Assembly: GCA_964016885.1 (NCBI GenBank)
Contig: OZ024762.1
Coordinates: 4,588,001-4,652,000, forward strand
DNA: 64,000 nt
Direction of reading: 5' to 3'
Source: Eledone cirrhosa
Taxonomy: Eukaryota
In this document: positions 1-64,000 of the stretch, one piece after another
Position numbering within the stretch: the first letter of the stretch is position 1
Layout of the letters: every line of letters starts with the position of its first letter
The notes under the pieces: generated by a model
Databases searched by the model: none
What the model saw: only the letters and a program-made list of their open reading frames with translations
What the model was told of the DNA's origin: nothing
Program-made: the position numbers and the translations under genes

Positions 1-190
1 AAATGGTTTAACCCCGACGGCAGAGCTCAAGCCGTTTCGACGGCTATTTCTGAGTCCAGAAATAGCCATCGAAACGGTTTGAGCTCTACCGTCGGGGTTA
101 AACCATTTTCCTATTACCCACTCTACTACCCTAAGTATTGAGTACTCTGGTGCGTCATGGTCCATCTGGTTCCTTACCACACTTCCTTCG

Positions 191-195
<5 letters not shown>
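1..195 (+). mobile_element. Palindrome-headed short element, family A (Penelope-like architecture)
   Basis: ~52-bp inverted arms (CCCCGACGGCAGAGCTCAAGCCGTTTCGACGGCTATTTCTG and complement) plus tail CCTATTACCCACTCTACTACCCTAAGTATTGAGTAC...CGTTA(TA)n; left edge may be cut by the window. Confidence 0.65.
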
Positions 196-228
<33 letters not shown>

Positions 229-404
229 CGCCATGCTTTGACGCATAGAGTTACGGCCCTTGCCATTCTGAGTTCAAATCCCGCCGAGGTTAACATTGCC
301 TTTCATCCTTACGGGGGGTCGATAAAATAAAGTACCAGTAATACACTGGATTATTGCTGGCCTTGTGCCAAACGTAGAAACAGTTATATATTTATATATT
401 CTAC

Positions 405-867
405 CGTTAAGGTCTTTTTCAAGAGTTCTGTAGCTCGGTGGTTTAAAAGAATTAACTTCTAATGAATATCGAACACGGACTATTGGAATTTACAAATCGA
501 TCATCGTGGAGCCGACCTCTTGTTCTCTAGCAACACCGACAACAACGATGGTGACGAGGATTCTGGTGAAGGTCGGTCGTTTCATGGTGGTGATGGCGGC
601 GGTCGTGCTTCTGCTACTTAAGCACTAAGGCCGTACATATCTCACGGGGTGGGGGGGGGGGCATAGCGATGATATTACGTAATATTCAGACATTTTAATT
701 TTCGTTTCTTTTTTTCTTTTTTCTTTTTTTTTTTTGTTCCTAAGGGCATAAGCGGTCTTGGTGAAATTAATTCCGCTCCAACCGGAAGTAGTGGAAACCG
801 GGTGGTAGACATACTGGCACGCCATTTTTATTAGGCTATTAAACTGTAGTTCTGAGAGTGATGCTCG
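405..867 (-). other. Candidate 5' UTR-like exon with several short ORFs
   Basis: Acceptor TTGTTGTTGCAG| before 867, weak donor G|GTAGAA after 405, CpG-rich unique sequence with multiple ATGs; an upstream strong donor AAG|GTAAAT lies at 2316/2315. Confidence 0.3.
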
Positions 868-1056
868 CTGCAACAACAACACAACCATCTCAGCACCAGA
901 AATACGCACACACACACACATACACAAATACACACACACACATATATACATATATATATACATATATATATAAATATATACAGGATGTCCCTAAAAGATG
1001 TATACACACTCAACGGCATTCTAATAAATATTGCCTGTACAGGTAATCAAAGTGTG

Positions 1057-1092
<36 letters not shown>

Positions 1093-1243
1093 TGTATGTA
1101 TGTATGTATGTATGTATGTATGTGTGTGCGTGTGCGTGTGTGTGTGTGTGTCGTTTCACTAATTTCCACTCTCCACTCATCTTGATTCCATTCTCTGCTT
1201 AAACGATGAAGTTTTTTTCCTTCATATAACGATTAAATAGCCT

Positions 1244-1940
1244 CCAGTGTATTACTGGTACTTTATTTTATCGACCCCATAAGGATGAAATGTAAAGCGG
1301 GATTTGAACTCAGAAAGTAAGGGGCCGTAACTCTAGGCTTCAAGGTTTATTGTCTGACGCTCTACCGATACCGCCAGTCCACTGTTCTATCCAATAACAA
1401 TAATAAAAATAGTAAAATAATTGTTTCTACAATAGGCACAAGGCCAGCAATTATCCCAGTGTATTACTGGTACTTTATTTTATCGACCCCCGTTAGGATG
1501 AAAGGCAAAGTTAACCTCGACGGGATTTGAACTCAGAATGGCAAGGGCCGTAACTCTATACGTCAAAGCATGGCGTCCCACCCTCTACCGATACTGCCAA
1601 TTATTATAATAATTGTTTCTACTTTTGACACAAGGCCAGCAATTATCCCAGTGTATTACTGGTACTTTATTTTATCGACTCCGTAAGGATGAAAGGCAAA
1701 GTTAACCTTGGCGGGATTTGAACTCAGTCCGTAAAGGGACGTAACTGTGCTGCAAAGCATGGCGTCCAACCCTCCACCGACACTGCCAATCCAATGTTTA
1801 CTAATTTAAGCACAGGGGGAAGGGTTAGTTGATTAAAAGCACCACAATATATAACTGGTACTTTATCTTATCGAGCCCGGAAAAACTAAAGGCAAAGTTA
1901 ACCGCTGTAGGATTCGAACTCAAGACGTAAAGAATCACAG
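1244..1940 (-). mobile_element. Cluster of four head-to-tail copies of the dominant SINE
   Basis: Repeated CTGGTACTTTATTTTATCGACCCC...GGGATTTGAACTCAG blocks near 1255, 1467, 1658 and 1855. Confidence 0.85.
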
Positions 1941-2841
1941 CAACAACACCAGCAACAACAACCAGTATCACTACAAATAACTCCAATTTCATTAACCATC
2001 CAAGCAGTCACTCAACGGGCTAGAAACAACAGCTAAAGTCGCGTTAATCACACACCTTCCTTCCACCTGTTTCTTTTTAAAAAAGCAAAAAATATGAAAG
2101 TATAAGATAGGATAATGACGGTGAGGCGTAGCAGTCACGGCTAGCACGCCGCCGTTGATTATGACAGGTGTGTCGGATGATGGCAGCCACTAGGTATAAA
2201 AGGTATAAACAGCAACAACTACTACTACTCCAACAACAGCAACAACAGCAGCAAAAACAAATTTGAATGGAAAAAAAAAAAATTAAAAGGAAAATAATAT
2301 AGTTTTATAATTTACCTTGTGTGTCCTGAAGACGTTTCTTGAAAACAGTTTTATAGTCCGAAATATTGATATATATATATATATATATATGTGTGTGTAT
2401 ATATATATACAAAGGTGACTTAAGAATTCTGTACCCTTATAGTTTTTTGCTGTCTCTCTATATATATACGTATGTATGTATAAATATATATATATATATA
2501 TATATGTGTATCTATATATGTATATATTATATATTTATGTATATAGTGTATATATTATATAATATATATATATATATATACTATATTTCTATATTACTCT
2601 CGTAATTTATTTTCTCTTCGTTAATATTGTATATATTTTTACATTTTTTTCAATATTTTTTTCAATTTTCTTTGCTATCTTTATTCTGGTTTGGGAATGT
2701 GAGAATTATATTATATATAAATGTGTGTGTATGTGTGTTTGTATGAGTGGATGTATATATGGATGAATAGATGGGTGTATGGATCGATAGATGTACGGAT
2801 AGACGGATTAAATAAATGTGTGTATGTGTGCAAGTGTATTT

Positions 2842-2899
<58 letters not shown>

Positions 2900-3391
2900 G
2901 TATATATCTATATATATATGTGTATGCCTGTGTGTGTTTGAGATTCGATATGTATGTTATATATTTATATGCGTATATATATGTGTGTGTGTGTGTGTGT
3001 GCGTGTGTTTTGGTGTCAGTGTGTGCGTATCCTAGGTGAATCGGCTTGTCCCATGTTCGATGCCCAGATCAATTCAAGTTTGTTAGTAAACCACACTACA
3101 ATTGTCGGCTTAACGTTTCGGTGGCCGGCTGGTCGTCGTCGGTGGTGGGGTGTATGTAAAAATCCAATATGAACGCCAGTGATGGCGGGAACGAAAGGAA
3201 GAGAAACAGGGGCGGCAGTGGAAATGTCCTGAGAGGCAGTAGAGCAGACGGCTGCAGTGACTGGGACATCATATATTTCATATACACATATATATATTAC
3301 ACACACATATATTCATGTAGAGATATATATATACACGTGTGCATGTGAACATATGTATATATATATATATGTGCGTATGTAAATGTTTTTG

Positions 3392-3433
<42 letters not shown>

Positions 3434-4611
3434 ATATTTTATTATGTATTATACATATATATATATATGTATATATTTGCCGGCTATAGGTAAACGTGTA
3501 TATAAATATATATATACATATATATATATATTTGCCCGTGGTAAAAAAAAAGTGCCTCTGGATTGTAGGGCGGCAGACTTGTCACTATGGTACCGGCAAT
3601 TCTCTCGCTTTTTCTTGCAGCGGTTCCACCACCACCGCCACCTTCTCCACTGAACAGACAGACAGTTTCACACACATACACACACACACAAGCTAACTCA
3701 CTTACATACTCACTCACATACATACATACATACATACATAGACACTTGTAGACAGGCACGCTCACACACACATATATATATATATTTATATATACACCTG
3801 TTGAAACAAAGATTACAAAATACATATATCCGCACACACAATTACACATATATATATATACATATAAATATGTGAGTGTGTGTGTGGGGGGGGGGGGTGC
3901 GTGTGTAACACAACATTGCAACACATACATAAACATGAATGTCTACACACACACACACACACACACACAGAGAGATTCATACACATTTACACTGATAAGA
4001 GGGTACATATATCAATACATACAACATACACACAGACACACACACACTCACATATACACACACACACAGACACACATACACACACAGAGAGACACAAACA
4101 GACAGACAGACTCAAACACAGACATACACGCACTCAGACATACACACACACACACACACTGACACACATATTTACACTGATAACTACCTACATATATCTA
4201 TATATGTAACAATCACATACCTGGACATCATTTATTGTAGCAGACACATTAACAGATTTAGACACACACACACATACACATACATACACATACACATACA
4301 GACAGACACACATAATATATATATATATGCACACATACACCTACAAACATACACACACATATGTATATATATATATATACACATAGATACATATGTACGA
4401 ACATACATACACACACACACACACACATCTATATATGCATACGTATACATACGCATAAGCATATATGTATATATATATATATATACATACATCACATATA
4501 CGCACACATACACGCATATACATACATACATATATACATACGTACATGTACACACGCAAACATATACACAGAAACACATACGCACGTATACATAAACATA
4601 CATACGTACAC

Positions 4612-4672
<61 letters not shown>

Positions 4673-5583
4673 GGCAAAAACCAGACACTTGCCAATTTAC
4701 AGATAGTAACTCCAAATATTCACATACACACACACACATATACACACATACAGACACGCATACACTCACACATACACACACACACATATACACACATACA
4801 GACACGCATACACTCACACATACACACACACACATATACACACATACAGACACGCATACACTCACACATACACACACACACATATACACACATACAGACA
4901 CGCATACACTCACACATACACACACACACATACACACATACAGACACGCATACACTCACACATACACACACACACATATACACACAAACAGATTCACATT
5001 TACACATACGCAAATTTACAAACATACAAATAAAGAGGCGTGATGGAAGAGACATACATACATACATACATACATACATACATACATACATACATACATA
5101 CATACAGACAGACATACATACATACATACATACATACATACATACAGACTTACATACATACATACAGACATACACATATATATACATACAGACATACATA
5201 CATATAGACACAAATAAATACACACACACACACAGACATACATATTCCCACACATACACACACACAGACATACATTTTCGCACACAAACACACATACATT
5301 CATACACACATACATATATATATATATTGCTAAGCTTTTACATACTAACATATATTATAAACACATGTACACTCACTGAAATATACACACATACACATTC
5401 ATCTGGGCAGATACACACACATCATACTCACATATACGTAGTTAAATGCATACATATTGACACACATATGCATGCGCATATATATATATATATATATATA
5501 CATGTATATATACATATACATATGCATATACACACACACATGTATATATATATATATATACATGTATATATAAATATGTAAAA

Positions 5584-5625
<42 letters not shown>

Positions 5626-5757
5626 TTATAAATATATGTATGTATATATATACATATATATACACACATATATATACATGTATATATGTGTATTTATATA
5701 TTCATTACGTACACACATACACACATATGTGTATATATGTGTGTTTAAAGAATTTAC

Positions 5758-5974
5758 CTTTATACGTTCGCATTCTGTGGGATTTCTGCCAAGTAGGTCT
5801 TCTATCGTCTCCAACCGAATACTGCTCATTTGCATGAAAACTTATAACAACAATATTTGTTGTTGTTTTTATTGTTGTTAGCGTTATGGGTTGGAAGGTA
5901 GAGCACCGCCTTAAATACTGTCTGGAATTTAGTGACCCCGTTTTTACGGTCTGTCTTCAAATTCCTGACACAAT
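5758..5974 (-). other. Candidate spliced exon (non-coding or 5' UTR)
   Basis: Acceptor TACTCAATTTTGCAG| and donor AAG|GTAAAT bracket 217 nt of unique sequence; no recognisable protein. Confidence 0.35.
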
Positions 5975-6015
5975 CTGCAAAATTGAGTACTGGGATCGAC
6001 CTAAACTTCAAGATT

Positions 6016-7310
6016 ATAGACTGTAGTCGACTTAATACACGAGGTTGTATACTGTAGTCGACTTAATACACGAGGTCATGTACGGAGGTCGTCTTAATAA
6101 ACGAGGTCATGTCCTGAGGTCGACTTGATACGCGAAGTCATGTACTGAAGTTGACTTAATATACGAGTTCATGTACTGAGGTCAGCATAATACACGAGGT
6201 CATATAATGAGGTCGACTTAATACATGAGGTCATATACTGAAGTCGACCTAATATATATACGAGGTCATGTAGGAGATAGACTTAATACACGAGGTCATA
6301 TACTGAAGTCGACTTAATCTTCGAATTGATATACTAAGTCGACTTATCTACTAGGTCATATAATGAGGTCGACGTAATCCATGAGGTCGTGAGCTGAGGT
6401 CGATTTAATCTACGAGGTCACGTACTAAGGTCGACATTATCTACGAAGTCATGTATCAACGTTGAAGTGATCCACTAGGTCAGAGATGGGGAATCTGCGG
6501 CCTTCTATGCCATTTTGTGCGGCCTTTTTCAGAAATTTCCAACAAATTTTAAATTTTTATTGCAACCGATTTGCAACCTATCAGAATGCTCTGCTACAAT
6601 AAGCAATCACAACAAAATCGTTAAAACCTTTAAAACATTTTTTTTTTTTTATCTCTTTAGATAAATAATTGTTTCTACTTTAGGCACAAGGCCAGCAATT
6701 ACCCAGTACATTACTGGTACTTTATTTTATCGACCTCGTAAGGATGAAAGGCAAAGTTAACCTCGACGGGATTTGAACTCAGACCGTAAAGGGACGTAAC
6801 TATGCTGGAAAGCATGGCGTCCGACCGTCCACCGATACTGCCAATCCACCTTTAGATAAATAATTGTTTCTACGTTAGGCACAAGACCAGCAATTACCCA
6901 GTGCATTACTGGTACTTTATTTTATCGACCCCGTAAGGATGAAAGGCAAAGTTAACCGGGATTTGAACTCTGAATGGCAAGGGCCGTAACTCTATACGTC
7001 AAAGCATGGCGTCCGACCCTCTACCAATAATACATGGTAATTAGATTTTTACAAAATAATGTAGATTTTAAGAATATATAATTATGGCTTCTTGAATGTG
7101 GCCTTATTATACTACGAGTAACATATTGCGACCTTTCAACATGGAAAGGTTCCCCACCTCTGCACTAGATTATATGTAATGTCGACTAATCCACGAGGTC
7201 ATATACTGAGGTCGACTTATCTACTAGTTCATGTGTGAAGGTCAAATTAACATTGGAGGTCATGTGCTGATGTTGACTCAATCCATGAGTTTATGTACTA
7301 AGCTCGGCTT
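6016..7310. repeat. Degenerate 31-bp minisatellite (GAGGTCGACTTAATACACGAGGTCATGTACT), split by the hAT MITE
   Basis: About 15 units at 6016-6480 and about 4 more at 7175-7310. Confidence 0.8.
6481..7162. mobile_element. hAT-superfamily MITE carrying two inserted SINEs
   Basis: TIRs CAGAGATGGGGAATCT / AGGTTCCCCACCTCTG (14/16 match); 8-bp TSD CACTAGGT(6473-80)/CACTAGAT(7163-70). Confidence 0.8.
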
Positions 7311-7317
7311 AAAATAC

Positions 7318-7735
7318 AAAGTCTCAAGGTTGTATCATATATAAACTTTATTCAAATATGAGATTTGTTTCGATATCGAACGGTTCAAGGTATGATCAGG
7401 ATACTGGGACCTGACTCTTCATTGAGAGCTCATCAGATATTGTGTTCTGTGCATATACACCCGTATACCTGATGGTCGATGGAGAATAGGGCTCCAATTA
7501 TCCTGATCACACTTTGAACTGTTCGATGTCGATTTGTCATATTTCAATAAAGCTCATATATGATACAACACTGAGACTTTGTTCTAGCTTACTTTTTATT
7601 TACACTCTGCAGGTTACAGCTGCCCTTAGCCCTTAGCTACATAGAAATATAAACCCTACACGTGACGGACCTTTGGGACTGTATGGAGTACTCTGAGTGG
7701 CGTACCACCTGAAACCAACGTTAAACACCTACCTA
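7318..7735 (+). mobile_element. Long imperfect inverted repeat (~90-bp arms, 7318-7580) with unique tail; probable Penelope-like terminal structure
   Basis: AAAGTCTCAAGGTTGTATCATATA...GATCAGGATA pairs with TATCCTGATC...TATATGATACAACACTGAGACTTT; tail contains GAGTACTCTG like family A. Confidence 0.5.
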
Positions 7736-8475
7736 ATATATATATATACATATATATATTGTTATACTTGGGGAGGGTCATATTTGTGTAATAATATTGC
7801 CAGAATTAATAACAGAACACACTCACTGTTTGGTTGGTTTTCGCTTCTGTGTCTTTTATATCGGTTAATTTAATTTATTCGGTCCTCAATGTTACCATTG
7901 ACTGACCAACGGTCAAAAATACAGATACACTATAGACACAAACACATATATATATAGTCTATCAAAGTTCTTTCGTTGCACATCTGCAACATCGTCAGTG
8001 GTGCTGTTATGTTTCCTCGTGTTGTATTGTATGCCTACGCCATCTTTATTTAGTCTGTTTATTTATTTATTTATTTTTGCCTTCTTCTCTGCGCATGCGT
8101 TTGCGTGTGTATTGTGTTTGGGTGACTGTGTATTGGTTATTGTATTCTATCTTAGTTTACTAGTGTGTGTTTATATGTGTATGTATTTTTTTTTTTTTAT
8201 TTATACTTCTCTTAGGTCAGTATTGTTTGTTTGGGTGTTGTTGTTATTCCATTCATTTTTTCTGTTTAGCTTTGGCCTTCTAAGCTCTATTTCGTTGGCC
8301 TCTCTGATGGGTCATTTCTATGTTTAGATATTATTTTAATTTCTGTTGTCTATGTTACCGTCGTGTTGTTGTCTGGTGTGTTCGTATAGTACTGTTTTTT
8401 CGTCCTTTTAGTTCCCCATATTTGTTTCGACACACGATTTCATATCAAAAACCTCGCAAAACTAATTCATCGCCG

Positions 8476-8528
<53 letters not shown>

Positions 8529-9175
8529 CACGTATACACATTTAGAGAGCGATTTATACATAAATACACACACATATTATATATATATATAGAGATAGAG
8601 AGAGAGAGAGAGGGGGGCGCGTTTGTTCCTAATATTTCATGATTAGTGTCGAGAAAAGCGAAAGCTTTCTACAAACACACACACAGATACACTCAGACAC
8701 ACACACACTCACACACACACAGATACACTCACACACACACACACACACACACACACCCTCACACACAGATATACTCTCACACACACACACACACACAGAT
8801 ACACTCTCTCACACACACACAGATACACTCACAGATACACTCACACACACTCACACACAGATACACTCTCACACACAGATACACACACACAGATACACTC
8901 TCTCACACACACGCACACATACATACATACACAGATACACAGACATATATTTACTTGCATAATTATATATTTATTTATCTGTTTATTGGGCGAAAGTTGC
9001 CAAAATATCGTTCATGTGTCTTATTCTTGAAATTCCACAACATTAGAATATATTAGAGTGGTTGATGGTGGTGGGGGGAGGATAGCAACAGAGGAAGGTG
9101 GAGTGGTGGGGTGGGGTGGTTTGAAGGGTAGTAGTGGAAGAAGAAGAAGAAGAAGAAGAAGAAGAAGAAGAAGAA

Positions 9176-9255
<80 letters not shown>

Positions 9256-10414
9256 GCGGTGGCTGGTTTGTTAGTATTTCTAATCTAGCTAATATAGATA
9301 TTACACATATCCAAACAAGATCGAAAGAACAATGGGCACTGTCCCCTCTTCTTCAGACTAAATAGATACAAATTAGGTGGGGGTAAAATTATGAAAGGAG
9401 TTCACATAACACCCTTAATAAACGCTCATTAACCGACATCGGAGACTGCGAATTTTCAGAGTTGTTAGAACGTCGGATAGAATACCTTGCGGTATTCGTT
9501 CCGGCTCTCCTCTGTTTTCTGAGTTCAAATCCAGGCAAGGTCAACCTTGCCTTTCATCAATTTCAAGGTTGGTAACAAAGTACCAGTCAACTACTGTGGT
9601 GGATTCTTCCTTTATATCTCTTTCTCACTTCCATTCTCTCACTCTCTATCCTTCTCTGGAAGAAATTTGCTGTATTCAGATCTGGTGAGGAGATGGGCTT
9701 CGCCAGGTTTTAAAATGTCCTAGAAAAGCCGTATGTCAATTTGGCGCCCTTTCGACTCCCACGGGGGTTACGGGTCCATACATACAACCGACATCAGAGG
9801 CGGCGAATTGTCAGAATTGTTAGAACGTCAGATAGAATACCTTGCAGTATTCATTCCAGCTTTCTGCTCTCTCAGTTCATATCCCGCCAAGGTCAACTTT
9901 GTCTTTCATCTATTCAAGGTCGATAAAACAATAGCAGTCCTTTTGCTAATTCATCCACCATTGTTATCTCCCCTGATATCTGTATCACCCAGATTTCAAA
10001 TCATTCGTATTTGTTTATTATTCTCTGATAGTTATCAATGTCTGAGTTGCCATTAACAAAATGGAAAAGATCTACCCAGAAAAATCTAAATATCATTCTT
10101 CAGAACTGTGTTCGATTTCTAGACTGGCTTGTGTGTTGTGTTCTTTATTTCATCGATCCCGTAAAGAGGAAAGGCAAAACTAACCTCGGCAAAATGCAAT
10201 ATGGTAAAAAAAAAATAAAAAAATCAATAATACACACACGTGTAAATATATAACTATGCCGCAAAGCATATAATCCGACGCTCTACCGACACTGCTAACC
10301 CAAATCAGGGGTTGGCAAACTACGACTCGTGAGCCAAATTCAACCCGCAGCTTTATTTTAACAAGCCTATATAATTCACTCAATGTCTGATGTTGCATAG
10401 AAACATTCTTTATT

Positions 10415-10740
10415 TTACGAGACCCAGAGGTAGACCACGAGCAAGATGGTTGAATAACAGCCATTTATCTGTGTTGATCGAGATATTACGAGACCCAAGA
10501 GGTAAACCACGAGCAAGATGGTTGGATAACACCCATTTATCTGTGTTGATCGAGATTTCATGAGACCCAGAGGTAAATCACGAGCAAGATGGATGGATAA
10601 CGCCCAAACTGTTCAGTTGATCTCGCTTGGTGATCTAGGCGAACTAGAAACAGCTGCTTCTGACAGGACCTTCTGGAAGGTATGCCTGGCGACTCTTGCC
10701 CCTAAGACTGTCACAAGAAGAAGAAGAAGAAGAAGAAGAA
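10415..10740 (+). mobile_element. RTE-clade LINE 3' end with ~71-bp triplication and (AAG)n tail
   Basis: RPRGRPRARW-coding segment at ~10421, ~10492 and ~10564, then AASDRTFW and a (GAA)n tail. Confidence 0.7.
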
Positions 10741-12659
10741 TTTTTTGATTTTTGAAATTGTTGTTGTTGACTTTGTATTGTTGTTGTATTACTATTGTTA
10801 TGTTGCTGTTGGTGTATTGTTGTTTTTTTTTGTGTTATTATTGTTATTGTATTGCTGTTGTTTCTTTGTGTTGCTGGTGATGATGTCGATTTTTTTTATG
10901 TTGCTGTTATTGTTATTGTTGTAATACTGTTGTTGTTCAATTGCTGTTATTGTTTTTTTTTTTTTTGCTTTTTTGTGTTGTTATTATTGTTATTGTTGTT
11001 GTTGATGTAAATGTTGTTAATATTATTATTGTTGATGTTGTTGATATTGTTGTTGTTGTTGTTGTTCCTTTGTTTCATTATATTCTCTTCTTTTTAACCA
11101 TTCCATAAAACAGTTACTTTGGAAAGAATTTGGCAAAAATTTCCATAATTTATTTATTTATTAATTTTATTATTTTATAAATATATATTTATTTATTGTA
11201 AATATTTATTTCTATATTTAATAATTGTTTGTAAATATTTATGGTTTAGTATATTTTAGTTTTAATTCTATTATTTTATTTTAATTTATTTTAATTAAAT
11301 TTAAAATCTAATTTACAGACGTAATGTTTTTTGCAGGTTTTTATGTTTTTTCCGCTGTTTCCTCCAACCAAAACAACAACAAACACTACCACCAATACTA
11401 CCACTAATACTACCACCACTACCATCAACACTACCACTAATATTACCACCCCTACTACCATTAATACCACCAATACAACCACCAACACTACCACCAACAC
11501 TACCACAACCACCAACACTACCACCAACACTACCACCAACACTACCACAACCACCAACACTACCACCAACACTACCACAACCACCAACACTACCACCAAC
11601 ACTACCACCAATACTACCACAACCACCAATGCTACCAATACTACCAACATTACCATCATCATCATCACATCATCACCATTATCACCATCATCATCACCAT
11701 CACCACAACCACACCACCATCACCATCACCACCACCACCACCATCACCACCATCACCATCATCCTCATTAACGTCATCACCACCACCACCACCACCACCA
11801 TCATCATCACTACAACAGTAGCACTGATTAGTCTCTCCCCCACCCCTGCCCCACAATATACGACATACAAACATATATCTATATAAATACAATACAACTA
11901 TGACGTCAGACTTACAAAATCTAGGTTGGTTAGTCTGATGTACCGATCGTGCTGGTGAGGGGAGAGTGGGGAGGCGAGGGGAGAGTGGGGAGGCGAGAGA
12001 GGGGGTGGAGGAGATCGGGAGGGAGGGGTTATTTATTTATTTATCTATTTATATTTTCTTTCTGATTATTTTTTTTCTTTTAATATTTTTGTCTATTTTT
12101 CTCAATTCAACAACAATTGCCAAGCAACCCTTTTCACATTTCCTCCTCCTACTACAACTACTGCTGCTGCTGCTGCTGCTGCTGGCCACCTTCTGGTATA
12201 AGGGGGAGGGGGCAGTGTTGAGGCCAAATATAATGTCCGATGAGATAACCAGCCAGCCAACCACCCTACCTGCCAGCCAGCCACCCAACCACCCTACTAG
12301 CCACCCAACCAGCCACATTACCTGCCAGCCAACCATCCATCCAACCATCCAACCCCCCTACTAGCCACCGTACCAGCCAAACCACCCTACTAGCCACCGT
12401 ACCAGCCACCCTACCAGCCAGCCACCCACCCAACCACCCAACCACCCTACTAGCCACCGTACCAGCCACCATTACCATCCAACCAGCCAAACCCCCGCAG
12501 GAGTTTCCTTGTGTCTGATCATGGGAAGGTACGTGACCTAATGGTTAGAGAATTGGAACTCACAATCATAAAGTCGTGGGTTCGATTGCTGGACCGAAAA
12601 GCGTGTTGTGTTCTTGAGCAAGATGCTTCATTTCACGTTTTTTGTTGTTTTTTTTTGTA

Positions 12660-13060
12660 TAATAGGACTGAGGAACCCTATCATTAAAAGACTCAGGAAA
12701 CCCCTTATGAGATGCAACCTTGTAGGAGACCAGTTAAACCTAGATAGGTGTGAGCTGTAACAATATGATATGGTTAGGGTCCTCTATTATTAAAACACCT
12801 CAGAAAACTACAATGAGATGCAGCCTCATAGGAAGCCAGTAGCTAAAATAACATAATAGGACTGGGGAACCAAACCTTAAAACACCCAAGAAACCTATGA
12901 CATACAATCTTATAGGAGGTCAACTAAACCTACATAGGTGTGAGTTGTAACAACAATATGATAGACATGGTGCCACTATCATTAAAACACCCTAGAAAAC
13001 CTCTATAATATGCAACTTCGTATGAGACCAGCTAAACCTATATAGGTGTGAGCTGTAAGT
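12660..13060. repeat. Old degenerate ~90-125-bp tandem repeat
   Basis: Recurring ATTAAAACACC..AGAAA..CT..ATGAGATGCAACC..TAGGAG.CCAG.TAAACCTA.ATAGGTGTGAG.TGTAA. Confidence 0.65.
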
Positions 13061-13516
13061 TTTATTTCGATATATATTCTTTGTGGATCGAAGATGGCAA
13101 GAAATCTATTTCAGAATGTTACTGTGCAGTGGAGGGCTGTCGCCCTATCCAGGGGACAAAGATTATCAGAAGAGAGATTCATCTTCCATCTGACGTGGCA
13201 GACTGCACGGATATGAAAGTCGGTGGTTTTTTGTTAAAAGCCAATCCAGAGAACCAGTCTTCGATGGTGAGACAATACTGGTAATACATAGATACATAAA
13301 TAATGTTATGTCGAGCAACAAAATGGAAGTCGGCCGGTTTTGCATACATACATACACATACATATACATGTATGCATATAAATAAACATACATATATATA
13401 GAGAGAGAAAGACAACACATCAAAAAATTATTATGTAATTAAAACTGATAGCGTATGGTCTTTTAAATGTTTTTAATTAAATATACGATATATTGCCAAA
13501 TAGACTATACACACAC

Positions 13517-13596
<80 letters not shown>

Positions 13597-13714
13597 GCAT
13601 ACTCCAGGATCCCAAATAAGAGGGGGGTTGGAATAAGCGGAGGGGGAAGTCGGTAATTGTATAGTGTAAGTTCGTAAATATGGGATTTCTTGTAATGTTC
13701 TTTTTTATCATATG

Positions 13715-13890
13715 TAATTGTTTCTACTTTGGGCACAAGGCCAGCAATTACCCAGTACATTACTGGTACTTTATTTTATCGACCCCGGCATTTGAACTCA
13801 GCGGGATTTGAACTCAGAATGGCAAGGGCCGTAACTCTATGCGTCAAAGCATGGCGTCCGACCCTCTACCGATACTGCCAATCCACCGCC
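13715..13890 (-). mobile_element. Dominant SINE copy (internal deletion)
   Basis: Matches the reverse complement of the SINE consensus. Confidence 0.85.
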
Positions 13891-14553
13891 CTTTTTTTAT
13901 CATATATAATGATGTTTATTTAATGTAAAATAAAATTATTATTAGATTCTCCAGCTGCTGTATCGATATGAATCACTTACAATAAAATTTCACCGTAGAT
14001 AGATAGCACGGGTGTGGGGGGTGGGGATTAATAAGCGGGAGGGAGGGCCATTATACAAGACCTAAGAATACATACATACACCACACACACCACTACACAC
14101 ACACATACACACACACACACACGTGTGTTTAGAAAGAGAGTTTATGATTTTTAAAAGATGATTAGATTCTCCTCCTCCCCCCTCCGCATGTACCCGTTTA
14201 TCTAGCGCAACTTTATAAGACCCCCCTCCCCCACCCCGACAATCCCCTCCTCCCATAACTGGCGCATTCCCCTCGCTACCATCCAGTGGTTGAGTACTGT
14301 TGCTCTGTCGTCAAGGAATTGTGTCAGATAATGTACTTTGCTATATATAATCGTAACACATCCATTTGTAGGTAAACGATACGGTTTCCTCTTACATCAG
14401 GTACGAATTGTTAGCGATACCTCTATAGATGCTCTCTTAGCTAATCCTGCCCCCACCCCCTCACTCTCTCTCTCACACACACACGCTCTCTCTCTCTCTC
14501 TATCTATCTATCGCTCTGTGTCTCCCCCTCTCTCTATCTCTCACGCTTTCTCG

Positions 14554-14592
<39 letters not shown>

Positions 14593-14686
14593 CACCATAA
14601 CTATAATCATGAATTCTATCTACCTATCATCTTGGTTATCGGTTAATCTCTTGGAGAAGCTCACATGACACAACACACACACATAT

Positions 14687-14828
14687 AGAGGAAGACCAAG
14701 GTTAACGTATGTTGATGCCCTAAGGACAGACACTGGTCTGTTGGAGATGCAGGACATGGCAGCGATAATGAGGGACAGAGACCGCTGGAGAGAACTCGTC
14801 CATGGATCTCGGGAATTTTACCTGCCTT

Positions 14829-14830
<2 letters not shown>
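14687..14830 (+). mobile_element. RTE-clade LINE 3' end fragment
   Basis: Translates RGRPRLTYVDALRTDTGLLEMQDMAAIMRDRDRWRELVHGSREFYLP*, the RGRP...DR..W C-terminal signature. Confidence 0.8.
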
Positions 14831-14862
<32 letters not shown>

Positions 14863-15261
14863 TAAATCTTGTCCTTAGAATTATTAGATAAAATATATAC
14901 CAATTCCTGCATGATTTATGATATATTGCTCTGATTATTTAATTTTTTAATTCTTCATTGAGCCACATCGTGACCGGTTGCCACATATATATCTCTGACT
15001 TTATGTATATGTAAATCTTTATATTTTATATATATATATATATATATTGTTATACTTGGGGAGGGTCATATTGTTGTAATAATATTGCCAGAAATAATAA
15101 CAGAACACACTCACTGTTTGGATTGTTTTCGCTTCTGTATCTTTTATATCTCCATAGTCAATTTATTTGGCAATCAACGTTTATCATTGAATGATGATGT
15201 TGCAGATGTGCAACGAAAGAACTTTGTTAGACTATATATATATATATATTTATATCTGTAT

Positions 15262-15597
<336 letters not shown>

Positions 15598-16272
15598 TGA
15601 GCGAAGACAACGGAAAAACGGACGAAACACAGAACAGTCCCTTTTCACTAGTCGACCTCTGGAGGTGCCCCTTGTCTTCACCCATCTTTTTTTAATTCAC
15701 TTTATAAGACCTTAGTCGCGTGAGACATTCTTTCGTGTGTGTGTGTAGAGATATTTATTACACTAAATATGCTGACATTTCAGATACAGATGTATCATTG
15801 TGTGCCTCTTTCAGATATTTCTGAAGCAGGCCCAAATCCATCAGCTTTTGTTGACAACAGAAATATCTCAAAGAGGGCCCCAATGCGGCATGTATACTTG
15901 AAACGATACAATAATTAGTGTAATAAATATCTGTATGACACAACTGGTCCCACAGACTGAATCTTCTTTCAGTTTTCAGATGTTCTTTACCAAATTACAC
16001 TGGTATTTAGGGACATGCATGCCCTAATCTAATATTTGTTTCCTGGGAAGATTTTGTGATATGTGATTTCAATGTGTTGATTTAATTAATTAGTTAATTA
16101 ATCCCACTCAATATTGATTTTTGCAATTACATTTCGTGAAATCGCAACGGACGTACAAATTAATTAAAGAATTTGAATTAGTTATAATCTTTATTTTTTA
16201 CACACTTCAACAGCATGCAAATAAATATTGCCTGTGCAGGTAATCAAAGTGTGTATGCATCTTTTGGAACAC

Positions 16273-16410
<138 letters not shown>

Positions 16411-16729
16411 TGTGAGTGTGTGTGGCCAGGTGTTTAGTACTTCAGTGCACTCTTCAAACTATATAATATATATACGTGTGTGTTTGTGAAACCTATCTAC
16501 ATGATCCATCTATATATCTATCTATATATCTATCTATATATATCTGTCTGTGTCTGAAGACTACTGACTAGATGAGATGTAGCTCCGCTGATATTCCTAA
16601 TATGAAGCGATGCGTTCGCTACGAAAATGGTAGAAGTGTTACACGCCCAAAGTTAATCATTCTTACTGGCACCAAAGACTTCGATAAATGCATCACAACC
16701 GCCTTTCTTTTCTTCAGACAACCACCACC

Positions 16730-16999
16730 TCTCTCTCTATATATATCTATATATATATATATATATATATATACATCTGTGTCTGCGTGTGTGTATATAT
16801 ATGTTTTCTCTTATTCAAAGTATATGTATATCTATAAAAATATATATTCAATGTATGCATGTCTGTATACACAAAAACACGCTCATACACACACATGTAT
16901 ATATATATATATATACATATGTATATATATATATATACATATGTATATATACATACACATATGTATATATACATACACATATGTATATATACATATATA

Positions 17000-17045
<46 letters not shown>

Positions 17046-17068
17046 CACATATGTATATATACATACAC

Positions 17069-17121
<53 letters not shown>

Positions 17122-17138
17122 CATACACATATGTATAT

Positions 17139-17169
<31 letters not shown>

Positions 17170-17285
17170 CATATGTATATATACATACACATATGTATAT
17201 GTACATATATATATATATATACATATGTATATATACATACAGTTATATATATATACATACATATATATATATATACATACATATA

Positions 17286-17324
<39 letters not shown>

Positions 17325-17561
17325 GCATATATATATATATACATATGTATATATATATATGTATGTATATATACATATGTATATATATATACATATGTAT
17401 ATATATATACATATGTATATATATATACATATGTACATATACATATGTATATATATATAAACATATGTATATATACATATGTATATATATATAAACATAT
17501 GTATATATACATATGTATATATATATATACCTATGCATATATACATATATATATATACGTA

Positions 17562-17593
<32 letters not shown>

Positions 17594-17594
17594 C

Positions 17595-17626
<32 letters not shown>

Positions 17627-17796
17627 GTATATATTTTAATTTATGCGCCAACCAATGTAAACAAAATTATGACGTATTAAAACAAACTTTTCTTTACTAG
17701 TATTGAATGTATTTTCAAATAAAATTCGTTTGAATGTTCTAGCTTTTTCTTTTCATACCGAGTATTAGAGATTATTGACCCGACCACGTACATATG

Positions 17797-17835
<39 letters not shown>

Positions 17836-17857
17836 ATATACATATACATATGTACAT

Positions 17858-17907
<50 letters not shown>

Positions 17908-17913
17908 GTATAT

Positions 17914-17944
<31 letters not shown>

Positions 17945-18054
17945 CACATATGTATATATACATACATATATATGCACATATATATGCACATATATATATA
18001 CATATATATGTGCATATATATATATATACATATACATATATATATACATATATA

Positions 18055-18102
<48 letters not shown>

Positions 18103-18670
18103 TGTATATACATATATACATATATGTATATACATATATATATACATATATGTATATACATATATATATACATATATGTATATACATATATGTATATACA
18201 TATATATATACATATATGTATATACATATATATATACATATATGTATATACATATATATATATTGTTATACTTTGGGAGGGTCATGTTGCCAATAAGAAT
18301 ATTGGCAACATGACCCTCCCAAAGTATAACAATATCGGTTTCAACACACGATTTCAGATAAAGAATCTTGCTAAACAAATTCAGAAACGACATATATATA
18401 TACATATATGTATATACATATATATATACATATATGTATATACATATATATATACATATATGTATATACATATATATATACATATATATATATAGATATA
18501 CATATATATACATATACATATATATACATATACATATATATACATATATATATATATACATATATATACATATATATACATATATATACATATATATATA
18601 TACATATATATACATATATATATATACATATATATATTCTAATCGTTATACATATATATACATATATATA
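16730..18670. repeat. Very long compound (TA)n/(TACA)n microsatellite field
   Basis: Direct inspection; comparable fields at 3940-5740, 44330-45620 and 61760-63340. Confidence 0.95.
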
Positions 18671-19083
18671 TATGTGTATGTCTCTCTCTCTCTCTCTCTC
18701 TCTCTCCTTACCTTTTTAAACACTCACACGTATTTACCTCAGTCGCTCTAACCTCAACTCTCCCACCACCACCACTTTTCTTTACGTAACCCTCTCCTCT
18801 ACGCCCCATTCCCCCCCCCCCTTCCTTCATTGCCCACAACCCCTCACCCCTCCACCACCACCACCACCACACCGACCTACCCTTTGTTTCAACGCCTGTT
18901 GCAACTGGTTAGTTGCACGCACATCGTTCCAGCCACAATACCGTTGTGAGCTGGTAACCGGATATCTATACTCACACGTGATCTCTCTCACTTTGGTATT
19001 CGGCAACCATTTTGGCATTCTATAACTTACAGAGTATTTAAGGTGTGTATGTATATGACGGTGTTTATCTGTACGCACATCAT

Positions 19084-19192
<109 letters not shown>

Positions 19193-19534
19193 TTGTGTGT
19201 GTGTGCGTGCGATATGTAAGGAATATTTCTTACAGTATATCAATACACACAACGTCCTACAGACAGTTTGGTAGCTCAAGTATGTGTGTGTAATACATAT
19301 ATATATATAAATGTGTGTGTGTGTGTGTGTGTGTAGGGGGTGGTGGCTGTGTCTGTGTGGGGGGTGGTGGCTGTCTGTGGGGGGGGGGGGGGGGCTGTGT
19401 CTGTGTGTGTGTGTGTGTGTGTATACATATATATGTACGTATATATATATATATATATGCGTGCGTGTTTGCATATATAACTATGATAGGTTTCGGTCAG
19501 TATTGGCCCAGGCCATGTCTAACTTAATAGCACC

Positions 19535-19574
<40 letters not shown>

Positions 19575-19675
19575 CTGTTTAGTCCAGGTGGGTAGGACAG
19601 AATCGAAGAATCGTTTTGAGGCCCCGGTGAGTGTGATGGGAGGAAGTGTGGTGGGTATTATAAATATATATATAA

Positions 19676-19709
<34 letters not shown>

Positions 19710-19862
19710 GTATGTATGTATATATATGTATGTATATGTATGTATGTATATGTATGTATGTATGTGTGTATGTATGTATGTATGTATGTATGTATGTATG
19801 TATGTATGTATGTATGTATGTATGTATGTATGTATGTATGTATGTATGTATGTATGTATTTG

Positions 19863-20472
19863 TGTCAGGTCACCAGTTGGTGCTACTGGTAACATCTATC
19901 CCAGTACAACCTGTCTCATGGTCGGGTCGTTGGCGACTAAACTGGCAACCCCACCAAGGTTTCTTGGCGAGGAGGGTGACTTTGGACATCCTGCAGGACT
20001 AAAAACAAAACCTGTCAAAAGGCAAAGGGGCTCTTAAGAGTCAATAGCCATCCAAAATCACTGGGAGAAATGACCCCTTAGCCTTTGTCAAGGCAGAATT
20101 CTAGGAGAAGGAAAACTCTGATATAACACCTGCAACCCTGATGGTATCCAATGATGTTGACTTGTTCTTCTTTTTGGTAAATATCATCTTGGTTAAGAGA
20201 GTGGGACTGGCTTTGTGCAGTGCCTTTGCTCACTATAAAAGCTTCACGGCACAGGCATTGCTTTATATCTGGAGATCTCTCTGCACTCGTCGTCACATGG
20301 TACCATGGGCCCAGCACTATGTGTCAATAATTGTCACAAGTGTAGTGTTTGTACCAGAGTTTTCAAGTCGCTGGCTGGACTAAAAAGTCACACTCGTTCA
20401 GCGCATCGGTAGGGGTTCTCCTACATGGATATAAAGTAGTGGCCATACTCGAAAACGAGTTGGCAGCCACCA
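19863..20472 (+). mobile_element. Bipartite non-autonomous RTE-derived retroelement (~610 bp), copy 1
   Basis: LINE 5'UTR-like part joined to an RTE ORF2 C-terminal C2H2 finger (CSVCTRVFKSLAGLKSHTRSAHR*), 3' hairpin CTCG-AAAA-CGAG and (ATGT)n tail. Confidence 0.8.
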
Positions 20473-20530
20473 TGTATGTATGTATGTATGTATGTATGTA
20501 TGTATGTATGTATGTATGTATGTATGTATG

Positions 20531-20562
<32 letters not shown>

Positions 20563-20641
20563 TATATATATATATATGACCTTATGGGTGAGTACGCAGG
20601 TACAATTTTAGAGTAACAAGGTTTAACATTAGTCGTAATGA

Positions 20642-20679
<38 letters not shown>

Positions 20680-21199
20680 AAATATATACATATTATATAT
20701 AACATATATATATATGCAAAAGGTTAACGGAGACAAAAAATCAAACGCACAGTACAATGAAGAAATATATTAATTCAACGCTTGATATAGTAGGGAAAGT
20801 GTCTTGACGTTTCGGACGAAGATAGAATGAGAAATAAAAGATTGAATATAAAGATAGAGGGTGGGAAGAGCAAGGAACGAAATACTCATCTTAATCTCTC
20901 TCTATATATATATATAAATTAAGGTCATGTCGTCAAAATGGGTGGCAATAAAATTTCAAATGTCCTCACCAATGAAGGAGAAGCGTAGGAAGACTATGGC
21001 TGATGCAGAAGAATAAACCCAAAGCCATTTGGAAAGTGACAAATATTCCTCTAGAAATATTTGAAAAATCTGAGTTAAAAAATGGGGGTTAACTTGCTAT
21101 AAATCATTGAAAATTATTTAATAAGCAGTCTTATATATATATGTATTAAACTGTATTCCTAGACAATATGTAAAGAAAATAAACCGAATACTCTGATGG

Positions 21200-21673
21200 C
21201 TAGATAATCTTTAAGATTTTCCTCGATGAAGCAGGAAAAATGCAGGTTTTCACTTAATGCGGGCCCTAGGGAATCAAGAAAATGAATTTTTTTTATGTGC
21301 ATAATATGCCTTGAAATTTCGGGAAAATCGGCTAGACGTAACGCCTCAAAAAAGCCCTAAAAAGCTGAAAAAATGAAGTTTTTCACCTCATACCTAGGCC
21401 ATAACAAAAGTTGGATTTTCTTTGCTCACGGTATGAAGAAGAGACTGACTAATACATAGTTACAATTTCGGGAAAATCAGCTAGACGTAACGCCTCAAAA
21501 AAACCCTAAAATGCTGAAAAAAAAACGTTGAATTTATGTGCATAACACTCCCTGAAACATAAGTAATACACATGTAATGTTTGAAAAAAATCGGATGGGT
21601 ACTTCTCAAGTTTTAGGGATTCAAACTCACAGACACACACACACACACACACACACAGTTTTATATATATAGA
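21200..21673 (+). mobile_element. Possible Helentron/INE-1-like non-autonomous element remnant
   Basis: Internal ~55-bp direct repeat (AATTTCGGGAAAATC.GCTAGACGTAACGCCTCAAAAAA) and a (CA)n-TTTTATATATATAGAT terminus. Confidence 0.4.
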
Positions 21674-21864
21674 TAAAGGATATTTTAATGTTACCTAATT
21701 GCATTAAAATTGAAACGAACGTAGAAGTTTATGAAATAATTTGACGTATCTTCTTTGGTTTTTCACTTTAATTAGAATTATTATGCTCTGTATTTTCCCA
21801 TAAGCATTCATACATTGAGCTTTCTGGCATTTGGTAAAGAACGAGTGATATACCCACTCCTATA

Positions 21865-21919
<55 letters not shown>

Positions 21920-22033
21920 GTACATGCGTATATGTTTTTGAGTGTGTTTGATTTACAAGTTCTTATGCGTTGCTGGTATGGTCACCCACCTCTCTTCTCC
22001 CCATATCTAATTATTCTTACCTGTCTGACATTA

Positions 22034-22120
<87 letters not shown>

Positions 22121-22699
22121 CTATCTACCTTTCTCACCCTCTTTGTCTTTTCCCTCCCACAAAATTCCCGATAGCTCTGCACATTTTCTTTCATCAAGAT
22201 AACCAGCATTAGGCAACAGACATGGCGTCTAAATGAGATAAGGTTGCAGTTATTATCATTATTATCATTATTATTATTATCATCATCATCATCACCATCA
22301 TTATTGTTGTTGTTGATGTTGTTGTTGTGTTGGTGCTACTGTCCTATGTATTGGATTTTGCAATGCTGTTACGTTTTGCTACCACTTAGTCAGGGCCTGA
22401 AGGGCAGCGTCCGTGACCCTTCATTTTTTCATGGCCTCTAAAATCGTTAGGCGGAAGTGTTGAAGTTTCACTCTAACCGGAAATCTAGCCGAATGGCTGG
22501 TGTTGATACCATTAAATTTAGTGTTCGTGTTGATGTTGATATCATTAAATTTAGTATTGGTGTTGGTTGGTGTTGGTTGGTGTTGGTTGATGTTGGTTGG
22601 TGTTGCTGTAGATACTGCAAAAGTTATGGTTGGCGTTGATGATGCAAAAATAGTATTTGTGTTGATAGTGTTAAATTTGGCTCTGTTGCTGTTCAGGGT

Positions 22700-22950
22700 G
22701 AGGCGCGTGGCCTAGTGGTAAGGGTGTGGGACTTACGATCATAATGTCGTGGGATTGATTCTTGGACTTGGTTGTGTGCTGAAAACATTTCATTTCATGT
22801 TGCTCCAGTAGACTTAGCTGAAAATGTGTACCAGCAGTAGCTGCGGGTTTAACCATGCAATGAACTGGTATCCTGTCCAACACGGGGAGTATTGTACTCT
22901 GTCGCTTCACGCCACGGAAATCAGGATAAACCCCGACTTGGTGAGCCTCC
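22700..22950 (+). mobile_element. Other older tRNA-derived SINE remnant (related remnants ~12527-12640, ~26425-26580, ~32360-32650, ~34020-34320, ~35415-35710, ~40055-40320, ~60055-60235)
   Basis: tRNA-like heads (GCGTGGCCTAGTGGTAAG...GGTTCGATTC) without complete cloverleafs. Confidence 0.6.
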
Positions 22951-23317
22951 TATTTTTAGTTGATGCCTGTGGTGGTGCAGTTTAGCCCCAGGCCCAAATG
23001 AAACAAATCTATGATCAAAAGATATTTCAGCTTTGATCATTTTATTTTGTTTTTCTGTCTATCTGGGACCACATTATCCAATATATGAAATATACTCAAT
23101 TGTTGTTTCTAACATTTCCAACGGCCACATATAGGCTCCCCTTTCTAAAAAGGAAAAAAAAATTTGCTCCGTTCTTCCTTTTTCTCACTCTCTACCTTTC
23201 TATTTCGTCTTTTATTTATTATTCTATTTTCTTATGAAGGAGTAGTGCCGAAACGTTAATGCTATTTTCCTGTCTCGTTTGCTTTGTTAATTCTGTTTAC
23301 TTTTTTTTACATATATT

Positions 23318-23348
<31 letters not shown>

Positions 23349-23551
23349 ATTTATATATATATATATGAATTAAGTATTTCCGTAGGAAAGGTAAAGGGAA
23401 AGGGAGTGCTCTATGTAGGCTACAGAGCTTTTTAGTTATGTAATAAAACAACATAAGATAATTAATTCATTTACCAGTGGTTTCTTGAAGACAGATATTT
23501 ATATGTCTTCAGTCGTCAGAACGAATAAAATGGAACGAATAAAATGTGTAC

Positions 23552-23607
<56 letters not shown>

Positions 23608-23816
23608 GTAGACATTACAATACATTACAAACGGGAGGAAACATAATAGTATCACTGATGATGTCACAGGTGTGTGATGAAAGAATTTTGCGTTGGTCAA
23701 TCCATGATAAATATGGATTGCTAGCTAAATTAACTATAGGGACATAAAACATACAGAAGCGAAACCCAATCCAAACCAAAGAGTGAGTGTGCTTTATTAT
23801 TATTTCTGGCAATATT

Positions 23817-24011
23817 GGGCGAGGGCCGGACGCCATGCTTTGACGCATAGAGTTACGGTCCTTTATGATCTGAGTTCAAATCCCGCCGAGGTTAACTTTG
23901 CCTTTCATCCTTACGGGGTCGATAAAATAAAGTACCAGTCACGCACTGGGGTCGATTTAATCGACTTTCCCCTCCCCAAAAATTGCTGGCCTTGTGTCTA
24001 TATAAGAAACA
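23817..24011 (+). mobile_element. SINE insertion with 18-bp target-site duplication, nested in an older repeat
   Basis: ATTATTTCTGGCAATATT at 23799-23816 and 24012-24029; the host repeat also occurs at ~7757-7920 and ~15047-15240. Confidence 0.85.
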
Positions 24012-24391
24012 ATTATTTCTGGCAATATTATAACAATATGACCCTCCCCAAATATGACACCGTCAAATGTGACGGGGTTTATAGGTCTTTGATGACAATA
24101 TTGTACGGTAAAGCTTCTTGAATCCTCGACATTCCTTGACCTTCTGTCACCTTGACCGTCATTTTATTTCAGTTTACATTCATTTCAATTAAATACAATG
24201 TTTGCGTGTATGTTAGTGTGCGTGTCTATGTACACCCACCCCTCTGTACGTGTATGTATGCATGCATATGTGTAAGTATACGTATATGTGTGTCTGCGTA
24301 TGTGGTGTATATGCGTGCATATATATATATATATAGTGGGAGTAAAGGGATGAAGTGAAGATAGGGAGGGGTGTAGGGGAAAGGATATTGT

Positions 24392-24452
<61 letters not shown>

Positions 24453-24679
24453 GTGAGTGTATTTGTATATATAAAGGTAGAGAGAGAGGAGGGAAGAAAG
24501 AGACAAAAGGCGGTAGGGGTTGTGTATATTCGTTTATCTTTTTTCTTCGGAGTTAGCTAACCACCCGCCATGTTTATGTAGAAAGTTGATCCACCCCACC
24601 GCTAGATCGTTGCCACCCGATCACCACCATCACGTACACATCACAAACACTCGTATGTATACACACATACACTGCCAGT

Positions 24680-24712
<33 letters not shown>

Positions 24713-24790
24713 CTTAACTTGCACATTGCCTCTAACCACCGACATCCAAATAAAACTCAAACGCGTTTTAAAACAACAAACTTTAGCTAC

Positions 24791-24836
<46 letters not shown>

Positions 24837-25937
24837 CAGCAGCAGCAGTAGACTACTGGTTGGGGTGGTTTAGGTGATGAGTCGGCGGCGGTGGTGATAG
24901 AAGTAGTGGTGATGGTAGTAGCTGTGGTTTCTAGTTACTCGTGTTTTTAAATATATATAAACATATATATATATATATACATATATATACATATATACAT
25001 ATATATATACATATATATACATATATATACATATATATATACACATACAAACTCCATCTACCCTTTTATATACCCACGCTACTGCATGTGCAATACTCAG
25101 CCTAGCATGCGGTAGATTGATCAGATTTCACCACCATACATTAACCCATACCCCACACACTACACAGCCACATGTCACGGAGCCTCTATGTGGTTGCTAG
25201 AAATAAGCGACAAAATCTTCCTCAAATCACACGCCCCACCCGCCACCTTAAACTAGTACATATTGGATAACGCCGTCGTCATCATCATCATTGTCATTGT
25301 CATCATAATTATCATTATCATCATCATCGTCATCGGTGGATTGGCAGTATCGGTAGAGCGTCGGACAACATGCTTTGCGGCATAGAGTTACGACCCTATT
25401 GCGTTCTGAGTTCAAATCCCGCCGAGGTTAACTTTGCCTTCCATCCTTACGGGGGTCGATAAACTAAAGTACCAGTAATGTACTGGGATCGATTTAATCG
25501 ACTTTCCCTTTCCCCAAAATATTGTTGGCCTTGTGTCTAAATCAGAAACCATTGTCACCATTATCATCATCTCCCCCATCAACATCACCATCATCATCAT
25601 CATCAACATCATCGTGATCCCCACCATCACCAAAATCATCATCATCACCATCATCATCGTGATCCCCACCATCATCATCAAAATGACCACCACCATCACC
25701 ATCACCACCATCACCATCATCAAAATCCTCATCATCATCATCATCACCATCATCCTTCTCAGCCATCATCTGTCCACTATAAATCAACCCACCCCCAACC
25801 CTGTCCTCCAAGCCAGTACCTATTGTTCCTCTCCTCTGGCCCTCTCATCGATATAAGATCTATATAAGATCGATCTTATCCCTTCATCACATCCTTCACT
25901 TTTGCTATTGGATTGTATTTCATTATAAATCTATTTA

Positions 25938-26385
25938 TAAAGTACCAGTAATACACTGGGGTAATTGCTGGCCTTGTGCCTAAAGTAGAAACAATTATTA
26001 TATCTATTTAGGACGATAGATTGGCAGTATCGGTAGAGCGTCAGACACCATGCTTTGCGGCATAGAGTTATGGCCCTTAACGTTCTAAGTGCAAATCCCG
26101 CCGAGGTTTGCTTTGCCTTTCATCCTTACGGGGTCGATAAGATAAAGTACCAGTAATGCACTGGTGATTGCTGGCCTTGTGTCAATTGTAGAAACAATTA
26201 TAAATCTATTGAGAGCGGTGGATTGAGAGAACCAGTAGAGCACTGAACAACATTCACTGTGGTATGTAGTTACGCCCCTTTATCTTCTGAGATTAAATCC
26301 CGCCTTTCATCCTTACGGAGTCAATAAACTAAAGTACCAGTAATGCACTGGTGTCGATTTAATCGACTTTCCCCTCCTCCAAATA
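25938..26385 (+). mobile_element. Three tandem SINE copies/fragments
   Basis: Repeated AAAGTACCAGTAAT cores and B-boxes. Confidence 0.8.
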
Positions 26386-26755
26386 AGAACCCAGTGTAGA
26401 GTCTATTCAATGAGGATTGTGGATGCCAGCGTGGCTGAGTGGTTAAGAAGCTGTCTTCGCAATCGTGAGGTGTTGGGTTCAATCCCGCTATGAGGCAGCT
26501 GGGTCTGCGCCATAACCGTGGGTTGACCCAACACTTTTGGGAGAAGTTGGGTGGACGGAAACTATATAGAAGCCCGTCATCCGATGGATTCTTACCTGTA
26601 ATTTCAAGGTCCAGACTTGTTATATATTATGTCACACAGACTTGGTTTGGAATACTCAGCCACTTTCACCTCAATTGCCGACTGGGACCTTCAGTTGATC
26701 CAGCAACTGAGTGCTCATCGTGGAGACCGACGAAGGACCTGTCAATGAATCAACG

Positions 26756-27400
26756 TTGACCCGGTGACCTCGACCTAAACAACGACAACCACCAAAGACC
26801 CTTCATTCAATCAGGGTTGTCCTGTTGACCTCGACCTAAACAACGACAACCACCAAAGACCCTTCATTCAATCAGGGTTGTCCTGTTGACCTCGACCTAA
26901 ACAACGACAACCACCAAAGACCCTTCATTCAATCAGGGTTGTCCTGTTGACCTCGACCTAAATAACGACAACCACCAAAGACCCTTCATTCAATCAGGGT
27001 TGTCCTGTTGACCTCGACCTAAACAACGACAACCACCAAAGACCCTTCATTCAATCAGGGTTGTCCTGTTGACCTCGACCTAAATAACGACAACCACCAA
27101 AGACCCTTCATTCAATCAGGGTTGACCCGGTGACCTCGACCTAAACAACGACAACCACCAAAGACCCTTCATTCAATCAGGGTTGTCCTGTTGACCTCGA
27201 CCTAAACAACGACAACCACCAAAGACCCTTCATTCAATCAGGGTTGTCCTGTTGACCTCGACCTAAACAACGACAACCACCAAAGACCCTTCATTCAATC
27301 AGGGTTGTCCTGTTGACCTCGACCTAAACAACGACAACCACCAAAGACCCTTCATTCAATCAGGGTTGTCCTGTTGACCTCGACCTAAACAACGACAACC
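26756..27400. repeat. 61-bp minisatellite, ~10.5 nearly identical copies
   Basis: CGACCTAAA recurs at 26771, 26832, 26893 ... 27381. Confidence 0.95.
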
Positions 27401-27978
27401 ATACTGGGCCTTCAAGGCAAACCAAGTGATAATGGTCAAGGACCTGTTGGGAACGGTTGACCTAGGGTTAAACAACAACAGCCTTTGACTACACTACTCC
27501 GCTAATATACCACTACCACCAAACCACTACACTACACCACCACACCACTACCACCACCCCTACTACTGTTGCTGCTATTACCACCACCACCACCACCACC
27601 ACCACTATTACTGCTACTACCACCACCACCACCACTATTACTGCTACTACTACTGCTGCTACTACTACCCCTACTGCTGCTACTACTACTGCTACTACCA
27701 CTACTCCCACTGCTACTACTACCACCACTACTGCCACTACTCCCACTGCTACTACTACCATTACTGCTGCTACTACTACTGCTACTACCACTACTCCTAC
27801 TGCTACTACTAGCACCACTACTACCACTACTCCCACCACCATCACCACCACCACCACCAACACCATCACCACCACCACCACCATCACCACCACCACAATC
27901 AACTTTATCACCACCACCAGAACCCATTATCATCAACATCATTAATGACAACAACTTCTATAACAACAGCAACAGCAC

Positions 27979-28022
<44 letters not shown>

Positions 28023-29629
28023 ACAACAGCACCAGCAACAACAACAACAGCAACAACAGCAACAACAACAACAGCACCACCAACAACAACAGCAACAACA
28101 ACAACAACAGCAACAACAACAACAACAACAGCACCAGAGTCAGCAGCCGACAAGAAGTTAAGAACTGATGCTACCATTTAAAGATGTGCTGTGAAGACGT
28201 GTGCCCACGCTGAGCTGGTTGTGTTTGGTGTGGTTGGTGTGTGTGTGTTTGGTGTGTGTGTGTGTGTGGTTGGTGTGTGTGTGTTTGGTATGTGTGTGTT
28301 TGGTGTGTGTGTGTGTGTGGTTGGTGTGTGTGTGTGGTTGGTTGGTTGGTGTGTGTGTGGTTGGTTGGGGTGTGTGTGGTTGGTGTGTGTGTGTGGTTGG
28401 TGTGTATGTGGTTGTTGGTTGGTGTGTGTGTGGTTGGTTGGTGTGTGGTTGGTGTGTGTGTGTGTGGTTGGTGTGTGTGTGGTTGGTGTGTGTGTGTGTG
28501 GTTGGTGTGTGTGTGTGTGGTTGGTTGGTTGGCGTGTGTGTGTCTGTATAAGTTTGTATGTGCGTATTTGGTGAGTAGTTGGTGTGTGTATGTGTGTGAG
28601 GAGTATTTAGTGTGTGTATATGCGTGAGTGTGTGTGTTTGTGATGGGGTGTGTATGTATAAGGGTGTATGTGTGTGTTTTTATGCATACGTATGTTTGGG
28701 TGTCTTTGCGTACATGTGTGCCTGGATGTATGTATGTGTGTGGCTTCGTATGGTTAGGTTTTGTCTATGTGTGTATGTGCAATTTGTACGTGTGTGTGTA
28801 TGTGTATGTGTGTTTTACCTGTATTATATATTTCCTCTCTCTCTCTCAAGTTAGTTCTCTGCCATTCTACTACCACCACCACCACTACTACCACCACTAC
28901 TACAACCACCACCACTACCACCACTACTACCACCACTACTACTACTACTACCACCACCACCACTACCACCACCACTACCGCTACCACCACTACCTCCACC
29001 ACAACTACTGCCACCGCTACCACCACCACAACCACTTAAACTGTTGCTTTATTATACAGACCCGATACCTGCACCAAGTTACGATGAAACATTATATTAA
29101 TATTACTACTACTACTACTAGTAGTAGTAGTATAGTAATAGTAGTAGTAGTAGTAGTAGTAGTAGTACCACCACCACCACTACTACTAGAACTTCTGTTA
29201 CTACTATCACCAGCACCACTACCACCACTACCACCATCACCACTACTACAACTACTTAGTAACACCACCACTACCACCACCACCACCACCACTACTACTA
29301 AACTTCTACTACTACCATAACTACTACTACTACCACATCACCACACCACCACCACTACCACTACTAAACTTCTACTACTACCATAACTACTACTATTACC
29401 ACCACCACTACCACCACCACCACTACTACTACTTAGCAGCACCAACAGCAGCAGCAAGCAAGTTCCCGGCTAGATGTTCCTGGAAACTCCACCCCTTTTT
29501 TCGGGTTTGCAATTTCACTTACGTTACCTAACACCCTTCAGATTTGAGAAAAGCATAAACACCACACAATCTCTCTCTCTCTCTCTCTCCACCCCCAATC
29601 CCACATAAGTCCGTCACTGCTTCTCCTAT

Positions 29630-30030
29630 ATAAATGTTTATTTATGTAAAAGTTTACTTGTATGAATGTTTACTTGTATGAATGTTTACTTAAATGAATG
29701 TTTACTGTGTAAATGTTTACTATGTAAATGATTAGTTTGTTTACCTCTATAAATGTTTACTTGTATGAATGTTTACTTGTATGAATGTTTACTTGTATGA
29801 ATGTTTACTTAAATGAATGTTTACTGTGTAGATGTTTACTATGTAAATGATTACTTTGTTTACCTCTATAAATGTTTACTTGTATGAATGTTTACTTGTA
29901 TGAATGTTTACTTGTATGAATGTTTACGTGTATGAATGTTTACTTAAATGAATGTTTATTGTGTAAATGTTTACTATGTAAATGATTACTTTGTTTACCT
30001 CTATAAATGTTTACTGTGTAAATGTTTCTT
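29630..30030. repeat. 15-16-bp (AATGTTTACTTGTATG) minisatellite with higher-order structure
   Basis: About 20 TGTTTAC heptamers; a ~120-135-bp block is repeated three times. Confidence 0.9.
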
Positions 30031-30330
30031 GTCGATAAACAAATGACGTACAACCTGCATGATAATCGAGTCCTCAAGACTTCAAGACACCTTCAAGACA
30101 CCTGCCTTAATCTCTGACTCACAACTAAACAGGGTGGCACATGGCTCCACTCGGTGCCGTCATCATCAACCGGTTCCCTTCTGATTGGAAAATGATGACA
30201 GCGTTCCAACTACTCCGTGGGGCGTATATATGTAGTAGTAGTAGTAGTAGTAGTAGTAGTACAAATTAAAGTTTAGTAATAAATATTTACTCTACGGGTT
30301 TATATATACTTTTACACACACACACATATA

Positions 30331-30367
<37 letters not shown>

Positions 30368-30440
30368 TACATATAAACCCGTAGAGCAAATATTCATTAC
30401 TAAACTTTAATTTGTACTACTACTACTACTACTACTACTA

Positions 30441-30480
<40 letters not shown>

Positions 30481-31219
30481 TATACATAAATATACGGCGC
30501 TTAACGCCCCACGGAGTCGTTGGAACGCCGTCTTGACACACACCGTGTCTTGGGCATTTTAAAATCATCATTTTCCAATCAGGGTGCACCCGATTTCTTC
30601 TATATATATATGGTGGTGGTGGTGGTAGTGGTGGTGGTGGTGGTAGTGGGGGTGGTGGTGGTGGTGGTCGTCGTAGTAGTAGTGGTGGTGGTGGTGGTGG
30701 TGGTGGTGGTGGTGGTGGTGGTGGTGGTGTGGTGGTGGTGGTGTGGTGGTGGTGTAGAACCTCCGCAATGTATCTTCCACAAGATACATGAAATGCCACC
30801 TGGAGAATAATCACTAGACACGACATTTTCAATGGTGTAAGGTGTAGAGGAAAACCAGATGGTAGAGAGAGGGGGGGAGATGGGTAGTAGGAGTGGGAGG
30901 GGGAGATAGATAGTAGGAGTGGGAGGGGGATTTAGAAAGAGAGAGAAAGAGAAAGATTATCAGGAGGAAGAGGGAAAAAGATCGCAAAACTATAACGAGA
31001 GTAAAAAGTAAATCGGAGAAATTACATATATGTATGTGTGTGTGTGTGTGTATGTGTGTGTCTGTGTGTGTCTGTGTGTGTCTGTGTGTGTGTGTACATA
31101 CGCATATATACATATGTAATTTCTCTGATTTACTTTATATATATATATATATATATTTAGAGAGAGAGAGAGAGATAGAGAAAGAGACAGATAGAGAGAG
31201 AAAGAGAAAGAGACAGATA

Positions 31220-31251
<32 letters not shown>

Positions 31252-31649
31252 AAGAGAGAAAGAGAGAGGAGGGTAATGACTTTTTTATATTTGTTTTCAA
31301 ATTCTGTATTCGTATTTGTTTAGTTCGACTTCCGGTACTCCCAAATAATCAACATCCGGTGGTTCACGTTTATTTAAGGGGTGTTAAAGTTTGGGGGAGG
31401 GGGAGAGGGACATAACTCTATGAAGATGGAGGAGGGAACTATTTCGTGATGATTTATTTCTACTTCCTGTCTACTTTAGAGCAGAGAAGAATGATGAACG
31501 AAATCAACAATCTGGTTTCGATACCCAGTCATCCAAAATTCACTTCACTCACCTTTCTTGTGTTCTTGAGCAAGGCATGAACGCCCCTCAATCTATTGGT
31601 TTTTTTTTCATTATTTTCTTTCTCTTTAAAGATCTTATATTGGGAATTA

Positions 31650-31930
31650 GCGGCGAATTGGCAGAGTCGTTAGAACGTCGGATAGAATGCTTTACGGTAT
31701 TTGTTCCGGCTATCTGAGTTCAAATCCCACTGAGGTCAACTTTCCCTTTCATCCTTTCAAGGTCAATAAAAAAAAGTACCAGTCTGGTACTGGGGTCGAT
31801 TCTTCCTCGACATCTCTTTCTCATTTCCTCTCTCTCACTTTCTATCTTTCTCTGGAAGAAATCTGCTGTACTGAGGCCTGGAGAGGGTTAGGCTCCGCCA
31901 GGCTTAAAATGCCCAAGTAACGCCATATGT
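31650..31930 (+). mobile_element. Second, longer tRNA-derived SINE subfamily (also ~9445-9740, ~9798-9930, ~41443-41770, ~43425-43630(-))
   Basis: Head GGCGAATTGGCAGAGTCGTTAGAACGTCGG, shared core, CT-rich 3' part and CTGGAAGAAATCTGCTGT tail. Confidence 0.75.
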
Positions 31931-32972
31931 CAATACAATTCCTGCCAGGAAACAAACTCTCGATCTCACAATTGTGAGCTGAACGATCTAACCACTAAGC
32001 TGCTTATTTTCACTCTCCAATGGTGTACACCCATGTAAAGAATGCTCAAATTGGTAGATAAAGACTAGCGTAAGTTTGTTCGCCAGCTTGATAAAACTTT
32101 TGATGAAGTGTGGGATTTCTTGGGTGTGATTAAATTAAGTATGTGTGGTTGTAGGAGGTGGGGGGGGGGGGGGGGGGGTATTAAAGTTATTAATTTTGTT
32201 TATAATTGTTGTTGCTGTTGTTGTGGGAAGTATTGTTGTTGAGTGGGTAATATAAAATTACGGTTGATGGAGCGAAATAACGAGTGTATTGATAAATATC
32301 TCGACGACTCTTCTTAGATAGGATGACTACAATGTAGTGTTAAGAACTTTCTGAAGGCTTTGTGATTAGGGTATTCGGCTCCCAATGGTAAGGTTGTGAG
32401 TTCGATTCCCGGCGGCGCACTGTGTCCTTGAGCAAGACACTTTAACGTAGTTCTTAGAAAGATTCAGCGTAACATAGAATGTGACATGGCTGATCCTTCG
32501 AATTACAGGTACAACTCATTTTCTCCAGCTGAGTGGACTGAAACAACGTGAAATAAAATGTCTTGCTCAAAGACACAACGCGTCACCGCAAATCGAACTC
32601 GGGACCTTACGATCGTCAGCCGAAAACCCTAACCACTAAGCCACGCGTTGTTTAAGCAGTTATTTTATAACTGATTTCTTATCCAGTTACGTCCATCACA
32701 TCTTATGTAACCCTAAACAGTGATTGGTGTTCGACACAGTTAAACTAGAGCTGTCACTTACAATAGAGTATGACACGACTGACAGGTACTACGACAGAGG
32801 CACACACATATCCACCTTGACCCTTGTTCCTTTAATTCAGCGGAGTATCCCGGATGTGGCAGAAAAAGGGAGAGAAGCTTCCATCAGAAGGGAGTTACCA
32901 TTTACCTTTATCGACCCCGAAACAGATTAAAGACAAAGTAGACCTCAGCGGGATTTGAACTCAGAGCACAGG

Positions 32973-33060
<88 letters not shown>

Positions 33061-33265
33061 TGCGTGCGTGCGTGTGCGTGCGTGCGTGCGTGCGTGCGTG
33101 ATTGAAATGTATATTGTAGTAGGATATCGCAGTATAAACAATATATAATAAGTATAGATAAAGTAGCAAGGATGTACAGTTTTATTGGCTAGTTTAATGA
33201 GGAGAAAGTGAAAGAGAGCAAGAGAGATAGGGAGTTAGGAGAGAGAGAGAGAGCGAGCGAGCGAG

Positions 33266-33323
<58 letters not shown>

Positions 33324-33781
33324 ATTGAGAACGAGGGAGAGAGAATGCATTGCCGCTATCATTTTCAACGTCTCCTAAACTGGAAGACGTAAACAGGATG
33401 AGATTAATGTAACTCATTGGTTGAGAGAGAAGGAAAGAGAGGGGGGGAGAGAGTGAAGGAAAGAGAGGGGGAGAGAGTGAAGGAAAGAGAAAGAGGGAGA
33501 GAGTGAAGAAAAGAGAGAGAGTGAAGGAAATAGAGAGAGGGGGAGAATAAAACATGAGAAAGAAGAGGATTAGAAGGAGTTCCAAAGTGCAGAGTTGCAG
33601 GTTCTGGGAAACAGGATTTGATATTAAAGGGTTTTAATTACAGACTGTTGAGGGTGGAGGAGACACTATCAGACACAATTAGAATGAGGGCAAGAGCATA
33701 TATATATCTATGTATATATTGTATGTATGTGTGTGCATGTATGTATGTATGTATGTATGTATGTATGTATGTATGTATGTA

Positions 33782-33822
<41 letters not shown>

Positions 33823-33876
33823 ATGTATGTATGTATGTGTGTATGTATGTGTGTGTGCATGTATGTATGTGTGTGC

Positions 33877-33940
<64 letters not shown>

Positions 33941-34751
33941 TACTGGTTGATTTTAGCTCGGTATATCCGGAAGGTATGGAGTACCATAGGATTCGACGAT
34001 GAACGTTCCATTCGTTCGATCAATAGGGCAGCCTGCGCTTGAAATTAACGTGTAAGTGGCTGAGCATTCCATAGACACATGTACCCGTAACGTAATTTTG
34101 ATCTAGACTCAGTATGACATGATGTGAGACAAGACCAACTCTTTGATTCACATGTACAGTTCATCTGACGGGCTTCCAAACAGTTTCCGCCTACCCAATA
34201 CTTTCCCTTGGGTCGAGCCTATACTATGGGAAATGTCACTTGCCCAAGATGCCATGCAGTGAGATCGAACCTGCGGCATAATGATTGCAAAGGGAACTTC
34301 TTAACTGTTCGGCCATGCAGTGTATCAAGTGTGTGTATACATCACCTTTCTTTATTTCCTTCTTCCAGTCACTAGCAGAAAAACTAGCACGTGTAGTGTG
34401 TATATTGATATTATACGCAGGTATATATACATGTAGATATAATACATCACATAAAATCGTAGTTGACAATATACACAGAGATTGAACGAAGACTGCGTTA
34501 CACTGTTTTATGTAATCAGTAATGTAATCCATGATACATTAAAAAAAAGACGATATTATATATAAACTGCATTAGGAGAAAATTAGTGACGGAAATATAC
34601 GAATGTTTATTTAAGCGATCGCTAACCGGAAGTGTTGACATTTGAAAATTTTAAAGAAGTAAATTTTTAAATAAGTAATAAAATATATTTAATCAACAGC
34701 TACGAAATGTAGCAGATAAATTATGTAATATTCATTCATTATTTATTCAAA

Positions 34752-34942
34752 GGGCGGTGGATTGGCAGTATCGGTAGAGGGTCGGACGCCATGCTTTGAC
34801 GCATAGAGTTACGGCCCTTGCCATTCTGAGTTCAAATCCCGCCGAGGTTTACTTTGCCTTTCATCCTTACGGGGTCGATAAAATAAAGTACCAGTAATGT
34901 ACTGAGTAATTGCTGGCCTTGTGCCAAAAGTAGAAACAATTA
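34752..34942 (+). mobile_element. Full-length copy of the dominant ~190-bp tRNA-derived SINE
   Basis: A-box-like TGGCAGTATCGG, B-box GAGTTCAAATCC, core GCCTTTCATCCTTACGGGGTCGATAAAATAAAGTACCAG, tail AGAAACAATTAT. Other copies ~228-385(+), 6665-7028(-, x2), 10143-10300(-), 25334-25550(+), 35239-35360(-), 41173-41300(-), 45910-46018(+), 46045-46140(-). Confidence 0.9.
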
Positions 34943-34983
34943 TATATATATTATATATATATATTATATATATATATTATATA

Positions 34984-35030
<47 letters not shown>

Positions 35031-35796
35031 ATTATATATATATTATATATGTATTATATATATATGAGATATATATTATATATATAGATATATATAACAC
35101 ACACACGAAAGAACTTAGAACTTTGACTTAGAACTAATTAATAACTAATAATAAAGCTGAAGAGAAAATCGATAGTGCGTGTGTTTTTATTGGCAACATG
35201 GCCATAACCAAATATAACAATATATATATATATATACGGGTACTTTATCTTATCGATCCCCATAAAGATAAGAGGCAAAGCTAACCTCGGTGGGATTTGA
35301 ACTCGGAACACAAAGTGCCGTAACTTATATGCCGTAACACATGTTGTCCGGCGCTCTACACATTACTACCATAAATAATGAAGATATATAGAAGATCAAA
35401 ATAATAATAAACATAGGTTGTGTGGTTTGCAACCACGTGATTTCCGGTTAAGTCCCGCTACACGGTCGGTGGCACCATTGCCAAATGTTTTGGTCTATAG
35501 CTTCAGGCTGACAAATGCCTTATGAGTGAAATTTGGTAGACGGCAGCAGTGCAGAAGCCTGTCGTGTGTGCGTTTGTTTTGTGTCTCGTAACTTAGAAGA
35601 TTGATAAAACACGTCTCTAAAATAAGTATGGGGTTGATATACTCGACCAAATCCCTTCGGGGCGGTGTCCCAGCATGGCCACAGTCTAATGACTGAAATC
35701 AGTAACAAATGAATGAAGGAATATATATATATATATACATAAATGGTGTCCCCAAAAATGTATACACATATTTATTAGGAGGTAGGGGAGACCCTG

Positions 35797-35830
<34 letters not shown>

Positions 35831-35999
35831 TATATATATTATATATTATAGGGTAAAATGAGAGGAGGCTGGACAGGTTGTATTCCTTTAAATTTTTACT
35901 ACGACCAAATTTTAGCGTATATGTGTGTGTATAGGTATATATGTATATATATATATGTGTGTGTATAGGTATATATGTATATGTGTGTGTGTATAGGTA

Positions 36000-36043
<44 letters not shown>

Positions 36044-36065
36044 CGTGTGTATAGGTATATATATA

Positions 36066-36280
36066 TAACGAAGGAAATGTGGTAAGGAACCAGGTGGACC
36101 ATAACGCACCAAAGTACTCAATACTTAGGGTAGTAGAGTGGGTAATAGGAACGAGTAGGACCCCAACGGCTGAGCTCAAGCCGTTTCGACGGCTAATTCT
36201 GGACTAAAAAAATCCAGAATTAGTCCAGAATTAGCCGTCGAAACGGCTTGAGCTCAGCCGTCGGGGTCCTACTCGTTCCT
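36066..36280 (-). mobile_element. Family A palindrome-headed element
   Basis: Reverse complement of the element at 1-195; flanked by (TA)n. Confidence 0.65.
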
Positions 36281-36282
36281 GT

Positions 36283-36325
<43 letters not shown>

Positions 36326-37260
36326 GTTGGTGAACAAACGAGAAGACAACATAAATACCCGAAATAAACCACAGAAATATATAAATATATAAACCACCAA
36401 CACAACATAAACAAAGAGATAAGATGTAAAGATAATATTTGAAGAGCTCACCCCAAGGGAATTTAGGAAGGCGGGTATCAGGGTTTAGTTGCTAGAAGTC
36501 CTAGTATTAACCTGGTCCTCGGTGGTATAGTGGGCTGGCGGAGTGTCTCTGTCGGTGTGATCGTCAGTGGGAGAAGAAAAAAAAGGCTGTTGTTTTGGGG
36601 AGTGGGGGTGGGGAGAACGGTGAGGGAGTGGGAGAGTTTGGGTGTGAGGGTGTGGTGGAGGGGTTTGATGTTGTACAGTGAAGTAGTGTGCAGGATGATG
36701 AGCAGGGGTGGAGACGGGGCGGATGGAAGAAGAAGAAGAAAAAGAAGAAGAAGAAAAAGAAAAAGAAAAAGAAAGAGGAGAAGGAGAAGAAGAAGAAGAA
36801 GAAGAAGAAGGAGAAGAAGAAGAAGGAGAAGAAGAAGGAGAAGAAGAAGAAGAAGGCAAGCTGTTGTTACCTAGTTATGCATGTCCATATGTATGTGCCT
36901 AGTGACTGAGAGAGCAGCCAGGTAGGTAGAGGGTGATAGGTAGATAGGTAGGTAGGTAGATGATGGGTAGATAGGTGGGTAGGTAGATAGGCAGGTAGGC
37001 GGGTAGATAGGTGTACAGATAGATATATAGATAGGTAGCTAGGTAGGCAGGTATGGGGGTAGGCGGGTAAGTAGGTAGCAAGCAGGCGAAGATGTGCAGT
37101 AATTTGACCACCGGCCAGCGAGAGGCTATTACGGTGAAGGGACAGGAGAGGACGATGGGCAGTAATTTGGCCTCCACAGCTGACCTGACCCACCAGAGGA
37201 TGTTACACAACACACACATTCATACATACATACATACATACATACATACGTACGTACATA

Positions 37261-37855
37261 CATGGTGGTTGCCAACTCGTTTTCGAGTACGGCCACTACT
37301 TTATATCCATGTAGGAGAACCCCTACCGAAGCGCTGAACGAGTGTGACTTTTTAGTCCAGCCAGCGACTTGAAAACTCTGGTACAAACACTACACCTGTG
37401 ACAATTACTGACACATAGTGCTGGGCCCATGGTACCATGTGACGACAAGTGCAGAGAGATCTCCAGATATAAAGCAATGCCTGTGCCGTGAAGCTTTTAT
37501 AGTGAGCAAAGGCACTGCACAAAGCCAGTCCCACTCTCTTAACCAAGATGATATTTACCAAAAAGAAGAACAAGTCAACATCATTGGATACCATCAGGGT
37601 TGCAGGTGTTATATCAGTGTTCCTTCTCCTAGAATTCTGCCTTGACAAAGGCTAAGGGGTCATTTCTCCCGGTGATTTTGGATGGCCATTGACTCTTAAG
37701 AGCTCCTTTGCCCTTTGACAGGTTTTGTTTTTAGTCCTGCAGGATGCCCAAAGTCACCCTCCTCACCAAGAAACCTTGGTGGGGTTGCCAGTTTAGTCGC
37801 CAACGACCCGACCATGAGACAGGTTGTACTGGGATAGATGTTACCAGTAGCACCA

Positions 37856-37856
<1 letters not shown>
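37261..37856 (-). mobile_element. Bipartite RTE-derived element, copy 2
   Basis: Reverse complement of 19863-20472, slightly 5'-truncated, with (ATGT)n tail. Confidence 0.8.
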
Positions 37857-37898
<42 letters not shown>

Positions 37899-37960
37899 TA
37901 TACATATACATATATATACATACATATACACATAAATAAATATATATAAATAAATTCATA

Positions 37961-37992
<32 letters not shown>

Positions 37993-38075
37993 CATATATA
38001 TACATACATATATATCAACAACATCAATGATGATGATAATGAAAATGAAAGAAAGGAGAAGAGGTCGGTATAATA

Positions 38076-38347
38076 ACTGTTTCTACTTTAGGCACAAGGC
38101 CAGCAATTACCTAGTACATTACTGGTACTTTATTTTATCGACCCCGTAAGGATGAAAGGCAAAGTTAACCTTAGCGGGATTTGAACTCAATCGTAAAGGG
38201 ACGTAACTATGCTGGAAAGCATGGCGTCCGACCCTCTACCGATACTGCCAATCCACCGCCCTAACATGGCGTCCGACCCTCTACCGATACTGCCAATCCA
38301 CCGCCCTAACATGGTGTCCGACCCTCTACCGATACTGCCAATCCACC
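38076..38347 (-). mobile_element. SINE with triplicated 5' head
   Basis: CATGGCGTCCGACCCTCTACCGATACTGCCAATCCACC occurs three times in 38220-38347. Confidence 0.8.
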
Positions 38348-38623
38348 TGGTGGTGAGGGGATCGAGGAGGACGTAAGTTCTAGAAAATTCTATTTCATGT
38401 TTTTTGTTATTGTTTGTCTCGCTCTCTCTCTCTCTTCCTCTCTCTCTATATATATCTACCTCTCTCTCTTTATCTATCTATCTCCCCCCACCTCTCTCTC
38501 TCTCCACTCAACGCTCAGCACTGACATAATCACGAAACTATTTCGCTGCGCACAGAAAACATGCTTCCGAAATAATACATGCTCGCATAACATGGATTCC
38601 CTAACTCTCACTCTACACCCTCC

Positions 38624-38732
<109 letters not shown>

Positions 38733-38750
38733 ATGTATGTATGTATGTGG

Positions 38751-38826
<76 letters not shown>

Positions 38827-38838
38827 ATGTATGTATGT

Positions 38839-38912
<74 letters not shown>

Positions 38913-38946
38913 ATGTATGTATGTATGTATGTATGTATGTATGTGG

Positions 38947-39054
<108 letters not shown>

Positions 39055-39156
39055 CTGTGTGTGTGAGTGTGTACTGAGACCTTGGTGCAGTTGTACGTGC
39101 TTCACAGGAATGTGAGAAGACAATAAACACCAACACATAGACACCCCCTACACATA

Positions 39157-39197
<41 letters not shown>

Positions 39198-39894
39198 GTC
39201 TGTGTATGTATCTGTGTGTATGTATATATGTATGAGTATAAATGTGGGGCGGGTGTTCGGCGTATACGTCGAGAAAGTTTATTTTTTAATAGGAAATAAA
39301 AGAAGATATCTGCTGTAAACAAGGAATTTGTAAATGTGAAGAGAAATATTTTCTCTTAGGAATAAGTGTAGTACAATATTCTGTCGGGATTATAAGAAGT
39401 TCGCATCGAAATCCTAACGTATTTCGACATACCAAGCTAAATTAAATCTCTTCGTGTGTGTGTGTGTGTGCGTGTGCGTGTGCGTGTGCGTGTGTGTGTA
39501 TGTGTGTGCGCGTGCGTGTGTGTGCGTGTGCGAGCGTGATTGAAAAGAAAATAGGGTAATTATGAAGGATTGATGCTAGAACTGTGAAATCTTGCGTGCA
39601 TAAATTTTAACTCTTCTTATTAATAACTACATTGTTTCTTTCCAGAGACTATGTTGAAAAATAAACCTCATTTGGTCATTCCATGAGAGTATCTTGGTCA
39701 GCCTATGAACCTTTCAGTTGACCCTCGTACATATATACCGTTATTTTGTTGAATGTATAGTTTGTGCCATAGGTCGGTTATCTTGGTGTCACATTTGTTT
39801 TTAACTTTCGATCCATTGAGTGCTCTGTGATTGCCTCAAAACAAATCGAATTGTACATGTTATCTCCTCACTCCCTCTCGGAGTTCCTCCCTAC

Positions 39895-39930
39895 TTTTCT
39901 GATGAAGGACTTGTGTCCGAAACGTCGCAA
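39895..39930 (+). ncRNA. Minimal Penelope-type hammerhead motif
   Basis: CTGATGA-A-GGAC-ttgt-GTCC-GAAAC-GTC; helix I poorly paired. Confidence 0.55.
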
Positions 39931-40008
39931 CCTCCAGCATTTTCAGCAAGCGTGAAGCTAATAACACTATGTACTATTGACTCCTGCGTTTGTTTGTTTG
40001 TCATTTTG

Positions 40009-40055
<47 letters not shown>

Positions 40056-40352
40056 TAAAGACCCCTATGGGATTGCACAAGTCTGGGCAGGTTTGCTTGA
40101 GGAATACATACTAATCTTCCCCTCTCCGTGGTGCCCATGCATACCGGTTTCCTCCTATACACTGATGTTGTCCAACGGAAAGACAAAGGCCAATACAGCT
40201 GGTACTAACGAAGTCGTAACTAATTACTACCGCTGAATAATTGTAGAGCAACAGGAATCGAACTCACAACCTCACCATTGCAAGTCCAACTCTCTAACTA
40301 CTAAGCCATGCACCTTCAATAATTGCCTCCTGTGTTTTGTTTGTTTATTAAC

Positions 40353-40384
<32 letters not shown>

Positions 40385-40521
40385 TATATATATAGTTATG
40401 TAATAAACAACATAAGGCAATTATTCCATTTACCAGTGGTTTCTTAAAAGCAAAAAATGTTGCTTTCAATCATCAGAATGAAAAAATCCTGGTCTGTTTA
40501 TTGAATTTGGATTTTAAAAAC

Positions 40522-40562
<41 letters not shown>

Positions 40563-42232
40563 TCACATAAGTGAGTGAGTGAGTGAGTGAGTGAGTGAGT
40601 GAGTGTGTACGTGCATACGTGTATTAGAGTGGGAAAGCAAAGACATGTCCCTCACACAAAATTGTGGGATTTCAATAAGACGTGGTTGCCTCCCTTTATA
40701 TCACCCCCACCCGGCAAGTCTTTCGGTCTTTTCCGGAGTGAGATAAAATCTATATCAAACTACTGGTACTCCAGACTGGCCGTAGTCGAATGACTGATAA
40801 CAATAAAGAAGAATATACAATATTTACGTGCGACTTGATGTATGTATGTGTGTTTGCCTGGGTGCGTGTGTGTGTATGTGTCAGTGTGGTGTATGTGTCA
40901 GTGTGTGTGTATGTCTTTGTATGTATGTGTGTATTTACATATATATGTATGTATGTGTAATATGTATGTGTGTATGTATGCATGTGTGTGTATGTATGTA
41001 TGTGTTTATGTATGTATGTATGTGTCTGTATTTATGTATATGTGTGCGCATGTATGTATGAGTGTATGTATGTCTGTATATATGCATGTATGTATGCATA
41101 TATGTATATATATGTATGTGTGTATGTATGTGTGTGTGTGTATTGTGTATATAGTATTGAATGTTTATAACTGGCCAGCAATTACCCAGTATAATTACTG
41201 GTACTTTATTTTATCGACCCCGTAAGGATGAAAGGCAAAGTCAACCTCGGCGGGATTTGAACTCAGATCGTAAAGGGACGTAACTATGCTGGAAAGCATA
41301 TAATGAAAGTAAAGCTTCGTATGAAGCTTGTACACCTTTGTTAAGGGACATAACTCTAACATAGTTGTAGGTACTTTTAAGGGAGATAACTCATATAGGT
41401 TGGTAACTCGGTCGGAGTTATTCATGCTCATCTATAAGGTAAAGGCGGATAATTGACAGAGTGGTTAGAACGTCAGATAGAACGCTTTGTGGTCCTCGTT
41501 GCGGTTCTCTGCTCTCTGCGTTCAAATCCCACCGAGGTCAATTTTACCTTTCATCCATTCGAGGTCGAAAAGAAAGTACCAGTCAAATACTGGGGTCTAT
41601 TCTTTACTTTATATCTCTTTCTAACTTCCATTCTCCCTATCTCTCTCTCTCTCTCTTTCGCTCCTTTTCTCCCTCTCTCTCTCTATCTATCTATCTGTCT
41701 GTCTGTCTGTATTATTCTCTGGAAGTAATCTGCTGTGTTCACAAGTGGAGAAGAGATAGGCTCCGCCATGTTTCTAACAACAACAGCAACAACAGCAGCA
41801 ACAACAACAACAACAACAGCAGCAGCAACAACAGCAGCAACACCACCAACACCACCAACACCAACACCAGCCGCAACACCATCACCACCATCACCACCAC
41901 CATCAACACCACCATCACCACCAACACCACCACCACCACCACCAACAACAACACCATCACCACCGACACCAACAACAACTTCAGCAACATCAGCAGCAAT
42001 GTTATCACACATAACTACAATAGGAACCGCCCGGCTGATATCAAGTTACCGATCGTGATGGTGGGGGTGGGTTGGTGCAGTGGGGGAGTGATGGTGGGGT
42101 GGAGAAGTGATGGGGGGGTAAAAGGGTAAATATACATACATGCGTGTGTGTATATAGTCATCCAAGATATATGGAGTTTGATTCCTTGCAGATATACATA
42201 TACATATTTTAATACGCACATATACATATACG

Positions 42233-42346
<114 letters not shown>

Positions 42347-43676
42347 CATATATATACATACATTGACTGCCAATACTGGAATTGAACCATCAAGACAGTT
42401 GAGATATGTCATACATCAATTCATGTATTTTATCTGACGAGGACGTACTGAAAAACAGCACAAATATATATAATAAAACATATATTTTGATTATGTGAAT
42501 GTCTTCATTTATTAATATTAAGAATAATATTAATAACTCCAGAAAACTTCACTGTAGAGTGCTTTTAATCTATTGTAAAACTATATTCATTGAATACTCA
42601 CTGAACCATATTAATCTCTGGTTATATATATATATAACCAAAGATTAATATTGTTCATGTATATATAAACTAATAAGACTTTTTGTACCTGTTTTTTCGT
42701 CTCCTTGAACTATATACATATCTACACACACACACACAGATAGATATATATACATAATATAAAGAGCCGTTCCATATATATTTATATATACACATATATA
42801 TATTATATATATGTGTATATATAAACATATATATTTATATATACACATATATATATTATATATATGTGTATATATAAATATATATGGAACGGCTTTAAAA
42901 TAAAGTACCAGTAACGTATTGGGGTCGATTTGATCGACTTTCCCCTCCCCCATAATTGCTGACCTTGTGCCTATACTAGAAAAGTGCTTCACTCGCAATT
43001 CGGTTCAATTACCATTGGCGATTACATAATACTCATCTAAAGATCCGGTGATCTCGGTGTTAAATCCTATCTTTACATAGGTTTTATTTAATCGCCAATG
43101 ATTTTGAGCCGAGTTACCAGTGAAACATGTAATGAGAATAAGCATAAATTAAATTGATATCTAACTTTCCATAGAGAGAATAGATAGATAGATAACTTTC
43201 TTTTTATTTGCCACCAGGGCATCAAAAGTGGGACAAGTACAAGGAGGGGGGGGGGGGTGAGTTTACATGCAAAGGCGTCCTCAATATGGAGGAGGCAATA
43301 ACAAGATATAAAAGTATAAAAATAAAATAAAATATAACAAAATAAATTTTATAACAAAATCCTCAATGGGGAGGAGGCGCCTTGTGGGGGGGGGGGTCAA
43401 GTGGGGGAGAGAGAGAGACGGCGTTTCTAGGACATGTTTAAGCCTGGTGGTTCCAATCCCCTCTCCAGGTCTGACTACAGTAAATTTCTACCAGAGAAAG
43501 ATAGAGGGTGATAAAATGGAGGGGAGAAAGAGATATGGAGGAAGACTCGACCCCAGGACTCAGTTCGTACTTTATTTTATCGACCTGCAAAGGATGGAAG
43601 GAAAAGTTGACCTTGGCGGGATTTGAACGCAGCGGGTGGAGAGTCGAAAAAAATAGCACAGTGGTTGTGATGAGTT

Positions 43677-44275
43677 GTGGTGGTAATGGTGGTGGTGGTG
43701 GTGGTGGTGGTGGTGGTGGTGGTGGTAATGGTGGTGGTGGTGGTGGTGGTGGTGGTGGTGGTGGTGGTGGTAATGGTGGTGGTGGTGGTGGTGGTGGTGG
43801 TGGTGATGGTGGTGATGGTGGTGGTGGTGGTGGTGGTGGTGGTGGTGGTGATGGTAGTGGTGGTGGTGGTGATGGTGGTGATGGTGGTGGTGGTGGTGGT
43901 GGTGGTGGCGGTGATGGTGGTAATGGTGGTGGTGGTAATGGTGGTGGTGGTGATGGTAATGGTGATGGTGATGGTGGTAGTGGTGGTGATGGTGGTGGTG
44001 GTGGTGGTGGTGGTGGTGGTGGTGGTGGTGGAGGTGATGGTGGTAATGGTGGTGGTGGTAATGGTGGTGGTGGTGATGGTAATGGTGATGGTGATGGTGG
44101 TAGTGGTGGTGATGGTGGTGGTGGTAATGGTGATGGTGGTGGTGGTGATGGTGGTGGTGGTAATGGTGATGGTGGTGGTGGTAGTGGTGGAGGTGATGGT
44201 GGTAATGGTGGTGGTGGTGGTGGTGGTAGTGGTGATGCTGGTGGTAGTGGTGGTGGTGGTGGTGGTAGTGGTGAT
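43677..44275. repeat. (GGT)n/(GGT-GAT-AAT) trinucleotide expansion
   Basis: Direct inspection; similar tracts at 11370-11810, 27510-28130, 28870-29430, 30611-30755 and 41776-41980. Confidence 0.95.
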
Positions 44276-44598
44276 TGAAAGAGGCGGAGGGGATCCCGCA
44301 TGAAATCGAGAGGCATTGAATTTCATATACATGACATACATGTACATGTGTAACATATATATGTATAAACATGTATGTATATATTTGTATATATATACAC
44401 AAATCCATGTATGTGTACATATATATATATATATAACATATATATATATATATATATAACACATATATATAACACATATATAACACATATATAACACATA
44501 TATATAACACATATATAAATAACATATATATATAACATATATAAATAACATATATATATATAACATATATATATATAACATATATAACATATATATAT

Positions 44599-44788
44599 TC
44601 GGTGAATTGGCAGTATCGGTAGAAGGTCGGACGCCATGCTTTGACGCATAGAGTTACGGCCCGTGCCATTCTGAGTTCAAATCCCGCCGAGGTTAACTTT
44701 GCCTTTCATCCTTACGGGGTCGATAAAATAAAGTACCAGTAATGTACTGGGTAATTGCTGGCCTTGTGCCTAACGTAGAAACAATTAT
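44599..44788 (+). mobile_element. Dominant SINE, full length
   Basis: Near-consensus copy. Confidence 0.9.
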
Positions 44789-44944
44789 ATGTATGTCACG
44801 GTGTGTGGGGGAGATGTAAAGGTGTAAATGAAATGAGATTACCTGAAATACGATATAGTAGATAGGAGTAAAGTGGATGTAAGATATCTTCAAAGACTAA
44901 GATATTTCTTAACGCTTAACCAATACAAATACATATACTGTATG

Positions 44945-45001
<57 letters not shown>

Positions 45002-45252
45002 ACATGCGTGTATATATATACATGTATACTTATACATACAAACACACACATATACATGTATGCATATTTATATATATATAATATATATATATATGTATAT
45101 ATATATGTATATATATATGTATATATAAATATATATATATATATATATAAATATATATTATACATATATATATTTATATATACATATATATATAATATAA
45201 ATATATATATGAATATATGTATATATATATATATATATGTATATATATGTAT

Positions 45253-45286
<34 letters not shown>

Positions 45287-45377
45287 GTGTGTGTGTATAT
45301 ATATATATTTATATACATATATACATATATATATACATATACATATATATATGTGTGTATGTATATACATACATATG

Positions 45378-45408
<31 letters not shown>

Positions 45409-45488
45409 ATATATATATATTTATATACATATATACATATATATATACATATACATATATATATATGTGTGTATGTATATACATACAC

Positions 45489-45533
<45 letters not shown>

Positions 45534-46601
45534 AATATATGTATATAAATGCATATATATGAGTGTGTGTGTATATATATATATATATGTGTGTGTGCGT
45601 GTGTATAAGTATATCTGTATACATACTTATGCATATATAGCCTCTGTAGATATTTGCGAACATTATAGAAATGTTAAACATTTTATAAGCTATTTGTATA
45701 AAATACTTTCTGTTCTCTTATCATTGGGGAGGGTTTGCTATGTCTTCTTAATAGGAAACATTGCTTCTAGAGGTCATTGACAAACGAAAGTGGTGCCCAC
45801 TGTAACAAACGTGGGTGGAAACCACAGATACTATCTCATCTCAACACCTTGAGAAAGAAATACCACTTTCCCCTCCCCCGAAATTGTAAGTCTTATCCCG
45901 AAATCAGAAACCCCGCCGAGGTTAACTTTGCTTTTCATCCTTACGGGGTCGATAAAGTAAAGTACCAGTAATACACTGGGGTAAATGCTGGCCTTGTGCC
46001 AAAAGTAGAAACAATTATTTGCTATCTGCTCTCAACTGAGGCAAGGTTAACCTCGGCGGGATTTGAACTCAGATTGTAAGGGGACGTAACTATGCTGGAA
46101 AGCATGGCGTCCGACCCTCTACCCATACTGCCAATTCACCGGGAAGATTTTACATTATGAAAGCTATACCCATTTTCACAAGAGAAGCCATTTCTCACCC
46201 ACCCCAAAGCGGTTGGGAGATCCCCCCCGTCGGACTGGGAGAGTTGACAGGTCGGACTCAGAATTAACGGTGCAATAAACTGTCAATTATTGAATATTGT
46301 TGAAACCAAGGATACATATTAAATGGTAAAGTGACTTAATGCCGTCTGACGAACAGGGATGTTCCGATAAATATGTCTTTCCAAAGGCCATGAGAGATGT
46401 TAATGAAAAACAACGGATTCAAACAGGGGAATCAGGGCAAAGTCACACTGAGTAAGACGGTGGTGGTGGATGGAGGGGGGGGGGGAGACAGAAAGAGAAA
46501 GAAAGAAAGAAAGAAAAGGTAACAGATAAGTATGAGGAATGACAGGAGTATTAAGGCTTAAAGAGAAAATACATATTGGGGTTTTGTAAAACAATACCTA
46601 G

Positions 46602-46650
<49 letters not shown>

Positions 46651-46651
46651 G

Positions 46652-46746
<95 letters not shown>

Positions 46747-47271
46747 TCGTGTTACTGTATTTATAGATATGGTAGCTTGATACTTAAAACATATAGATGC
46801 CATTACTTGAAGTTATAAGGGAGCCGTGTATAAATAAATCCATGTGAGAATACTTTAATACTTAGTACATGTTGGTAGAGCTAGCATGTTTCTATGGTAT
46901 TCATAGAGAGAATGTGCGACGGCTGGCTGAGTCAGTCGGTGCAGACATTAAAACGGGACAGGGAGTCAAATGTTGGTCACTCGTCACTGATACAGCTCTG
47001 TATGTGCCCCTTGTTTAGCATAGTTAACTCACAGTCACCAGGTTCACTGAGATCCAGGTGACCACTGTGAGTTCTTCCAAGCCCAGAGAGACCCGGGTCT
47101 CTCTGGGCTTGAAGAAAAAATGGGTATATTTTTGTTTATTATTTCCTCGCATTTATAATTTGATAAATAGCTCTGATTAATTGATTACCTTAATTCTTTT
47201 GATTATTTTAATTCTTTTGGTCATTGAGCAAAAACTGGCCATAGCAGACACCACACACACATATACTAATG

Positions 47272-47330
<59 letters not shown>

Positions 47331-47764
47331 TACTACTATTTTGTCCAAAACTCCCTCATGGTAGAGTTTAACAGGTGAATACTGATTGCTTTTTCTAGTA
47401 AATACGGTACTCCCCAAAAGTCCAGCCTTCGCCTTCCTTCTTTGACCACTGTATCACGTGATAATTTCTCCCTCCCGAGAACTATGCAAAACAGTAGGCG
47501 AAACAGCAGTCGTGACTTTGAAGAAAAAATAGGCATATTTTTGTCTATTATTTCCTCGCATTTATAATTCAATATATATATATGATTTGTTACATCAACT
47601 GCACAGAGATATCTTTTTTTTATCTTATCAAACACAACCCGTCATTTAGATTGAGTGCTCTGATAACTTTGGGTATCTATTACGAAATTCAACAATATAT
47701 ATATATTCCCCCATTCCTTCCTCTCATCACTGTTTACTTTCTATTTATCTTCTATTTATAACTA

Positions 47765-47800
47765 TCTTCTGATGAAGGACTAGTGTCCAAAACGTTAAGA
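47765..47800 (+). ncRNA. Minimal Penelope-type hammerhead motif (core G>A, probably inactive)
   Basis: TCTT-CTGATGA-A-GGAC-tagt-GTCC-AAAAC-GTT-AAGA. Confidence 0.5.
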
Positions 47801-48416
47801 CTCTCTTCCTGCTATTTCAAGCGTTAAACTAATATATTTCTTCTATGTACTCTGCCGTTTGTTTTGTTTTGTTAATTTTGCTATTACTTTTACACACACG
47901 CACCCCACGCGCACGCACACGCACACGCACACGCACACACACACACACGCACACACACAAACACACACCCACACATATATAGGTCAGTAGAAACAGTTTG
48001 CATATCTCGCAATATTTTCATAATACTCTGACATTGAAACAAACTGCTGTTACCCAGTGTAAATGGTTACCTGGCTAGGGGGACTGGAGACTGTTATTGA
48101 TGCTGTTATGTTCATTGATATTTAACCCTTGGTCAGCACAGATTGAACTCACCAAGGATTCAAAGACGTTGCAACCATGACCATCCTGCCTCTAACTATA
48201 GGGTTGCATTATTTATTGGGTCCTTTCTTTTGTTATGAAAGTAGGGTGTTATATGTAGGAATTTGGAAATTATTTATAGCAGGCTTAGCGTCAACGTAGC
48301 GGTTCACTTGTTGACTTGTATAAATAAATATTATTACAAGAAGTGTACCACAAGTTAATCCCGAAATATCCAGTCTCCACCGACAGAGCCCGAGTGCTAT
48401 TAATATTTTGTATACA

Positions 48417-48454
<38 letters not shown>

Positions 48455-48466
48455 AATATATATATA

Positions 48467-48690
48467 TAACGAAGGAAATGTGGTGAGGAACTAGGTGGAC
48501 CATAACGCACCTAAGTACTCAATACTTAGGGTAGTAGAGTGGGTAATAGGAACGAGTAGGACCCCGACAGCTGAGCTCAAGCCGTTTCGACGGCTAATTC
48601 TGGACTAAAAAAAAAATAAATAAATAAATAAATAAAAATTAGCCGTCGAAACGGCTTGAGCTCAGCCGTCGGGGTACTACTCGTTCCTAT
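48467..48690 (-). mobile_element. Family A palindrome-headed element
   Basis: Nearly identical to the 36066 copy with an A-rich loop; flanked by (TA)n. Confidence 0.65.
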
Positions 48691-49308
48691 ATATATATAG
48701 AGAGAGAGAGAGGGGGGGAGAGGAGAGAGAGAGGAGAGAGAAAGAGAGAGAGAGAGAGAAGGGGGGGAGGTGAAATTGGAAATAGCATAGAAAATATATT
48801 TAAGGTTCTGTTTTTATTTTTATTTTTCCTTTTCTTTGATTCATCAAAGTGACATTATTGAAAAAATGAGGGAAAATTCTTTAAAAAAAGAGTTTTATAA
48901 AGTATATAAAGTATATAAAGTATATAAAGTATAACCGGTTTCGATGTATTAGTCAAATTCATCTTATGAAATGTTGGGAATTACAATTAAAAGGAATTAA
49001 TAAGAATTAAAAACTAAAAATAAAGATTTAAAATTCAGTGTTGAGATAAGTTTTTTTTTCATCTTGTTTGTTGAGAAGGAGACTGGAAAATGAACTCTTG
49101 GGTATATGGGTATATATATATAGAGAGAGAGAGGTGTGTAGTCATGCTAGCAGCAGCAGCAGCGGTGTTTTATTCACATAGAACAAAATTGTTTTTATGG
49201 ACAAAGGAGATATTCTGTAAATATGTGTGTATTTCAATTGCGTTAATTGGTTGGTCAAGAGTTCAGTGTATATATAAAGATACACGCACGTGTGTGGGTG
49301 TTTATCCT

Positions 49309-49356
<48 letters not shown>

Positions 49357-49544
49357 AGATTAAAGTTTAAGCAAAGAATCGCTCCTTTCACCCTATTCCC
49401 GGATCTTCTGAAACTCTTCAGATTTTGGTCTTCATAATTATTATTACTATATATATATATATATAATTTCTGCCGGACCGGCAACCGCTCTTTCAAACCA
49501 GTTCCTGTACACAGCTAAGTATTCTATAAGTCTCTAGCTGTGTC

Positions 49545-49633
49545 ATTCTCGATAAAAGCACTGGATATGTAGTCCTGATGATTTCTAACGAGAATGAAAC
49601 GCGTAGATTACTTCCCTTGCTTTTATCGAGAAT
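49545..49633 (+). ncRNA. Type I hammerhead ribozyme, copy 1 (predicted cleavage after GUA at 49605)
   Basis: Helix I GTAGTC(49569-74)/GATTAC(49606-11); core CTGATGA 49575-81; helix II TTCT-aacg-AGAA; GAAAC 49596-600; palindromic ACGCGT helix III; distal helix I 16 bp ATTCTCGATAAAAGCA(49545-60)/TGCTTTTATCGAGAAT(49618-33) beyond an internal loop. Confidence 0.85.
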
Positions 49634-49854
49634 CTAATTGTAATACGTGACGTATTCTATTCTATAGCGATTAGGTCTTCAAAATGTTTATTATAAACAT
49701 ACAGAATATTTTCGAATATTCTATGTCTATATTCACATATATATCGCTATTTCAGAGCATTTATTCCAATTTCTAATTTCTGCCGGACCGGCAACCGCTC
49801 TTTCAAACCAGTTCCTGTACACAGCTAAGTATTCTATAAGTCTCTAGCTGTGTC

Positions 49855-49943
49855 ATTCTCGATAAAAGCACTGGATATGTAGTCCTGATGATTTCTAACG
49901 AGAATGAAACGCGTAGATTACTTCCCTTGCTTTTATCGAGAAT
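49855..49943 (+). ncRNA. Type I hammerhead ribozyme, copy 2 (predicted cleavage after 49915)
   Basis: Identical to copy 1, offset +310. Confidence 0.85.
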
Positions 49944-50164
49944 CTAATTGTAATACGTGACGTATTCTATTCTATAGCGATTAGGTCTTCAAAATGTTTA
50001 TTATAAACATACAGAATATTTTCGAATATTCTATGTCTATATTCACATATATATCGCTATTTCAGAGCATTTATTCCAATTTCTAATTTCTGCCGGACCG
50101 GCAACCGCTCTTTCAAACCAGTTCCTGTACACAGCTAAGTATTCTATAAGTCTCTAGCTGTGTC

Positions 50165-50253
50165 ATTCTCGATAAAAGCACTGGATATGTAGTCCTGATG
50201 ATTTCTAACGAGAATGAAACGCGTAGATTACTTCCCTTGCTTTTATCGAGAAT
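50165..50253 (+). ncRNA. Type I hammerhead ribozyme, copy 3 (predicted cleavage after 50225)
   Basis: Identical to copy 1, offset +620. Confidence 0.85.
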
Positions 50254-50474
50254 CTAATTGTAATACGTGACGTATTCTATTCTATAGCGATTAGGTCTTC
50301 AAAATGTTTATTATAAACATACAGAATATTTTCGAATATTCTATGTCTATATTCACATATATATCGCTATTTCAGAGCATTTATTCCAATTTCTAATTTC
50401 TGCCGGACCGGCAACCGCTCTTTCAAACCAGTTCCTGTACACAGCTAAGTATTCTATAAGTCTCTAGCTGTGTC

Positions 50475-50563
50475 ATTCTCGATAAAAGCACTGGATATGT
50501 AGTCCTGATGATTTCTAACGAGAATGAAACGCGTAGATTACTTCCCTTGCTTTTATCGAGAAT
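50475..50563 (+). ncRNA. Type I hammerhead ribozyme, copy 4 (predicted cleavage after 50535)
   Basis: Identical to copy 1, offset +930. Confidence 0.85.
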
Positions 50564-50698
50564 CTAATTGTAATACGTGACGTATTCTATTCTATAGCGA
50601 TTAGGTCTTCAAAATGTTTATTATAAACATACAGAATATTTTCGAATATTCTATGTCTATATTCACATATATATCGCTATTTCAGAGCATTTATTCCA

Positions 50699-50754
<56 letters not shown>

Positions 50755-50760
<6 letters not shown>

Positions 50761-51038
50761 AACCGGATGACGTGTCCAGCCCATCTGAACTTGCTGCGCA
50801 TATATTCCGTGATGACGTCCCTCACGCCGGACTTCTGTCTGATGACTTCGCTCCTGATGTGCTCTCTCAACGAGATTCCTAGCATTGATCTCTCCATGGC
50901 TCTTTGAGCCGTTACCAGGCTCTGCTCTTCTCTCTTCGTTGTAGCCCAAGTTTCACTGCCATATAACATTGCAGGTAAAACTGTGCTATTGAAGAGGTTG
51001 GCGCGGGTGGTCTTGTCCAACCTCCCCTTGAGCACATC

Positions 51039-51040
<2 letters not shown>
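50755..51040 (-). mobile_element. RTE-clade LINE ORF2 fragment (post-RT region)
   Basis: Open frame DVLKGRLDKTTRANLFNSTVLPAMLYGSETW...QRAMERSMLGISLREHIRSEVIRQKSGVRDVI...KFRWAGHV, with the LYGSETW and WAGHV motifs of RTE ORF2. Confidence 0.9.
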
Positions 51041-51096
<56 letters not shown>

Positions 51097-51114
51097 GCGT
51101 GTGTGTGTGTGTGT

Positions 51115-51250
51115 CTCCCGAGTTCAATCGGGTGTAACCACAGTAAGTAAGGCACTCAATATATATAGCAAAGTATAAATATTTAATATAGAAATAGTTT
51201 CCACAGGACTAGAACTGTTTCATTCGAAGGAAATCATCAGGGCTTTCCTA
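51115..51250 (-). mobile_element. Diverged, non-palindromic copy of the same hammerhead-like family
   Basis: Minus strand CTGATGA-TTTCCTTCGAAT-GAAAC-AGTTCTAGTCCTGT followed by the TTACTTACTGTGGTTAC tail. Confidence 0.55.
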
Positions 51251-51314
51251 TATCAAGTATATATATACGTAGGTACATACATACTTACATTTCATACACG
51301 CATAAACACACACA

Positions 51315-51370
<56 letters not shown>

Positions 51371-51649
51371 TCTACCCGTACATTACAGTTTTAAGCCAGA
51401 GGTTAAATATAATATAGACTTTGAAAAGTAACAAACTATAAACCCAGTGAACTTTTATAGTACTGCTTGCTTACTTATATCGTATATTTTATAAAAGGAG
51501 AGAAGAGATGGTGTATTGTGTGTAATGAGGTATTTATAGTTGTGGTAAGTTGATGCCTGGAAGATATGTTTGCAGATAAGATGTCAGTTGTTTGAAAGGG
51601 TCCTCCCTTTATATAACTCCAGACCCCACCCTAATGATGGCTTTTATAA

Positions 51650-51719
<70 letters not shown>

Positions 51720-52329
51720 GGAGTTGTATAATACATACATATATTTACATATATGTATGTATTATACAACTCCCCATATATATATATATATATATATATA
51801 TAGAAAGATTTGAATGGATACAGTTTAGTTGAAAGGAATTTATTGACACGTGTTTCTATAACAGTTACATAACCTAAAACAGCTGCTATCTAATATTTAT
51901 ATTACAACACAACGGAAAATACTGTATATATATATATATATATATATATATGGGGAGTTGTATAATACATACATATATATGTCACTTACTCTCGGCAAAA
52001 GCAAAGAAGAGTGGTCGGCAGCCCTGTTTCTCGCTTGTTAGCGTTTATCAATCAATATATATATTTTTTCTTTTTTTTTTTACCGACTAATTCCTTGGAA
52101 AGGTCGTGGCGGCAAAGGCCTTAAACATGTCTTCCAACGAGTCATGTCAGAATCAATTATCTCCACAAGGTTGCATATCTCGAGACCCCCCAAAAGGGAG
52201 CAAATCTTAATATATATGTGTGTGCGCGTGTGTGTGTGTGGGGGGGGAGGTAAACAGAAATAACAACACAATCGGTACAGTATATGGAACGTATATATTA
52301 GGTTAACGCTTGATATAGCAGGCAGAGGG

Positions 52330-52365
52330 TCTTAACGTTTCGGACGCTAGTCCTTCATCAGAAGA
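52330..52365 (-). ncRNA. Minimal Penelope-type hammerhead ribozyme (intact core)
   Basis: Minus strand reads TCTT-CTGATGA-A-GGAC-tagc-GTCC-GAAAC-GTT-AAGA: helix I TCTT/AAGA, helix II GGAC/GTCC, loopless palindromic helix III. Confidence 0.7.
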
Positions 52366-52454
52366 AAGAATGAGAAATAAAATAGATTGAGGGGGCGGGC
52401 GGGATAGAATTGGAAAATATGTCTTTAGATAAAAATAACAGGTCAATTCATGTT

Positions 52455-52504
<50 letters not shown>

Positions 52505-52577
52505 AAAGTAAACGGAAACAACAAAGAAAACAAAATGCAATGAGGAAATAATATATTATTTTTAAGCGTGAACAGAC

Positions 52578-52610
52578 TTTATGTTTCGGACATTTGTCCT
52601 TCATCAGAAA
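52578..52610 (-). ncRNA. Minimal Penelope-type hammerhead motif (slightly degenerate)
   Basis: Minus strand TTT-CTGATGA-A-GGAC-aaat-GTCC-GAAAC-ATAAA; helix III G>A change. Confidence 0.55.
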
Positions 52611-52999
52611 TAAAAGATGAAATAGAAAGAGAGTGAATGAAAAGATATATGTGTGTGTGTGTGTGTGTGTAATGTTTGTATTACCACCATCATTACCACC
52701 ACCTCTACCACCACTACCAGCCCCAGCACCACCATTCCGTCACCCATAACCACTATTACCAGCACCACTAACACCACTACCAATAACACCACCACTACCT
52801 ACCATCAAAACCACCACCAACAACAACACTACCATCCAAATAACCACAACCATTGCTACCACCACCACCACCACCACCACCACCACCACCACCACCACCA
52901 CCTCTCTCTACAGGTACCACTATAAACATCAGCTGTAAGCAGCCAAGAAAACATATCTGAATCTAAAACGCAATTATGAAGCTTATTTCGCCAAACTAA

Positions 53000-53040
<41 letters not shown>

Positions 53041-53229
53041 TCTCTCCGCTGCAACGCCATTGCTATACACACACACACACATATACACTCACATACACAT
53101 ACACACACACGTATCTACTACAGTCCTTTTTTGTATTCTACGTGTATGTGAGCCTGTGTGTGTTCGAGCCCGCCCCTCCTGTGTATGTGTATGCGTGTGA
53201 GTCTAGCTCCGCCTCTGTGTGTATGCGTG

Positions 53230-53268
53230 TATGTGTATGCATGTGAGTGCATCCCCACCTGTGTGTGA

Positions 53269-53317
<49 letters not shown>

Positions 53318-53346
53318 CGTGTGAGTGCACCCCCACCTGTGTGTGA

Positions 53347-53384
<38 letters not shown>

Positions 53385-53853
53385 ATGCATGTGAGTGCAC
53401 CCCCACCTGTGTGTGAATGTGTGTGTGTGCATGCATGTGAGTGTACTCCCGCCTGTGTGTGAATGTGTGTGTGTGTGTGCATGCATGTGAGTGTACCCCC
53501 GCCTGTGCGTGTGTGTGCATGCATGTGAGTGCACCCCCACCTGTGTGTGAATGTGTGTGTGTGCATGCATGTGAGTGTACTCCCGCCTGTGTGTGAATGT
53601 GTGTGTGTGTGTGCATGCATGTGAGTGTACCCCCGCCTGTGCGTGTGTGTGCATGCATGTGAGTGCACCCCCACCTGTGTGTGAATGTGTGTGTGTGTGT
53701 GTGTGTGTGTGCATGCATGTGAGTGTACCCCCGCCTGTGCGTGTGTGTGTGTGTGTGCATGCATGTGAGTGCACCCCCACCTGTGTGTGAATGTGTGTGT
53801 GTGTGTGTGTGTGCATGTGAGTGTACCCCCGCCTGTGTGTGTGTGTGTGTGTG

Positions 53854-53950
<97 letters not shown>

Positions 53951-54026
53951 ATGTGAGTGTACCCCCGCCTGTGTGTGTGTCTGTGTGTGTGTGTGTGTGT
54001 GCATGTGAGTGTACCCCCGCCTGTGT

Positions 54027-54030
<4 letters not shown>
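53230..54030. repeat. Compound minisatellite: constant GCATGTGAGTG(C/T)AC(C/T)CCC(A/G)CCTG separated by variable (GT)n
   Basis: About 13 constant blocks in three alternating variants. Confidence 0.9.
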
Positions 54031-54081
<51 letters not shown>

Positions 54082-54637
54082 TGTGTGTGGTATGTTTATA
54101 TTGTTAATTGTGATGAGCTGGTTTTATATTCGATGCTGCTGAGAAGAGAGATAAAGAATTTGGTAAATACTACTTAAGTTTGGTAAATAGCTACTCCAGC
54201 TACTGTTGTTGTTGTTGTTGTTGTTTAACCCAGAGGCAGCAGTGCCCGATTTAGGACAAATGAGATCCCTTACTTGGACCATGAAAGAGTTAAACATGTT
54301 TGGTAGGAGGAAGATGGGCCCTCCCTGGTCAACGGGGCCTTAGCACAATGGTAAATCTGGCACTGTGTGTCAGCTGATGAAGGATATGTCTGGCATTGCA
54401 AGTTGTATGTAAAATATAAAACTTATACCAGCTGGCCGTTGTCAGAGCAGCATCAACATCCGCCCGGGATATATTACACTTTGAACAAAAGATATACACA
54501 ATATCTGTCTGAGGAGGTCGTATCGACTACATAATAGATTCCACTATATATACCAGTAACAAAGTAACCAATAAAATGATGTAAGATTCAAACACACTGA
54601 CTTCTTCTTCATTACTATACATACACATATATATATT

Positions 54638-54830
54638 AGTTTTAATATAGATGAGATTCTACAGGACTAGAACTGTTTCATTCTTTAGAAATCATCAGGA
54701 TTCCTGATGATTTCTAAAGAATGAAACAGTTCTAGTCCTGTAGAATCTCATCTATATTAAAACTTTTATACTCTGCAATGTATTGAGTACCTTACTTACT
54801 GTGGTTACCTCCGATTCAACCCGGAATAAC
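54638..54830 (+). mobile_element. Palindrome-headed Penelope-like element with back-to-back hammerhead-like cores
   Basis: 127-nt inverted repeat 54638-54764 centred at 54701, just 5' of CTGATGA(54704-10)-TTTCTAAAGAAT-GAAAC; unique tail containing GTATTGAGTAC and ending CCCGGAATAAC. Confidence 0.7.
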
Positions 54831-54894
54831 GTATGTATGTATGTATGTATGTATGTATGTATGTATGTATGTATGTATGTATATATATATGTTA

Positions 54895-55502
54895 TGTCAG
54901 GTCACCAGTTGGTGCTACTGGTAACATGTATCCCAGTACAACCTGTCTCATGGTCGGGTCGTTGGCGACTAAACTGGCAACCCCACCAAATTTCTTGGTG
55001 AGGAGGGTGACTTTGGACATCCTGCAGGACTAAAAACAAAACCTGTCAAAGGGCAAAGGAGCTCTTAAGAGTCAATGGCCATCCAAAATCACCGGGAGAG
55101 ATGACCCCTTAGCCTTTGTCAAGGCAGATTTCTAGGAGAAAGAAAACTCTGATATAACACCTGCAACCCTGATGGTATCCAATGATGTTGACTTGTTCTT
55201 CTTTTTGGTAAATATCATCTTGGTTAAGAGAGTGGGACTGGCTTTGTGCAGTGCCTTTGCTCACTATAAAAGCTTCACAGCACAGGCACTGCTTTATATC
55301 TGGAGATCTCTCTGCACTTGTCGTCACATGGTACCATGGGCCCAGCACTATGTGTCAATAATTGTCAGAGGTGTAGTGTTTGTACCAGAGTTTTCAAGTC
55401 AATGGCTGGACTAAAAAGTCACACGCGTTCAGCGCTTCGGTAGGGGTTCTCCTACATGGATATAAAGTAGTGGCCGTACTCGAAAACGAGTTGGCAGCCA
55501 CC

Positions 55503-55503
<1 letters not shown>
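54895..55503 (+). mobile_element. Bipartite RTE-derived element, copy 3
   Basis: Highly similar to copy 1 across its length. Confidence 0.8.
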
Positions 55504-55575
<72 letters not shown>

Positions 55576-55750
55576 TGTACATATGTGTGTGTGTGTATGT
55601 ACATCGTTATCTGATTGTGAATTGTAGGTTGAGTAGGATGACCCCTCGCTATGTAAACACAGATCTACTCTATATTATAAATTACCTCATAAGCTACCTT
55701 CATAAAGGCTGAATATTGCTGGTGCATGCAAAATTAATCTGTCCTAGTGG

Positions 55751-56080
55751 TTCTTCTTCTTGTGTCCACAAGTTGCAAAGTTGTGCTTCTGCCAAAGCTG
55801 AACACATTGCTGTCCTTTCTTATTTAAACTCTGCCAAGTCCAATGCTGTGCAGGGGTGTTCCAGCTGGGGGCATTTAAAGAGGTGGTGCTGCGTATTCTG
55901 TGGTTCGATTCCGCAGTCAAACAACGTACTCATCCTTTAAATATCCCCAATTTGCAAGAGTAACTTTTGCACGTTCTACACCAGATCTTAGTCAGTTTAG
56001 ACATTTCCACATTGCATAGTTTGTATCTGCTCCATTTGGTGAAGCTGTTGAAACTCATAACCTTCCACTGAACACACCAA
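55751..56080 (-). mobile_element. Degenerate Vingi/Ingi-like LINE 3' end
   Basis: Minus strand gives WKCLN*LRSGVERAKVTLANWGY then, frameshifted, DCGIEPQNTQHHLFKCP (Cys/His knuckle), ending in a (GAA)n tail. Confidence 0.65.
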
Positions 56081-56473
56081 CCGTAGGCCACGCGCCTTTC
56101 ACAACGCTAGTCAGCACAAGTATATTACTGGTATTATAAGGTAGGTTCGTACCAAACAGGATTTGGTTTAGAAGAAGGTAAGATAAAAAAGAAAGTGGCT
56201 TAGAATTTCTGGCAATTCAACCGCCCACCTGTAGCGATACAAACATACAAACATACCACTTATCACAACAACAACAGCAACAACAACATACAGACATACC
56301 ACTTATCACAACAACAACAGCAACACCAACATACAGCAACATACAACAGCAACAACATACAAACAGCAACATACAACAGCAACACCATACAAACAACTTT
56401 GTATCCAAAACATACGGAAAGCACATGGCAGAGTTCCAAACTGGATGTAAACAACAGTTTAAACTAGTTAACT

Positions 56474-56536
<63 letters not shown>

Positions 56537-56611
56537 ATATGCGTATATATATATATAGTGGTTTATATTAACATATACTCAACCATCCATCCATTCATAC
56601 ATACATACCCA

Positions 56612-56696
56612 CACAAAAATGTATACTCACTTAAACAGAATTTTAATAAATATTGCCTGTACAGGTAATCAAAGTGTGTATACATTTTTGGGGGGA

Positions 56697-56701
<5 letters not shown>
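56612..56701. mobile_element. Short Tc1/mariner-like MITE (partial copies ~979-1058, ~16200-16273, ~35745-35770)
   Basis: Terminal inverted CAAAAATGTATAC...GTATACATTTTTGGGGGACAC, shared core ATAAATATTGCCTGTACAGGTAATCAAAGTGTGTAT, TA flanks. Confidence 0.6.
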
Positions 56702-56772
<71 letters not shown>

Positions 56773-57344
56773 TACCACTACTGCTACTACTATTAATTAC
56801 AACGATTACTCGCAATCGAGTATGACTTAATAGTGTTTTAGATGTCGATGTAATCATAAGCAGACACTGACATCTTCTTGCCAGTACTAGGGAGCCCCGA
56901 AAAGGGCCATAGGCATTGACTGGGTGCTAGACTTAAACTGTAACCTAGTTTAACACTACCACCTGGTCCTTGGGTGTCTTTAGCAGAATCCGTTCTATTG
57001 CTGGGTGGTAAACTTAATCTGTCACCCAATTTAACACTACCTGGTTTTGGGGTGTATTGTAACTGAGACCGCTCTGTGATAAACATTCAGAGCAAGTCTC
57101 TATTTTGAAATGATTGATCTCCCTATCCCCTAACAGTCCGTGAAGCCTTGAAAACCGTATTGACTGCTACCCTAACATAGTTGACCAAACAGTAAAAAAA
57201 TATATTCTCGTGTATTTAAGCTCAACTGAGTCTACGATTCACATTTGATGTAGAGACAGAGTTGGCAAGTGATTGAATAGGGTTTGACGGTGAGATGGAT
57301 TTAGCAGGTCATTGAGTAGGGTTTGACGGAGAGATGGAATTGGC

Positions 57345-58014
57345 CAGTTAGTGGATAGATCGAGTGACCAGAGACAAACTAAGTAGGTCAGTGAGTAGAT
57401 CGAGTGACCAGAGACAAACTTGGTAGGTCAGTGGATAGATCAAGTGACCAGAGACAAACTAAGTAGGTCAGTGAGTAGATCGAGTGACCAGAGACAAACT
57501 TGGTAGGTCAGTGGATAGATCAAGTGACCAGAGACAGACGTAGTAGGTCAGTGGGTAGATCAAGTGACCAGAGATAAACTGGGTAGGTCAGTGAGTAGAT
57601 CAAGTGACCAGAGATAAACTGGGTAGGTCAGTGGGTAGATCGAGTGACCAGAGAGAAACTGGGTAGGTCAGTGGGTAGATCGAGTGACCAGAGAGAAACT
57701 GGGTAGGTCAGTGGGTAGATCAAGTGACCAGAGATAAACTGGGTAGGTCAGTGGGTAGATCGAGTGACCAGAGAGAAACTGGGTAGGTCAGTGGGTAGAT
57801 CAAGTGACCAGAGATAAACTGGGTAGGTCAGTGGGTAGATCGAGTGACCAGAGAGAAACTGGGTAGGTCAGTGGGTAGATCAAGTGACCAGAGAGAAACT
57901 GGGTAGGTCAGTGGGTAGATCAAGTGACCAGAGAGAAACTGGGTAGGTCAGTGGGTAGATCAAGTGACCAGAGAGAAACTGGGTAGGTCAGTGAGTAGAT
58001 CAAGTGACCAGAGA
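57345..58014. repeat. 40-bp minisatellite, ~16 copies
   Basis: Unit GTAGATCAAGTGACCAGAGAGAAACTGGGTAGGTCAGTGG. Confidence 0.95.
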
Positions 58015-58750
58015 CTTAAGAGTGGAAATACAAGAATATCAGTTGATATCATCTAGACAAAAGATATCCAAGACTGTGTTTAGTTATAAAGACACAGGAA
58101 ACGCGTGGAAAGTAAGCAATGAACTAACATGAAGATGGTAAATACCGACTGTTTAGGTATGTATAACCCTTTAATGTTCAAACCGGCCAAAACCGGCCAG
58201 AATTCTCTACCTGTTTCTGTTGAAACTGGCTGTAACTGGTCGCTCAAACTGATGTTAAGGTATTGTTCTCAAAATAAATACTTTCAAAATCTCATAGATT
58301 CGATATTATGTGAGGTAATTATGTGAAGTAAAAACTTTACCACACAAATACAATAGTATATATAGAGTACTGTGAAGGGTTACATGTGTACATACATACA
58401 CACACACATAGCTCCAGGCTCTTGTTACTGCAATTGGTGCCTTGTGTGATATCAAAGATTGTTATTGTTGTCGTTGTTGATGTCGTTGTTAACATTGTTG
58501 TGGTTCTTGTTGTTGTCGTTATTGTTACTGTCGTTGTTGTTGTCGTTGTTGATGTTGTCGTCGTCCTTATTGTTGTGGCTGTTGCGGTGTCGCTGTCATT
58601 ATTGCAGGTGCTATATTTCGTATTGTTGTTGTTGATGTTGTGGTCGTTTTTATTATCATCGCTGTTGTTGTCGTTGTTGTTGTCGTAGTTGTTGTCATTG
58701 TTGTTGTTGGTGGTGTGTATCTAGGATCATGACATTACCATCGTCAGCCG

Positions 58751-59039
58751 AACACCCTAACCACTAGGCTAGCTACCATCCCAGTACTATCAACACCCTA
58801 ACCACTAGGCTAGCTACACCCCAGTACTATCAACACCCTAACCACTAGGCTAGCTACCACCCCAGTACTATCAACACCCTAACCACTAGGCTAGCTACAC
58901 CCCAGTACTATCAACACCCTAACCACTAGGCTAGCTACCACCCCAGTACTATCAACACCCTAACCACTAGGCTAGCTACCACCCCAGTACTATCAACACC
59001 CTAACCACTAGGCCAGCTACCACCCCAGTACTATCAACA
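58751..59039. repeat. 40-41-bp minisatellite, 7 copies, derived from a tRNA-SINE head
   Basis: Unit AACACCCTAACCACTAGGCTAGCTACCACCCCAGTACTATC; reverse complement contains TAGCCTAGTGGTTAGGG (A-box-like). Confidence 0.9.
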
Positions 59040-59117
59040 GTTGTAACACACAACACGTTTGTTTATTATGATGTCCACCAGTGATGTGTGTATTTAGTAC
59101 AAGTCAGCCTGACCTAA

Positions 59118-59165
<48 letters not shown>

Positions 59166-59252
59166 TCTCTTCTTCCCTCTCCTTCTTTCTCTCAGTGTTA
59201 CGTATCAGTATAATATATATATATATGCATGTATATATATATATATATATAT

Positions 59253-59492
59253 AGAAGAGAGTATGACCCCGACGGCAGAACTCAAGCCGTTTCGACGGCT
59301 ATTTCTTGACTAAAGTAAGAGTTTTTTGTTTTATTTTTTTTTAAACTCTTACTTTAGTCCAGAAATAGCCGTCAAAACGGCTTGAGCTCTGCCGTCGGGG
59401 TCATACTCTCTCCTATTACCCACTCTACTACCCTAAGTATTGAGTACTCTGGTGCGTTATGGTCCATCTGGTTCCTTACTGCAACTAGTCCG

Positions 59493-59494
<2 letters not shown>
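59253..59494 (+). mobile_element. Family A palindrome-headed element
   Basis: Same arms and tail, with an extended inner palindrome; flanked by (TA)n. Confidence 0.65.
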
Positions 59495-59533
<39 letters not shown>

Positions 59534-59877
59534 GATAAATCCACCAATTAATGGTAGGGTCTAAGCCGTATGAAGAACTCAATGTAATCCGTATGTAGAT
59601 GTCGTGAAGCAAAGTAAGTTTAAAATACAAAATGTCAACGATATAATTCATTGAATACAGTCAAATATACAAATAGTGAAAACAATGAAATTAAACAAAA
59701 AACGGTTAATTCATAGTAAAACTCATTATTTTACGATCGTTTCTGGGGGGTTAATTCATAGTAAAACTCATTATTAAAGCCACGTATACAGGGAACTACC
59801 CCCCAGAATCGATCGTAAAATAATGAGTTTTACTATGAATTAACCGTTTTTTGTTTAATTTCATTGTTTTCACTATT

Positions 59878-59933
<56 letters not shown>

Positions 59934-60829
59934 TATATATGTAGATAAATCTACCAAAATATACCCAAATATCATGAAAAGAGAAGATGTATTCAAAAAT
60001 GTTTTCGATGAAAATCACAGGAAAACAGAGTCAAGAAATGTGGCAAAAAATGTGCTGTACCTGTAATTCAAAAGGCAAGCCTTGTCACACAGTGTCACAC
60101 TGAATCTCCCTGAGAACTACGTTAATAGTATGCGTGTCTGTGGAATGCTCAGCCACTTGCACGTTAATTTCGCGAGCAGGCTGTTCCATTGATCGAATCA
60201 ACTGGAACAATCATCGTCGTAACCGACGGAATGCAGTGTATCTCGTGTGTGTGTGTGTCTGTCTGTGTGTGTGTCAGTGCTGTTTGTATATGTGGGTGGG
60301 TGTGTCACAGCGAAATATCATTTCTAACATTGGCATAAAGCCAGAAAAGTTTAGTAGGTTGAATTATATCAACCTCAGTATTTTACTGGTATTTTCTGAT
60401 ACCAAGAATTATCCTCTAAAGGGAATGGATGACAGACAAAGCTGATTTCGGCGAGATTAGCAAATCTCTAACAAAAGACATGGCTTACGGTTTATAGATA
60501 ATTCTGAAAATAATCACCAACTCGGGGCAGTTTGGAATATATATATATACAACTGTCTCGCTGTTTACCTGGTGTTTGTAATATAACTAACATTCTCATT
60601 AATTATCAGATGCTTGGAACATAACTTAACAAAGGTTCTTAAATAGAATTATCATAGAAGACTATTTAGGTAAATATAAGCACTTCAACCCTTTCGTTAC
60701 TATATTCTTAATGAAAAGTTTTCGAATAATTTTGAAAATAATCAAGAATTTGGAGGGAGTTTGGAATATAGCTAAGATTCTCGTTATTTCTCTGGTGTTT
60801 GGAACATAACTTATATCCATATATCCATA

Positions 60830-60859
<30 letters not shown>

Positions 60860-60860
<1 letters not shown>

Positions 60861-61154
60861 GAGGACTTTTTATTATTATATTATTCTTATTGTTATGCCT
60901 TTTTCTTTTCTCGCATTTATGTAAACTCCCCCCTGTGTATTTGTCCCTTTCTCTTGTGCCCTAGTGGCAAATAAAGAAATATATCTATCTATCTATCTAT
61001 CTATCTATCTACCCATTTGTGGCGCTTCCCCCCTATTGGGGATTTCGATTGTTATAATTGTTTGTTTTATATTTTTTACACGACTGTATGTAAAATCTCC
61101 GGCATGTCTTTGTATTGTCCCCTTTTCTTGTGCGCCCTTGTGGCAAATAAAGAA

Positions 61155-61188
<34 letters not shown>

Positions 61189-61190
61189 AT
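60860..61190 (+). mobile_element. Two tandem non-LTR retrotransposon 3' tails (AATAAA + (TATC)n); inverse copy ~43180-43270
   Basis: TATGTAAA...TTGTCCC...GTGGCAAATAAAGAAAT(CTAT)n repeated twice. Confidence 0.55.
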
Positions 61191-61757
61191 ATGAACACGA
61201 TGTCTTCTACATGGTTATTCTAAAGGATAGAAATAGCAGCTAAATGTCTCTGAAATTACTCAATGACCGAAAGAAAGACGAGTTGGTCGTGATTAGAGCG
61301 GCTTTAAATCATACATCTGTCCAGTTAGGACTGACCTAGGGCTAAACAACAGCACACACAACACCAACAGCAACAACACGAAGATGAAGATTACAGTGAC
61401 ATCCATACGAAACATGCAATAAGATCATTAGTTTCTGATATAAGTTGTTCAAAATATGACATGGGACTATTATCTCTCGACAACACGTGTGGCCATCTTC
61501 AATGGAAACAGTGTATATCATCAAAACATTTGTGTTTGTATACAGACATGTGTGTGTTTGTGTATGTGCCGTCCGTGTGAATGTATGTATGTTTATGTGC
61601 ATGTCCGAGTGTCTGTGTGTGTGTCAATGACCATGCATGTGTATGTGTGTGTGTGAATGACCATGCGTGTGTATGTGAGTGTTTGTGCGTATGTGTGTGT
61701 GACTGTCTGTGTGTGACTGTCTGTGCGTATGTATAAATACTCCCCCAATAACATGCT

Positions 61758-61849
<92 letters not shown>

Positions 61850-62038
61850 CATGTATATATATATATATATATATACATGTATATATATATATATATATAC
61901 ATATATATGTATATATATATACATATATATGTATATATATACATGTATATATATATACATATATATATATACATATATACATATATATATACATATATAT
62001 ATATATGTATATATATACATATATATATGTATATATAT

Positions 62039-62237
62039 AGTTTTAATATAGATGAGATTCTACAGGACTAGAACTGTTTCATTCATTAGAAATCATCAGG
62101 AATCCTGATGATTTCTAATGAATGAAACAGTTCTAGTCCTGTAGAATCTCATCTATATTAAAACTGTTATACTCTGCTATGTATTGAGTAACCTACCTTA
62201 CTTACTGTGGTTACCTCCGATTCAACCCGGAATAACG
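62039..62237 (+). mobile_element. Second copy of the palindrome-headed hammerhead-like element
   Basis: Inverted repeat 62039-62165 centred at 62102; CTGATGA at 62105-11; same tail as the 54638 copy; embedded in (TA)n. Confidence 0.7.
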
Positions 62238-62243
62238 TATATG

Positions 62244-62274
<31 letters not shown>

Positions 62275-62713
62275 ATATATATATGTGTGTATATATATAT
62301 ATACATATGTATGTATATAAATATATACATATATATGTATGTAAATATATACATATATATGTATGTAAATATATACATATATATGTATGTAAATATATAC
62401 ATATATATGTATGTATGTATACATATATATATGTATGTATATATATATACATATATATATATATACATATATATATGTATGTATATATATATATACATAT
62501 ATATACATATATATATGTATGTATATATATATATATACATGTATATATACATATATATACACACTTACATATGCACATATATATATATATATATATATAC
62601 ATATATATAGAGAGATTGGTATCATCATCTTGAAAAGTTTTCTATATATTTTCCTTCAATTTTTATTGCTAAATATATATATATATGTGCATATATATAC
62701 ATATATACAACCT

Positions 62714-62751
<38 letters not shown>

Positions 62752-63066
62752 CATATCCATGCATATATATATACACACACATATATATATATATATCCAT
62801 GCATATATATATATACACACACACATATATATATATCCATATATATATCCATGCATATATATATACACACACACATATATATATATATATATCCATGCAT
62901 ATATATATATACACACACACATATATATACACACACATATATATATACACACACACATATATATATATACACACACATATATATACACACACACACACAT
63001 ATATATACACACACACACACATATATATACACACACACATATATATACACACACACACATATATAT

Positions 63067-63128
<62 letters not shown>

Positions 63129-63132
63129 ATGC

Positions 63133-63176
<44 letters not shown>

Positions 63177-63277
63177 ATATATATATATCCATGCATATAT
63201 ATATATATCCATTCTTATCCATGTGTATATATATATAAACATATAAGGATTCATTCATTCATACATACATACATGCA

Positions 63278-63337
<60 letters not shown>

Positions 63338-63416
63338 AAGTATATAAACAAATAAAAACAAACGATAATAAAAACAAAAACAAAAATATAAACTCAATAA
63401 AAGTATATTTACTCAC

Positions 63417-63524
63417 CCTCTGTATGACCAAAGGTGTCGTGAGATCCTTTCCGCCTTGCAGACGAATTCCCCATGGGGTCGTGAAAGAATCCCTGTACAG
63501 ATTTATCTGTAACTGGGTCATCAT
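63417..63524 (-). CDS. First coding exon of a PDZ-domain protein of the PDZ-LIM (Zasp/ALP/Enigma, PDLIM) family; N-terminal part of the PDZ domain
   Basis: Translates MMTQLQINLYRDSFTTPWGIRLQGGKDLTTPLVIQR, with the PWG(F/I)RLQGGKD motif typical of Zasp/PDLIM PDZ domains. In-frame TGA six codons upstream of the ATG. Ends at a canonical phase-0 donor AGG|GTGAGT (intron begins at 63416). Confidence 0.9.
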
Positions 63525-64000
63525 TCTCCTAACCTTATGTCATATCACAACAAGAAATAAATCTTACTTTTTTTTTTCCTTTTCGGAAAAAAAAAATTTC
63601 AGCTAATTTTCTTGTTTTTTCAGAGGTGACGGCGTAAATAATCGGAATTATTCGGCCATCAAAAAGTTGTCGTCTGGTTTTCTTCAATTTTTTTTTTTTT
63701 TCCTCTTCCAATATTTATTCACGCTTCGTTAGTTGTCTAATTACTTTCGTAATTCAAAATTATTGTTATTATTATCAAATTATTTCTTTTTCTCTCTTAT
63801 AATAATTATTTCGTTATTATTATTAGCAGTAAAAGTAGTATTTGTATATTTATTATTTGTTATTTTGATACGAAGTTTTAGTTGGTACCCTCTCGACGAC
63901 TTTAGCGTGCCGAACTGTCTCCGGCTGGATTCGATTCTAAATTTGCATTCTTGTTCACGTCCTTAATGAGTTGTGTTGCATCGAACTGAAAAAATACGAA
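63525..64000 (-). promoter_or_regulatory. Probable 5' UTR / proximal promoter of the PDZ-LIM gene
   Basis: Non-repetitive, relatively CpG-containing sequence directly upstream of the ATG exon; TSS cannot be located from sequence alone. Confidence 0.4.

Follow-up and report, generated by a model that had tools for sequence, protein, structure and literature searches.

The window analyzed here comprises 64,000 nucleotides of the Eledone cirrhosa genome (contig OZ024762.1, positions 4,588,001 to 4,652,000) and carries on its reverse strand, at 63417–63524, the first PDZ exon of a host gene of the PDZ-LIM/Zasp type (best match in the PDB PDLIM7, E = 2e-4). A Zasp-motif exon lies on the same strand 52 kb to the left of the window (C23:4,536,094), and we infer that the two exons are parts of one gene; a second PDZ exon was not found by motif in the window or in the 10 kb on either side of it. 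If one gene indeed holds both exons, the tandem array described below, which is located downstream of the PDZ exon and on the opposite strand, is intronic and antisense, and we consider a position in a host-gene intron likely.

The array occupies 49464–50703 on the forward strand, where a run of period-310 identity extends over exactly 1240 bp, or 4.0 units, all four of them identical. Unit coordinates are counted from window position 49464 as position 1. The 310-bp unit has a GC content of 0.345 and contains no coding frame, its longest stop-free frame being 59 codons. Both the four identical units set in (TA)n and the antisense orientation relative to the PDZ gene had been described in an earlier note on this sequence, and both are borne out, the former by the period-310 run and the latter by the common strand of the PDZ and Zasp-motif exons. 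The left (TA)n target spans 49449–49465, such that the 5′ junction has TA in common with unit positions 1–2, and the right one spans 50704–50756; a target-site duplication is unreadable inside this repeat. The copy number of 4.0 is that of the assembly, with no read spanning the locus among the sequencing runs aligned, and the exact whole-unit length may be due to chance, aided by the TA microhomology; other one-armed copies of the family have 5′ starts at scattered unit positions. The array opens at unit position 1 and closes at unit position 310, at the long 3′ end of the family. The terminal stretch of its last unit, at 50665–50703, holds the short end (unit 272–281) and the long end (unit 305–314) used across the family; it corresponds to a PLE-type tail (PLE, Penelope-like element) and includes a 17-nt motif common to sister families. 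A hairpin at unit positions 237–262 (49700–49725 in the first unit), which directly precedes the short 3′ end, is a candidate enzyme-recognition signal.

The surroundings of the array are rich in other repeats. The segment at 50757–51050 (−), which abuts the right (TA)n and which we take to be the end of an RTE-type LINE reverse transcriptase, has no Pfam match; the possibility that the array split this fragment was rejected, as the left flank holds no RTE continuation. An abundant long inverted-repeat element around a TA-rich spacer lies in (TA)n at 48555–48681, and shows the highest depth of its 6-kb stretch in host DNA reads. Further tandem repeats are found at 26765–27401 (61-bp period, 10.4 copies, 98% matches) and at 6020–6455 (31-bp period, 14 copies).

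Inspection and folding show an intact type I hammerhead core in every unit of the array. In the first unit the motif spans 49545–49633, recurring at +310, +620 and +930, with its catalytic core at 49575–49605 made up of CUGAUGA, helix II (49582–49595), GAAA and the palindromic ACGCGU (49599–49604), and with the predicted cut after 49605. Helix I is extended, in that its proximal 6 bp (49569–49574 with 49606–49611; unit 106–111 with 143–148) are followed by a 3-bp stem between two internal loops and then by a distal 16-bp helix (49545–49560 with 49618–49633; unit 82–97 with 155–170). Helix II is closed by a U·U mismatch at 10.1–11.1. The 6-nt palindrome ACGCGT makes up helix III; in a lone motif it yields a single pair closing a palindromic tetraloop, since a second pair would leave a loop of just 2 nt, which is not sterically credible. 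When a two-unit transcript is folded, the minimum-energy structure is a double hammerhead, at −110.7 kcal mol–1 compared to −94.9 kcal mol–1 when two single hammerheads are forced, with pair probabilities of 0.83–0.92 for the inter-unit helix III and of 0.34–0.49 for helix II, which is weak. In the folded monomer circle, the single-hammerhead form lies 6.7 kcal mol–1 above the minimum, and the circular fold is 4.2 SD below that of 60 dinucleotide shuffles. The prediction is therefore that neighboring units act in pairs, as a double hammerhead, and not singly, in which case cutting would need two units and may be weak.

These results sharpen the ribozyme proposal of the earlier note. Its cut positions (49605, 49915, 50225 and 50535) all fall at the ends of GTA triplets, with CTGATGA at 49575, 49885, 50195 and 50505, and the distal helix I that it placed past an internal loop is fully paired (16 of 16). 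Its complete type I hammerhead in each unit stands as regards the core and helices, which are present in all four, but its single action does not, as folding predicts the double form. The proposed search with Rfam type I models gave no hammerhead match either at E ≤ 1 over 12 kb or at E ≤ 10 over 631 bp, so that the ribozyme assignment rests on inspection, folding and sequence variation.

Very young insertions of this kind number well over a thousand in the genome, the array being one of them. Pattern searches, by which the family copies were found, returned 4,033 genome matches to an exact 43-nt motif, 17,238 to a degenerate 31-nt core and 15,088 unit-to-unit junctions, with zero matches to the reversed control in each case. 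From the forward-strand end patterns (766 long and 898 short, the short-end count including some internal variants and reverse-strand counts being inflated by overlaps), we estimate roughly 1,500–1,800 insertions; the family totals about 5.3 Mb (0.18%) of the 2,996-Mb assembly of this animal, which is rich in microsatellites. Dispersed arrays had been anticipated from the window, as had a recent insertion and a retrozyme identity; the genome-wide tests support all three.

To describe this layout we sampled 90 regions, all in the first 150 Mb of contig C1, of which 10 were chosen by the exact core and 80 by end patterns, the latter biasing the sample toward clean TA junctions. They contain 93 records and 92 insertions (L090 and L091 are one insertion, and L064 holds two near-duplicates). 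Counting arms from 40 nt at 96% identity, 78 of the 92 insertions consist of two divergent, back-to-back arms, the others being 12 one-armed, one four-piece and one gap-cut insertion. Among the regions picked without end patterns 9 of 10 are two-armed, and these 10 regions likewise have (TA)n at the 3′ ends. Two-armed insertions combine one short 3′ end (about 272–281) with one long 3′ end (305–314), which is 26–33 nt longer; both ends are present in 77 of 78 two-armed records, with the long end of the last one found in the adjoining region L090, and in a hold-out of the last 20 regions (18 of 21 two-armed) the combination recurs in 18 of 18. The inner junctions can fall at any unit position, 32 of 77 overlapping by at least 2 bases (18% expected at random), 9 being blunt and 24 containing inserted bases; in one insertion (L055), 272 nt of foreign sequence separate the two arms (1599–1870). 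There is no LTR architecture in the 92 sampled insertions, the units running straight into the microsatellite. The single-armed window copy, which has the long end only, is a minority form of a family whose usual form is two inverted arms. A second arm of up to 8 nt would look like (TA)n here, and stubs of a second arm are present in the one-armed L052 (7 nt) and L213 (18 nt).

Partial tandems, an inverted 5′-truncated copy, a 30–40-bp tail at one end and a bias toward (TA)n are hallmarks of PLEs, and the origin of their tandem and inverted structures has been called undefined (Craig et al., bioRxiv 2021.04.23.441226). Since the retrozyme insertions share these hallmarks, a PLE-type enzyme likely copies the retrozyme. 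The family has an inverted truncated second copy (not visible in the window copy), a one-end tail and a (TA)n target; the 310-bp unit itself has no open reading frame with reverse transcriptase and GIY-YIG domains, and is therefore not an autonomous PLE.

An autonomous PLE is nevertheless at hand in the same genome. A young family, reached via a GIY-YIG fragment of a neighboring locus (150 scored matches at 97–100% identity), has a tandem unit of 3,127 bp and a 900-codon open frame with an RVT_1 match (E = 5.5e-16) along with GIY-YIG at its C-terminus; an intact copy lies in L184 (G000:C4:233387300-233397200, frame 6016–8715), with further copies in L185–L202. Its copies are 98% identical, and the family is presumably active. 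Where both ends of a two-armed copy could be seen, they lie at about 904 and at 944–946 in (TA)n, in 20 of 20 cases; most of these copies had been picked for opposite-strand pairs, so that they give no two-arm frequency. This shared footprint supports the link to PLEs that had been suggested from the window. The tail of the young PLE takes in the first codons of its open reading frame, and its terminal repeat contains a hammerhead-like motif of the minimal kind in which core position 4 is C. A second, older family (L161 3221–6991 (−)), presumably Neptune-like in its features, has a 1,257-codon open frame with a Zn-finger-like linker and no Pfam match, is very abundant (about 88% identity among the scored copies), and has two ends about 60 nt apart; a few letters after its short end resemble those after the retrozyme short end, a likeness that may be due to chance. 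The terminal repeats of these two families show nothing beyond chance when compared to the unit (best 14 nt, E = 0.27), matches of about 70% being TA-rich noise. Thus, from the two PLE families compared, the enzyme class is indicated and the partner family is not.

Taken together, the array is probably a non-LTR retrozyme insertion, copied into (TA)n in trans by PLE machinery, mostly from monomer circles. Mobilization of retrozymes from circular RNA by PLEs has been proposed (Cervera and de la Peña 2020, PMC7229834), and metazoan type I motifs usually act as dimers, such that multimers are cut and monomer circles spared (PMC4209133). Tandem transcripts of the present family would fold as double hammerheads between neighboring units and be cut to 310-nt monomers, which a host ligase would close to circles, by analogy with other retrozymes, and a lone circle, having no partner motif, would stay intact. 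A PLE enzyme with reverse transcriptase and GIY-YIG nuclease would then cut the (TA)n target, and a single RNA would be primed by both DNA ends, at two AU-rich positions that lie 26–33 nt apart, the ends being observed and the priming conjectural. Each primed end would be extended through several units and the products joined to give back-to-back arms; in about 1 insertion in 7, including the window copy, the second arm would be missing or too short to see. Counting against this reading, 8 of 9 Xenopus retrozyme dimers gave no in vitro cleavage, according to the text of a recent preprint (bioRxiv 2026.07.22.740005).

The haplotypes of the insertions bear on the form of the template. Haplotypes are common to the units of one insertion and vary from insertion to insertion, with 26 of them in the first 72 records (the window array has the reference class, found in 22 of the 72). 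The two arms agree in haplotype in 46 of the 48 insertions that have 2 or more units per arm (permutation mean 9.8, maximum 19 in 10,000). In the first 70 regions the arms cross the cut site 676 times with no junction scars, showing only haplotype variants and one change that occurs twice in L054, and 5′ ends lie within 5 nt of the cut site in 2 of 154 cases (5.5 expected). A cut linear monomer was therefore rejected as template, which must have been continuous at this site, either as a circle or as an uncut multimer. Copying of the second arm from the DNA of the first is disfavored, as either arm can be the longer one. There are 27 distinct variants fixed over whole insertions, many of them in short arrays, and since such fixation needs a one-unit bottleneck we count it in favor of circles. 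A minority of insertions differ: in L082 and L098 a variant occurs in the 3′-most unit of both arms only, and in L224 two units of one haplotype are followed by another at equal ranks in both arms, patterns that a monomer circle cannot give and that call for a multimer template. Arm-to-arm conversion also occurs, as shown by a shared variant at unequal ranks in L084 and L054 and by the partial conversion of L067, and long arrays are partly expanded in place (L051, L054, L055 and L090/91), so that arm length is no proof of rolling.

Alternatively, the same element and PLE enzyme could always use an uncut or partly cut linear tandem, with circles as by-products and with gene conversion or unequal exchange homogenizing the units later. 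The three rank-matched mosaics fit this directly, as do the variants partly spread in long arrays and in L067, and the autonomous PLE too makes tandem 3.1-kb units in both of its arms; a possibly weak ribozyme would point the same way. We nevertheless consider an exclusively linear template unlikely, as the 27 variants fixed in all units of both arms stand against mosaics in only 3 of 77 two-armed insertions, and as selection on RNA pairing, together with the stable double-hammerhead fold, implies that processing matters for spread. The evidence for such selection is that pairing is retained by all 7 of the fixed variants that fall in helices, compared to 2 of 15 private variants (p = 2e-4, G·U counted as a pair). 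On balance we lean toward monomer circles as the main template, with uncut multimers serving in a minority of insertions.

The remaining fixed variants fall at the free core position 7, in loop II, or change the U·U to A-U; core conservation alone is not significant, with 0 of 27 fixed and 4 of 78 private changes in 13 core bases (p = 0.57). Changes from A to G make up 8 of 27 fixed and 7 of 86 private changes (p = 0.008), and 10 of 27 when polarized on two relatives of 94–95% identity. This excess fits A-to-I editing of the template, and also selection for G·U, and is only a lead.

Older sister retrozyme families with units of 311–320 bp and 68–95% identity (L033 4382–4715; L101–L130; L170 and L171) have the same inverted layout, with a longer palindromic helix III and C3-G8 or U3-A8 cores. 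Their 3′ motif gives 5,096 matches as an 18-mer, and a hairpin of 7–11 bp precedes the short end in 23 of 30 sister loci, with loop and stem letters that differ. Among 21 sister cores (a few of them repeats from overlapping loci), 6 have C3-G8, 15 have U3-A8 and none is mixed; one truncated U3/G8 copy (L106) lies outside this set. Covariation to U3-A8 has been described for PLE hammerheads (PMC4209133).

Such observations weigh against a DNA-only origin, in which a satellite would be amplified, with the hammerhead as passenger, either through DNA circles that had been excised or by a rolling-circle enzyme akin to that of Helitrons. DNA circles would also yield uniform tandem units, and local expansion at the DNA level is seen in the long arrays. 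However, the two strand-specific 3′ ends 26–33 nt apart, the divergent arms and the TA targeting match the PLE of this genome, the fixed variants preserve RNA pairing including G·U, and both the core covariation among the sister families and the A-to-G excess go against it, such that we regard this origin as very improbable.

Another hammerhead family is present in the window at 54630–54770 and 62040–62170, with a related copy at 51170–51250 (−). Its core and helix II are near-identical to those of the 310-bp family, with 16 nt shared, and two copies are perfect palindromes, both arms of which start from one base immediately preceding the core, in contrast to the scattered inner junctions of the 310-bp family. 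Such a layout, seen in two copies, suggests that the template was linear and its 5′ end fixed. Further minimal-hammerhead-like motifs, of another dispersed repeat family, occur at 39899 (+), 52361 (−) and 52607 (−).

In another proposal, an autonomous PLE that has escaped view would have left its terminal repeat (pLTR) stranded as the present unit, and the arrays would be truncated products of the transposition of that element and not of a separate non-autonomous cycle. The footprint would then be the same as that of PLEs, homology between pLTRs and retrozymes has been reported in Xenopus (bioRxiv 10.64898/2026.07.22.740005), and a first look gives 35,408 and 26,732 PLE candidates in the genome against the two families compared. 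Set against this, the 92 insertions hold only units, short fillers and the one 272-nt foreign piece in L055, arms of up to dozens of units cross the unit boundary into the next unit and never into an open reading frame, and the 310-bp family has haplotype lineages of its own, which makes a stranded terminal repeat a very unlikely source.

That the arrays are assembly artifacts of chimeric or fold-back long reads, as the perfect identity of the units, the want of a read spanning 49464–50703 and the two near-duplicates in L064 might suggest, is scarcely credible given the locus-specific haplotypes, the unequal short and long ends, the asymmetric inner junctions, the closed unitigs of 340 nt in runs X1–X3 that match the unit exactly, and the short-read contigs of run X5, whose depth of ~10^5 over the unit against ~7 on unique flanks shows that the family is no product of assembly. 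The unit was found in 20 sequencing runs from 17 studies and 18 organism codes, which suggested horizontal transfer; no RNA run is among them, which says nothing about expression. Seven different runs were examined, with X2 and X3 compared over 1.6 kb only. Run X5 is host DNA, with identical unique flanks at a depth of ~7, in runs X1 and X4 the unit is accompanied by traces of other host repeats, and the raw Hi-C reads of the organism of X1 (X23 and X24) yielded nothing on the unit. For those of the runs examined that could be controlled, trace DNA explains the unit under foreign organism codes; in the 13 other listed runs transfer may or may not have played a part.

Returning to the retrozyme copied by PLE machinery, we tentatively put forward a fuller model, which we judge to have somewhat less than an even chance of holding in all its parts. 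A Penelope-type enzyme would carry out two-ended rolling-circle target-primed reverse transcription on one 310-nt circle, a double-hammerhead switch would cut multimers and spare the circle, and A-to-I edits on the long helix of the circle would be written back as A-to-G changes of whole arrays. If this is true, two-ended priming ~30 nt apart on one circle would explain the retrozyme tandems, the inverted PLE arm and the one-sided tail. This one genome combines a very young 310-nt substrate with a young, intact PLE that leaves the same footprint, and thereby provides a minimal template and a candidate enzyme. Moreover, a two-armed intronic insertion always has one sense arm, and could cut host pre-mRNAs if the ribozyme is active; the window copy is one-armed and antisense to its host gene. 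In L1 twin priming, a single RNA is primed by both ends of the target DNA, and an inverted 5′ segment is joined by microhomology; in the present family, by contrast, the putative priming sites are fixed ~30 nt apart, the two arms are copies of the same units, and a poly(A) tail is absent.

The low-GC tandems within the range of ~150–450 bp, the type I core in each unit, the dispersed copies and the lack of LTRs place the family among the non-LTR retrozymes of animals as a new member, with cleavage and circles predicted. A plant-type LTR retrozyme, with a type III hammerhead in two LTRs and a 4-bp target duplication, is ruled out by the type I topology and the tandem units. The metazoan non-LTR retrozymes described in PMC7229834 likewise have non-coding tandem units of ~300 bp with GC below 45%, a type I hammerhead in each, and no LTR, PBS or PPT. 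Axolotl HHR_Amex1 has the same one-pair helix III with palindromic tetraloop and HHR_Amex2 the same U·U at the base of helix II, and weak monomer but better dimer cleavage is reported for the axolotl retrozymes, in which both helix traits occur. RNA circles and cleavage were shown for those elements, whereas the ribozyme is here read from sequence and folding, and the fixed paired ends, divergent arms and TA target are features of the present family. The words "inverted", "microsatellite", "octopus" and "cephalopod" are absent from the main text of PMC7229834, whose supplementary data may show insertion ends. In the text of Li, Clavereau and Pollet (2026, bioRxiv 10.64898/2026.07.22.740005), whose case for regarding the retrozymes of animals as non-autonomous PLE sequences is built on co-occurrence and on similarity to pLTRs in Xenopus, there is no mollusc and no analysis of insertion ends; "tail", "target site" and "twin" are absent and "inverted" occurs in a reference only, although the supplements may show ends. 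The PLE link is drawn there by similarity and here by footprint, the terminal repeats of the two PLE families compared having no sequence similarity to the unit. Within the main texts of this literature, then, neither the footprint in retrozymes nor a cephalopod retrozyme is described, supplements possibly showing insertion ends, and what appears new is insertion-structure evidence for PLE mobilization of retrozymes, for which earlier support consisted of a proposal, co-occurrence and similarity.

In insertion structure the family resembles the EN+ PLEs (Penelope/Poseidon, Neptune and Naiad; bioRxiv 2021.04.23.441226), which as described there share the partial tandems, inverted copy, one-end tail and (TA)n bias; the present family differs from them in having no open reading frame, a unit of 310 bp instead of 3–4 kb, and arms of many units. 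As in the present and sister families, PLE hammerheads are of type I with a palindromic helix III, dimer action and covariant U3-A8 (PMC4209133), and it is the long canonical helix I that sets the family apart from the minimal PLE hammerhead.
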